DNA from: Anaeramoeba ignava BMAN
Taxonomy: Eukaryota > Protista > Anaeramoebae
NCBI GenBank assembly: GCA_028826165.1
Contig: JAPDFW010000089.1
Span: forward strand, 124,001 to 188,000
Direction of reading: 5' to 3'
DNA length: 64,000 nucleotides
Shown: positions 1 through 64,000 of the stretch, in pieces
Layout: each line of letters opens with the position of its first letter
How positions within the stretch are numbered: the first letter of the stretch is position 1
Notes under the pieces: generated by a model
The model's input: only the letters and a program-made list of their open reading frames with translations
The model's database searches: none
Told to the model about the DNA's origin: nothing
Program-made: the position numbers and the translations under genes

Positions 1-93
1 AGAGGAAATGAAACAGAAGTTGAAGATGAAGATGATGAAAATGAAAAAAAGAAAAAAAAGAAACATGGAAAGAAAATCAAAATTTATAAATGA
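1..93 (+). CDS. 3' end of an upstream gene (acidic/basic tail), partial
   Basis: Frame 1 is open from base 1 (RGNETEVEDEDDENEKKKKKKHGKKIKIYK) to TGA at 91-93. Confidence 0.45.
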   Translation, partial: RGNETEVEDEDDENEKKKKKKHGKKIKIYK

Positions 94-310
94 AAGAATC
101 CAAATATTTTTTTTTTCAAAAAAGTTTTTAAAATAAAAATAAAAAATGGATTCATTTTCCAATTAAAATTTAAATTAAACATTTTGTTTAAAAACATTCA
201 AAAATCTTTTCCATAGAAACAAATTGAAGTTTTAAATTGAGGATCAGAAAAAAAAGGAAAAATAAGAAATTGAAGATAAAATTTTAAATTAAATTTTTCT
301 ATTTGAGTTT

Positions 311-1045
311 CTAAATTTGAATTTTTAATAAACCATCATCTTGAATTTTTAATTGGAATAAATCTTGAATTTTTGATTGGAATAAATTTTGGAAAAAATT
401 AGTTGAAAAACCAAATGATTTCCTTAACAATTTTGTGTTTAAATCATAATCAACTTTGGATCCAATTTGGATATTTTTTGTCAAATTTGAAATCAAATGA
501 GAATTAATTTGATTTGAATTTTTAAGTGAAAATTTAAATAGAGTTTCTTTTCGAAATGAAACCATTTTGAATCCAAAATTTCCTGATTTGTTTATTTGAA
601 TATTTTTTTGATAATTTGCATTAAATTCAAAACAATCATTAAAAAAAGTTTTTGTTGAAAATTTGATATTTTGAATAAAATCTTGAACTTGAAATGGTTC
701 TAAATTAAATTCTGAATTATCGGAAAATTTTGATTTAATTTTTGATTGAAAAATTAAAAGTGTTTTTTTCGGGATCAATTTCCCTACTTCAAATAATAGT
801 TTTTGTTCAGAGTTAGAATTAAAAGTTGCTTTGGAAGAAAAGAAACTCGTTGGTTTTATTCTTGAAAGCCTAAAAGAAGCTTCTGTATTCAAAGAATTTT
901 GTTGATTTTTTTCAATTTTCATTTGGATTCTAGAATTTTTAATCATGGATTTTGGTTGTTTTGAATAACTTTTAATTTGGAAATTTGAAATGAATGGTTT
1001 TGATTTGAAAAGAGAAGAAAAATTTAATAATGGATTTTCATTCAT
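311..1045 (-). CDS. Divergent mitochondrial-porin-family (VDAC/Tom40-like) beta-barrel protein; C-terminus may continue to ~195 across indels
   Basis: ORF from ATG 1045 with alternating amphipathic beta-strand pattern. The segment QIGSKVDYDLNTKLLRKSFGFS...LKIQDDGLLKI resembles the last strands of Tom40/VDAC. Confidence 0.4.
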   Translation of the reverse strand: MNENPLLNFSSLFKSKPFISNFQIKSYSKQPKSMIKNSRIQMKIEKNQQNSLNTEASFRLSRIKPTSFFSSKATFNSNSEQKLLFEVGKLIPKKTLLIFQSKIKSKFSDNSEFNLEPFQVQDFIQNIKFSTKTFFNDCFEFNANYQKNIQINKSGNFGFKMVSFRKETLFKFSLKNSNQINSHLISNLTKNIQIGSKVDYDLNTKLLRKSFGFSTNFFQNLFQSKIQDLFQLKIQDDGLLKIQI

Positions 1046-1448
1046 TATATATTGAAAAAAAGGAAAAAAAATGATAAACAAAAAAAAAGAATTTTTTAAT
1101 TAAAATTAAAATTTTTTTTTTAAATTTAAAAATAAAAATAAAAAATAAAAATCTCAGAAATGAGTATCAGAATGTGTTTTTGAATCTTTAAACAAACATT
1201 CTTTCGAGCATTTCTTTTAAAAAAAAAATGAAAATAATTTTTTAAATTTTTATGATAAATTATTTTTTTTTTATTTAAATTAATTAAAAAAATAAATAAA
1301 AAAAATTTAAATTATTAAAAATCGTAAAAATTTGATTTATTTTGTTTTTTTTATTTTTATTTTTATTTTTATTTTAAAAAGAAATTATTCTCCATTTTTT
1401 TCTTTTACTATCTTTACTTTTTGTTATAATACTTTTTTTAATTTATAA

Positions 1449-3678
1449 ATGATTACCAAAAATTCTCAAAAAAAAAGACGCAAACAAAATATTGATGATT
1501 TCAATCAATTTCCAATTAAACAAAATCGAAAAAATAAAGATCTAAAAAAAAATATTCAACAAAATAAAAGATAAAAACGAAATTTTTTATCAACAAAAAA
1601 AAGACGAATTTGAAAATCAAAACAAGAACGAGAATCAAGAAGAATTGAAGGGAATAAATAATAGTCAAGATGAGGAAAAAAAAGTTTTTTTAATTGACAA
1701 TAAAAATGGGGAAATCTCAATAGAAAATGGAAAAGAAAAAACAACAGAGAAGTATGAAAAAGAAGATTTTGCGCAAAGAAAAAGTGTTGTATTGAATTTT
1801 GAATCGGATGTAGCCAGTTCAGGTAAGGAATAAATTTGACAGAAGTTTAAATTTAAAACTGACATTTTTTTATTTAATTTTTTTTATTTAATTTTTTTTA
1901 TTTAATTTTTTTTAATCAAGCAATTGATATACTTTTTGATGATCTGTTGTTATCAATTTTCTCCTTTTTAGATAAACGCTCGCTTTGTAAATGTGAACTT
2001 GTATGTAATAAATGGAGAATATGTGCAAACGAAAGATTCTTATGGTCGAAAGTTAATCTCAAGGAAATTAACCGAAAGGTAAATGATATAAACATAGCCT
2101 GCCTGGCAAAGAAACATCCTGAGATGAGGGCGGTAAAGCTGCATAACTGCTCGCTGGTTTCGGATAAAGGAATTATGGCAATTTCTAGTCTTTGCAAAAA
2201 TATCAAGTGTTTCGATCTTGGTCACGATAACTTAAGAATAGCAAGAAGAAGCATCACTGACAATTCGCTGAAATGCTTTTCAAAATATTCACCAGAACTT
2301 GAGGCGTTGCGGATGGGACTTTGCACAAGAATAACAACGCGGGGGCTTGATACACTTTTTCGAGGATGCACAAATTTGAAATTTTTGGATCTCAGTCGGT
2401 GCTCACTTGCTGGAATACCAGAGTCCATTTCGCGGTTGGTACATTTGGAGTCACTTATTCTTGATGCGAACGATCTGGCGTCACTTGAGGATTGGGTATC
2501 TCAATTAGGAAATTTGAAGAGCTTACAATTGAGAGATAATCAATTGAGTCAATTACCTAAATGTCTGAAAAACCTGTCAAATCTGACAGCTTTGGATCTT
2601 GCAAACAATATCTTCTCATCTTTTCCTGACGAGTTATGTGGACTGACTTCGCTGCGGAGACTTGTATTATCCAACAACGTTATCACACAAATTTCGCCTC
2701 TAATTTCGGGACTTGAATTTCTTGAGGAGTTGCGGTTGGATCACAACGAGATCTCTTCACTACCTGTTGAGATCTGTGGTTTATCTCGGTTGCGAGTGTT
2801 ACGAATAAATAATAATCATGTTGTTCGTTTGCCAGTTCAAATTCATCAGCTGTCAAATTTGACAGTTCTTGATTTTTCTGATAATTCTTTGTTTGAACTT
2901 CCTGATTCTCTTGCTCATCTTCCTAATTTACGTTATCTTAAGCTTTTTAATAATAGGCTTACTCATCTTCCTGATTTACTTTCAAATTTATCTAGTTTGC
3001 AATCTTTATTTTTGAGTGATAATTTGATTTCTCGTTTTCCTGATTCTTTTTGTGATATTCAGTCTTTACGTTGTCTTGTTGTTCATAATAATAAGATTTT
3101 AGAGCTTCCTGATAATTTTGGAAGGTAATATTTAATTTTAATTTAAATTTAATTTAAATATTTAATTTTAATTTTTGATTTAAATATTAATATTTAATTT
3201 AAATATTTGATTTAATTTTGATTTGATTTAATTTTAATTTAATAGATTGAAAAATTTAGAACGTCTAGAATTGATTGGAAACAGACTTCAAAGATTTCCT
3301 GATTCCTTTTTTAAACTTCAAAAATTACAAACTTTATGGCTTGGTTTTAATTTTATTTCTTTTATTCCTGAAAAATTTTCACAACTTATATCTTTAAAAG
3401 AATTAGGACTTAATAATAATAATATTTCAAAAATTCCAGAAAAATTAACTTCTTTACAAAATTTGAAAACATTACACATTTTTAATAACAAAATTCCTGA
3501 AAAAGAATTTCAACCATTTCACAAAATAAAAAATTTACAAACTTTTCTATTCCATAATAATTCAATAAACTCTTCACAAAGAGAACAAACAAATCAACCT
3601 CCTCTTGAAATGATTCAAAATAATTTATTGCAAATCATTCAACACACATTTGCAAAAATGCCAAAAAGATTTATTTAA
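1449..3678 (+). CDS. F-box/leucine-rich repeat protein (3 exons; introns ~1823-1920 and ~3125-3245)
   Basis: F-box LFDDLLLSIFSFLDKRSLCKCELVCNKW, cysteine-containing LRRs (CSLVSDKGI, CTRITTRGL), then many LxxLPxxIxxLxxLxxL repeats. Exon 1 has homopolymer frameshifts. Confidence 0.85.
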
Positions 3679-3806
3679 TTAATTAATTAATCAGAGATTT
3701 GATTTTAATTTTATTTTAAATTTTGATTTTATTTTAAATTTAATTTTTATTTTGATTTTAATTTTGATTTTAATTTTAATTTTTAATTTTAATTTTAAAT
3801 TTTCTA

Positions 3807-6800
3807 TCATTTAATATAAGATTGATTTTTATCAATATTCTTTGAAATCTTTTCAAGTTCCTTTTGAGCTGCTTGGAAAAGATCATCAGTAGTAATTGTC
3901 TGTGAATCCCTTGGGCGTAAAGCGACTTTTGAAGCAGCACGAATGATGGAATTATGAATATTACCACCAGAAAACTCAAAAGAGGAAGCAAGAAGTTTAA
4001 ACTGTATAGAATCTGAAAGAACTGGAGCAGAATCTGGAATAAGCTTTTTCCAGAGAATCTCACGAAGACCTTGATCAGGCATGGGAAAGTCGACAACAAA
4101 GCGCATACGACGGAAAAAAGCGGGATCAATAGCAGATACAAGATTTGAACATAAAATGACAATTCCGTTGAATTTTTCCATGTGATAAAGAAGTAGACCA
4201 ACATCTATATTTGCATATCTATCTGTGGAAGATTTCTGGGCAGAATGACGAGTGCCGAAAAGACCCTCGGCCTCGTCAAAAACAAGGACAGAATCATTAT
4301 TTTTTGCTTCAGTGAAAAGTAAGTCGATATTTTTTGATGTTTGACCAACATATTTAGATACGAGCTCAGCAGCGTTGATAACCTTAAGAGGCCTGCCTAT
4401 CTCGTAAGCAATAGCCTCAGTGGCGAGGGTTTTGCCTGTGCCAGGAGGTCCACAGAGAAGGACTGTGGAACCAGCTTGAAAACCAATAGAAGTGTCAAAA
4501 CCCCAAGAATCCAAAACAAGTCTTGATTTTTCAGCGTCTATGATTTCACGAACAAGTTGCAGGGTTTTGGGGGGTAGAACCAAAGTACTTAACCCCCGTT
4601 GGGGGACTATTCTGCGATGAAAGTCAGTCATGCGTAATTTGGCACGGAGCTGCAACTTGGCTCCCCGCTCAAGATCTTCTTGAGTGATCGTGACGTTTTC
4701 TAAACCGTCGCGCGAGACTGCGATGCTTAGTGCGGATAGCACGGCGTTTTTGATGAATCCTCCCGTCAACTCAAACTTTAATGCAAGTGCTTTCAGATCC
4801 ACCGAGCTGTCATAACGGATCGACTTTGGAAGATGTGCGTCCCAAATTTGCTGTCTTAAAAGTGGATCAGGTTTTTTGAACTCGAGCGCTAACGCTATTC
4901 TTCTATGCATTGCCTCGTCAAGATCGAATGCACGGTTGGTTGCGAGCACTATTATTCCGTCGAACTTCTCGATCTCAGTCAAAAGTAAGTTAACGTTATA
5001 CTGGCCTTTTTGACGTGATTCGAATATGCCTTCACATTCGTCAAAGAACAAGAGAGCGTTGTGTAAGTTTGCTTCTCTGAAGATATACTGGATGATTTCG
5101 CCTGCGGTATTTTTTCCTAGCGTAGGAAAGTTTATGAGCATAATCTTTCGGCCCAGTTCATTTCCTAGCGCGTTAGCCATCATTGTTTTTCCAGTTCCCG
5201 ATTCGCCATAAAAAAGAAGAACCAATCCACCTGAGTTTGCAATTGCATCGTCAAGACCAAGACGCTTGCGGCACTTTGCGAAATGGTCGTAGTTTGTGAC
5301 TGTTTTGAGAACAAGCCGTTTATCTTCTTCTCGCAAAACGACGTGATCCATTTTGACAGTGCTTGTGTATAAATGTGACCCCTCAATCAGCTCTTCCATC
5401 TCTGTATCCAATCCGAGCACAAAATCCACCATCCGTCTATCCACGAAAACCTCCATGCTGTTCAAGCTCGACTCGAGCATTGAGCCGCTAAATTGGATGA
5501 TCCGATCACGCACTAATGATCCACTTTTGTAAAAATACTTCCGGTTCATCACTTGTTCCTTAAGGTTTTTGCAGAACATCTTCAGCAGCATCTCGACCGT
5601 TACTTGTCTCCAATTCAGTACCGCTAGCATCTTCTGAGACGTCTTGATTCCAATCAAAAACAATACAACGTTCTTCTCAAATTCCGTTAGTTTCCGTGAT
5701 TCTGCAAGTCGCTCCATTCGCGGAATCCACTCCCCGTTCTTCTCAGTTAGTTTGAGTCGCTGTTCGCACTTCGTTCGTAGTGAGTGATCCTTCGCGCTGA
5801 ACTCCCTTACAAGCGCCTGCGAGTGGAATACTGAGTCGATGTAGAATGTCTGGCTCTCGTTCTCCTTTTCTTGGATTAAATTCAATTTGTTTGCATACAT
5901 TTCAAATCGATCTTCCAAGTATTCGAAGTCGTTGGCGTACGGTTTCAAGTCTGGGAAGCTTTGTTGTTCTTGTGCTTGTTTATCTTGTGCTGTTTGTTCT
6001 ATATTTTTTGTTTTGACCGTTTTTTTTTCGTGAATTTTTTCTTCTGAAATCCATTGAGAAATATCCATTTCATCCAATTCATTTTTTGTTTGATCAATTT
6101 TTTCCAATTTATTTTTCTTGATCAATTTTTTCCAATTCATTTTTTGCTAGTTCAATTTTTTCTTCTCCATTTTTTTTCTCATCCTCTTTTTCCTTCTTTC
6201 TCTCTTCAAAAACAGCTCCTAAATTTGTTCCTTGCAAACTCAACATTTGCTCTTCGCTTAAATCTTGATCAAACAAAGCTGCCACAAACTGAGGTTCCAT
6301 TCTCATGTATCCATAAGATTCAATTCCGTTTTTGAACATTCGATCCTTCATATGTCCTCTTGTTGGAGATACAAAGTTGATTAGTTCAAATGGAGTCATG
6401 TCCCCAAATAATCCCATTGTTGATAATCCTTCAAGTGAATAAAAGCGCATCGCGTTAGGAATGGAGAATCCTATGCTAGAAAGAACTAGGCAACTAAGCA
6501 ATAAAAATTCTTTGTCTGTCAGTTTTATTTTGTCTTTATATCTCGCAACTATTGGTTTATTCTATTAATTTTTTTTTATTTAAATTAAGTCTTTTTTTAA
6601 TTTTAATTTTTTTTAATTTTTTTTTACAGGCATTAATTCGACTTTTTTAAATATTATTTCTTTCATTTTTTCTTTTAATTTTCTAGTATGTTCTATCCAT
6701 TGGACATGAGCAGGAAAATCTAAAAATAAATTTTAATTTCAAAATAAATTTCAAAATAAATTTCAAAATAAATTTCAATTTTAATTTTAATTTTAATTTT

Positions 6801-7253
6801 AATTTTAATATTAATTTCAAAATAAATTTCAATTTTAATTTTAATTTTAATTTTAATTTCAAAATAAATTTAATTTCAAAATTAAATTTTAATTTCAAAA
6901 TAAATTTTAATTTCAATTTTAATTTCAAAATAAATTTTAATTTCAATTTTAATTTTAAAATAAATTTCAAAATTCTTACTTTTAGGTTGTGAATTTTTTT
7001 CAAATAAAGTAACTGGAAAATTTATTTCTTCAAAAGAAATAAAAGATAAAACCAAAAAACTTGTAACTGCCTAAATTATTAATAAAAATTAATTGAGAAT
7101 GAAAATTTAAAATTAAAAATAATATACGTCAAAAAATTCTTTTGAATCTGTAAATGGTTTTGTTTCATCTTTTGTTAAATTCTCTTTAACAAAATCTGAT
7201 AATTTATATTTTGTTAATTCTGATTGTTCTGATAATTCTTTAATTAATTCCAT
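3807..7253 (-). CDS. Tandem two-module AAA+ ATPase (small 5' exons from ATG 7253; apparent +1 frameshift near 6112)
   Basis: Two Walker A motifs (GESGTGKT, GPPGTGKT), two Walker B motifs (LFFDE, LVFDE) and SRH regions (ATNR...MHRRI; CSNL...FFRRM). The 5' exon MELIKELSEQSELTK...FFD is followed by a GT donor. Confidence 0.88.
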
Positions 7254-7537
7254 TTATAAATTTGAAAAAAAATGAAAAAAATGAAAAAAATAAAAAAAAT
7301 AAAATTGTTTTTTAAACTGACGACTTTTAAAAAAAAAAAAAAAAAACGGAATAAATTGTTTAATTCAAAAGAATGATTTTGTTTTTTTTTTATGATTATC
7401 TCCATAAAAAATTGAATCAGAGAAGATCAAAAGTGTCAAAAAAAAAAGAAGAAAAAGAAAAAGAAAAAATGATAGAAATTGTAACTGAAATCAAAAAAAA
7501 AGTAAATGGAGAAAGGAAACAAGAAAAGACTCTGTAA

Positions 7538-9700
7538 TTAACAGCATCCTTTCTTTTTTATTTCATTTGTGTTTTTTGTTAAGTCAACAACATCTTCTTC
7601 TTGTGGTGCTTGTGAAATGTTTTCATTTAATATTTGATTAACTAAAAATTTGGCAGCAGTTCCAATATTCAAATTTTCTTTCGCACTTGTTGGAAACCTA
7701 ATCGGAAAAAATTTTAATTTTAATTTTAAATTTAATTTCAAAATGAATTTTAAATTGAATTTTAATTTTAATTTCGATTTTAATTTTAATTCTAATATTA
7801 ATTTTAATTTTAATTTTAATTTTAATTTTAATTTTAATTTCAATTTTAATTTTAATTTTAATTTTAATTTGAATATTAATTTGAATTTTAATTTGAATTT
7901 TAATTTGAATTTCATAAATGAATTTTAATTTTAATATTAATTTTAATATTAATATTAATTTTAATTTTATAATGAATTTTAATTTTAATTTTAATTTCAA
8001 TTTGAATTTTAATTTTAATTTTAATTTTAATTTTAATTTTAATTTCAATTTTAATTTTAATTTTAATTTTAATATTAATTTTAAATTGAATTTTAATTTT
8101 AATTTGAATTTTAATTTTAATTTGAATTTTAATTTTAATTTTAATTTTAATTTTAATTTCAATTTAATTTAAATTTTTAATTTTAATTTTAATTTTAATA
8201 TTAATTTTAATTTTAATTTGAATTTTAATTTTAATTTTAATTTGAATTTCATAAATGAATTTTAATTTGAATTTTAAATTTAATATTAATTTTAATTTCA
8301 AAATGAATTTGAATATTAATTTTAATTTTAATTTTAATTTTAATTTTAATATTAATATTAATTTTAATTTTAATTTTAATTTGAATTTGAATTTTAATTT
8401 TAATTTTAATTTGAATTTCATAAATGAATTTTAATTTTAATTTTAATTTTAATTTTAATTTTAATTTTAATTTTAATTTTAATTTTAATTTCAAAATGAA
8501 TTTTAATTTTAATTTCAATTTTAATTTTAATTTTAAAATTAATTTTAATTTTAATTTTAATTTCAAAATGAATTTTAATTTTAATTTTAAATTGAATTTT
8601 AAATTGAATTTTAATTTCAGTCTCAATGTATAAATTGTGGATTTTAAAAACTGTACCATCCACAAAATCTATGCTCTTTGCAAAATTCATCCATTTGCTG
8701 AGTAGTTTGGCCCCAACCATCAGGTTTTAAATCAACCTAAAAAAAAAAGAAACAAAAAAGAATTTTTTTAAAAAAAAAAATTAGAAAAAGTTTTTTGTGA
8801 CATTTTTTAAAAAAAATACTTTATTCGCTAATAAAACAACCGGAATTGGTTTCTTATTTGGTAAAAACACTTTAGAATCAATATCTTGTTTCCATTTCTT
8901 AACTCCTTCAAATGTTTCAGGCCTTGTAACATCAAATACAACAAAGGCTCCAGCTGCTTCTTTATAATAAACTCTAGTCATATTTCCATATCTTTCTTGA
9001 CCTTTTTTATTGAAAAATTTGAGCATAATTCATCATTATAAATGATTGAGGAAAAAATTATAATTATAATTATAATATGAAAACCAAATAAAAAAGATTT
9101 TTTTCAATTAATTTTTTTTCCAATTATTTCAATTTAAATTAGTTTTTTCAATTTAAATTAAAGTTTTCAATTTATTTTTTGTTTTGAAATTTTGGGAATT
9201 TTTAAATAAAAAAAATTTTTTTTCTTTCAATTAATATTAGTAATAATTTTTTCAATTACAATCTAAACTAAAAGTAAAATTGAAAAAATTATTTTAAATC
9301 AACAAAACAAACCTGCAATATCCCATAATTGAAGTCTAACAATCGTTTTTTCATTAACATTCATAACTTTGAGGGCAAAATCAACACCAATCTAAATAGA
9401 AATAAATTTATTAATGAAAAAAAAAAAAGAAACAATAATTGAAGGATTTAATGCGTTAATTTAGAAATGAAAAAAAAAACGGAATGAAAAAAATCAATCA
9501 ATAATAAATAAAATTGTTTATTTTTAATTAAATTTTTTTTTTTGATTTTATTATTTAAATTATACTGTTGCTTTGTATTGTCTAGAAAATATTCCATGAA
9601 CATATCTTTTTATCATTGAAGTTTTTCCTGTTGCTAAATCTCCAACAACAAGAACTTTATAAAGATAATCATTTACATCATCTGAAAGTTCTTTTGTCAT
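7538..9700 (-). CDS. RAB32: Rab32/Rab38-family small GTPase (5 exons)
   Basis: Spliced exons give LYKVLVVGDLATGKTS, IGVDFALK, the diagnostic WDIAGQE, GNMTRVYYKEA, LLANK, TSAK and C-terminal GCC. Confidence 0.92.
7711..8618. repeat. Intronic (TTTTAA)n-type hexamer array in the Rab32 gene
   Basis: About 900 bp of AATTTT/AATTTG hexamers lie between the donor (~8656) and acceptor (~7698). Confidence 0.9.
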
Positions 9701-9839
9701 GATTTTTTTTTATTATTATAATTATTAAGAAAATAAAAAAAGAACAAAAGAAGAAAAAGAAAAGAAAAAAAATGAATTTTGAACTTTTCATTTTTTTTTC
9801 ATTTTTTTTTTTGAGTTATTGAAGAAATGAAAAATTTTT

Positions 9840-10645
9840 AATTTATAATTTAAAATATTATTAATTTCATTATTATTTCTTTTTGGATTCATTTCCCAAA
9901 TCCACTTTTTTATTTAAATTGAATAATTTTAATTTAAAATAATAATAATAATTTCCTTATTATTTGAATAATTTATAATTTAAAATATTGTTAATTTCAT
10001 TATTATTTCTTTTGGATTTATTTTCCAAATCCACTTTTTTATTTAAATTGGATAATTTTAATTTAAAATAATAATAATAAATTTCCTTATTTTTTGAATA
10101 ATTTATAATTTAAAATAACAATTATTTCCTTATTATTTCTTTTTGGATTTATTTTCCAAATCCACTTTTTTATTTAAATTGGATAATTTAAATTGAATAA
10201 TTTTAATATTGAATAATTTTTATTATTTGAAAAATTAATAATTTAATAATAATAATAATTCCTTATTATTTTTTTATGATTTATTTTTCCATTTTTATAA
10301 TTTAAATAATAATAATAATTTCCTTATTTTTGAATAATTTATAATTTAAAATATTATTAATTATTTCTTTTTGAATTTATTTTCCAAATCCACTTTTTTA
10401 TTTAAATTGAATAATTTTAATTTAAAATAATAATAATAAATTTCCTTATTTTTGAATAATTTATAATTTAAAATATTATTATTTCCTTATTATTTCTTTT
10501 GGATTTATTTTCCAAATCCATTTTTTTTATTTAAATTGAATAATTTTAATTTAAAATAATAATAATAATAATTTCCTTATTTTTGAATAATTTATAATTT
10601 AAAATATTATTAATTATTATTTCTTTTGGATTTATTTCCCAAATC
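9840..10645. repeat. Tandem ~120-bp repeat (about 6 copies) overlapping the RhoGEF stop codon
   Basis: TATTATTTCTTTTGGATTTATTTTCCAAATC recurs at ~9871, 10000, 10131, 10360, 10489 and 10615. Confidence 0.85.
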
Positions 10646-12999
10646 ATTTGAAATCCAATTTTTCCAAATTTCAATAAAACTATGAATATCATTAACAAAA
10701 AGATCACGTTCTTCTTTTGATATTGCTTTAAAAGTAAGTTTTTCTTTTCTTTTATCTTTTAATTTAAACTCGATTGTAAACAGATCATTGCTTTCCATAA
10801 AACGTTGAGCTTGAGTTCGAAAAGTGTGGAGAGAAAGTTGGTGAATTTGATTAAGAGCTCTTTTGATTATCAAATTACTATCCTTTTGAGTATTAGGATT
10901 TTTTTTCTTAATTTTTGATTTGGAATTCGTGGTAATTTTTTCAATTTCAAGGCTTGGATTCTTGTTTGTATTTATTTCTTGATTTATAATATTGTTTCTA
11001 TTTATAAATTCGTTTCTTTTTGCTGTTTTATCAATTATATCCATTTCATATTCAACATCAACTCTAACCAAATCAGAAAATGGTACAAAATAGCGTGCAT
11101 TTAAATTTTTTGGTATTTGTTCTCCATTTTTTTGAACACTTTCTCTTCCTGATTTTGTGCTGTTTGATGTGCAAAAAAGGATTGAATCATTAAACACATA
11201 AATTTGATAAAATTTTCTTTTTTCCTTTTGATTGACTAGTTCAAAATTTTGGACCAACATAAATCTTCTTGCTGGTTCAACTAATTGTAAATCAATTGCT
11301 TTTTTTGAGTGTTTTGTTAATATTTTATTGATTTTTTTAAGCATTCCCTGACTCTCAAATATCCTTTTAGTTTCGTTTACTTTTTCGGTTACTTTCTTCA
11401 TTTCTTTAAGAGCAATTTGTGTTTGTTCGAAATCTGGATGTTCAAGTGGAGTGTATTTAAGAAGTTGTTCAAGAAGAAGAACCTGAAGAAATTGATATTT
11501 TAAATATTTTAAATATTTATATTAATATTTATATTTATTACATATAAAGGTAATCTTTGAACTGGCATAATTAATATTGATTCAAACTCAAGATTTTGAC
11601 ATTTTTCATTTTCTGTATTTCGAGCTAAATATTCACTAAATTTTTTATTCTTTTTACGTAGAGTTCTTGTTGTTTTAGTAGAAACATCAAAATTATTCAC
11701 ATAACTTGAATAAATAGCAAAAAATTTAACCTAAAAATAAATATTCCAAAATAAATATTTCAAAATATTTCAAAATATTTAAAATATTTAAAATATTTAA
11801 AATATAAACCATTCCATTAATTATTTTCCCAAAACAAGAATTTGTATTCCAATTTTGAACAACTGATTTAATATTTTGTTTAAGTCTCTTATTATATGAA
11901 TAAATAATATCAATTCCATCAAAAATTTGTTTTCTTTGATCTGGAGTAATTATTCCTTTTTCTACCATTGGATTCATAAATTGCTAAATAAAACAAAATC
12001 AAGATAAAAAAGATTAAAAAGATTAAAAAGATTAAAAAGATTAAAAAGATTAAAAAGATTAAAAAGATTAAAAAGATTAAAAAGATTAAAAAGATTAAAA
12101 AGATTGAAAAAGATTAAAAAGATTGAAGGATCCAAACATAAACTAAAAATTTGAGAAATTTAACATAACTTTTCTCAGTTTCGAGAAATTCTTCTGCAAC
12201 AGATTTTCTTTTAATTTCTTTTTTATAATTGCTTTTTATCAAAGTATAACGAATGTGATGTTGAAAAATAGGGATGAATTCTTCAACTATTAAAAATTAA
12301 TTTAAAAATTAATTTGAAAATTAATTTAAAAATCAAAATAAAAGATTTACTTTGTGTTAAATCAACTTCAACTGGTATTTCTACTTCAATTTCCACTTCA
12401 TCTTCATTTTCATCTTCATTTTCATCTTCATTTTCATCTTCATTTTCAATTTTATTTTCAATTTGATTTTTATTTTCAATTTGATTTTCATTTTGATTTT
12501 CATTTTGATTTTTATTTTCAATTTTATTTTGATTTTGATTTTCATTTTGATTTTCATTTTCATTTTGATTTTCATTTTTATTTTCAATTTCATTTTGATT
12601 TTGATTTTTATTTTCATTTTCATTTTCATTTTCAATTTTATTTTGATTTTCAATTTGATTTTTATTTTCAATTTCAATTTGATTTTTATTTTCATTTTGG
12701 TTTTGATTTTGATTTTTATTTTCAATTTTATTTTGATTTTCATTTTGATTTTCATTTTGATTTTTATTTTGTATTTCGTTAGTAAACATAAGAAACTCAT
12801 TAAAGTCCAATATTTCTTTGAAATCTTTTTCATTTAAAATTGTTTTTTTGTTTCCATTTTGATTTTCCTTTTTTATTATTAATTTTTTTGAATAAAATTT
12901 CTCAATTTGTATTTTTCTTAATTTTTGTTTAGGTCGAGTTTCTTTTTCAATTTTTCTAAAACTTCTTTGTTGATTTAAAATAATTTCATCATTTCCCAT
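10610..12999 (-). CDS. DH-PH RhoGEF with N-terminal NQ/NE low-complexity region (multi-exon)
   Basis: DH motifs EEFLETEKSYV, ESILIMPVQRLPLY and LLEQLLKYTPLEHPD, followed by a PH domain (ARRFM...IYVFNDSILFC...KAISKEERDLF). Confidence 0.9.
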
Positions 13000-13205
13000 T
13001 TGAAGAAAAGAAAAAAGAAAAAAGAAAAAAATGGAAAAAAATAATTTAAAAAAAATAATTTGGAAAGAAAAAACTTTTTTAATTTTATTTTGGAAAGGAA
13101 AATCAAATTAAATCAAATCAAATTAAATTGAATTGAATTGAATTGAATTGAAAAAAGAAAATCGAAAATCAAAATCAATTTGAAAACGAAAAAGAAGTTA
13201 AATGT

Positions 13206-16200
13206 TTATTTCCGTAAATTATTTCTTATTGCGATTCCAGCAGAAACTAAAATAGTAGCACCAATTGTATAATTAATTATTTTTTCAAAATTTGATTCTT
13301 GAAAAGAACGATTACGAATATATCCTTCGATAATTTCACGTAAATTAGCTTCTATCTTGTTCTTTTGTTCGAAACTCTCAAGGTTTTCAATAACTCTTTT
13401 TTCGGTATCAATTTTAGTATGAATAATTCCAAGTGCAATTGCTTTCATTTCCATTTGGGTTATTGTAATAGTTTGATAAAGTTGACCAGCAGAAATAACC
13501 TATTTATTTATTTAAAAAAATATTTTGATATTGGATTTAAAATTAAATATTTAAAATTAAATTGAATTAAATTGAATATTAAATATTTAAAATAATTGAA
13601 TATTAAATTGAATATTAAATTGAATTAAATATTTAAAATAATTGAATATGGATTGAATATTAAATTGAATATTGAATTGAATATTAAATTGAATATTGAA
13701 TTGAATATTAAATTTAAATTCAAAATTAAAAATTAAAAATTGTATAAATATTGAATATTGAATTGAATTAAATATTTAAAATAAAAATTACATCAGCTCC
13801 ACATAAATTTTTGGCAGGAGTAGCCAAAGCAACTGAACTATAAATAGGATCAACTGAAATCATTGCATTAACTTCTTTAACAGGTATTTTGAGTTTCTAA
13901 GAAAAGAAGAAAGAAAATAAAAAAGAAAATAAAAAAGAAAATAAAAAAATACATTCATAATTTCGATCATTGATTTGTTAGAATAAGTAGTAGTCATATC
14001 ACAGAACATTGGACCCCATTTCTCATCATGAAGACCACGAATTGGAGAGATTCCAGAAAAATTCGTATGATCTTTAACAAGAACAAAATCTCCAATTTGG
14101 AGCTCAGGATTAACAGAGCACAACTCGCACAATAAGAACAAGGATTTAACAGAAAAAAGATGAGCTAAACGAAGCACAATCACGACATCATGAATGGAGG
14201 TTTTGGAATGGGGTTCGTTCGATCCAGGATAAATGAGCATAACGCCGACATTTAAAAATTCTCCAAAAACAACAAATCCGTTATTGTCATCATGAAAATC
14301 ATCTTCCAATTTATAATCAGGCGAAACAAGATTCGCGATTTCCGATAAAGGAATAGTTTTGGTTCTTTTGAAGTTTTTAAGTGTTAAAACATTCTTGAAT
14401 TCTTCAACACCGTTTTCAATCAAGATTGCCAGTTCAATTTTTAGTCCGTTAAGTAATTTGCTTAATGTTGATTTAATTTTCTCAACATGTCCATAAACAC
14501 CTTGATCGTAAATTGGTTCTGGTGGAAATTCAGTTGCCAAAAGTGATTTTTTTGCTTCTTTTTTGGGCGTTTTTTCTTGGTTATCCAAAGGAATCTGTGT
14601 TTTTTGCTCCACAAAACTTTGTTTTTCTGGTAAATTTGTTTCTACTTGAGAATCAATCATGTCAATCAAGCATTTCATGAATTTCGAGGCTGATTTATGG
14701 GCATTTTGCGAAATGAGTTTCTCAGTCACAATCTTTATATCCTTTTGGTAATAAACAACATTCGCAATTCCGAGAAATTTGACATCAAAATTTCTTGCTG
14801 TTAAAAACCCGTCAAGAGATTCCATTCCAAAAGCATCGACACCAGAAACGCTCTGAAATTTGAATCCGTTGTTAGTGAGATACATTGGAGTCATGCCTGT
14901 TGAAAAGACGCCGCGAAAGATATTGAGTTTGTCATTATTGGCAATTTTTTCGAATTGCGATTTCAAGTCGTTATTCAAAACAAACGCAGTTTTCTTCACT
15001 TTTTGGTTGATTTCGTTGTCGTTGCATTGAATCCCAGTTAAATGATAGTTAACAATATCGTCAATGATCATAACGTCCTTTTGTTCTTGATTTTCGTTTT
15101 GATTAATTCCTGAAGCAATAAAAGTTTGGATCATGAAATTGACTCCCAATTCACGGAATAAAAGAACAAGAAACGACAGTTCTCCTTCATAAAAGCCTCT
15201 GAAATCCTTCGAGAAAACAAGACATCCTGGAACTCGATTTTTTCTTGTGTGTCCAAAAAATAAGTGTGCAAAATGAGCTGATGGACTAATAATTGGCATA
15301 AACGGAATTTTTTTCAATGAAATTGTTTGTTGGATTGAAAAGTGCGATTCAATGTTTTCCATCTCGTGATAACATGAAACAAACAAGCATACTTTTGGCA
15401 ATGCTAATATTTTTTTCCGAATGTAATCTCCTGCTTCGCGGATATGCTCGTATTTTGGTGGAGGTGGTTTGTAGTAAGGAGGAATGTAAATGTTTTCGTA
15501 TTTCATGTCTAGTTTTTTTTCCTCAAATTTTTCCTTTTCTTGTTCTAAAAATGTTATTCTCGATACAAATTCCTTAACAAATTTGCACATTCTTGGTCCG
15601 GAAGTTTCAATTTGTTCTGTAATATCTTCATGTTTTAATTTCTTTTTAGAAATACCAGCTGCAATATTAGAAATATGTGAGAATCCAAAAACCTATTTTT
15701 AAATTTAAAATAAATATTAAAATTAAATATTAAAAATAAATATTAAAATATTTAAAAATAAATATTAAAATATTAAAATTAAATATTAAAAATAAATATT
15801 AAAATAAATATTGAAATAAAATATTCAAATATTTAAATTAAATATTAAATTAAATATTTAAATCAATATTTAAAATATTTAAAATCTTTAAAATCAATAT
15901 TTGCCTCCATTCCAAGTTTTTTTGCTGCAAGAACTTCAACTATTGTTGACATACCAAATGCTGTTGCACCACCTCTTATTCCAGATTGGACTTCTTCAGC
16001 AGTTTCAAAAGCTGGACCAGGAGAAAGAAGATATGTACCTAAAAGGAAATAAAACAAAATTTTTTAATTTAAAAGAAAATAAAACAAATTTTTAATTAAA
16101 AAAAAATTAACCTTCAAACAAAGGGAATATTCAAATCTTTTGAAACACCTCGTGCAATATTAAGTAAACGTGATGAATAAACATCTGATAAATTTGGGAG

Positions 16201-18297
16201 TTCTTCACCCAAAATTGGATCAATAAATGAATCAGTGAGTAAGTTTGTTTTACTTGGAAAAATATGGTCAGTAATTGCCATTATTGAACCTGGTTCCATT
16301 CCTTCTCCACATCCTCCAGCTGCATTCGTGATAATTAATATTTTGCATCCACATAATCCAAGTAAACGAATCCCATATGTTAATTCATGATCCGAATATC
16401 CCTCATATTCATGAACTCGACCTGATAAGCAAAGAACCTTTTTTTTTAGAAAATTTAATTATAAATATAATTATAAATTTAATTATAAATTTAATTATAA
16501 ATTTGATTATAAATTTAATTACAAATATAATTATAAATATAATTATAAATTTAATTATAAATATAATTATAAATATAATTATAAATTTAATTATAAATAT
16601 AATTATAAATTTAATTATCAATTTAATTATAAATATAATTATAAATTTAATTATAAATATAATTATAAATTTAATTATCAATTTAATTATCAATTTGATT
16701 ATAAATTTAATTATAAATTTAATTATAAATTTAATTATAAATATAATTATAAATTTAATTATAGATATAATTATAAATTTAATTATAAATTTAATTATAG
16801 ATTTAATTATAAATATAATTATAAATTTAGTTATAAATTTAATTATAAATTTATTTATAAATTTAATTATAAATATAATTATAAATTTAATTATAAATTT
16901 AATTATAAATTTAATTATAAATTTAATTATAAATATAATTACAAATATAATTATAAATATAATTATAAATTTATTTATAGATATAATTATCAATTTAATT
17001 ATAAATATAATTATAAATTTGATTATAAATATAATTATAAATTTAATTATAAATATAATTACAAATATAATTATAAATATAATTATAAATATAATTATAA
17101 ATTTAATTATAAATATAATTATAAATTTAATTATAAATTTGATTATAAATTTAATTATAAATTTAATTATAAATTTAATTATAAATTTAATTATAAATTT
17201 AATTATAAATTTAATTATAAATTCAATTATAAATTCAATTATAAAATTAATTATAAATATAATTATAAATTTAATTATAAATTTAATTATAAATTTAATT
17301 ATAAATTTGATTATAATTTTAATTATCAATTTAATTATAAATATAATTATAAATATAATTATAAATATAATTATAAATATAATTATAAATTTAATTATAA
17401 ATATGATTATAAATTTAATTATAAATTTAATTATAAATTTAATTATCAATTTAATTATAAATTTATTTATAAATTTAATTATAAATTTAATTATAAATAT
17501 AATTATAAATTTAATTATAAATTTAATTATAAATATAATTATCAATTTAATTATAGATATAATTATAAATTTATTTATAAATTTAATTATAAATTTAATT
17601 ATAAATTTGATTATAAAAATTTAATTATAAATTTAATTATAAATATAATTATAAATATAATTATAAATATAATTATAAATTTAATTATAAATTTAATTAT
17701 AAATTTAATTATAAATATGATTATAAATTTAATTATAAATTTAATTATAAATTTAATTATCAATTTAATTATAAATTTAATTATAAATATAATTATAAAT
17801 TTAATTATAAATTTAATTATAGATATAATTATAAATTTATTTATAAGTTTAATTATCAATATAATTATAAATTTAATTATAAATTTAATTATAAATTTAA
17901 TTATAAATTTAATTATAAATTTAATTATAAATTTAATTATAAATTTATTTATAGATATAATTATAAATTTATTTATAAATTTAATTATAATTTTAATTAT
18001 CAATTTGGGTATCTGTTTTTTTGTTTTTGATCAGTTTAAAAAAACAACTAAACTTACATTTTTTCCTTTAAGTTTCCCACCAATTAAACAACCTTTATGA
18101 GAAGAAACTGACGTTTGAGGCATTCCAGGAATTTCTGAATAAGGAATTTCTTTTACGTTTTCGATAGTATCGGCAAGACTTCCTAAACCTGAACCTAAAA
18201 CCATTCCAATATCTCCTTCACCAATTCTTTCTTTAATAATATTAACGGCAGAAAGAAGTTTTTGATTATATTCTGAGATTTTTATTCTTTCAATCAT
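13206..18297 (-). CDS. Purine nucleoside phosphorylase with three tandem PNP domains (one intact, two degenerate)
   Basis: Domain 1 has GSGLG, GRVHEYEG, TNAAGG, GPAFET, GMST and SNIAAG. Domain 2 has FYEG, DAFGMES and GIANV. Domain 3 has DHTNFSGISPIRG...WGPMFCDM. All are joined by GT-AG introns. Confidence 0.85.
16452..18005. repeat. Intronic 12-bp array (AATTATAAATTT)n, ~1.55 kb, in PNP intron 1
   Basis: Direct inspection; this array produces the spurious IINL/IIKF ORFs. Confidence 0.92.
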
Positions 18298-18344
18298 TTT
18301 TTATTAAATGAAAAATGAAAAATGAAAAAAGGAAATTTAAAAAT

Positions 18345-19045
18345 TTAATCAAAATTAAATCAAAATTTAATCAAAATTTAACCAATATTAAATCAAAATT
18401 TAATCAAAATTAAATCAAAATTAAATTAAAATTAAATCAAAATTAAATCAAAATTAAATCAAAATTTAATCAAAATTTAATCAAAATTTAATCAAAATTT
18501 AATCAAAATTTAATCAAAATTTAATCAAAATTTAATCAAAATTTAATCAAAATTTAATCAAAATTTAATCAAAATTTAATCAAAATTTAATCAAAATTTA
18601 ATCAAAATTTAATCAAAATTAAATCAAAATTTAATTAAAATTTAATCAAAATTTAATCAAAATTTAACCAAAATTAAATCAAAATTTAATCAAAATTAAA
18701 TCAAAATTAAATAAAAATTTAATCAAAATTTAATCAAAATTTAATCAAAATTAAATCAAAATTTAACCAATATTAAATCAAAATTTAATCAAAATTTAAT
18801 CAAAATTTAATCAAAATTAAATCAAAATTTAATCAAAATTTAATCAAAATTAAATCAAAATTTAATCAATATTAAATAAAAATTAAATCAAAATTAAATC
18901 AAAATTTAATCAAAATTTAATCAAAATTAAATCAAAATTTAATCAAAATTTAATCAAAATTTAATCAAAATTTAATTAAAATTTAATCAAAATTTAATCA
19001 AAATTTAATCAAAATTTAATCAAAATTTAATCAAAATTAAATAAA
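18345..19045. repeat. Intergenic 11-bp array (AAAATTTAATC)n between the divergent PNP and phosphoesterase genes
   Basis: Direct inspection. Confidence 0.9.
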
Positions 19046-19188
19046 TTTTTAAATTAATTTTTAAATTAATTTTGGGTTAACGTGTCACTTTTTACCGATC
19101 CTTAATTTTTTAATCAATTTCTTTAAACTGAGAATTTCATTTTTTTCTTTTTGAATTTTTCAGTTTGAGTTTTTTTTTTTTTAAAATT

Positions 19189-22100
19189 ATGTTATCAATT
19201 TTTGGGATTTTCTCATTACCGTTCAGTATTTTTGTTTTAATTTTCTGTGCACATCATGGATTTCATTTTTTTGAATATGGGGGAATGGTTGTAACAATGA
19301 TTATATCACCATTAGAATACAATTTCCTATTTGAACCGATAGCAGAAAGCACTAAAAAAGTGTGGCAACCATCATATCTTTTTGAACCAAAAAACAACTC
19401 AACTGATTCATTATATATTACAATCATCCACTATTTTTATCTTTACTGCTATCTTGCAACTGCTATTCTCTGCTTTGGATTGTTTAAAAGATCTATCACT
19501 AGATGGCTTTGGCGCTGGCTTTTTGTTATTCCTTCTGGTTTCTTCTCTGCTTGCACTTGGGTCATGTTTATCCCAACTTTGCTTATAAGAATGTTCTTTA
19601 TTAGATCAGTTAGAAGTGGTATGTTCCCTTTTATTTTCTTTGCTCCTGCTGCTCTTTTTGGTTTGGTTGGTATTTTCCAAAGTTTATGGACTCGCCAATC
19701 AACTGTTCATCTTACTTTTGATCCTTCATCTTCTGAGTAAGAGAAGCATTTGCAACTTCATCAAAAATCAAATATAAATTAAATATAAATTAAATATAAA
19801 TTAAATATAAATCAAATTTAAATTAAATATAAATCAAATATAAATCAAATATAAATTAAATATATAAATTAAATATATAAATCAAATATAAATCAAATAT
19901 ATAAATTAAATTTAAATTAAATATAAATCAAATATAAATCAAATATAAATTAAATATATAAATTAAATATGAGAGATTCGAGGCACAAAAAAATAAATAA
20001 AAAAAAAAGCCTTTGAAAGCCTTTCATGCCCCAAAAATTATTCTATTCTCAATTAAATTTTTTTTTTCCTATAATTTTAATAAAAGATCTTATTTAAATT
20101 TTTTTTTTCCTATAATTTTAATAAAAGATCTTATTAAATTTTTTTTTCCTATAATTTTAATAAAAGATCTTATTTAATTTTTTTTTTCCTGAATTTGAAT
20201 TTAAAAGAAAAATTTTTGCTTGTTTTGATCCATTTTTCCTTTTCTTTTTTTTTTTGAAATGTCACTTTTTTTTGTTACTTTTTCAAACAAATTTGCGCTT
20301 TTTCAAGTTGAAAAAATAATCAATTTCAAAAATTTCCGGAAAGAAATTTCGTTCATCTTTTCTTTGAGGAATGAAATAAAATCATTCTACTATTTCTTTC
20401 TCCAAAAGAAAATTGAAATCAAAAATAATTCGAGTTTGGAAATCTTTGTTGGTTTGGTCAAGAAGAAACATGAGGATTTAGAAGTTTATGGAAATATTGG
20501 GGTTTTACACATAAATTATGAATCAAAGATTAAAAAAAACCTAAAAAAGGAAGTAAATGGAACAGTAAAGCAATTTATCCACAAGAATTCATTTCTTACT
20601 TTGAATGAGACCAATTTTTCTGTATATTGCTCAATATGCGATAAAGAACTCCAAGGAATCTCTAAATGGAAAATTCAAAGACATTGTAGGTCACAACATC
20701 ATCGCCTTCTTATTCCTTTGAATTTACAGCAACAGAAGAATGAAGGAAGATGCAACTTTGATTCAAAAGAATCAGCCTTACTTAGAATCCTAGAACATTT
20801 ACAAACGTTCTCAAACACAGATTTTTATTCCAGGAAAGAAATTCCAACTTATAGAACAGGCCTCTCTAAAAAAAGGATTTTCAAGCAAATATCTGATTCA
20901 TTACCCAATGTAGATTATAGAAAATTTTGCTTTTATTCGAGTCATTATTTCTGTTTGAAACACAATACACCAATTTTCTTCCAATGTGAAAAGTGTGCAA
21001 ATCCTAATCCTCAAAAAGTGGCGAATCACAGAAATAAAGTTCAAATGATGAGAAATTTCTTTAAAGATGAAGTACAAGATCCCACAAAACTAGTTATTAT
21101 TTTAGATTTCGGAGAGAACATACAAGAATATCGAGATGGGTGGAATACTCAAGAATTTTACATCAAAAATTCATGGGTTATCTTCAATATATGTTTAATT
21201 CAAGGAACTGAATTTGAATATTACGATTATATCTCAGAAGAGAAAAGCAAAGTAATGTTATAGAATTTAGAATTTAGAATTTACAAAAAAAACTTAAAAA
21301 AATCTTAATTTTGTTTTAGGATTCGGTATTTGTGATGGAATCTTTAGGAAAATTTGCACAAATTTTAGATCAAAAACAACGAAAAAAAAAACTAAATTCT
21401 TATGAAAGCATTTCAATTTTTAGTGACGGAGGATCTAGTCTCAAAAATAATTTGGTGATTCCAACAATAATTCAACTCTTCTCTTCTAATTTTAAGAAAA
21501 TTACCATTGGATATTTTCTCACAAATCATGGTAAAAATTACAGTGATGCCCATTTCGGCAATATTTCAAGAAATAGATCAAGCTTTGGGAATATAAGAAC
21601 AATTGAAGAGTTAGATAATTATCTGAAAACTCTGAAGAACACTTTTCCAACAATTATGTCAGTTGACCGTTCGATTAAATATTCCTACACACAAGGAATT
21701 CCATATCTGAAAAAAACTCATTTATTTTTTTATGATAAAGGTCATTTTGAAGCCTGGTTTAATCCCCAAAGAAGAGGACGTAAAAGAAGAATTCCAATAA
21801 TCAAGAAGATTCAAATTTATGATAAAGATTTAGCCAATCATAATTTTCAGATTCAAGATGTGAATGAAAAAAATCACTCAAAATTAATACAGCCAATATC
21901 TCAAAATCTTCCAATTTCAAGAAAGGAGAACGAAAAGGAGGTTGATAATCAACAAAAAGAAGAAAACCAAAAGCGACCATTTCTGAGCCAAAAAATTACA
22001 AAAAGCAAGAAAAGAAAAAATCAAATGATAGAAATTTATAACGAAAATCAACAAATTGAAAAGAAAAACAAATCTAACAAGATTCCTGAATTAGAAATTC

Positions 22101-25100
22101 AGAATTTACTTCCCTTAAACCAAAATTTGAATAGAGAAAACCAGGTAAAACTAAAAAAAAGAAAATATTTTCTTTTGTGTGCTTCTCTTTCTGATTTTCT
22201 TTGAATATTGTGTTTTATAGGTAATTCAAACAATCCCCAACTCTGGAAATTCATGTTATATCGCATCAATTGTCCAGATTTTGATCAGGACATCAGCTCG
22301 AAACCTTCTTCCTTTAGGAGATATCTCAGAAAAATTATGGGATATTTTTAATTCAAAGCAAAGATATATAGAAGTCCAAGATTTGAGAAAGGAAGTAGGT
22401 AAGCATTTTGTCAATTTTGATAATTTGAACCAACAAGATCTACACGAATTTTTTATTAATTTATTTGAATTATTGGACAAGGGAAACAATTTTAGATATT
22501 CCAGATAAAGATGATCTTTTGTATCATGCCTTTGATTTATGGAATAAAACTATTTTGAATGATTTTTGTATTCGCTTAATTCAAAAAGTGAAATGCTTGG
22601 AATGTAAACATTTTTCCTTTAGTTTTCCTCAAGAAACAGGTATACTGCTAAGTTTAGAAAAGTGAAAAAGATTGTAACTTAATAGAATTGCTCAATTCAT
22701 TTTTCTCAAAAATTACTTTTGATGAAAACAATCTCCTATTTTGTGAACATTGTCAAAAAGTTCAAAGTTCTTTCCAATTTTTTTTGAATTCATATTCCCA
22801 AATTTTTCATGATATTTGTCAAAAGAAGCTTCTATGATCCAATTTTGAAGGAAGAAAGAAAAAATATGGCAAGAATACAAGTTCCAAGAAAGATTCAACT
22901 TAATAATTTTTTATTCTCTCCTTCTAGTTCTATGTCAAACTCATTGTCATTTTGGGGATCAATTCATCACCAAGGAGAAGAACAAGAAGCAAAAGGAGGT
23001 CATTTCTGGACTGAAGTGAAAGATGAAAGAAATGCTGGAGATTTTCAAGTTTTTGATGATTCGACAACTTTGACTATTCCTAATCCTTGCCGGAAATCGA
23101 ATTCATATGTCTTGATGACATATCAAAGAGATGATAAGTAAATATTCCATTCAAATTCAACTAATCTCTTTTTTCTTTGATTGATTTTTCTTGATTGATT
23201 TTTTTTGATTGATTTTTTTTGATTGATTTTTTTTGATTGATTTTTCAAAAAATAAAAATTTCCCCATTAGCCTTTTGCGGCCTCAAATTTTCAGGTTTCA
23301 CAAAAGAATTTTTAATTTATTTTTCAATAAAAAGGGGAATTTTTTTTTAAATATTTTGAGATGTTTTTGCCTCTCCCTTTCTCTCATATATAAATCAAAT
23401 ATAAATCAAATATAAATTAAATATAAATTAAATATAAATTAAATATAAATCAAATATAAATTAAATATAAATTAAATATAAATTAAATATAAATCAAATA
23501 TAAATCAAATATAAATTAAATATAAATCTAATATAAATCAAATATAAATTAAATATAAATTAAATATAAATTAAATATAAATTAAATATAAATCAAATAT
23601 AAATCAAATATAAATCAAATATAAATCAAATATAAATCAAATATAAATTAAATATAAATTAAATATAAATTAAATATATATTAAATATAAATCTAATATA
23701 AAATCAAATATAAATCAAATATAAATCAAATATAAATTAAATATAAATTAAATATAAATTAAATATATATTAAATATAAATCTAATATAAATCAAATATA
23801 AATTAAATATAAATCAAATATAAATCAAATATAAATTAAATATAAAATCTAATATAAATTAAATATAAATTAAATATAAATCAAATATAAATTAAATATA
23901 AATTAAATATAAATTAAATATAAATCAAATATAAATTAAATATAAATCTAATATAAATTAAATATAAATTAAATATAAATTAAATATAAATCTAATATAA
24001 ATTAAATATAAATTAAATATAAATTAAATATAAATTAAATATAAATTAAATATAAATCAAATATAAATCAAATATAAATAAAATATAAATTAAATATAAA
24101 TTAAATATAAATCAAATATAAATCAAATATATAAATCAAATATAAATTAAATATAAATTAAATATAAATCAAATATAAATTAAATATAAATTAAATATAA
24201 ATTAAATATAAATTAAATATAAATTAAATATAAATTAAATATAAATTAAATATAAATTAAATATAAATCAAATATAAATCAAATATAAATCAAATATAAA
24301 TTAAATATAAATCAAATATAAATCTAATATAAATCAAATATAAATCAAATATAAATTAAATATAAATTAAATATAAATTAAATTTAAATCAAATATAAAT
24401 CAAATATAAATCAAATATAAATTAAATATAAATTAAATATAAATTAAATATAAATTAAATATAAATCAAATATAAATCAAATATAAATCAAATATAAATC
24501 AAATATAAATTAAATATAAATCAAATATTTATGTAAAATTCATTTTTTTAGATTAGAACCAGTTACCAAAAGAGATCGACAAAAATCCAAAAAGAAATAT
24601 TGGGAGAAAAAAAAAAAAGAAAAGAAGAATTGGAACACAATTAGAATTATTCAATTAACTGATATACATTTAGGACCTTTTATGAATAAAAGAAGATTAC
24701 TTGGAATTTGTAAATCCGCAATGAAAAAGAATCCACACCTTATATTTTTAACAGGAGATTTCTTAACAAGAGAAACAGAAACACCTCAAGGAGAACAAAT
24801 ACTTAGAGAAGGATTAGCTCCTTTTCAAAAATTAAAAGGAAATGTTTTTGCTTGTGTTGGAAATCATGATTATGCATATCTTCCTGGAATTGCTCATGGT
24901 AAAAATCAAATATTAAAAATCAAATATTAAAAAATATTAAAAATCAAATATTAAAAAATATTAAAAAATATTTAAAAATATTTAAAAAAAATAAATTTGG
25001 ATTTAAAATTAACTTTAGCACTTGAGGATAATGGAATTATTTTACTTAGAGATGAATCCCAAATCGTTAATTTAAGTAAATACAAGATCAAAAAAATCAA

Positions 25101-25707
25101 ATCATTTTATTAAAAAAGAAAAAAAAAATAAATCAAAAGAAAATTGTACTGTAGAAATTACAGGCTTTGATTTTGGAACTTCTGCAGCAGTTATGCAAGA
25201 TAGATTAGAAAGTAAAAAGGATGTTGATTTGAAACTTGCACTTCTTCATGATCCGCAAGCATTTGATAAACTTCCTCCAAAAGCAGGAGTAGTAACATTT
25301 TCAGGACATACACATGGAGGTCAACTAGGATTAAATTGGATCGGACTTCCTTACAGTTTTATTGGGTTATTTCTTCATGATCAAGGAGTAAAAAACAAAA
25401 TAATAAATTCAAAAAAAAAAAATTTTTTTGTTCCACTTTTTTTTATTTATATTTTCTCATTCCATTCCATTTATTTTAGGCTTATTCTTGCGCCCGAAAT
25501 TTACTATATATCCACAGAGGAACTTGCCATTATGGATTCCCTATTCGATTTGGTGTAAATGCAGAACAATCAACTATATTTCTTCACTTTACAAAAAATA
25601 CCCAAATAAAAAATCCAAAAACAAATGATACTGTTACACTTTCAGAAACTTCTTCAGGAGAACATCAAGAACTTTTAGATAATTCATTACAAAATAGAAT
25701 CAAATAA
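19189..25707 (+). CDS. Transmembrane calcineurin-like metallophosphoesterase (YkuE/TMPPE-like); intron 1 (19737-24551) hosts a transposon
   Basis: A hydrophobic exon 1 splices in phase 2 to exon 24552 (E-LEPVTK...TDIHLG). Motifs are DIH, TGD, GNHD, LLHDP, SGHTHGGQ and HRGT...PIRFG, with the stop at 25705-25707. Confidence 0.88.
20053..20190 (+). repeat. Left subterminal ~41-bp direct repeat (3 copies) of the transposon
   Basis: TTTTTCCTATAATTTTAATAAAAGATCTTATT occurs three times. Confidence 0.85.
20259..23141 (+). CDS. Sola2-like transposase-USP fusion (exons 20259-21251, 21320-22144, 22221-23141; three +1 homopolymer shifts in the USP part)
   Basis: C2H2 finger CSICDK...RHCRSQHH; transposase motifs LDFGEN, IFSDGG..KN and NHGKNYSDAHFG; USP motifs PNSGNSCYIASIVQ, QQDLHEFF, CLEC/CEHC, IFVKR and HHQG...GGHF...FDD. 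Both introns are phase-0 GT-AG. Confidence 0.82.
23386..24527. repeat. Intronic 11-bp array (AAATATAAATY)n, continuing 19770-19970 on the other side of the transposon
   Basis: The same unit is present on both flanks of the element. Confidence 0.92.
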
Positions 25708-25985
25708 ATTCCTTTTTTTTTTTTTCAAAAGAAAAAATTAAAATTTTAAAAAGAGATTTTGTTTCATTTCTTTTTTTTTTGAAAGTAAACAAAACAAAAT
25801 TAAAAAGAAAATTAAAAAGAAAGTTAAAAAGAAAGTTAAAAAGAAAGTTAAAAAGAAAGTTAAAAAGAAAGCACAAAAAAAAACTCAATTCATTTTTGAT
25901 CCACTTTTGATCCACTTTTGATGAAATTATCCATTTCTTTTTTTTCTTTTGTTTTTTAAAAAAAAAAACAGATAATTTTATTCTT

Positions 25986-26924
25986 TTAATTGAGTTCGTT
26001 TCCTGCTTTGAGCTTCCCAATTTGTGTTGTTAATTCATTTATTAGAATATTTTTCTGAGATAATTCATTTCGAAGTTGTTCGTTTTCTTGATGAAGTTCT
26101 TTAAGTTTTCCACTTAAAACAATATTTTCCATTTTAAGTTCTTCATTTTGAGTTTGAATATCAACAATTTGACGTTCATTGACTTTTTGTTCTTCTTTTG
26201 TTTTTTTGCTATTTATTTCTTCTAACTAAAAATTAATTAAAAAAATTAATTAAAAAAATTTCGAAATTAAAAATGAAAAAAAATAAATGAAAAAAAGAAA
26301 CAAAATAAAATAAATTAGAATTAATCAAAAATACGAAAGGATCAGATGAAGATTTAAAGAGAGCCAATATGTGAGTGTATGAGAATACGTATAGATTTTG
26401 TGATTGTATAAAATTAAAAGATAAAATTAAAAATAAAAAAAAAAGCAAAAAAAAAAGAGTTAAAAATTTAAAAGAATTTTGAAAGAAAAACTCAACTGTC
26501 AGTTAAAAAAAAAATTAAAGAAACTTGAAAATATTGAAAACTAAAGGAAAAAAGAAACGCTTACTTTTTGTTTTTCCTCATCTTTTACTTGAGTAGCTTT
26601 TCTTTTTTTCTTTTTCTTCTTTTGTTTTTTTGGGTTTGGTTGAATTTGTTTTATCTTTTGAAATGAAAATAAAAATAAATATAAATATAAAAATAAAGCA
26701 AGAGAGAAAATTAGTTATTTTTAATAAAAATGAAAAAGAAAGGAGTTTATCAAGTTGAAAAATTTTTTTTTTTATTATACTTTTCTATAATTCGTTAGTC
26801 TGCACTTATTACATATCCTTGTAGATTTGGAATATTCATCAGAAAGTGGGATCATTAATTTAGTTGGTCTTGGTCGAGAAAAATCAACCAAAGAAACTCC
26901 ACAACAACAACAATGTGAATCCAT
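25986..26924 (-). CDS. Small hypothetical protein with a Cys-rich N-terminus, basic patch and coiled coil (multi-exon)
   Basis: Exons read MDSHCCCCGVSLVDF...ICNKCRLTNYRK, KKQKKKKKKRK and LEEINSKK...ELHQENEQLRNELSQK...LN*. It is missed by the ORF track. Confidence 0.5.
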
Positions 26925-27627
26925 TTGTGTTGATTTCAAATATTTATTAATATTATTTTGTTTGTGTATTTATTTATTTTATTATTTTTGTTATTATTTT
27001 TATTTTTATTAATTTTTTTTTTTATTTTTTTTCTTCCAAAAAAAAATAAAAAACTGAAACTGAAAAAAAAAAATGGAAATATAATTTAAAGGCGAAGAAA
27101 AATGATTAAGCGTTTTGTTTTTTTATTTTTTTGTTTTGGAATGAAAGCTTTGGGATCTTATTTGAATATTAATTGCTTCTTTTTTTAATAAAAAAAAAAA
27201 GTTTACAAAAAAAAAATTTCAAAAGGCAAAAGCAATTATTTTTATTTATTCCTTTCAAAATAATTGTTTTTTTTTTTTGATGATTTGTCTTTTTATTTAT
27301 TTAATTTTTTTTAACTAATTTTTTTAACTAATTTTTTTATTTAATTAGTTATTTGTTAGGTGAATTTTGCTTTTAAAAATTTTAATTTTATTTTCATTTT
27401 TTAAATAATGGATTGTTGAAGAAAATAGATACAATAATAATTTAAAATTAAAAGAAATTAAAGAAAGAAAAAGGGATAATTTTTTTATTTTTAATTTCTT
27501 TTTTTTTGTTGCTTTCATTGATCTATTTTTAATTAAAAAAAAAAAAAAAAGATAAAAAAAAAGAGAAAAAGAGGAAAGATATTTTTCACCTTTTTTTTAA
27601 TTTTAAAAATTATATTTAAATTTTGAT

Positions 27628-29301
27628 TTAAATTTGTTGATTTTCATTTGGAATTTCAACTTCTTCAAGATCTTTAAAAGTTGCTTCATGAATTTTTTTT
27701 TGATACAAATAACGAATCCAAAGAGATTTAGAAGAATCTGGAGAAGGATCTTCGAATAGGAACAGTTTTGATTTAGGATAATCACCATATATTTTAAGTT
27801 TTGAATCTTCAACTTGGAATTGAAGTTGTGATGTAACATCAATATATTTATCTGATTTTAGATCTCCATATCTTGCTTCTTGAATTATTAATCCATCCTT
27901 TTTTTCTTCTTTTTCTCTTCTTATATTAACTGATTGTTGAAGTAAATCAGAATAAAGATTTGAAATTTGTTGATTTTTATTTTCAGTTGAATCTTCATCT
28001 TTTGTTTCTTCACTAAAAAATAATTATATAAATATAAATATAAATATAAATATAAAAAATAATTCAATTTTGCTTACTTATTTTTGCGTATCAATTTTTT
28101 CCAAACTAAATTAATTACAAATTTTTTCACAAAAATAAAGATTGTTGAAGGTATTACAACGTAAGAAAGAAAAGATACAAGATCTAGTTTATCTGTAAGG
28201 AGAATTGGTATATTAACATGAAACTTATTACTATCAAAACTACAAATTAATTTTAAATATAATAATTTTAAATATGATAGTTTAGTTTAAATAATAAAAT
28301 TCCTACCCTAAATTCAAAGAAATTCCCTTCAATCCAATAGAAAAAAACCCAGATAATGTAGTATTATTAGTGATTTGATGATGAATTCCAAATTGTAAGC
28401 CAACATATTTTTGAATGAAATTTGTATTTGAAAATTCAAATTTGTGATTTTTAGAAGCATTATGAAAATTTTGATAAAATCCAAACTCAAATCTTGGTAT
28501 TAAATGATCAAAATATAAAGAAGGGTTTAAAAAAGGATGAGTGAAAGATGTTTTGAAAAAAAATCTTGTTTTCGAATCAGTTTGTTCATGAGAAAACATG
28601 AATTTTCCTTTTAAAAAATCAAATTCAACAGCACCATTTTTGTGTTGGAGTTTTAATAAAGGAAGTAAATAGTTCGATTCCAAACGAAGATGTAATAATG
28701 GGTCTTTGAGATTTACATAAGGAATTTTTGAGAAGGATTTGTAAGCATGAGCATTTATCATTAAAGGTGGTTTTTTTGGATCATTTCTATTTGCATTTAA
28801 GGTTGATGAAATTGTATTTGTGATTGAGTTTGGTAATTGCTGTTTCGTAATTAGTTTGATTTTAGGAGTCTTCTCTTCAGAGAATCCTATTTGTGTATTG
28901 AATTCATAGTTTTTTGAAATTGAGCCACCAAATAAAACATTAAATTTTGGTTCAAAAAGTAATGGTGATTTTTTAATTAAGGATTGAATTAATATTTGTG
29001 ATTTATTTGTTGGTTTTATTTCAATATTATTTTGTAATTGAATTTTGGAAATGATAGGGTTTTGTCTTTTAACATTTTGATTCCAGAAATTCTGTTTTTT
29101 ATAATTAGAAAAAAATTGATTCAAATTTAATCCAATTTTTATAAAAATATTATTTTTTGGAAATGAAAAATTTTGATTTTGATTTTCATTTTGATTTTCA
29201 TTTCGATTTTCATTTTGATTTTCTGTTTGATTATTTTTAATTAATTCAAAAATTGGTTTATCAAAAAATCCAACTTGAAAATTTTGTTGATTATCATTCA
29301 T
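27628..29301 (-). CDS. DNAJC11-like protein (DUF3395 C-terminus) with no detectable J domain
   Basis: The last exon reads GLIIQEARYG...IDVTSQLQFQVEDSKL...EDPSPDSSKSLWIRYLY...HEATF..EVEIP. The middle exon has IPILLTD plus a TM segment. Confidence 0.75.
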
Positions 29302-29597
29302 TTTTAAATTAAAAAAGAAAAAAGAAAAAAAATGAAAAAAAAAAAATTATTATTTTTTATTAAAATGAATAATAATGATGGTTAAATTAATAATTTTTCT
29401 CTTTTATTTTTATTATTTTTATTTCTATTTCTTTTTCTATTTTTATTTTCTCTTTTTTCTTATCAAAAAAAAAAGGAAAAAATAAGAAAAAAAAAAATAT
29501 TAAAATTTCATTTTTTTTTAAACACTTTCTTTCTTTCTTTCCTTTATTTCTTTCTTTTTTATAAGTCCCAAACATTTTATTTGTTTTTTGTTTTACA

Positions 29598-31524
29598 ATG
29601 TCAAAAGAATATTATAAGATTGTACTTATTGGAGGAGGTTCAGGTAAATTTATAATATAAATCAAAACATTTCCTTTTAAAATTTTATAAAAAAAATTTT
29701 TTTAAAAGCAAAATAAATCAAAATTAAAAAAAAAAATAAATTTTTTTAAAAAATCGAAATTTTGAATTGATTTTTTTTATTTTTATCAACGTTTTTTTTT
29801 TTTCGATAATTTTTAGTTGGAAAGTCTTGTTTAACAGTTCAATATCTTCATGGAAGATTTCACCAAGATTATGATCCAACAATTGGTAAGAAGAAATATA
29901 TTTAGATTTTGTAATATTGTGTCATGTATTTGCTTAATTTTAAAAAATTTTATTTTTTTTGTGTTTTTTTTTATAGAACAATCATATCAAAAAGAAACAG
30001 AAATTGATAATAAAGAAGTTACCCTTGAAATTATTGATACTGCTGGTCAGGAAGAATATCGTTCTGTTAGAGATAAAGTAATTAGAATGATCGAGATTTT
30101 AATTATAAATTCAATTATAAAATTAATTATAAATATAATTATAAATTTCATTATAAATACAAATATAAATATAAATATAATTATAATTATAAATTTAATT
30201 ATAAATTTAATTATAAATTTAATTATAAATTTAATTATAAATATAATTATAAATTTAATTATAAATTTAACTATAAATATAATTATAAATTTAATTATAA
30301 ATTTAATTATAAATTTAATTCTAAATTTAATTCTAAATTTAATTCTAAATATAATTATAAATTTAATTATAAATTTAATTCTAAATTTAATTATAAATTT
30401 AATTATAAAAATATAAATATAAATTTAATTATAAAAATTTAATTAATTTAAATTTAATTAATTAAATTTAATTATAAATTTAATTATAAATTTAATTATA
30501 AATTTAATTATAAATTTAATTCTAAATTTAATTCTAAATTTAATTCTAAATTTAATTATAAATTTAATTATAAATTTAATTATAAATTTAATTATAAATT
30601 TAATTATAAATATAAATTATAAATTTTTAATTAAATAAAAATTAAAATATAAATTTAATTATAAATTTAATTATAAATTTAATTTAAATTTAATTCTAAA
30701 TTTAATTCTAAATTTAATTATAAATATAAATATAAAATTCATTGATTATAAATATAAATATAAATTCATTCTAAATTTGATTATAAATTTAATTCTATTT
30801 TAGTATATTTCAACTGGTCAAGCTTTTTTAATTGTTTATAGTATCATTTCAAGAACAAGCTTTATTGAAGCTAAACAACTTCATCAGGCAGTTAAAAGAG
30901 CAAAAGGACCAAAAGGTGCTCCTGTAATTACAGTTGCAAATAAATCGGGTAATTTTTAATTTAGTTTTTAAACTAAAGGTTAAATTGAATGTTAATTTTT
31001 ATACTACTTTTTTAGATCTTCATGAAGAAAGGGTTGTTACAGTTGAATCTGGCGAGGAATTAGCAGCAGAATTTTCTAGTCTTTATTTTGAAACGTATAC
31101 AGTTTCTCAATTATAAATATAAATATAAATATAAATATAAATATAAATATAAATATTAATATAAATATAAATATTAATATAAATATAAATATAAATATAA
31201 ATATTAATATAAATATAAATATAAATATAAATATAAATATAAATATTAATATAAATATAAATATTTAATATAAATATAAATATAAATATAAATATAAATA
31301 TAAATATAAATTTAAATATAAATATAAATCGGAATGAAAATTTATCCAAAAATTCTCTTTTTTTTAGTTCTGCAAAAACTGGAAGTAATGTAGCAGAATG
31401 TTTTCAACAATTAGTTCGTGAATTGAGAAAGAGAAAAGATACAATTTCTGAAAATCAACCAAAATCAAATCCACAAAAAGAAGTTAATAAAAGTGAAGGT
31501 GGTGGTTGCTGCATTATTTTATAA
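29598..31524 (+). CDS. Ras-family small GTPase (6 exons)
   Basis: [31 protein letters not shown] and C-terminal CCIIL CaaX. Confidence 0.92.
30100..30795. repeat. Intronic 12-bp array (AATTATAAATTT)n in the Ras gene
   Basis: Same unit as the PNP intron array. Confidence 0.85.
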
Positions 31525-32001
31525 CTCATTTTTTTTTTGATTATTTTCCTTTTTCTTTTCCTTCTTTTTGATTGGATGTGAACTAATTCGTTTTGGCACA
31601 AATATAATACCAAAACCTAACAAAAAAAAACAAAAGAAGGAAGTGAAAATTTTTAAGTTTTTTTTTCTATTTTTTTTTACTTTTACTTTTTTACTTTTTT
31701 GAAAACAAGAAAAAAGAAAAAATTTGATTAAAAATCAAACAAAAAAACAAAATAAACAAAAAATTAAATTTTTTCCACTTTTTCTTTTCCACTTTTCCTT
31801 TTTAATTTATTTTCCTAACCGTTAATTATTAATTTAATTAATTTATTTTATTAATTTATTTTATTAATTTATTGTATTTATTTTCCAATTAAAAATCGTT
31901 AAATCAAAAATAAAAAAAATTTTTTATTTTTCTTTTTTTTTTCAAATTCATTTTCTATTTTCATTTTCTTTTTTTATTTTAAAAACAAAAAACACAAAAA
32001 A

Positions 32002-34896
32002 ATGAACTTTATAAAAGCATTAGGAAAATTAATAATTGGAGATTCAGAAGACAATAAACCAGAAACACCAGAAATCAATGCAACACTTTATCAAATAAAA
32101 GATGCTCAGAACATGTCTGTTTTCTTTATAGATTGCAAAGTAAAAACAGTTCTAGTCTCAGAAGATCCAATTCAATATGAATTAGTGATTTCACCAATTA
32201 TAAATGAGAATCCAAATCAAGATGAAGATGATTCAGAAAGTGATGAAGAAATCCGCGATCCAAAAAAAGTTTCAATTACACCATTTATTTATTTGACAGA
32301 AACAAAGACAAAACAAGCAAACGTTGGATTTATTTGGAAAAAACCCGGTGAAGAGGCCTTTCTTCTTGAAATCGAACCAAGCCAATCGAATGAGTTGATT
32401 GATCAATTCCGTCTTAGTATTTGTTTGGCTATCTATGAAAATCAATATCAAAAAGTTTTTGATCAACAAGAAGATAATTTATATGAATTTTGCCAATTAA
32501 TGGAACTTAATGATTTTTTTGAAATGTTGAAACTTAAAATGCAACAAGCAAAAATGGAGCGAGATTTAAGACAATTTACTGAAAAGCAATTTGCTCAGCA
32601 AAACCCTATTGAAACAAATCAAATGAATCAAACAAATCAAACAAATCAAACAAATCAAATGAATCAAACAAATCAAATGAATAAAATGAATCAAATGAAT
32701 CAAACAAATCAAACAAATCAAACAAATCAAATTAATCAAATTAATCAAACAAATCAAACTCCAAAAAAGCAAATAAATCAAACTCCAAAAAAACAAACTG
32801 CCAAAAAAACAACTGCCAAAAAACAAACTCCAAAAAAACAAACTCCAAAAAAACAAATAAATCAAACCCCAAAAAAACAAACTGCCAAAAAAACAACTGC
32901 CAAAAAAACAACTGCCAAAAAACAAACTCCAAAAAAACAAACTCCAAAAAAACAAACTCCAAAAAAAATTAATTTTACAACTCCAAAAATTTCAGCAGAA
33001 GATCCATTTTCACCACAAAAAATGGGAAAAACATTGAAACTTACCCAAATTGAAGGAACTGTCAAAGTTCAATTGAAATGCGATATATTTCTTTTTGAAA
33101 ACGCAACACAACAATTCATACCTTGGTCTAAAACATCACAAATAGCGATTTCAGAACCAGTAGAATTTATTTATAACATTTACTTTACTGACAGTTTTGG
33201 GAATTTATTAGGAAAACAAGTCATAAATAACGATATGCATTTGAGTTTTTCAGAAAAAGAAAAGTTTTGCCAATGGATTCAACAGATTTCAAATGACTGG
33301 TTTCTTTGGAAAATTGTTTTTAGCGACTTGAATTCTTTTTTGGAATTCCAGAAAAATTTTGTTATGTGTTTATGGGAAACAAACAATAAATTAAGATTCC
33401 AAAAAGCAACAAATACTGATTATATTTTTGATGCTTTTAAGGAAACAGAAATACCAGATGATGGTTCAAATGATTATGAACTTGGGGATTTTGAAGATGG
33501 AGAAATTGAAATTATGAATCAAAGCGAATATGAAGATGAAGATGAAGATGAAAATGAAAATTTAATTGAAGATGAAAATCAAATTGAAAATGAATTTAAA
33601 AATTTAAATTTAAATCAAAATCAAAATCAAAATCAAAATCAAAATGAAGATGAATATGTTTCAGAAGCAGATATCTCCGATGAACAAGAAGATCAAGCAA
33701 TTCAAGAACAGCCAAAAATATCAGGCGACCAAGATAAAGAACAAGAACAAGAATACGTGACTGAATCATATGAAACTGAAGATGATGAGCAATATCAATC
33801 AAGTGAAAATGAAGCAAGTGAAGATGAAGATGAATCAGATGATGACGAACTAAGTGAAGTATTATCCAAAATGCGAATCAAAAAAAGACAAGAAGATTCA
33901 AATAAACATCTTGCTGTTGGAAGATGCAACGATCGGTCTTTCATTGTGAGAGGATCCAAAGTGGGAGTGTTCAAACACACACCGAACGAAATCAAATTTA
34001 TTCACACAATTGAAGATATCAATGATAATGATGAAAAAGTGTTTGCACCTTCAAAAGTTATGCTTCACAATCAAGATTCCTCAATGCTTCTTTTAAATCC
34101 CCGAGATGACAAGAAAATATACCAACTGGATCTTAATCGAGGAGAAGTTGTTGAGGAATGGACAGGAAATCAAGATATTCCGATCCAAAAAATATTCCCG
34201 CGCTCAAAATTAGCACAAACAACATCAGAAAATATATTTGGAGGAATGAATTCAAACAGTCTTTTCTTGATCGATCCAAGACTCCGAAAAAATAAGATTG
34301 TATCGACTCAAAAATACACTTACGCACCAACCTCCAAACCTCAATTATCATGCACAGCAACAACTAATGATGGACATCTTGTTGTTGGTTCACGAACCGG
34401 AGAAATCCGGCTATTTTCAGACATCAATAAACGTGCTAAAACAAGTCTTCCTGGATTTGGAGATCCTATTTTGGGCGTGGATACAACAGGCGATGGAAAA
34501 TGGGTTCTTGCAACTTGTAGTACTTATTTATTAGTAATCCGAACAGAAATGGAAAATGGAAAAACTGGATTTCAAGTTCGAATGGGAAAAGAAAAACCGA
34601 TTCCAAAAAGGCTCCAGCTTAAACATGAACATATTGCTCTTGTGGGTGGCACTGTTAATTTCACTCACGCTCATTTTAATATCGGTGATACTGGTGAAAG
34701 AAGTATTGTTACTAGTACTGGTCCTTTTGTTGTCACTTGGAATTTCCGTAAAGTCAAACAGAATCGTCTTCAAGAATATCAGATTAAAAAATATAATGAT
34801 GTTGTTGTTCAGGATGAGTTTGTATATAATGATCAATCTGTTGTTGTTGCTTTTCCTAATGCTGTTACTATTGCTACAAGAAAAGATAAGAAATAA
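32002..34896 (+). CDS. VID27: Vacuolar import and degradation protein 27 (VID27/CYPRO4) family
   Basis: Intronless 964-aa ORF. The C-terminal propeller has DRSFIVRGSKVGVFK, LDLNRGEVVEEW, AKTSLPGFGDPILGVDTTGDGKWVLATC and TSTGPFVVTWNF. Confidence 0.9.
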   Translation: MNFIKALGKLIIGDSEDNKPETPEINATLYQIKDAQNMSVFFIDCKVKTVLVSEDPIQYELVISPIINENPNQDEDDSESDEEIRDPKKVSITPFIYLTETKTKQANVGFIWKKPGEEAFLLEIEPSQSNELIDQFRLSICLAIYENQYQKVFDQQEDNLYEFCQLMELNDFFEMLKLKMQQAKMERDLRQFTEKQFAQQNPIETNQMNQTNQTNQTNQMNQTNQMNKMNQMNQTNQTNQTNQINQINQTNQTPKKQINQTPKKQTAKKTTAKKQTPKKQTPKKQINQTPKKQTAKKTTAKKTTAKKQTPKKQTPKKQTPKKINFTTPKISAEDPFSPQKMGKTLKLTQIEGTVKVQLKCDIFLFENATQQFIPWSKTSQIAISEPVEFIYNIYFTDSFGNLLGKQVINNDMHLSFSEKEKFCQWIQQISNDWFLWKIVFSDLNSFLEFQKNFVMCLWETNNKLRFQKATNTDYIFDAFKETEIPDDGSNDYELGDFEDGEIEIMNQSEYEDEDEDENENLIEDENQIENEFKNLNLNQNQNQNQNQNEDEYVSEADISDEQEDQAIQEQPKISGDQDKEQEQEYVTESYETEDDEQYQSSENEASEDEDESDDDELSEVLSKMRIKKRQEDSNKHLAVGRCNDRSFIVRGSKVGVFKHTPNEIKFIHTIEDINDNDEKVFAPSKVMLHNQDSSMLLLNPRDDKKIYQLDLNRGEVVEEWTGNQDIPIQKIFPRSKLAQTTSENIFGGMNSNSLFLIDPRLRKNKIVSTQKYTYAPTSKPQLSCTATTNDGHLVVGSRTGEIRLFSDINKRAKTSLPGFGDPILGVDTTGDGKWVLATCSTYLLVIRTEMENGKTGFQVRMGKEKPIPKRLQLKHEHIALVGGTVNFTHAHFNIGDTGERSIVTSTGPFVVTWNFRKVKQNRLQEYQIKKYNDVVVQDEFVYNDQSVVVAFPNAVTIATRKDKK

Positions 34897-35179
34897 GTGA
34901 TCTAATTAAAATTTTTCTTTTTCTTTTTTTTTTCTTTTTTTTTGCTTTTTTGCCATTTGAAATTTTCTTTTTTTTCTTTTTTAAAATTAAAATTAATTAA
35001 AATTAATTTCTTTCTTTTCTTTCTTCTTTCTTCTTTCTTCTTTCTTCTTGTTGAAAATTCTCAAAAAAAAAATTTATTTTTAATTTTAATTTTTAATTTT
35101 CATTTTTTCTTTTTCTTTTAAAAAATAAAAATATATAAAAATAAAATTTAATTTAATTTAATTAAAATTTCAAAAAAAA

Positions 35180-38100
35180 ATGAAAGAATTTAATCAAAAT
35201 AACACATCTCCGTTAATTTTTCATAAAGAAATGCTTTTAAATTGGGCAAATGAACAATTAAGTCGTAAAAGTTATCAACCAATTCAAGACGTTAAAGAAT
35301 TAAAGGTTTTATTTTCCAAAAATAAAATAAAATGAAATAAAATAAAAAAACAAAAAAAAAAACAACCGAAACTTCTTCTTTTTATTATAAAAAATAAATA
35401 TTTATATATTTATATTTTCTTTCTTGATCTTAAACTTGATTTTATAGGATGGTTCATCTTTACTTCATTTATTTTCTATTATTTCACAGATTCAAGAAAA
35501 TGATATTTTAAAAGGAGATAAATCAAAAAATGAAATTTTAATTGAATATTTGAAAGCAGTTAATTATCAATTTTATCTTTGTTCACCTGATGATATTGAA
35601 AAAGTAGTTCCTTCTTTATTTATTTATATAAAAATTTACAAATATACAAATTTAAAAATTTAAAAAATGTTTATTTTAATTATTTAAGGGATTTGAAGAA
35701 GAGATATTAGCTTTTTTAACTGGGTTATATTTGTGGTATAACCAAAAAGTATCTGTCAACTTTAATTTGAAAATTAAAATTAAAATTAAAATTAAAATCA
35801 AAATTCAAAATTAAAATTAAAATCAAAATCAAAATCAAAATTTAAAATTAAAATTAAAATTAAAATTAAATTAAAATTTAAAATTAAAATTAAAATTAAA
35901 ATTAAAATTCAAATTCAAAATCAAAATTAAAATTCAAAATTAAATTAAAATTAAAATTAAAATCAAAATTCAAAATCAAAATTCAAAATTAAAATCAAAA
36001 TTAAAATTAAAATTAAAATTAAAATGAAATTCAAAATCAAAATCAAATTCAAAATCAAAATCAAAATTAAAATTAAAATTAATGAACATAGCTCAAAAAT
36101 TTACAGAAGAATAATTTTGTTATTATTCTGTAAATTTTGAATGGGAATCTCTTTTAAAAACTCTTTTTTTTAAGTTCACAGAATAATAATAAAAATTATT
36201 CTTCTGTGGAATCAAAAAATTCGTCAAAATTCGTCAAAATTCGACCCAAATTTCTTAAAAAATTGAGAAAAAATTTTCCCTAATTCCTAAAATTCATAAA
36301 TTTCTTCTTTTTTTCATTCAAAATTTTTTGCTTTTCTTTTCTTTCCTCATCATTTTTCCCAACTTTTTGGGTTTTTCACAAGTTCATTAAAAGGGTTAAT
36401 AAATTCAACACGAATTCGAAAATTATTATTTTCTTCAAATTTTTTTTTCAAAAATATTTTTTCACTCGCGTCGTTACACTCCGCTCGTGAAAAAAACAAA
36501 ATTTTTTTTCTCGTTATCACTCGAAAAAAAAAGATTTTAAAAAAAATTTTTAGAAAATAATAATTTTCTTATTATCGTGTTAAAATTTATTAACCCCCCA
36601 TTAAAATTAAAATTAAAATTAAAATTGAAATCAAAATCAAAATCAAAACGAAAATCAAAATCAAAATCAAAATCAAAATCAAAATCAAAATCCAAATTAA
36701 AATTAAAATTAAAATTAAAATTAAAATTAAAATTAAAATTAAAATCAAAATTAAAATCAAAATCAAAATCAAAATTAAAATCAAAATCAAATTCAAAATC
36801 AAAATCAAAATTAAAATTCAAAATTAAAATCAAAATTCAAAATTAAAATTAAAATCAAAATTAAAATTAAAATCAAAATCAAAATTAAATTTAAAATTAA
36901 AATTAAAATTAAAATTAAAATCAAAATTAATATTAAAATTAAAATTAAAATTAAAATTAAAATTAAAATTAAAATTAAAATCAAAATTTAAATCAAAATT
37001 AAAATTAAAATCAAAATTAAAATCAAAATCAAAATTAAAATTAAAATCAAAATTAAAATCAAAATCAAAATTAAAATTAAAATTAAAATTAAAATTAAAA
37101 TTAAAATCAAAATTAAAATTAAAATTAAAATTAAAAATTAAAATTAAAATTAAAATTAAAATTAAAATCAAAATCAAAATTAAAATTAAAATTAAAATTA
37201 AAATCAAAATCAAAATTAAAATTAAAATTAAAATTAAAATTAAAATTAAAATTAAAATTAAAAATCAAAATTAAAATTAAAATCAAAATTAAAATCAAAA
37301 TTAAAATTAAAATTTAAATTAAAATTAAAATTAAAATTAAAATTAAAATTAAAATTAAAATCAAAATCAAAATCAAAATTAAAATTAAAATCAAATTCAA
37401 AATTAAAATCAAAATTTAAATTTAAATTGAAAATAAGAAAAAAATCCAAATGAAATCTACAAAAGCAACACCAAAAAGTCGAATAAAAAGAATGGCATTT
37501 GAAGAAAAAGCAAATACACAAAAACATTTTCATAATTATTTGACAGAATCCAAGACTAATTACATGCATCGACCACCAAGAAAAGGATCATTAGGAGGAG
37601 AAGAAAATTATCGGTTAATAAAAACACCGACAAAACTAGTGCACAATCAACGAGCACAAACAACAGCAATGGGGATTCCATTCTATTCAGAATATGAATA
37701 TGGACCATCCCCAATAGGAATAGGAAATGATTCTTTTCCGTTTTCAGAAACAGAATTCACTCCATCAAGAGTTTATAAAACAAACACCTTTTTATCAAAT
37801 AAACCGTTTTCTATTCATAATTTACCAAGAAGAGAACTTTTTTTCGAAAATCAACAACCTTATTCTTTTGAACCTTTTCGTGTTGAAATTCCAAGTGAAA
37901 TAAATGATTTAATTAATAAGGAAAAACAACTCAATGATGAAACACAACAATTTATCAATTCTGTTATAAAAAAAACAACGATGCTCATGAAAATCAAAAC
38001 AAAATTAAAAAGAAATGTTGCTGAGAAAATTGAAGCCAAAAATAAAGAGAAAGCAAAACGAGACTTCAAGAATATTTACCCCAAAATGCATTTTGGAAAC

Positions 38101-40899
38101 AAAGTGGAATATTTAGTCACTTTTAAGAAAACAGTCACTCAAAAACAAATGAAAGAGCTTTTGAATTTCTCCACAAATCTAAATGGTCTTATTTCACATT
38201 TTTCAAGATTTGAATCGCAACTCAAATTTGTTTTTTCATTATTTTCTGATATTTTTCCAAAAATAACCGAAGATTTACAAAAACTGTCAATTCTAGAATC
38301 ACAAGTTGGACAAGCAAAGCAAAAAAAACGAGTGGATGAGATTATAATCCATTCTTATTGTTCTCAAGTTTTTGATTTATTTGAAAAATATGATGTTGAT
38401 TGCGAAAATATATTTTCAAAGCTTTTAGAGTTTATGCGCTCAAAGGAAATTTCAAGAAATCCTGAGTTTTTGCTTCATAGTACTGATTTTTTGTTTTCTT
38501 TGATTAAAAGCAGCGATTTTTTTATGCATCATAGGGATGATATTGAATATGGTGTTCATAAAATTGTTTTTTCGCTTCTTTTCAGATCTATTTTTACTTC
38601 TTTACTATCTAATTTCATAGTTAATGATATTTGCAAAACATCCGAAAACCAAAGTAACTTAATATATTTTTAAATTTTGATTTTAGATTTTAATTTTAAA
38701 ATTTAATTTTTTAAAGAGGAAAAAAAATACAAGAAAATTTGGGAAAATATTCTATTGCATTTTCCAATTGAATTTCGTTATTCTGCTGTGAAAAGTGTTT
38801 TCCAAAGATTGCAAGGAATTATTCCATCAGATATTCAATATGTAATAAAATTAAAATTTATTTAAAATCAAAATCAAAATTTATTTAAAAATTAAAATCA
38901 AAATTTATTTAAAAATTAAAATCAAAATTTATTTAATAATTAAAATCAAAATTTATTTAATAATTAAAATCAAAATTTATTTAAAAATTAAAATCAAAAT
39001 TTATTTAAAAATTAAAATTAAAATTTATTTAATAATTAAAATCAAAATTTATATAATAATTAAAATCAAAATTTATTTAATAATTAAAATCAAAATAGGA
39101 AGCAGAACAAATACTTCAAAAAATGGAAAAAAAAGCAAGAGGAAAATGTATTCAATTAATCATTTATCATATTGATTCAACATTAAGTGAAGAATTCGTA
39201 GCTAATGAACTTGATAACAAAAATTCAGAACTCCAGAGTAATTTTAATAAATGCTTAGATTATGGCAAACAAATACTCGGAGATTTTCTGGAATTATTTG
39301 ATATCGAATTTGTGATTTATATTGTTAATTTTTATGAATTTTCTTTAAATCAATCAACCGAAGTTGCTCATGCTTTATTTCATTTATTTGAATCAATGAA
39401 TATGGACTTTGCGTTGACAAAGATGGTTGTTGCTCAACGCGTGATGCTTCTAACTTCGCCAAGCTCTTTTTATATTATTGATTCTGTTTCACTTGAAATT
39501 GTTTCACTTTTTGTCTTTTTTCACGGCAAAGATTATTTATCCCAAACATTTGGAGGTTTGATTACTGAAATTTGCGATGACGACGAAATGGAGTTTGAGA
39601 TGAATCCTTATAAAGCACATAATCCTGCAGCTATCTCAAGAAACGAGTCCAATTTGCGCAAATATTTCCATCTTTTTGCAAACGCAATCTTCCAAAATAT
39701 CTCTTTGATTCCTTCAAATATTCGTTCTTTATGCAGTTATCTTAACGATCTTCTTGTGCAACGTTTCCCTGATAATGCGTGTCAGGTTGTTGGCGGGCTT
39801 ATTATACAAAATTTCATTTGCGTTTCTCTTGAAAATCCACAACGATTTCATCTCTATGATGGTAATTCCAAAAATTATTTTTTTAATTTAATTTAATTTA
39901 ATTTTATTTAATTTAATTTTATTTAATTTATTTTTGTTTCTGAAATGATTTTAGGTGATCTCAAAGAAAATACTTATCAAAAACTTGTAATTCTTGCAAA
40001 ATTTTTGGATCATCTTTCAAGAGGTGTTACTTTTCGTCAATCAAAAAAATATTTACAGAAATTCAATCTTGATTTAATTCAACGGTTTCCTGAACGTATT
40101 AATTTTGTTGCTGCAATATCTGTATTTATTTTATTAATTATTTTGATTTTAATTTTAATTTTGATTTTAATTTTGATTTTGATTTTATTCTAAAAAAAAT
40201 ATCTCAAAATAGAAACATATTGAAGAAGAAAGTGATTCTTTAATCGAAGAAACCTTAACAAAAGAACAAATAGTTGAGATAGATGCGCTATTTTCAGAAA
40301 TTGCGCTTGTAATTCTAACAAGTTTGAAACTTCCAGTGAATTTCAATTCTTCATTAGGAGAACATTTTGTAAGAAGAATATATTATGAATTGGAGGTTCT
40401 GCTTCGCGATTTAAGCATTTTCAACACTCAATTATCAGCACTTGAAGCAAGGAGTTTAGAATCACGATTGTCTTCAGAACAAACAAAGAAAATAACGATT
40501 AAAAAACAACTATCAGAACAAGAATCAGCAGAAACTAAATGGGACAAAATTATCCACAAACCAATTCTTTTGCAAGGAACCGCCTTCATTTCCGAATTGA
40601 GCGGAAAAAAGCGGACATCTGCTAAAAAACGATGGCTTGTTTTGAAACAAAATTTACTTGCGTTTTTTGATGCAAATATTATTACTAAACATAATTTGGA
40701 AAATTGTGCCCCAATCAAAATTATTGCTATAACCTCTGATTTGCGTATTCTTACTGGCAGAGAACGTTTGGATAAAAAGAAAAAAAATAGTTTTGAGATT
40801 GTTCTTGATCAAAACAAAACTTTTTCAATTAGTTTTACTGATTATTCTTTGCTGATTAATTGGTTGCATCTTTTAAAAAGTATCCAAAAAGTTTATTGA
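35180..40899 (+). CDS. Calponin-homology + degenerate RasGAP + PH domain protein (multi-exon)
   Basis: 5' exons LLNWANEQL...ELK|DGSSLLHLF are CH-like. The RasGAP fold shows GKDYLSQT, FEMNP, IPSNIRSLC and ENP, and the C-terminal PH has KKRWLVLK...W. Confidence 0.75.
35770..37430. repeat. Intronic (AAAATT/AAAATC)n hexamer array, interrupted at 36083-36600
   Basis: Direct inspection. Confidence 0.9.
36083..36600. mobile_element. Putative non-autonomous element(s): hairpin-rich island inserted in the intronic satellite
   Basis: Non-satellite sequence bounded by TTAA, with TTAATGAAC...GTTCATTAA, a ~55-bp inverted repeat (36393-36448 / 36538-36599) and three internal hairpins. Confidence 0.55.
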
Positions 40900-41181
40900 T
40901 TTCTTTCTTTTTTTCTTTCTTGAATTTGATATGTTGATAAAAATGCAAAGATATTTTATTTACTTTTAAATTTCTCAAAACAAAAGGCAACAAAGTAATT
41001 GAATATCAAAAAATTATATATTTTTTAAAAAAGCGAACAAACAAACTTTTGAATTTGAATTTGAATTTGAATTTAAATTTAAATTTTGTGATTCTAAATT
41101 GTTGTTATTTTTATTTTTATTTTTATTCTTTTTCTTATTCTTTTTTTATGAGAAAATAAATTGTTTGACTTTTTGAAAAAG

Positions 41182-42544
41182 TTATTTTTCATTATCACTT
41201 TTTTCTGAATTATTTGAATTATCTGAATTATCTGAATTATCTGAATTATCTGAATTATCTGAATTTGTTGTTGATTTTGATTTTGATTTTGATTTTGATT
41301 TTGATTTTGATTTTGATTTTGATTTTGAATTTTTTGTTTCATTTTGATAATTTTCTGGAATTGTTTTTTTAGGAACATAAATAGGTTCATTTTCATTATT
41401 TTGTGATGTAAATGTTCTAGAAACGAATCCAATTTCTTTAATTTCATCTTTTAGGAAAGTAAATGAACCAACAATTTGGAAAACACCAAAAACTAAAACA
41501 ATAATTCCACTTTTGATTTTTAAATTTAATTTTAATTTTGATTTTTGATTTTAATTTTGATTTTAATTTTGATTTTAATTTTAATTTTAATTTTAAATTT
41601 AATTTTAATTTTAATTTTGATTTTAATTTGATTTTTGGTTTTAATTTTGATTTTAATTTTAATTTTGATTTAGATTTTGATTTTGATTTTGATTTAGATT
41701 TAGATTTGATTTTGATTTTAATTTTAATTTTAATTTTAATTTTAATTTTAATTTTAATTTTAATTTTAAATTTAATTTTAATTTTAATTTTAATTTTGAT
41801 TTTAATTTTAATTTTGATTTTAATTTTAATTTTAATTTTAATTTTGATTTTTATTTTGGTTTTGATTTTGATTTTGATTTTGATTTTGATTTTGATTTTG
41901 ATTTTGATTTTAATTTTGATTTTTAATTTTAATTATAATTTTAATTTTAATTTTAATTTTAATTTTAATTTTGATTTTGATTTTGATTTTGATTTTGATT
42001 TTGATTTTGATTTTAATTTTAATTTTGATTTTGATTTTGATTTTGATTTTGATTTAGATTTGATTTTTACATCACTAATAAAAATACTTCATCTTGTGAA
42101 CAACCAATTCCTAAATTCAAAAATATTAATAAAAATATTAATAAAAATATTAATAAAAATATTAATAAAAATATACCCAAACTTCCAATAATTATTGTAA
42201 GCATTCCTTTTCCAAGATAACCTTTTAAAAAACTCATTTTCTCAAATAAAAATCGAAAAGAAGAAAATTCAGCAAAAACAAGTAAAAAAGATAAAATACT
42301 AAATCATTTCAATTAAATCAAATTAAATTGAACCAAATTAAATTTAAAATTAAATTAAATTTAAAAATAAAAAGGAGATTTTAAATAAAATTTTTTACAA
42401 AGCATTTAAAGCTAAATAGAATTCTGCAACATTAAAAACTTTATCTGCAGCACGAGCAATACCAACAAAAGAAGCAGGAAACATTGTCAAAACACAAAGA
42501 GCATTACCAACTCTAACAATTAAAAGAGCAACTTGAGAAGTCAT
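41182..42544 (-). CDS. COPI-associated (Tvp15-like) Golgi membrane protein (multi-exon)
   Basis: Hydrophobic exons with LLVFAEF...MSFLKGYLGKGML...G, then GIIVLVFGVFQIVG and a polar SK/SDN-repeat tail. Confidence 0.65.
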
Positions 42545-42622
42545 TAATAAAATTAAATGTTAAATTAAATTTTAAAAAAAAAAGTGAAAAAAAAAATTTC
42601 ATTTTTTTTTTTAAGATTTAGA

Positions 42623-43204
42623 ATGGAAGTAAAATTAAATGATTTAAAAATTGGAGTTTATGGAAAAGATGGAGTTGGAAAAACTGCAATGATTTTCCAA
42701 TTTATTAATAAATGGGTTTATGAAGAATATGATCCAACAATTGATGATTTTTATAAACAACAAATGAATATCAATAATAAAAATTATTTGCTTGATATTC
42801 ATGATACTGTTGAACAAGATGAATACACCGCGATAAGAGAGATCTCAATCAAACAAGAAGAGGGATTTATGATTGTTTATTCGATTGATTCAAGAGAATC
42901 ATTTGATTCAATTTCTTTATTTAGAGAAGTTATTTGTAAAGTTCAAAATTCAGAAAAGTTCCCACTTGTTATTGTTGGTAATAAATCAGATTTGGAATCT
43001 CAAAGAAAGGTTTCTTTTCAGGAATTGAGTGATCTTGCTGGTATTTTTTCTGTTCCTTTTTTTGAAGTTTCTGCAAAAAATAAACAAAATTTAAATGAGG
43101 CTTTTTTTAAATTAGTTGAAGAAGTTGAAAAATCTCGTGCTCAATCACAGGATTCTCAAAGTAAAAAAGATGGAAGAAAAAAAGGGATATGCTTAATGAT
43201 GTAG
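42623..43204 (+). CDS. Divergent intronless Ras-family GTPase
   Basis: GKDGVGKT, YDPTIDD, DTVEQ, NKSD, EVSAK and CLMM CaaX. Confidence 0.9.
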   Translation: MEVKLNDLKIGVYGKDGVGKTAMIFQFINKWVYEEYDPTIDDFYKQQMNINNKNYLLDIHDTVEQDEYTAIREISIKQEEGFMIVYSIDSRESFDSISLFREVICKVQNSEKFPLVIVGNKSDLESQRKVSFQELSDLAGIFSVPFFEVSAKNKQNLNEAFFKLVEEVEKSRAQSQDSQSKKDGRKKGICLMM

Positions 43205-43314
43205 AAATTAAAGAAATTAGAATTTTTATTTTGATTATTATTTTTTTATTCATTTTTTGATTTTGATTAAAAATTTTGATTTTGATTTTAATTAAAAATT
43301 TAATTAAAAATTTG

Positions 43315-45520
43315 TTAAATTCTGAAATTCCAAATTTTAACTGTTCCATCATTTGAACCTGTGATTACTTTTTCATTATCAACTTTCATTGAAGTAATTT
43401 CGGTATTTTCTCTGTGTTGATATTTTGAATATAATAATTTTCCTGTTCTAAAATCCCAGAAATAAACTGAAGAATCTTTAACATCACCAGAAGAAACAAC
43501 AGTATTTAAAGAAGGAGTTACAGATAAACACTAAAAATAATTTAGTTTAAATTCAAATTTTGATATTTAATATTCAATATTCAATATTCAATATTTATAA
43601 TTTAATATTCATAATTCAATATTTAATATTTAATATTGATAATTTAATATTTAATATTTAATATTTAATATTCATAATTTAATATTTAATATTCAATATT
43701 CAATATTCAATATTTAATATTCAATATTCAATGTTTAATATTCAATATTTAATATTTAATATTTAATATTCAAAATTCAATATTCAATATTCAATATTCA
43801 ATGTTTAATATTCAATATTTAATATTCAATATTCATAATTTAATATTTATAATTTAATATTTATAATTTAATATTCAATATTCAATATTTAATATTCAAA
43901 ATTTAATATTTAATATTTAATATTCAATATTCAAAATTTAATATTCAATATTCATAATTTAATATTTAATATTTAATATTCAATATTCAATATTAAAATA
44001 CTTTGACAGGACTTCGATGTCCATAAAATGTTTGAACAACTCTTCCACTTCTTAAATCCCATTTTTTAATCAAATGATCAACTGAGCCAGTGAGAAAAAC
44101 AGGATTATTATAAGGATTAAGAACTTCCAAACAAGTAATTGAATCAGTATGACCACCAGTAGAACCGAAACTTTTTTCATTTTCAATATCCCAAACTCGA
44201 GTAACACCATCCCAACCTCCAGAAACAATATTATGAGTGGAAGAAAGTGGATTCACTTTTTTTACAGTAACAACCCAATTCTTGTGTCCAGTTAGTGTAG
44301 TCTTCAATTCACCTTTTTCAATATCAAAAATTTTAATAGTTTTATCTGCACTACTTGTTATTGCTATATTTTTTTCAAGTTCAAGTGCAAAAATTGAGTT
44401 TGTGTGATTGTGTAATTTATGAAGTCTTTTTCCATTTTCTTTATCCCATACAATTAATTCCCCTCTCCAATCTCCACTTACGATATATTTTTCATTCATT
44501 TTTAAACAAACAACTCTATCTTTATGACCTTTAAGTTTATATTTCAATTTTGCTTTTTCAAGATCCCAAACACAAACCTAAATTCATTTATAAATTTAAA
44601 TAAAATTCATTTATAAAATTAATTAAAATCATTTATAAAAATAAAATTCATTTATAAAATTAAAATTCATTTATAAATTTAATATTCATTTATAAAATTA
44701 AAATTCATTTATAAAATTAAATTTAAATTAAATTCATTTATAAATTTAAATAAAATTCATTTATAAATTTAAATAAAATTCATTTATAAAATTAAATTTA
44801 AATAAAATTCATTTATAAAATTAAAATTCATTTATAAAATTCATTTATAAAATTAAATTCATTTATAAAATTAAATAATTCATTTATAAAATTAATATTA
44901 ATAAAGATCTTGTTTTAATAATTTTAAATATTCTTTTTCCAAAAAGATACCGTTGAATCCCATCCTCCAGAAACAGCTGTTAAACTATCAAAATCCATAT
45001 CAATACATTCAACCCAACCTTTATGACCTGAAAAAGTACCTTTATATTCAGGTTTTTGTTGAGCAAGATCATAAACAGACACAAAATTCTCATCTGTTCC
45101 AAAAAGTAACAAATCTTCTTCAATCGTAAGACATCTTACACCTCCTTTTGCTTCAATTGAAACAATTTCATAAGTTCCTTCTTTCCAATTTTTTTGGGTT
45201 TTTTTTTCAGAAACACAAACTGCAAACCAATTGATTCTTTTTTGATAAACCATATTGATTTCATATTCTTCGTTTGGCACTAAATCTTGCACATCTTTTT
45301 CTTGTAAATTAGTATTTGTGTTCGTGTTACTGAGCGTCAATGATGTTGTTCTTTCAAGATGTGGTTTTTGAATGAATTTTAAATATTCAAACCAAACCCG
45401 ACTTTTATCAGAAATTCTTTTAAATTGTTGACATGTTTGCCTTACATTAATTAATTCTTTTACAGTACAAAAATCAAAAATTTTGAGTAAAAGTATTGGT
45501 TTAATTGTTTGAATATTCAT
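43315..45520 (-). CDS. F-box/WD40 repeat protein (3 exons)
   Basis: N-terminal F-box (ILLLKIFDFCTVKELINVRQTCQQFK) and multiple GH...WD repeats; the final exon ends DGTVKIWNFRI*. Confidence 0.9.
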
Positions 45521-45603
45521 TTTTAAAAATTAATTTGGAAAAAAGCAAATACAAAAAGAAAAAAATGATTTTTATTTTTTCTTTTTTTTTCATTTTTTTT
45601 AAA

Positions 45604-47390
45604 ATGAATGAAATTTTATTTTTTGGAAGAAATCACAAACCAATTCTTTTAAAAAATGAACCAAAAGAAATTAAAAAACCAATTCAATTTAAATTTGAAA
45701 ATGAAAATGAAAATGAAAATGAAAATGAAAATGAAAAACAAATTAAACAAATTTCATCAGGTGAATTCGCAACAATTTTCCTTTTTGAAAATGGAAAAGC
45801 AATAGAATATTTAAATGATGATTCAAATCAAAATCCTTCAAAAATTCAAATTGAAGAAAATATTCAAAAAGTAACTGTTGAAGAAAATGAAGCTATTTTA
45901 ACAATAGAAGGAAATGTATTTGCAAAAGGAGAAAAAATAAATCCAAAATAATCCAAATGAATTTATCAATATTTCATCATTAATCATTGAAACAAATGAT
46001 AGAATAATTCAAGATATTGTTTCTGGAGCTAATTCAATTTACTTATTAACTTCAAATCAAAATGCTTATGGAATTGGTTCAAATTCTTATAGTCAACTTG
46101 GCGTTGATTCTAAAAGACTTTATAAAACACAAAAACCAATTTTAATGATGGAAAATGTTTCTAAAATATTTTCAGGAAATTCTTCAAATCATGTTTTCCT
46201 TTTAAATTCAAATCAAAAATTATTTGGATGTGGGAATAATTCTTCGAAACAACTTGGATTAGGAGAATCAAGAAAAGAAGAAACAGAAATACGAAAATTA
46301 ACCAAAATCCAAAATATCCCAAAAGGCAAAATAATTGATATTAAAACTGGGTATGTCCATTCAATAATGTTGATTGAAAATCAAAATCAAAAATCCAAAA
46401 AGAAAACTTTATTCATGTGGAAGATACTTTTTTAATGGACTTGGTAAAGAAAATGAAAATACCCATGAATTTACTGAAATCAAATCATCTTTATTTGAAA
46501 ATGATGATATTCTTGATTTTTCTGTTGGATGTTTTCATACTTTGATATTAACAGAAAAAGGAAAGATGATAGGATTTGGATTAAATTCTTCTTTTCAATT
46601 AGGATTTAAAGATACAGAAACACAATTAATTCCTATTCAAATTGAACTTCCTAAATTAAGATTTAATGAAGATATTTCTAATTATCATATTTCTTGTGGA
46701 GATTACAATTCATTTCTTTATTATTCTCATCCTCCTTTTTCCAATCTTGAAGAAGATTTGATGAAATTATTTGAAAGAAAAGAATTTTGTAATATTTCAT
46801 TTAAAACAGAAAATGGAGAAATAATTGAAGCTCATAAATTAATATTAAAATATAGATTAAATCAAGATGAAAATCAGATTGAAAAACTTCAAGAAATTAT
46901 TTCAAATAAATCAATTAAAGAATCAAATCAAATATTTGAAATGATTTATTCAAACAAAATAATAAATTCAAAATTATATTCAGAAATTAAAGAAATTATA
47001 AATTCCAATGAAAAAATTGAAGAAACAATGAAAAGAATTTATTTAAATGAAAATGAAAAAGATTTTATTATTGAAAGAAAAGAAAAACAATATAAATTTC
47101 CCAAATTAATATTAATAATGAGAAGTGAATTATATCGAGGAATGTTTTTATCTGTAACAGAAGATAAATCTAATAAAGTTACAGATTATAGTGAATTAAG
47201 TAATAAATCATTTCAAATATTTGAATATTGGATTTATTCAAATCAAATTAAAAATGAAATTAAAATTACACAAGAAATTATTGACGAACTAGAAACAGGA
47301 ATTGATTATTTTCAATTAAATCAAACAAATCCAAATTTATTTGATTTATTAATTAAAAAATTTAATAATCAAAATCAAAATCAAAATTAA
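45604..47390 (+). CDS. RCC1-repeat/BTB-domain protein, copy A (two +1 homopolymer shifts at ~45948 and ~46393)
   Basis: RCC1 repeats (GCGNNSSKQLGLG, GCFHTLIL) and BTB-like segments (EAHKLIL, LILIMRSELYRGMF); colinear with copy B. Confidence 0.8.
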
Positions 47391-47554
47391 AATTAAAATT
47401 AAAATCAAAATTAAAATTAAAATTATTTTGGAATTTAAAAATTATTAATAAATTTAAATTTAAAAACAAATTTCTAAATTAATATTAATTCAATTTAATT
47501 CAAAAAAAAAGATAAAATTTTAATTTCAAAAAAATCAATTTTCAAAATATTTTT

Positions 47555-48110
47555 AAATAATAAAATATTTAATTCTAAAACATTAAATTATTATTTTAAA
47601 CATAAAATTAAATATTAAATTATATTTTTAAATTAATTTATAAATTAAATATTAAATTAAATTTATTCTTATTTTTATATTTATATGTTAAATATTTAAA
47701 TAATAAAATATTTAAATTTAAAACAATAAATTATTATTTTAAACATAAAATTAAATTATTATTTTAAATATTTTAAATTAATTTTTAAAAATTTAAATAT
47801 TATTAAATTAAATCTATTCTCATTTTTATATTTATATGCTAAATATTTAAATAATAAAATATTTAAATCTAAAACATTAAATTATTATTTTAATAATGAA
47901 ATTAAATATTAAATTATATTTTTAAAATAATTTATAAATTAAATATTAAATTAAATCTATTCTTATTTTTTATATTTATATGTTAAATATTTAAATAATA
48001 AAATATTTAAATTTAAAACATTAAATTATTATTTTAAACATAAAATTAAATATTAAATTATATTTTTAAATTAATTTATAAATTAAATATTAAATTAAAT
48101 CTGTTCTCAT
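47555..48110. repeat. Tandem ~145-bp AT repeat (about 4 copies) between the convergent RCC1-BTB genes
   Basis: AAATAATAAAATATTTAA.T.TAAAACA.TAAATTATTATTTTAA starts at ~47555, 47698, 47849 and 47993. Confidence 0.75.
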
Positions 48111-48115
48111 TTTCT

Positions 48116-49855
48116 TTATTGATTTTGATTATTAAATTTTTTAATTAATAAATCAAATAAATTTGGATTTGTTTCATTTAATTGAAAATAATCAATTCCT
48201 ATTTGAAGTTCATCAATAATTTCTTGTGTAATTTGAATTTCATCTTTAATTTGATTTGAATAAATCCAATATTCAAGTATTTGAAATGATTTATTACTTA
48301 ATTCACTATAATCTGTAACTTTATTAGATTTATCATTTGTTACAGATAAAAACATTCCTCGATATAATTCACTTCTCATTATTAATATTAATTTTGGAAA
48401 TTTATATTTCTTTTCTTTTCTTTCAATAATAAAATCTTTTTCATTTTCATTTAAATAAATTCTTTTCATTGTTTCTTCAATTTTTTCACTTGAATTTATA
48501 ATTTCTTTAATTTCAGAATATAATTTTGGATTTATTATTGATCTGTTTGAATAAATCATTTCAAATATTTGATTTGATTCTTTAATTGATTTTTTTGAAA
48601 TAATTTCTTGAAGTTTTTCAAATTGATTTTGATTTTGATTTAATCTATATTTCAATATTAATTTATGAGCTTCAATTATTTCTCCATTTCTTGTTTTAAA
48701 TGAAATATCGCAAAATTCTTTTCTTTCAAATAATTTTATCAAATCTTCTTCAAGATTGGAAAAAGGAGGATGAGAATAATAAAGAAATGATTTTTGAAAT
48801 CCACAAGAAATATGATAATTAGAAATATTTTCATTAAATCTTAATTTAGGAAGTTCAATTTGAATTGGAATTAATTGTTCATTTTTATATTCAGTTCCTA
48901 ATTCTCCAAATCTATTATCTCCAAATCCAATTACTTTCCCTTTTGTTGTTAAAATCAAAGTATGATTAAATCCAACAAAAAAATCAAGAATATCATCATT
49001 TTCAAATAAAGATGATTTGATTTCAGTAAATTCATAAGTATCTTTATATTCATTACCAAGTCCATTATATCTCCAATCTCCACATGAATAAAGTTTTCTT
49101 TTTCGATTTTCATTTTCAATCAACATTATTGAATAAACACCTCCACATTGAATATCAATTATTTTGCCTTTTGGAATATTTTGGATTTTGGTTAATTTTT
49201 TGATTTTCCATTTTTCTTTTCTTGATTCTCCTAATCCAAGTTGACCATCACTATTATTGCCACATCCAAATAATTCTTGATTTGAATTTAAAAGAAAAAA
49301 ATGAAATGAAGAATTTCCTGAAAATATTTTAGAAACATTTTCCATCATTAAAATTGGTTTTTGTGTTTTTTTAAGTGTTTTAGAATCAACGCCAAGTTGA
49401 CCATATTTATTTGAACCAATTCCATAAACATTTTGATTCGAATTTAATAAATAAATTGATTCGTAACCAGAAACAGTATCTTGAATTATTCTATCATTTG
49501 TTTCAATGATTAATGATGAAATATTGATAAATTCATTTGTATTATTTGGATTGATATCTATTCCTTTGGCAAATACATTTTCTTCTATTGTTAAAATAGC
49601 TTCATTTTGATAACCAGCAGATACTTTTTGAATATTTTCAATTTGGATTTTATGAGGATTTTGATTTGAATTTCTTAAATATTCTATTGCTTTTCCATTT
49701 TCAAAAAGGAAAATTGTTGAATAAACACTCGGTGAAATTTGTTTAATTTGTTTTTCATTTTCAAATTTAAATTGAGTTGGTTTTGTTATTATATCTGGTT
49801 CATTTTTGAAAAGTTTTGAATATTGATTTCTTCCAAAAAATAAACAATCATTCAT
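48116..49855 (-). CDS. RCC1-repeat/BTB-domain protein, copy B (intact, intronless)
   Basis: 579-aa ORF with GSNKYGQLG, GNNSDGQLGLG and GDNRFGELG repeats, then two BTB-like segments. Confidence 0.9.
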   Translation of the reverse strand: MNDCLFFGRNQYSKLFKNEPDIITKPTQFKFENEKQIKQISPSVYSTIFLFENGKAIEYLRNSNQNPHKIQIENIQKVSAGYQNEAILTIEENVFAKGIDINPNNTNEFINISSLIIETNDRIIQDTVSGYESIYLLNSNQNVYGIGSNKYGQLGVDSKTLKKTQKPILMMENVSKIFSGNSSFHFFLLNSNQELFGCGNNSDGQLGLGESRKEKWKIKKLTKIQNIPKGKIIDIQCGGVYSIMLIENENRKRKLYSCGDWRYNGLGNEYKDTYEFTEIKSSLFENDDILDFFVGFNHTLILTTKGKVIGFGDNRFGELGTEYKNEQLIPIQIELPKLRFNENISNYHISCGFQKSFLYYSHPPFSNLEEDLIKLFERKEFCDISFKTRNGEIIEAHKLILKYRLNQNQNQFEKLQEIISKKSIKESNQIFEMIYSNRSIINPKLYSEIKEIINSSEKIEETMKRIYLNENEKDFIIERKEKKYKFPKLILIMRSELYRGMFLSVTNDKSNKVTDYSELSNKSFQILEYWIYSNQIKDEIQITQEIIDELQIGIDYFQLNETNPNLFDLLIKKFNNQNQ

Positions 49856-49943
49856 TTTTGAAATGAAAAAAATGAAAAAAATAATTTTGGAATTTTAATT
49901 TTATTTTTAATTTTAATTTTAATTTTAATTTTAATTTTGAAAA

Positions 49944-51239
49944 TCAAATTAAAATATCGATTATTAAAATTGATGTAAAAAACATCAATGAAATATCTGA
50001 AAAAAATGAAAAGATAAATCTGTATATTTTTGGTGAATTCATTACAATTTGAAAAATTAATTGATATCTTGGAAGTTTCAATTCAATTTTTCTTGAGTTT
50101 TTTTTCTTATTAAAATAAGATAAAGTGAAAAATAGGACAAGACGAGCAAATATAAAAAATAGAAATTGAGAGACAATTCTTTTATCTTTTGGATAAATTA
50201 TTTGAAGTAATCCAATTATAATACCAAATCCAAAAGAAGATCCACGACAAAGAGCTAAAATATCTTTTTGAGTGAGTATTTTTGGTTGTTTGATTTCATT
50301 TTCAATTTGATTTTGATTTCTATTTTCATTTTGATTTTCATTTTCAATTTGATTTTCAATTTGATTTTCAATTTGATTTTGATTTTGATTTTCATTTTTA
50401 TTTTGATTTTCATTTTGATTTTCAATTTGATTTTGATTTTGATTTTTATTTTGATTTTCATTTTGATTTTGATTTTGATTTTCATTTTTATTTTCATTTT
50501 GATTTTGATTTTTATTTTGATTTTGATTTTGATTTTCATTTTCATTTTCATTTTCATTTTCATTTTCATTTTCATTTTCATTTTCAATTTTATTTTGATT
50601 TTCAATTTTATTTTTATTTTCATTTTCATTTTGATTTTCATTTTGATTTTCATTTTGATTTTCAATTTTATTTTGATTTTGATTTTGATTTTGATTTTGA
50701 TTTTGATTTTCATTTTCATTTTGATTTTGATTTTGATTTTGATTTTGATTTTGATTTTCATTTTCATTTTCAATTTGATTTTCATTTTCATTTTCATCTT
50801 GATTTTGATTTAAATGTCTTTTTAAATTGTCATCACTATTTTCACTCCATAAATTACTTTTAAATTCATCAATGCGATCATTACCAAAACGAAAATTAAA
50901 CCCCAAATCTGAGTTTGTTTCATTTTTTTTAGTTTCATTTTTTTTAGTTTCATCTTTTTTAGTTTCATCTTTTTTAGTTTCATCTTTTTTAGTTTTTATA
51001 TCCGAAGAAAATAAATTTTTACTCAAAAGTTTTTCTTTTGTTTGATCATTTTGATTTTCAGAAAAACTGATTTTTGTTTCGAAATTTATTTCATTTTGTT
51101 TTTCATTTTGTTTTTCGTTTTGTTTTTGTTGTTGTTGTGGTTGTTGTTGTTGAAAGGGTTTATTTGCTTGTCTTTTTCTTAACAAAAATTGCATTCTTTC
51201 CTTTCTACTTTTTAAGATATTTTCATTAATATCATTCAT
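49944..51239 (-). CDS. Get2/CAML-like membrane protein with long NQ/NE linker
   Basis: Basic N-terminus (KSRKERMQFLLRKR), a disordered middle and C-terminal TM helices ending FFSDISLMFFTSIL. Confidence 0.4.
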   Translation of the reverse strand: MNDINENILKSRKERMQFLLRKRQANKPFQQQQPQQQQKQNEKQNEKQNEINFETKISFSENQNDQTKEKLLSKNLFSSDIKTKKDETKKDETKKDETKKNETKKNETNSDLGFNFRFGNDRIDEFKSNLWSENSDDNLKRHLNQNQDENENENQIENENENQNQNQNQNQNQNENENQNQNQNQNQNQNKIENQNENQNENQNENENKNKIENQNKIENENENENENENENENENQNQNQNKNQNQNENKNENQNQNQNENQNKNQNQNQIENQNENQNKNENQNQNQIENQIENQIENENQNENRNQNQIENEIKQPKILTQKDILALCRGSSFGFGIIIGLLQIIYPKDKRIVSQFLFFIFARLVLFFTLSYFNKKKNSRKIELKLPRYQLIFQIVMNSPKIYRFIFSFFSDISLMFFTSILIIDILI

Positions 51240-51367
51240 TTTTAAACAAAATTAAAAAAATTTTTTAAAAAAAAAAAATGAAAAATTGAAAATTAAAAAA
51301 TTTTGAATAATTTTGATTCATTTTTTTTTTTCCTTTTTATTCTTTTTATTTTTTTATGATTTAAATA

Positions 51368-53353
51368 ATGGAAAAAGAAAAGGAAAAATTAAAAGAAAAA
51401 ACTTTATCAAATATTTTTAAAGCAACTCAAGAAAATGAAGCATCAAAATTAATTGAAATTTTAAATTCAGGACAAAATCCAAATCAAACTGATATTTATG
51501 GTTTATATTTTTGAAAATATTTAATTCAAAAAGCAATTTTTCATTTTCAATTTGATTTTCAATTTGATTTTCAGGATTTACACCTTTACATTATTGTACC
51601 ATTTTTGATAATTTTAGAGGAGCAAAAATCCTTATTCAAAAAGGAGCTTTAGTTGATTTAACTGGAGGAGAATTAAATTACACACCACTTCATATTGCAT
51701 CTATTGTAGGATCTTCAATAGTTGCTCAATTATTGATTAAAAATGGAGCAGATCCAAATAAAAAGGATTCTCAAGGATTTTCTCCAATTCATCTCGCAGC
51801 TCAAAATAATCATCATTTATTTTGTCATATATTAATTTCTAATGGGGTTTCATTTAATGAAGTTGATAATCAATCAAGAACTGGTGTGTTTCCAAATTTT
51901 AAAATTCATTTTGAAATTTTAAATTCATTTTGAAATTTAAATTAAAATAGCTCTTCATTGGGCCGTACTTAAAAATCATATTCGTGTAGCACGCTATTTT
52001 ATATATAATCATGCTGATATAAGTATTCAAGATAATGATGGATGCACTCCACTTCATTGGGCAATTCTCCTTCATAGACCCGAAATAACTAAAATACTTT
52101 TAAAAAATAAAAGTGATCTTAGAATTAAAGATCATTATAATTCTACACCAAGAGATTGCGCATTAGAAACTCAAAATTTTAAAACAATAATGCTAATTGA
52201 TCATATCCAAAAAATTAAAAAGCAAAAATATAAAATTTTTTCACCAAAACAGCTTTCACTTCTTGGATTTACTTTATTCTTTTTTGCTATTATTTCTTTC
52301 TTATCAATTTTTCCTCTTTTTCTTAATTTGTTAATAATTCCTTTATTTACTAAAATGTATTTTCGCTTTTTTGATCCAATATTGAAAGTATCTGAAGTAG
52401 ATTATTCATCTTTTGCAACATCAGCTTCATTTTTAGTTCTTTTTTTATCAACTTCAATTTTCCGAATCATTCCAAATATCCTTTATCAAAATAAATCAAA
52501 AAAAAAAATTATAATATATAATAATAATAATAATAATTAAAATTAAAACTAAATATTCCTTGACGTTATTATCATTATACAATGCTTTTCTCATTATCCA
52601 AAAATAGTCTTTATATTCCTCATTTCTGTAGCAATTCTCATCTACAAATTTCTCATAACATCACTTAGAGATCCTGGCAAAATTCCTCAAAAAATAATCA
52701 ATCCAGAAGAATTAATCCAAGAAGAAAATCCGTTATTAAAATATCACAGTTCATTTCTTGAAAAGAATTTTTGTGAAACATGTCGAATTTTTCAACCATT
52801 ACGTTCCAAACACGATTCAACACTACAAAGATGCATATCAAGATATGATCATTTTTGCTCATGGACATCAAATGCAGTTGGAGAAAAAAACCACTCAACA
52901 TTTCTTTCTTTCATCTCTTTTTCCATCATTTCATTCGTTTTCTATTTTATTCTTAGTTTGCTATTTTTATTGAATAACCATCAAATAACTCAATCTTCTT
53001 TTGAATTTTTCCATTTTCTTTATCTTTCGTATTTTTATCAACCTTGGATTTTCTTCCTTTCCATTTTTAGTCTTGTTCTTTTGATTTGGATTATTTTCTT
53101 GTTTATCGAACAATTTCTTAATATTTCAAATAATATCACTTTGAATGAAAGGATTAATCAAGTCCGTTATATTCATTTTTGGAAAAATCAAAGACAACAT
53201 AATCCTTTTGATCTTGGTTCCATTTATAAAAATATTCTTCAATTTTTTAAATTAAATTATTCCGTTGATTGGTCAAAAATTTTTTGGTTTGATGATTTAA
53301 AATATGGTGATTGTCAACATTTAAAATCTTTTTTAATAGATGAATCTAATTAA
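51368..53353 (+). CDS. Ankyrin-repeat DHHC-type palmitoyltransferase (Akr1/ZDHHC17-like), DHFC variant
   Basis: Ankyrin repeats (TPLHY, TPLHI, SPIHL, TPLHW), TM segments, DPG, CETC...RSKH...RYDHFCSWTSNAVGEKNH, NITLNE and NPFDLG. Confidence 0.9.
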
Positions 53354-53537
53354 AATAAAATTAAAACTTTAAAAAATATTTTTTTGCTTTTTTTTGTTTT
53401 TTTTTTTATTGATTTTTGATCCACATTTTCAATGTCAACTTTTTTCTTTTTTTTTTTTTTTTTTTTTGACAAACAAAAAAGAAATTATTTTTTTTTTTTG
53501 ATCAATTTTTCATTCAACAAAAACTTTTTTTTTTGTA

Positions 53538-54881
53538 TTAAAGAAAGTATTCTGGAGGTCTTTCTGATAAAACTTTTTCTGCTCCAGGAGATGTTTCAAA
53601 TTGAATACTAAAAACAAAAAACAGAAAAAACATTTTTTAAATTCAAATTTTTTTAAATTTTAATTTAATTAATTTTTTTACTATTTTCTGTTTAAAGAAT
53701 CATCAACTTCCATAATTGCACCTTTATTTTCACATCTCATACAATAATTTGGTGCTGAAAATAAAGTTACAACATTTCCATCATGATTAACACTATAACC
53801 CTAAATTATAAATTTAAATCATAATTTAATCAAAATTAAAATGAAAATTAAAATGAAAATGAAAATGAAAATAAAAATAATAAATTGAAAATAAAATAAA
53901 TTTCAAAATCGGATAAATAAATTTTACCGATTTGAGATTGAAATTATTTTCCAATTATTAAACTAATTTCATTTTCATTTTTAGAATTGTTTTTCAAATA
54001 ATTACTTCCATAACAAGTTGATGAGCACGCACAGTTAAGGAAAGTCCATTTTTTTTATTAAATTTAAGAGAAACATCTTTTCCAAAATTATAACCAGCTC
54101 CTCTAGCAGAATCACTAAATCCAACAACTGTTTCATGTGGATCACTCCACATAAGATCACACATTGGCCCTTGTGTAGGGATTTCTGTGAATCTATCAAG
54201 TCTTGAAATTTGATCGATTGTTTCGATTGAGGGAGATAATCCTCCATGAATACAAAATATCTTTTTGTAATTTTTTGGAAAATAAATATAAATATAATAA
54301 TAAAAATAAAAATAAAAATCTTCCAACCTTTTCATTTATCAAAGCGCCAACAGGAAGATAATCAAATAAATCTGTTAGCATTTTCCAAACATTTGCATTT
54401 CCATATTTTTTAATGCATTCATCATAAAATCCATAAACTTGGGTTATTGGGCGAGATTCATGATTACCCCTCAAAAGTGTAATTCTACTTGGGTATCGGG
54501 CTAACAAAAAAGAGATAATAAAATTATTAAAATTAAAATTAAAATTAAAATTGAAATTAAAATACCTTTCAAAGCAAATAAACAAACAACAGTTTCAATA
54601 GAATATAAGCCACGATCAACATAATCGCCCATAAATAAAAAATTTGTATCAGGACAAGTCCCAGCAATACTAAACAATTCTAAAAGATCAGGGAATTGAC
54701 CATGTATATCTCCACAAACTGTTACAGGACTTTCTATTGAAACTACATTTGGTTCTTTAAGAAGAAGTTCTTGGACTTTCATACATAATTGTTTAACTTC
54801 ATTTTCAGGAAGTGGTTGATAAGTAAGAATTTGTTCAATTTGATGGTCAAGGGTATTTAAAAAATCTTGTGGGTCAGTCAT
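53538..54881 (-). CDS. PP2A/PP4/PP6-family Ser/Thr phosphatase catalytic subunit (multi-exon)
   Basis: GDIHGQ, GDYVDRG, RGNHE, HGGLSP, RAHQL, SAPNYC and C-terminal PEYFL. Confidence 0.95.
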
Positions 54882-55139
54882 TTTAATTTTTAAATTTTAA
54901 TTTTTAAAAAGAAGAGAAAAAGAAGAAAATGAAAAAAAAAATGAAAAAAAAAATTAAAAAAAGATAAAAAGTGATTAAATTTATTTTTGGGATTTCTTTT
55001 TTAATAGCAATTTTTTAAACAAAACAAAGAAAAAACAAAACAAAAAAAAAAGGAAAAAAAAAGATCAATTAAAAAAGAAAAAAGAAAAAATTTTTCAAAT
55101 CCAAATTCAAATTCAAATTCAAATTTTAAATTTTAAATT

Positions 55140-58100
55140 TTAAATTAAAAGATCAAAAATGTTTAAAAAAAGTAACATCTTGAAATTCATCAGTAACTCC
55201 TTCAGGTGTACCTTTTATCCAAGGATGTTCCAATATATCTTTTGCAGTAAGACGATATTCAGGATCAGCAACCAAAATTCTTCTAATCAAATTAATAGCT
55301 AAAATAAAAATAATTTAAAAATAAAATTTAAAAATAAAAATCTAAAATAAAAATTTAAAAATCTAAAATAAAAATACCAGCAATAGAAACTTTTGGAGAA
55401 TTTGGAATAACATAATCCATATCTAATATTTGATTTGGTAAAGATTTTTCTTTTCTTTCTTCAGAAAAAGGTAATTTTCCAAACAATCTTCAAATAAAAA
55501 TAAATTAAAAATTAAAATGCAAATTCAAATTAAAATTATAAATTAAAATTACAAGAAAAAAAGAATAATTCCACAAGACCAAATATCACAAGATTTTCCA
55601 TAACCACCACGACCAGCTTTTCTAATAACTTCAGGTGCTAAATAATGAAAAGTTCCAAGAAAAGTATTCATTTTTTGACTTTGTTGAATAATTTTTCCAA
55701 ATCCAAAATCAGTAATTTTAATTTTTGTATCATCAGTAGGAGAAACAAGAAGAATATTTTCAGGCTTTAAAAGTAAATTTAAAAATAAATTTCAAAATAA
55801 ATTTCAAAATATATTTAAAATAAATTTCAATATAAATTTCAATATAAGTTTAAATATAAATTTGAAAATAAATTTCAATATAAATTTCAAATATAAATTT
55901 CAATAAATTCAATTTCAAAATATAAATTTCAAAATAAATTTCAATATAAAAAATAAATTTCAAAATATAAATTTCAAATTTTAAATATAAATTTCAAAAT
56001 ATAAATTTAAATATAAATTTAAATATAAATTTCAATATAAATTTCAAAATAAATTTCAATACTTAAATTTAAAAATAAATTTCAAAATAAATTTAAAAAT
56101 AAATTTAAATATAAATTTTAAATATAAATTTCAATATAAATTTCAATATAAATTTCAATATAAATTTCAAAATAAATTTCAATATAAATTTAAATTTCAA
56201 ATATAAATTTCAATATAAATTTCAATATAAATTTCAATATAAATTTCAATATAAATTTCAATATAAATTTCAAAATAAATTTCAATTTAAATTTCAAAAT
56301 AAATTTTAAAATATAAATTTCAAAAAATAAATTTCAAAATAAATTTAAATATAAATTTAAAAGTAAATTTAAATATAAATTTAAAATATAAATTTCAATA
56401 TAAATTTAAAATATAAATTTAAATAAATTTCAATATAAATTTAAATATAAATTTCAATACAAAATATAAATTTGAATATAAATTTAAAAATAAATTTAAA
56501 TATAAATTTAAATATAAATTTCAATATAAGTTTAAATATAAATTTAAATATAAGTTTAAAATAAATTTCAAAATATAAATTTAAAAATAAATTTCCAAAA
56601 TAAATTTTAAAATATAAATTTAAAAATAAATTTTAAATTTAAATATAAATTTGAATATAAATTTCAAAATAAATTTCAATATAAATTTGAATATAAATTT
56701 GAATATAAGTTTAAAAATTAAATTTATATAATTTAAATATAAATTTCAATATAAATTTGAATATAAATTTAAATATAAATTTGAATATAAGTTAAAAAAG
56801 TAAATTTAAAAGTAAATTTGAATATAAATTTAAAAGTAAATTTAAATATAAGTTTAAATATAAATTTAAATATAAATTTCAATATAAATTTAAATATAAA
56901 TTTGAATATAAATTTGAAAATAAATTTAAAAATAAATTTAAAAATAAATTTAAATATAAGTTTAAATATAAATTTTTAAATTTAAATATAAATTTAAAAT
57001 AAATTAAATATCAAAATATAAATTTCAATATAAATTTCAATATAAATTTCAATATAAATTTAAATATAAATTTCAAAATAAATTTCAATATAAATTTAAA
57101 TATAAATATAAATTTGAATATAAGTTTCAATAAAAATATAAATTTGAATATAAATTTCAATATAAGTTTAAAATATAAATTTAAGTAAAATTTCAAGTAA
57201 GTTTAAAAGTAAATTTAAATATAAGTTTAAAATGCTAAATTTAAAAGTAGATTTAAAATAAATTTAAATATAAGTTTAAAAATAAATTTGAAAGTAAATT
57301 TGAAAGTAAATTTAAAAGTAAATTTAAATATAAATTTGAATATAAGTTTAAAAGTAAATTTAAAAGTAGATTTAAATATAAAGTTAGAAATAAATTTTTT
57401 TTTAATTATAAAAAATACTTTTAAATCTCTATGTGCAATATTTCGTGAATGAAGATAATCAATTGCTGTAATTAATTGTTGAAATATAATTCGAGAATCC
57501 TCTTCTGAATATTGTCCTTTTAAACCAATTTTTTTTAATAAATCACCACCAGCACAACTAATTTAAATTTAAAAATTATATGTAAAATTTCTTTGTAAAT
57601 TTTATTATTAAATTATAGTTCATTTTTTACTATTCAAGAACAATAAAGAAAAGTTTTGGTGTTTCAAAAACATCTCTAATAGAAATTATATTTTGATGAC
57701 GAATTCTTTTCAGAACATTAACTTCATCCATTATTTTATCTCTTCCTGGTCTTTGTGGCTTTTATTTTTTAAAAATTTCCATTTTAAAAGTTTTTTTTTT
57801 AATTAAAATAAATTTTTGAAATTTCAAGTTTTTAAATATTTTACAAATTTGGATTTATCAATAATTTTAACTGCATATCTTTTCTGTGTTTCTTTTTCAA
57901 TACAAACTTTAACAATAGCATAATGCCCTCTAAAAAATAAATTGATTTGAATTTGATGTTTTTAATTTAAAAATTATGTATTTTTTCAAATTTTTTAGCT
58001 TTTTAAAATTCAATTAACAAATTACTTTCCAATAACATTAATTATTTCGTATTGTTCGTAAAATTTAATCTATTTTAATTAAGGAAATATATTTAAAATC

Positions 58101-59484
58101 AAGAAAAAATTTAAAATTAAGAAAAAATTTAAAAATTAATACACAATCTTGATGATCTGGCGGTAAAATAGCATAATCTCTAAATTTAAATGCAATAACA
58201 TCTAAATTTAAAATTAAATTATAATTTAGTTATTTAAATTTTTGAATTAATAAATAAATAAAAATTACCATCACAATTTGAAGAATTTGTTCTTGGAGAT
58301 ACTAATGAAACTTCATCAGAATGTAATAGATAAATTTTATTTCCTTTTCCAATTAACTAAATAAAAATAAAAATTAAAATTAAAATTAAAATTAAAATTA
58401 AAATTAAAATTAAAATTAAAATTAAAATTAAAATTAAAATTAAAATTAAAATTAAAATTAAAATTAAAATTAAAATTAAAATTAAAATTAAAATTAAAAT
58501 TAAAATTAAAATTAAAATTAAATTAAAATTAAAATTAAAATTAAAATTAAATTTAAAATTAAAATTAAAATTAAAATTAAAATTAAAATACATCTCGATT
58601 AACATAAGTTCCATTTGAGGAAAAATCTTGAAGAACAATATGATAAGGATGAGGAGAAGAAGATTCATCAATGATTCTGAACAAAGCACAATGAATATTA
58701 CTAATTGTTAAATCATTAATAACATATGTACAGTCTGGACTTCTTCCAAAAGTTACTACAATTTAAATAAATAATTTAATAAATAATTAAATAGATAATT
58801 TAATAAATAATTTAATAAATAAATTAATAAATAAATTAATAAATAAATTAATAAATAAATTAATAAATAAATTAATAAATAAATTAATAAATAAATTAAT
58901 AAATAAATTAATAAATAAATTAATAAATAAATTAATAAATAAATAATTTAAATAATTTAATAAATAATTTAATAAATAATTTAATAGATAATTTAATAAA
59001 TAATTTAATAAATAAATAAATAAATAAATTAATAAATAAATTAATAAATAATTTAATAAATAATTTAATAAATAAATTAATAAATAAATAAATTAATAAA
59101 TAAATTAATAAATAAATTAATAAATTAATAAATAATTTAATAAATAATTTAATAAATAAATTAATAAATAAATAAATTAATAAATAAATTAATAAATAAA
59201 TTAATAAATAAATTAATAAATAAATTAATAAATAATTTAATAATTTATTTAATAATTTATTTAATAAATAAATAAATAAATAATTTAATAAATTTTTTAC
59301 TTGGTCGGTTTCCAATAAGATCAATACTAGGCATATTAGAACATAAAGAGACAAAAGATCCCCAATTTTCTGTTGTTTCAGGTATTTTTATTTCAGCTTC
59401 TGTGTCTTCATCTTGTTCAATATCATCATCATCTTCATTAGAAATAATCATCATATCATCAGATTCAATAGAATAACTTTCCAT
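55140..59484 (-). CDS. FHA-domain Ser/Thr kinase (Chk2/Cds1/Dun1-like; many exons)
   Basis: FHA motifs (FGR, S..HC) followed by a kinase domain with G.GHYAIVK, YAVKII, AHRDLK|PEN, DFG, YLAPE, DIWSCG and HPW. Confidence 0.88.
55765..57390. repeat. Intronic ~12-bp array (ATAAATTTCAAT-like), ~1.6 kb, in the kinase gene
   Basis: Direct inspection; the array lies between the HRDLK and PEN exons. Confidence 0.85.
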
Positions 59485-59807
59485 TTTTATTTTATTTATT
59501 TTTATATTTTATTTTATTTATAATTTATTGTATTTTATTGTTTTGTATTGTATTGTTTTGCTTTTATAAAAGGGGAAAAAAGCAAATAAAATAATAAAAA
59601 GAAATAATAAAAAGAAATTATAAAAAGAATAAAGAAAAAGAAAAAGAAAAAAAATGATTTCTCAAAATTAAAAAAATAAACAAAAAAAAACAAAAATAAA
59701 TGACGTTTAATTAACTAATAAAAAGAAAAAAAATTAAAAAAATAATTTTTCATTTTTTTTCTTCTTTTTTTCTTCTTTTTTTCTTCTTTTTATTTTTATT
59801 TTTATTA

Positions 59808-61615
59808 ATGGGAAATTCAAAAGCAACTTTAGTTTCAATTACAACAGAAAAAAGACATAAAGAATATTTATCAATGGTTTCAACTTCATCAGAAGCCATT
59901 TTAATAATTGATTCAAATAAAAATTTAATTGAAATAAATAATCATGGACTTTCTTTATTTCATTCAAATTCAAAAACCCAAATTCAACAACAAATACAAA
60001 CTTGGGCTACAGAATCTCAACCCCATTTAAATGGACAAAGTGAAAATTTAATTAAAACTATTTGTGAACAAATTATTCAGTATTTATTATTTTATTTTAT
60101 AAATTCATATTTATTTTTTAAACAAATTTTCTTTTTATTTTTGTATTATAAATTTTGAAGATCTAAAAGTGTTTTTTATGAAACTGATTGGAAATTTGTT
60201 GATACACATCAAAACCCTTTTTGGGTTCATTTTTGGGTTTGTATTCCAAGGAATTTACAATTTAAAAATTTATTTAAAAATTTATTTAATAATTTATTTA
60301 ATAATTTATTTAATAATTTATTTAATAATTAATTTAAAAATTTATTTAATAATTAATTTAAAAATTTATTTAATAATTTATTTAATAATTTATTTAATAA
60401 TTTATTTAATAATTTATTTAATAATTTATTTAAAAATTTATTTAAAAATTTATTTAATAATTTATTTAATAATTAATTTAATAATTTACTTAATAATTTA
60501 TTTAATAATTTATTTAATAATTTATTTAATAATTTATTTAATAATTTATTTAATAATTTATTTAATAATTTATTTAATAATTTATTTAATAATTTATTTA
60601 ATAATTTATTTAATAATTTATTTAATAATTTATTTAATAATTTATTTAATAATTTATTTATAAATTTATTTAATAATTTATTTAAAAATTTATTTAATAA
60701 TTTATTTAAAAATTTATTTAATAATTTATTTAATAATTTATTTATTTAATAATTTATTTAATAATTTATTTAATAATTTATTTAATAATTTATTTAATAA
60801 TTTATTTAATAATTTATTTAATAATAATTTATTTAATAATTTATTTAATAATTTAATAATTTATTTAAAAATTTATTTATTAATTTATTTAATAATTTAT
60901 TTAAAAATTTATTTAATAATTTATTTAAAAATTTATTTAATAATTTATTTAATAATTTATTTAATAATTTATTTACAGATTTATTTAATAATTTATTTAA
61001 TAATTTATTTAAAAATTTATTTAATAATTTATTTAATAATTTATTTAATAATTTATTTAAAAATTTATTTAAAAATTTATTTAATAATTAATTTAATAAT
61101 TTATTTAATAATTTATTTAATAATTTATTTAATAATTTATTTAATAATTTATTTAATAATTTATTTAATAATTTATTTAATAATTTATTTAATAATTTAT
61201 TTAATAATTTATTTAATAATTTATTTAATAATTTATTTAATAATTTATTTAAAAATTGATTTAATAATTTATTTAATAATTTATTTAATAATTTATTTAA
61301 AAATTTATTTAATAATTTATTTAATAATTTATTTAATAATTTATTTAAAAATTTATTTAATAATTTATTTAAAAATTTATTTAATAATTTATTTAATAAT
61401 TTATTTAATAATTTATTTATTAATTTATTTAATAATTAGTTAACACCCTTTCTACTTTTTGATTCATTTACACTCCAATTTGTTATTCGCAAAATTGAAG
61501 ATCCACAAGAAAATCTTGATCAATTACATCAATTTACAGATGGAGGACCAGATAGTAGCCTTATTCTATTTCAAAATCCTAAATTATTTAAGAAAAAATC
61601 ATATCCATTTAGTTT
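59808..61615 (+). CDS. N-myristoylation-type PAS-domain region (exons 59808-60079, 60161-60236, 61440-61615), probably the 5' part of the SCAI gene
   Basis: MGNSKA start; EAILIIDSNKNLIEIN..GLSLF and W.FV......FWVHFW|LTPF...FVIRKI match the PAS beta-strand pattern. Confidence 0.65.
60259..61437. repeat. Intronic 12-bp array (AATTTATTTAAT)n, ~1.2 kb
   Basis: Direct inspection; a reverse-complement-like array lies at 58760-59297. Confidence 0.9.
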
Positions 61616-61696
61616 GTATGAAATCAAAATTTGAAAATAAAAAATGAAAATGAAAATTATAATAAATTATTTAAGAAAATAAATTAAAAAATAAAG

Positions 61697-64000
61697 AACA
61701 ACACAAAAAGTTACACAACAACAAATAGCTCATCCAGTAGCTTCAAAATTTCGTGAATTACAAGCAAAAGCACAACAATTATTCATTGGTTTAAGAGAAT
61801 TACCAAATTATAATCACCAATCATATTTTACATATTTAATGACAGCTTTTCAAGCAATGATAACTGTATTATATTTTTTTTAATTTCCTTTCAAAATTTA
61901 TTATTTGATTAGCTTTGGGATTTTGCTCAACAAAATAGAGTTGTTCTTGAAAAACCAGAAACTTATAATTTAAAAAGATGGGAAATTGGAGATATTGCAT
62001 CTAAAATTGGTCAACTTTATTATCATTATTAGTACAAAAAAATAATTTTTACTTGAATTATAAAATTATTTAGAAAATTAATTATAAAATTATTTAATTC
62101 AGTTTAAGAACAAGTATTCTTAGTTATTTGCATGAAAGTTATGAATTTTATAAAATGATCCGATTTCATGGATATTATAATAATGTATTTGAACCAAAAG
62201 AGTAAAAAATCAAAAAAGTCAAAAAAAAGAATAAAAGAATAAAAGAATAAAAGAATAATTAAATTCAAAACTAAACAAAAGTCCCACACTTGTTATTCGC
62301 AAGATGAGATATCTTGCAAGATTTATTCTTGTATGTTTACTTACTGAAAATATATCTTCTTTGATTGAAGTGAAATCTGAAATGAAAAAAACAGTAAGAG
62401 CATATGAACAAACATTTCAGCTTCCTGATTCACAAGAATGGTGGACAGTTCTTTCAGAATTGGATCAAATTTTGATGGTAGATTTCAATTATGATTTTAC
62501 AATCAAGATGAATTAAATTGAAAAAAAAAAAAATTTTGTTGTTTTCTTCTCTTTTCTTTCCTTCATTGGATTAATTAAATTGTGTTTAGGTTAATACAAT
62601 GAAATATTCTTCTAAAGTTGAACAAATGATTCAAGTTTCATATCGTTTACATCAAAATTATTTTTCAGTTTACCATCGAATTAATAAGAGTTTATATTCA
62701 ATTTTTGATTCAGAACCAAGATATCATTTGAAAGAAGCTATTATTACAGGAAATAAAACACAAATTAAATTCAGTGAAATGTTAGTTGATTTACTTCGTT
62801 TTACTGAATTACTTGAGATTATTGAAGATAAAGATCCAACAGTATAAAAATTTTACATCCAATTTTTTTAGAATGAAGAGAGAAAAAAAATAAATACAAA
62901 TATAAAATTATTAAAACACAATTTAAATCCAAATAGGAATTAATTCAATCACCAAAATATAAATGCCCACATAAATTACTTCTTTATCGACCAACAATAT
63001 CACAATTTCTTACAACTTTATCTTCAACAACATCAGTATTATCCAAATCAAATAAACAAAAAAAAGTAAAATCAACTTTAATTACCCATGAATCAATAAT
63101 TTTTAGATATTGGAATCTTATGAAGAAAATTCTGCTCTTCTTCTTTACATTTCAGCAGAAGGTTTTTTTTCTCCTTTAGCAAATATTGGAGGTGCTCAAC
63201 TTAATCCAACTTTCCGTGATTTAAATAGCTTTAAATTTGATTCTATTCCACCAAATGTTCTTTCTTCCCATGATTTACTTCCTTTCACAAGAAGTCCTTG
63301 TTTATTAATTGTTGATTCTTCTTCTAGTTTTGTTTTTCAAGTATTTGGATTTTTATCAGAAAAAAACAAAAAAAGAAAAATCAATTTAATTCTGATAAAA
63401 AAAATTTTATTATCATTTGAAATGCTAATAGGAAATCCCACCAATTTACGGGAAATCATTTATTTGTTTATCATCACCACAAAATCAATTTCCAGGAATT
63501 GGTAATTTAAATGTTAAAATGATATTAAAATTATTTATTTTAAATATTTTATTTATTTTATTCAAATTTAAGATCCTATTGAAGGTGGAATTTTCACACT
63601 CTTTTTAACAAATCCAATTTATGCAATTTGTAAGATCACATCTATTCGAATTCCTCAAGAACAATTTGAAACAGCAATTTTATTATTTGAAAATACAATC
63701 CAAAAATTAATTTTCATTAATTTATGCGATTTGCTTCAAAATCTTTATCAAGAATTTAATCAAGATCAATTGATGTTTTCAAGGCTAGGAATTTCTGAAA
63801 ATGATTCAATTGAAAAACAAACAGAAATATCAACAATGAAACTAGAAAATCATGCAAATGATAATTTAGTGATTCAAGAAGAAAATACTGTTTCAAATAA
63901 TCAAAGTGATTGGGAAAAAATTGCACAATTTGAGAATTTAATTGTTTTGGTTCGATTTCTTGATGATCCTTTTTTTCGCACAATTATTCTTAGATTTATA
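61697..64000 (+). CDS. SCAI: SCAI-family protein (runs off the window)
   Basis: QQLFIGLRELP, LKRWEIGDIASKIGQLYYHY|LRTS, RYLARFILVCLL, KFSEMLVD, PHKLLLYRPT, LLLYISAEG, DLLPFTRSP and GGIFTLFL. Confidence 0.92.

Follow-up and report, generated by a model that had tools for sequence, protein, structure and literature searches.

A Sola2-type DNA transposon of Anaeramoeba ignava with a transposase joined in frame to a predicted USP/C19 deubiquitinase domain

Structure and copies of the element

The window, the whole stretch of 64,000 nucleotides that was analyzed from contig JAPDFW010000089.1 of Anaeramoeba ignava BMAN, a free-living amoeba, contains an element of 3,415 bp at positions 19971–23385. 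Its gene, ends and subterminal repeats are described on the forward strand. The borders read ATAT-GAGAGA...TCTCTC-ATAT, and the element is surrounded by an 11-bp satellite (19765–19970 and 23388–24528). A previous sequence-only reading had reported an element of this length with GAGAG...CTCTC ends and an ATAT duplication, all of which are seen in the sequence. It had also stated that removal of the element restores the host satellite; excision does so, leaving a 13-nt variant of the unit that is present elsewhere in the same array.

The target-site duplications lie at 19967–19970 and 23386–23389, and ATAT was found on both sides of 11 of 11 complete copies from three families. The left end (19971–19990) consists of the perfect 6-bp inverted repeat GAGAGA followed by the motif GAGGCA, which recurs at the right end (23366–23385, terminating in TCTCTC) with a 3-nt offset. 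Subterminally, a 41-bp tandem repeat (3.4 copies) is located at 20053–20190 and a 14-bp tandem repeat, whose copy number varies among element copies, at 23170–23246. The perfect terminal repeat is 6 bp long in the family of the window element (family A) and in the related family C, and 8 bp long in family B, with shared motifs placed at an offset further inside; the first 13 nt of the window element are the same as those of the family C left end. For Sola elements, terminal inverted repeats of 11 bp or more have been reported (PMC10741241).

Five full, near-identical copies of family A with different flanks were found in the A. ignava genome, so the element is not a chance arrangement. Four of the five differ from one another by 9–24 substitutions, and the six copies of family B by 13–24. 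These near-identical dispersed copies and the repeated insertion at ATAT indicate that the element is recently mobile. The suggested search for copies with different 4-bp duplications is inapplicable, since the duplication is always ATAT. Likewise, the proposed link to a neighborhood rich in F-box and BTB genes adds little, because the copies are located on unrelated contigs and the element chooses AT-rich ATAT sites.

The predicted spliced gene and its domains

Exon 1 (20259–21251, 331 codons) would encode a PB1-like domain, a C2H2 zinc finger, a CxxC...H motif and the first catalytic Asp (21105). It is followed by intron 1 (21252–21319, 68 nt) and by exon 2 (21320–22144, 275 codons), which carries the second and third catalytic Asp (21425 and 21545) and then a basic low-complexity linker with NLS-like stretches. 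Intron 2 (22145–22220, 76 nt) precedes exon 3 (22221–23141), the USP/C19 exon, with the Cys codon at 22254–22256, the QQD box at 22431, the His box at 22995–23006 and FDD at 23052. Both predicted introns are GT-AG and of phase 0, as had been proposed, and their positions recur in related families: intron 1 at the corresponding place in families B to E, and intron 2 at the same position and phase in B and D and nearby in E, being absent from C. The intron 1 junction is identical in the NCBI models KAJ5069497.1 and KAJ5070410.1. If intron 2 were retained, a stop codon at 22202–22204 would yield a transposase without the USP. All the motifs quoted previously were located, namely, DFGEN (21105), SDGG (21422), HGKNYSD (21527) and NSGNSCY (22239), as well as QQD, the two CxxC motifs (22594 and 22742), GGHF (22995) and FDD.

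As for the N-terminal part, the sequence-only reading had not mentioned a domain there. The AlphaFold2 model (pLDDT 87.6) points to a PB1-like beta-grasp domain at approximately residues 1–88 (20259–20525). Each of the ten best structural matches is a PB1 domain (the best has a Z of 10.4 and an rmsd of 2.1 Å over 79 residues), and so is each of the first 12 Foldseek matches, none of them with E < 0.001. No Pfam PB1 match was obtained for the domain by sequence, and no clear acidic OPCA stretch was noted by eye in the alignment. Judging from its fold alone, the domain probably helps oligomerization. The BED/Spin-doc-like C2H2 finger (20628–20702) matches Pfam zf-C2H2_12 with an E-value of 0.029, and the finger of family B matches zf-BED above the Pfam cut-off.

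The assignment of the transposase to the Sola2 type, also proposed earlier, is supported by the motif series, the spacing of the DDD triad, the target-site duplication and the termini, the class being set by eye on these features. The order and spacing of motifs match those of the published Sola2_DFa-2 and Sola2_PPa-1 in a comparison by eye; the catalytic Asp residues are spaced 84/40 in the window element vs. 87/43 in DFa-2, the latter counted by hand. The three residues are invariant across six relatives. An RNase H-like fold is suggested by the structure model of family C, which matches the IstA (E 2.7e-4) and Mos1 (E 5.4e-4) transposases. The termini of families A, B and C are GAG...CTC; Sola2 termini reportedly follow a GRG...CYC rule (from Bao 2009). 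The target site of Sola3 is TTAA, which was found at 0 of 11 copies, and ATAT fits the 4-bp AT-rich type of Sola2.

The last exon is likewise supported by sequence as a predicted USP/C19 deubiquitinase domain, in line with the earlier identification. With the spliced model searched exon by exon and database entries serving as full-length proteins, Pfam UCH matched the first piece of exon 3 of the window copy with an E-value of 6.4e-9 and the open exon 3 of a sister copy (L004) with 4.9e-22 over residues 7–299. The scores were 79 bits for the latter, 93 for family B and 132 for family C, at a cut-off of 23.9 bits. The best PDB sequence matches are the catalytic domains of USP8, USP15 and USP4/11 (E 3.5e-13 to 1e-6), with which the Cys box, QQD box, finger CxxC pair and His box align, whereas identity to them is low. 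The catalytic Cys, His, Asp/Asn and the oxyanion Asn are all present in families A, C and D; family B retains the Cys and His and has Ser-Asp in place of Asp-Asp.

The layout of the previously proposed protein of ~910 aa stands, while its literal open frame does not hold in the window copy, where the USP exon is broken. Three frame changes (extra G at 22481, extra A at 22658 and extra G at 22786) and a further self-compensating shift at 22713–22717 split the catalytic residues of the USP among separate pieces. Since the three single-base insertions cancel in length, 331 + 275 + 306 = 912 codons looked open. In the sister copies L002 and L004, exon 3 is open over 306 codons. Neither programmed frameshifting nor micro-introns were accepted as the cause, because the extra bases are absent from four other copies. 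A truly decayed copy with real insertions, which would make a truncated USP, is unlikely: the frameshifts do stand in the sequence as given, and the G at 22786 extends no homopolymer, but indels are private to each of four close family A copies (1–4 indels vs. 5–9 substitutions), a length of exactly 5 nt is reached by 20 of the 22 homopolymers that are shortened, a nanopore error signature that the window copy also shows at 22754, and single-copy family C is open throughout. The A. ignava assembly is MinION-based (PMC11550330), and the frameshifts of the window copy are probably sequencing or assembly errors.

The in-frame joining of transposase and USP, the central claim of the earlier reading, is backed at the sequence level by the shared intron 2 and by family C, in which SDGG, HGKSACDRHF and the whole USP lie in one ORF of 570 codons covering the catalytic half of the transposase and the USP. 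For families A and B, the option of an independent USP gene was discarded because no ATG occurs from the intron 2 donor to the catalytic Cys. NCBI gene models also join the two parts, but these are weak evidence of splicing, since they invent micro-introns over the frameshifts as well. Length-limited database searches returned no transcript-derived protein of the USP-bearing families and one of a USP-less relative (L040).

USP-bearing families and the possible role of the protease

The sequence-only reading described one element; four related USP-bearing families were found in addition. Altogether, the USP is carried by five diverged families (A–E), one of them with a fragment only, and C and D are single-copy. 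Between A and B, identity is 40% in the USP, 44–45% in the transposase and 28% in the linker; dN of the USP is 0.54 vs. a dS of about 1.5, which is near saturation. In the transposase tree (160 columns), the USP families group together only tentatively (support 50/79). The USPs sampled from the elements fall into a single clade (support 100/99, long branches) in a tree with 16 host USPs, in which no donor and no close histone-DUB or PCNA-DUB relative was identifiable. Two relatives in the same genome lack the USP, L039 having a CCHC tail and L040 no 3' cargo; thus, Sola2 elements can do without a USP.

Overall, we favor, with a probability of about 0.72, a recently mobile cut-and-paste Sola2-type transposon whose single spliced gene would encode a PB1-like domain, a C2H2 finger, a DDD transposase of RNase H fold, a basic linker and a USP/C19 domain, the latter presumably captured once and acting in cis, from within the transposase protein. 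The leading guess, with roughly even odds, is that the USP would deubiquitinate the transposase or transpososome, shielding it from proteasomal turnover.

An action mainly on the host is our second guess, a tentative one: the USP might act on ubiquitinated histones or repair factors where the element is excised or inserted or at target chromatin, or counter ubiquitin-dependent silencing. The covalent tether to a DNA-binding transposase would put the enzyme on chromatin, a DNA-repair role has been proposed for transposon Ulp1/OTU domains (PMC2836005), and the anatomy of the protein suits this reading and self-protection equally; against it, the tree contains no close relative with a histone or PCNA role. 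It is improbable, as a stronger version of the favored reading would have it, that this Sola2 lineage bears a self-contained ubiquitin counter-defense (a PB1-like oligomerizer together with the USP) that evolved in parallel to that of plant PB1/C48 MULEs, with regulated splicing of intron 2 switching between a bare and a DUB-armed transposase and the USP needed for transposition. A passenger host fragment without a role for the element is very unlikely; the 3' cargo of Sola2 does swap (Fanzor in Dictyostelia, PMC3627910; the CCHC tail or no cargo in the USP-less relatives), but five families, with transposase regions 31–45% identical where measured, retain the USP together with its catalytic residues and the in-frame intron, and it changes about as fast as the transposase. 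A domesticated host USP gene, as the NCBI name "ubiquitin carboxyl-terminal hydrolase" and single-copy families C and D might suggest, is highly improbable in view of the intact ends, target-site duplications, near-identical dispersed copies and DDD triad.

Ubiquitin/SUMO proteases have been taken up repeatedly by unrelated transposon groups, and the published accounts found only speculate why. The present element is a compact test system (3.4 kb, one gene, short ends, a fixed ATAT target and recent copies), and the same genome offers a naturally intron-less fusion as well as relatives without the USP, so a clean comparison of wild type and Cys mutant is possible for the role of the protease. 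In addition, the annotation is corrected: 14 UCH loci of A. ignava belong to transposons, and those public models that were inspected carry the names of ordinary USPs or hypothetical proteins.

Comparison with known systems

The fusion of a protease with a transposase is as such already known (Ulp1, OTU, VTD, and C19 on an IS5-like transposase). No published report of a Sola transposase paired with a USP was found, and of the earlier statement that no such fusion is described, only the Sola pairing looks new, given the C19 precedent in Trichomonas vaginalis, another metamonad (XP_001314237.1; PMC2836005). Homology searches beyond A. ignava, of low sensitivity, brought up no fusion from A. flamelloides or Trichomonas; their only matches were Sola2-like fragments, truncated or lacking the USP, on short contigs of metagenomes (P0027, P0030, L067 and L068), and viral contigs yielded nothing.

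Among the closest systems are the Sola2 transposons, for example DFa-2 of Dictyostelium fasciculatum and PPa-1 (PMC3627910), with the same series CPxC...H, DFKEN-like, SDG and HGKSxxDRHF, a 4-bp duplication of consensus AWWT and variable 3' cargo; DFa-2, unlike PPa-1, also begins with GAG and finishes with CTC. The A. ignava element differs in its in-frame C-terminal USP and N-terminal PB1-like domain, and the A. ignava elements in strictly ATAT targets and a perfect repeat of only 6–8 bp; dictyostelid elements have Fanzor as cargo, encoded by a gene apart from the transposase (PMC3627910). The T. vaginalis protein, known by its description in PMC2836005, also carries C19/USP on a DDE transposase, but this is an IS5-like transposase_11 of a superfamily unrelated to Sola2, so the pairing there probably arose independently. 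Ginger1 (PMC2836005) similarly has one spliced gene for a transposase with a C-terminal ubiquitin/SUMO protease, whereas its integrase is Gypsy-like and its protease is OTU or C48 (Ulp1) rather than C19. Plant MULEs (PMC4948706) combine a PB1 domain and a ubiquitin-like protease in the same transposon clades; with a Mutator transposase, long TIRs and a C48 protease, their likeness looks convergent. Finally, Helitrons carry a transposon-borne DUB of another class (VTD/OTU) on a rolling-circle element; the VTD domains work as deubiquitinases and have been proposed to counter degradation, and zebrafish Helitron DUBs act on K48/K63 chains (PMC9741609).

Element boundaries, copies, and transposase

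The element is located at positions 19971–23385, starting with GAGAGA and ending with TCTCTC, and has an ATAT tetramer on either side; the host sequence split by it is an 11-bp AT-rich satellite. The ends and duplication are those proposed in the sequence-only reading. Family A, to which this copy belongs, contains five full copies on five contigs with all flanks different and the ATAT duplication in common. Four of them are 9–24 substitutions apart, and the fifth, L005, is 50–56 substitutions away. Protein searches revealed related families: B, with six copies, five of them complete (GAGTGATT ends and ATAT), and C, with a single copy of 4,629 bp (GAGAGA ends and ATAT), which a 973-aa NCBI protein matches at 100%. 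The suggested search for copies with different 4-bp target site duplications (TSDs) yielded multiple copies, but the TSD was always ATAT (11/11 complete copies of families A, B, and C). In these 11 copies, the targets are mostly preceded by A, and flanks have 0–18% GC. The element is a transposon. In addition, two left-end-like sites (ATAT GAGAGATTTGAGG; G000:C89:85422 and 87164) share a strand at a distance of 1,742 bp, possibly marking non-autonomous or tandem elements.

All motifs quoted earlier were found in the window sequence, and the motifs D(F/Y), SDG, and HxxxxxDxHFG are common to six relatives. The Sola2_DFa-2 and Sola2_PPa-1 proteins contain the same motif series (PMC3627910, supplement 3); the Asp spacing is 87/43 in Sola2_DFa-2 (counted by hand) versus 84/40 in the element, and ATAT fits the Sola2 TSD, AWWT (PMC3627910). 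The proposed Sola2-type transposase is supported by the motif series, Asp spacing, ends, and TSD; judging by motifs, ends, and TSD, the element probably belongs to Sola2 (probability of about 85%). A structural model of the family C core, with a mean pLDDT of 71, has matches among RNase H-fold proteins such as the IstA and Mos1 transposases. As for the N-terminus, a beta-grasp fold is predicted for residues 1–88 (pLDDT 88), and its best ten structural matches are all PB1 domains (top Z 10.4, rmsd 2.1 Å over 79 residues). Since Pfam PB1 shows no sequence match to this domain, the label "PB1-like" is based on the fold. The next domain is a C2H2 finger.

Fusion with the USP domain and frameshifts in the window copy

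The assignment of the C-terminal domain to USP/C19 was borne out by Pfam UCH matches: 79 bits for the open exon of the family A copy L004 (residues 7–299), 93 for family B, and 132 for family C. The closest solved structures are USP8 and USP15, and families A–D keep the catalytic Cys and His. Both predicted introns (21252–21319 and 22145–22220) are GT-AG and phase 0, and the spliced model was compared exon by exon in the searches.

Four lines of evidence support one polypeptide. In family C, a 570-codon ORF without an intron spans the latter half of the transposase core together with the USP. Intron 2 is in phase 0, four codons ahead of the Cys-box "IPN", in families A, B, and D, and is nearby in E. 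No ATG occurs between the intron 2 donor and the catalytic Cys in families A or B, and the only AG 3' of the pyrimidine tract is 22220. NCBI models of two family A copies use both junctions; since these models bridge frameshifts with invented introns, they weigh little for splicing. At the family level, the Sola2-type transposase–USP fusion is judged to be real, with the window copy frameshifted in the assembly.

The last exon of the window copy (22221–23138) is not open and falls into four frame segments, with single-base insertions at 22481, 22658, and 22786. The proposed spliced frame of ~910 aa therefore stands in length but not in openness: the three extra bases cancel out, so the ends seem in frame and the exon lengths total 912 codons. 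In the family A copies L002 and L004, the USP exon is open (306 codons), and exon 1 has indels of its own. Indels among copies are almost as frequent as substitutions and mostly private to one copy. Twenty-two homopolymers are shortened in one copy relative to the rest, and 20 of these end at exactly five bases, one being in the USP exon of the window copy; such shortening is a signature of early nanopore basecalling. MinION reads were the basis of the A. ignava assembly (PMC11550330). Short-read polishing presumably corrects multi-copy repeats poorly, and family C, which has a single copy, shows fully open reading frames. Because of the private indels, the five-base homopolymers, the MinION assembly, and the open family C, the frameshifts are probably assembly errors; true decay of the window copy is unlikely.

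L005 (G000:C105) has a substitution cluster in the USP exon (equivalent of window 22294–22579) and a compensated frameshift upstream of the His box; over 125 codons of this exon, its amino acid identity with L004 is 86%. These anomalies may stem from a lack of polishing or from sequence exchange with a subfamily.

Evolution of the USP and related elements

Between families A and B, the USP and the transposase have diverged at similar rates: identity is 40% for the USP, 44–45% for the transposase, and 28% for the linker (USP dN/dS ~0.36, with dS near saturation). In a tree that also included 16 host USPs and 20 others, and that has long branches and partial host sampling, the four element USPs formed one clade (support 100/99), which would fit a single capture. 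The transposase tree did not recover the USP-bearing families as a clear single clade (50/79).

Other loci contain diverse relatives. L039 (G000:C142, ~102300–105900, minus strand) is a Sola2-type relative with a single 1,200-codon ORF; it has Q/N repeats and a PB1-like segment, and ends in a CCHC knuckle in place of the USP. A decayed relative is present in L043 (C57). L040 (G000:C51:33030–34886) encodes a Sola2-like transposase with an HTH region and without USP, and EukProt holds a transcript-derived protein for it (P0029). Family E (L041; G000:C67, ~24000–25600, minus strand) retains pieces of the transposase and, of the USP, no more than the Cys box. Behind them lies a 955-codon ORF in which endonuclease and reverse-transcriptase-like motifs were recognised by eye; a non-LTR insertion possibly truncated the element. 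L042 (G000:C73, ~208400–211900), a decayed or deleted relative, contains two copies of a transposase segment, a right end with 88% identity, and a USP fragment with 81%. L045 (G000:C61, ~370900–373900) contains a tyrosine-recombinase ORF, Crypton-like by eye, and an adjoining Harbinger-like ORF continuing into a Sola2 fragment; these are probably nested elements, merged by NCBI into one protein (P0028). Downstream of family D, L038 (G000:C26, near 55000–55700) has an ORF resembling the N-terminus of IS630/Tc1-type transposases. Further Sola2-like transposase matches (G000:C64:165686, C62:271109, C92:59492, and C74:79092) had no UCH match beside them in the genome search.

Putative role of the USP and known transposon–protease pairings

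The sequences establish a TIR element that inserts at ATAT and encodes a DDD transposase as well as a USP domain that is conserved. The spliced protein would bind the element ends, with the PB1-like domain helping it oligomerise, cut and paste the element at ATAT, and bring an active deubiquitinase to the site. There, the USP could edit repair or chromatin ubiquitin marks, a role already proposed for transposon-borne proteases (PMC2836005). We favour self-protection over such editing; in this case, the USP would shield the transposase from ubiquitin-dependent turnover; this role was proposed for active Helitron VTD enzymes (PMC9741609). Regulated splicing is a possibility, given that retention of intron 2 in families A and B would yield a transposase without USP. 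At 1878–3125, 43996–45529, and 46374–49894, ORFs were recognised by eye as F-box-like, F-box/WD40-like, and RCC1/BTB-like, respectively; since element copies are scattered, these neighbours are unlikely to matter to the element. Similar genes flank other loci in the genome.

No paper on a Sola–USP fusion or on Anaeramoeba transposons was found in the literature searched (without Repbase Reports and many subscription papers), in line with the sequence-only reading, which knew of no described fusion of this kind; a C19 domain on a transposase is nevertheless known. Published pairings include Ulp1 or OTU in Ginger1 and Mutator elements, OTU and VTD in Helitrons, and C19 on an IS5-like transposase of T. 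vaginalis (PMC2836005), whereas here C19 is on a Sola2-type transposase. In plant MULE clades, PB1 occurs together with a C48 protease (PMC4948706); the pairing of a PB1-like domain with a USP in the element looks like convergence.
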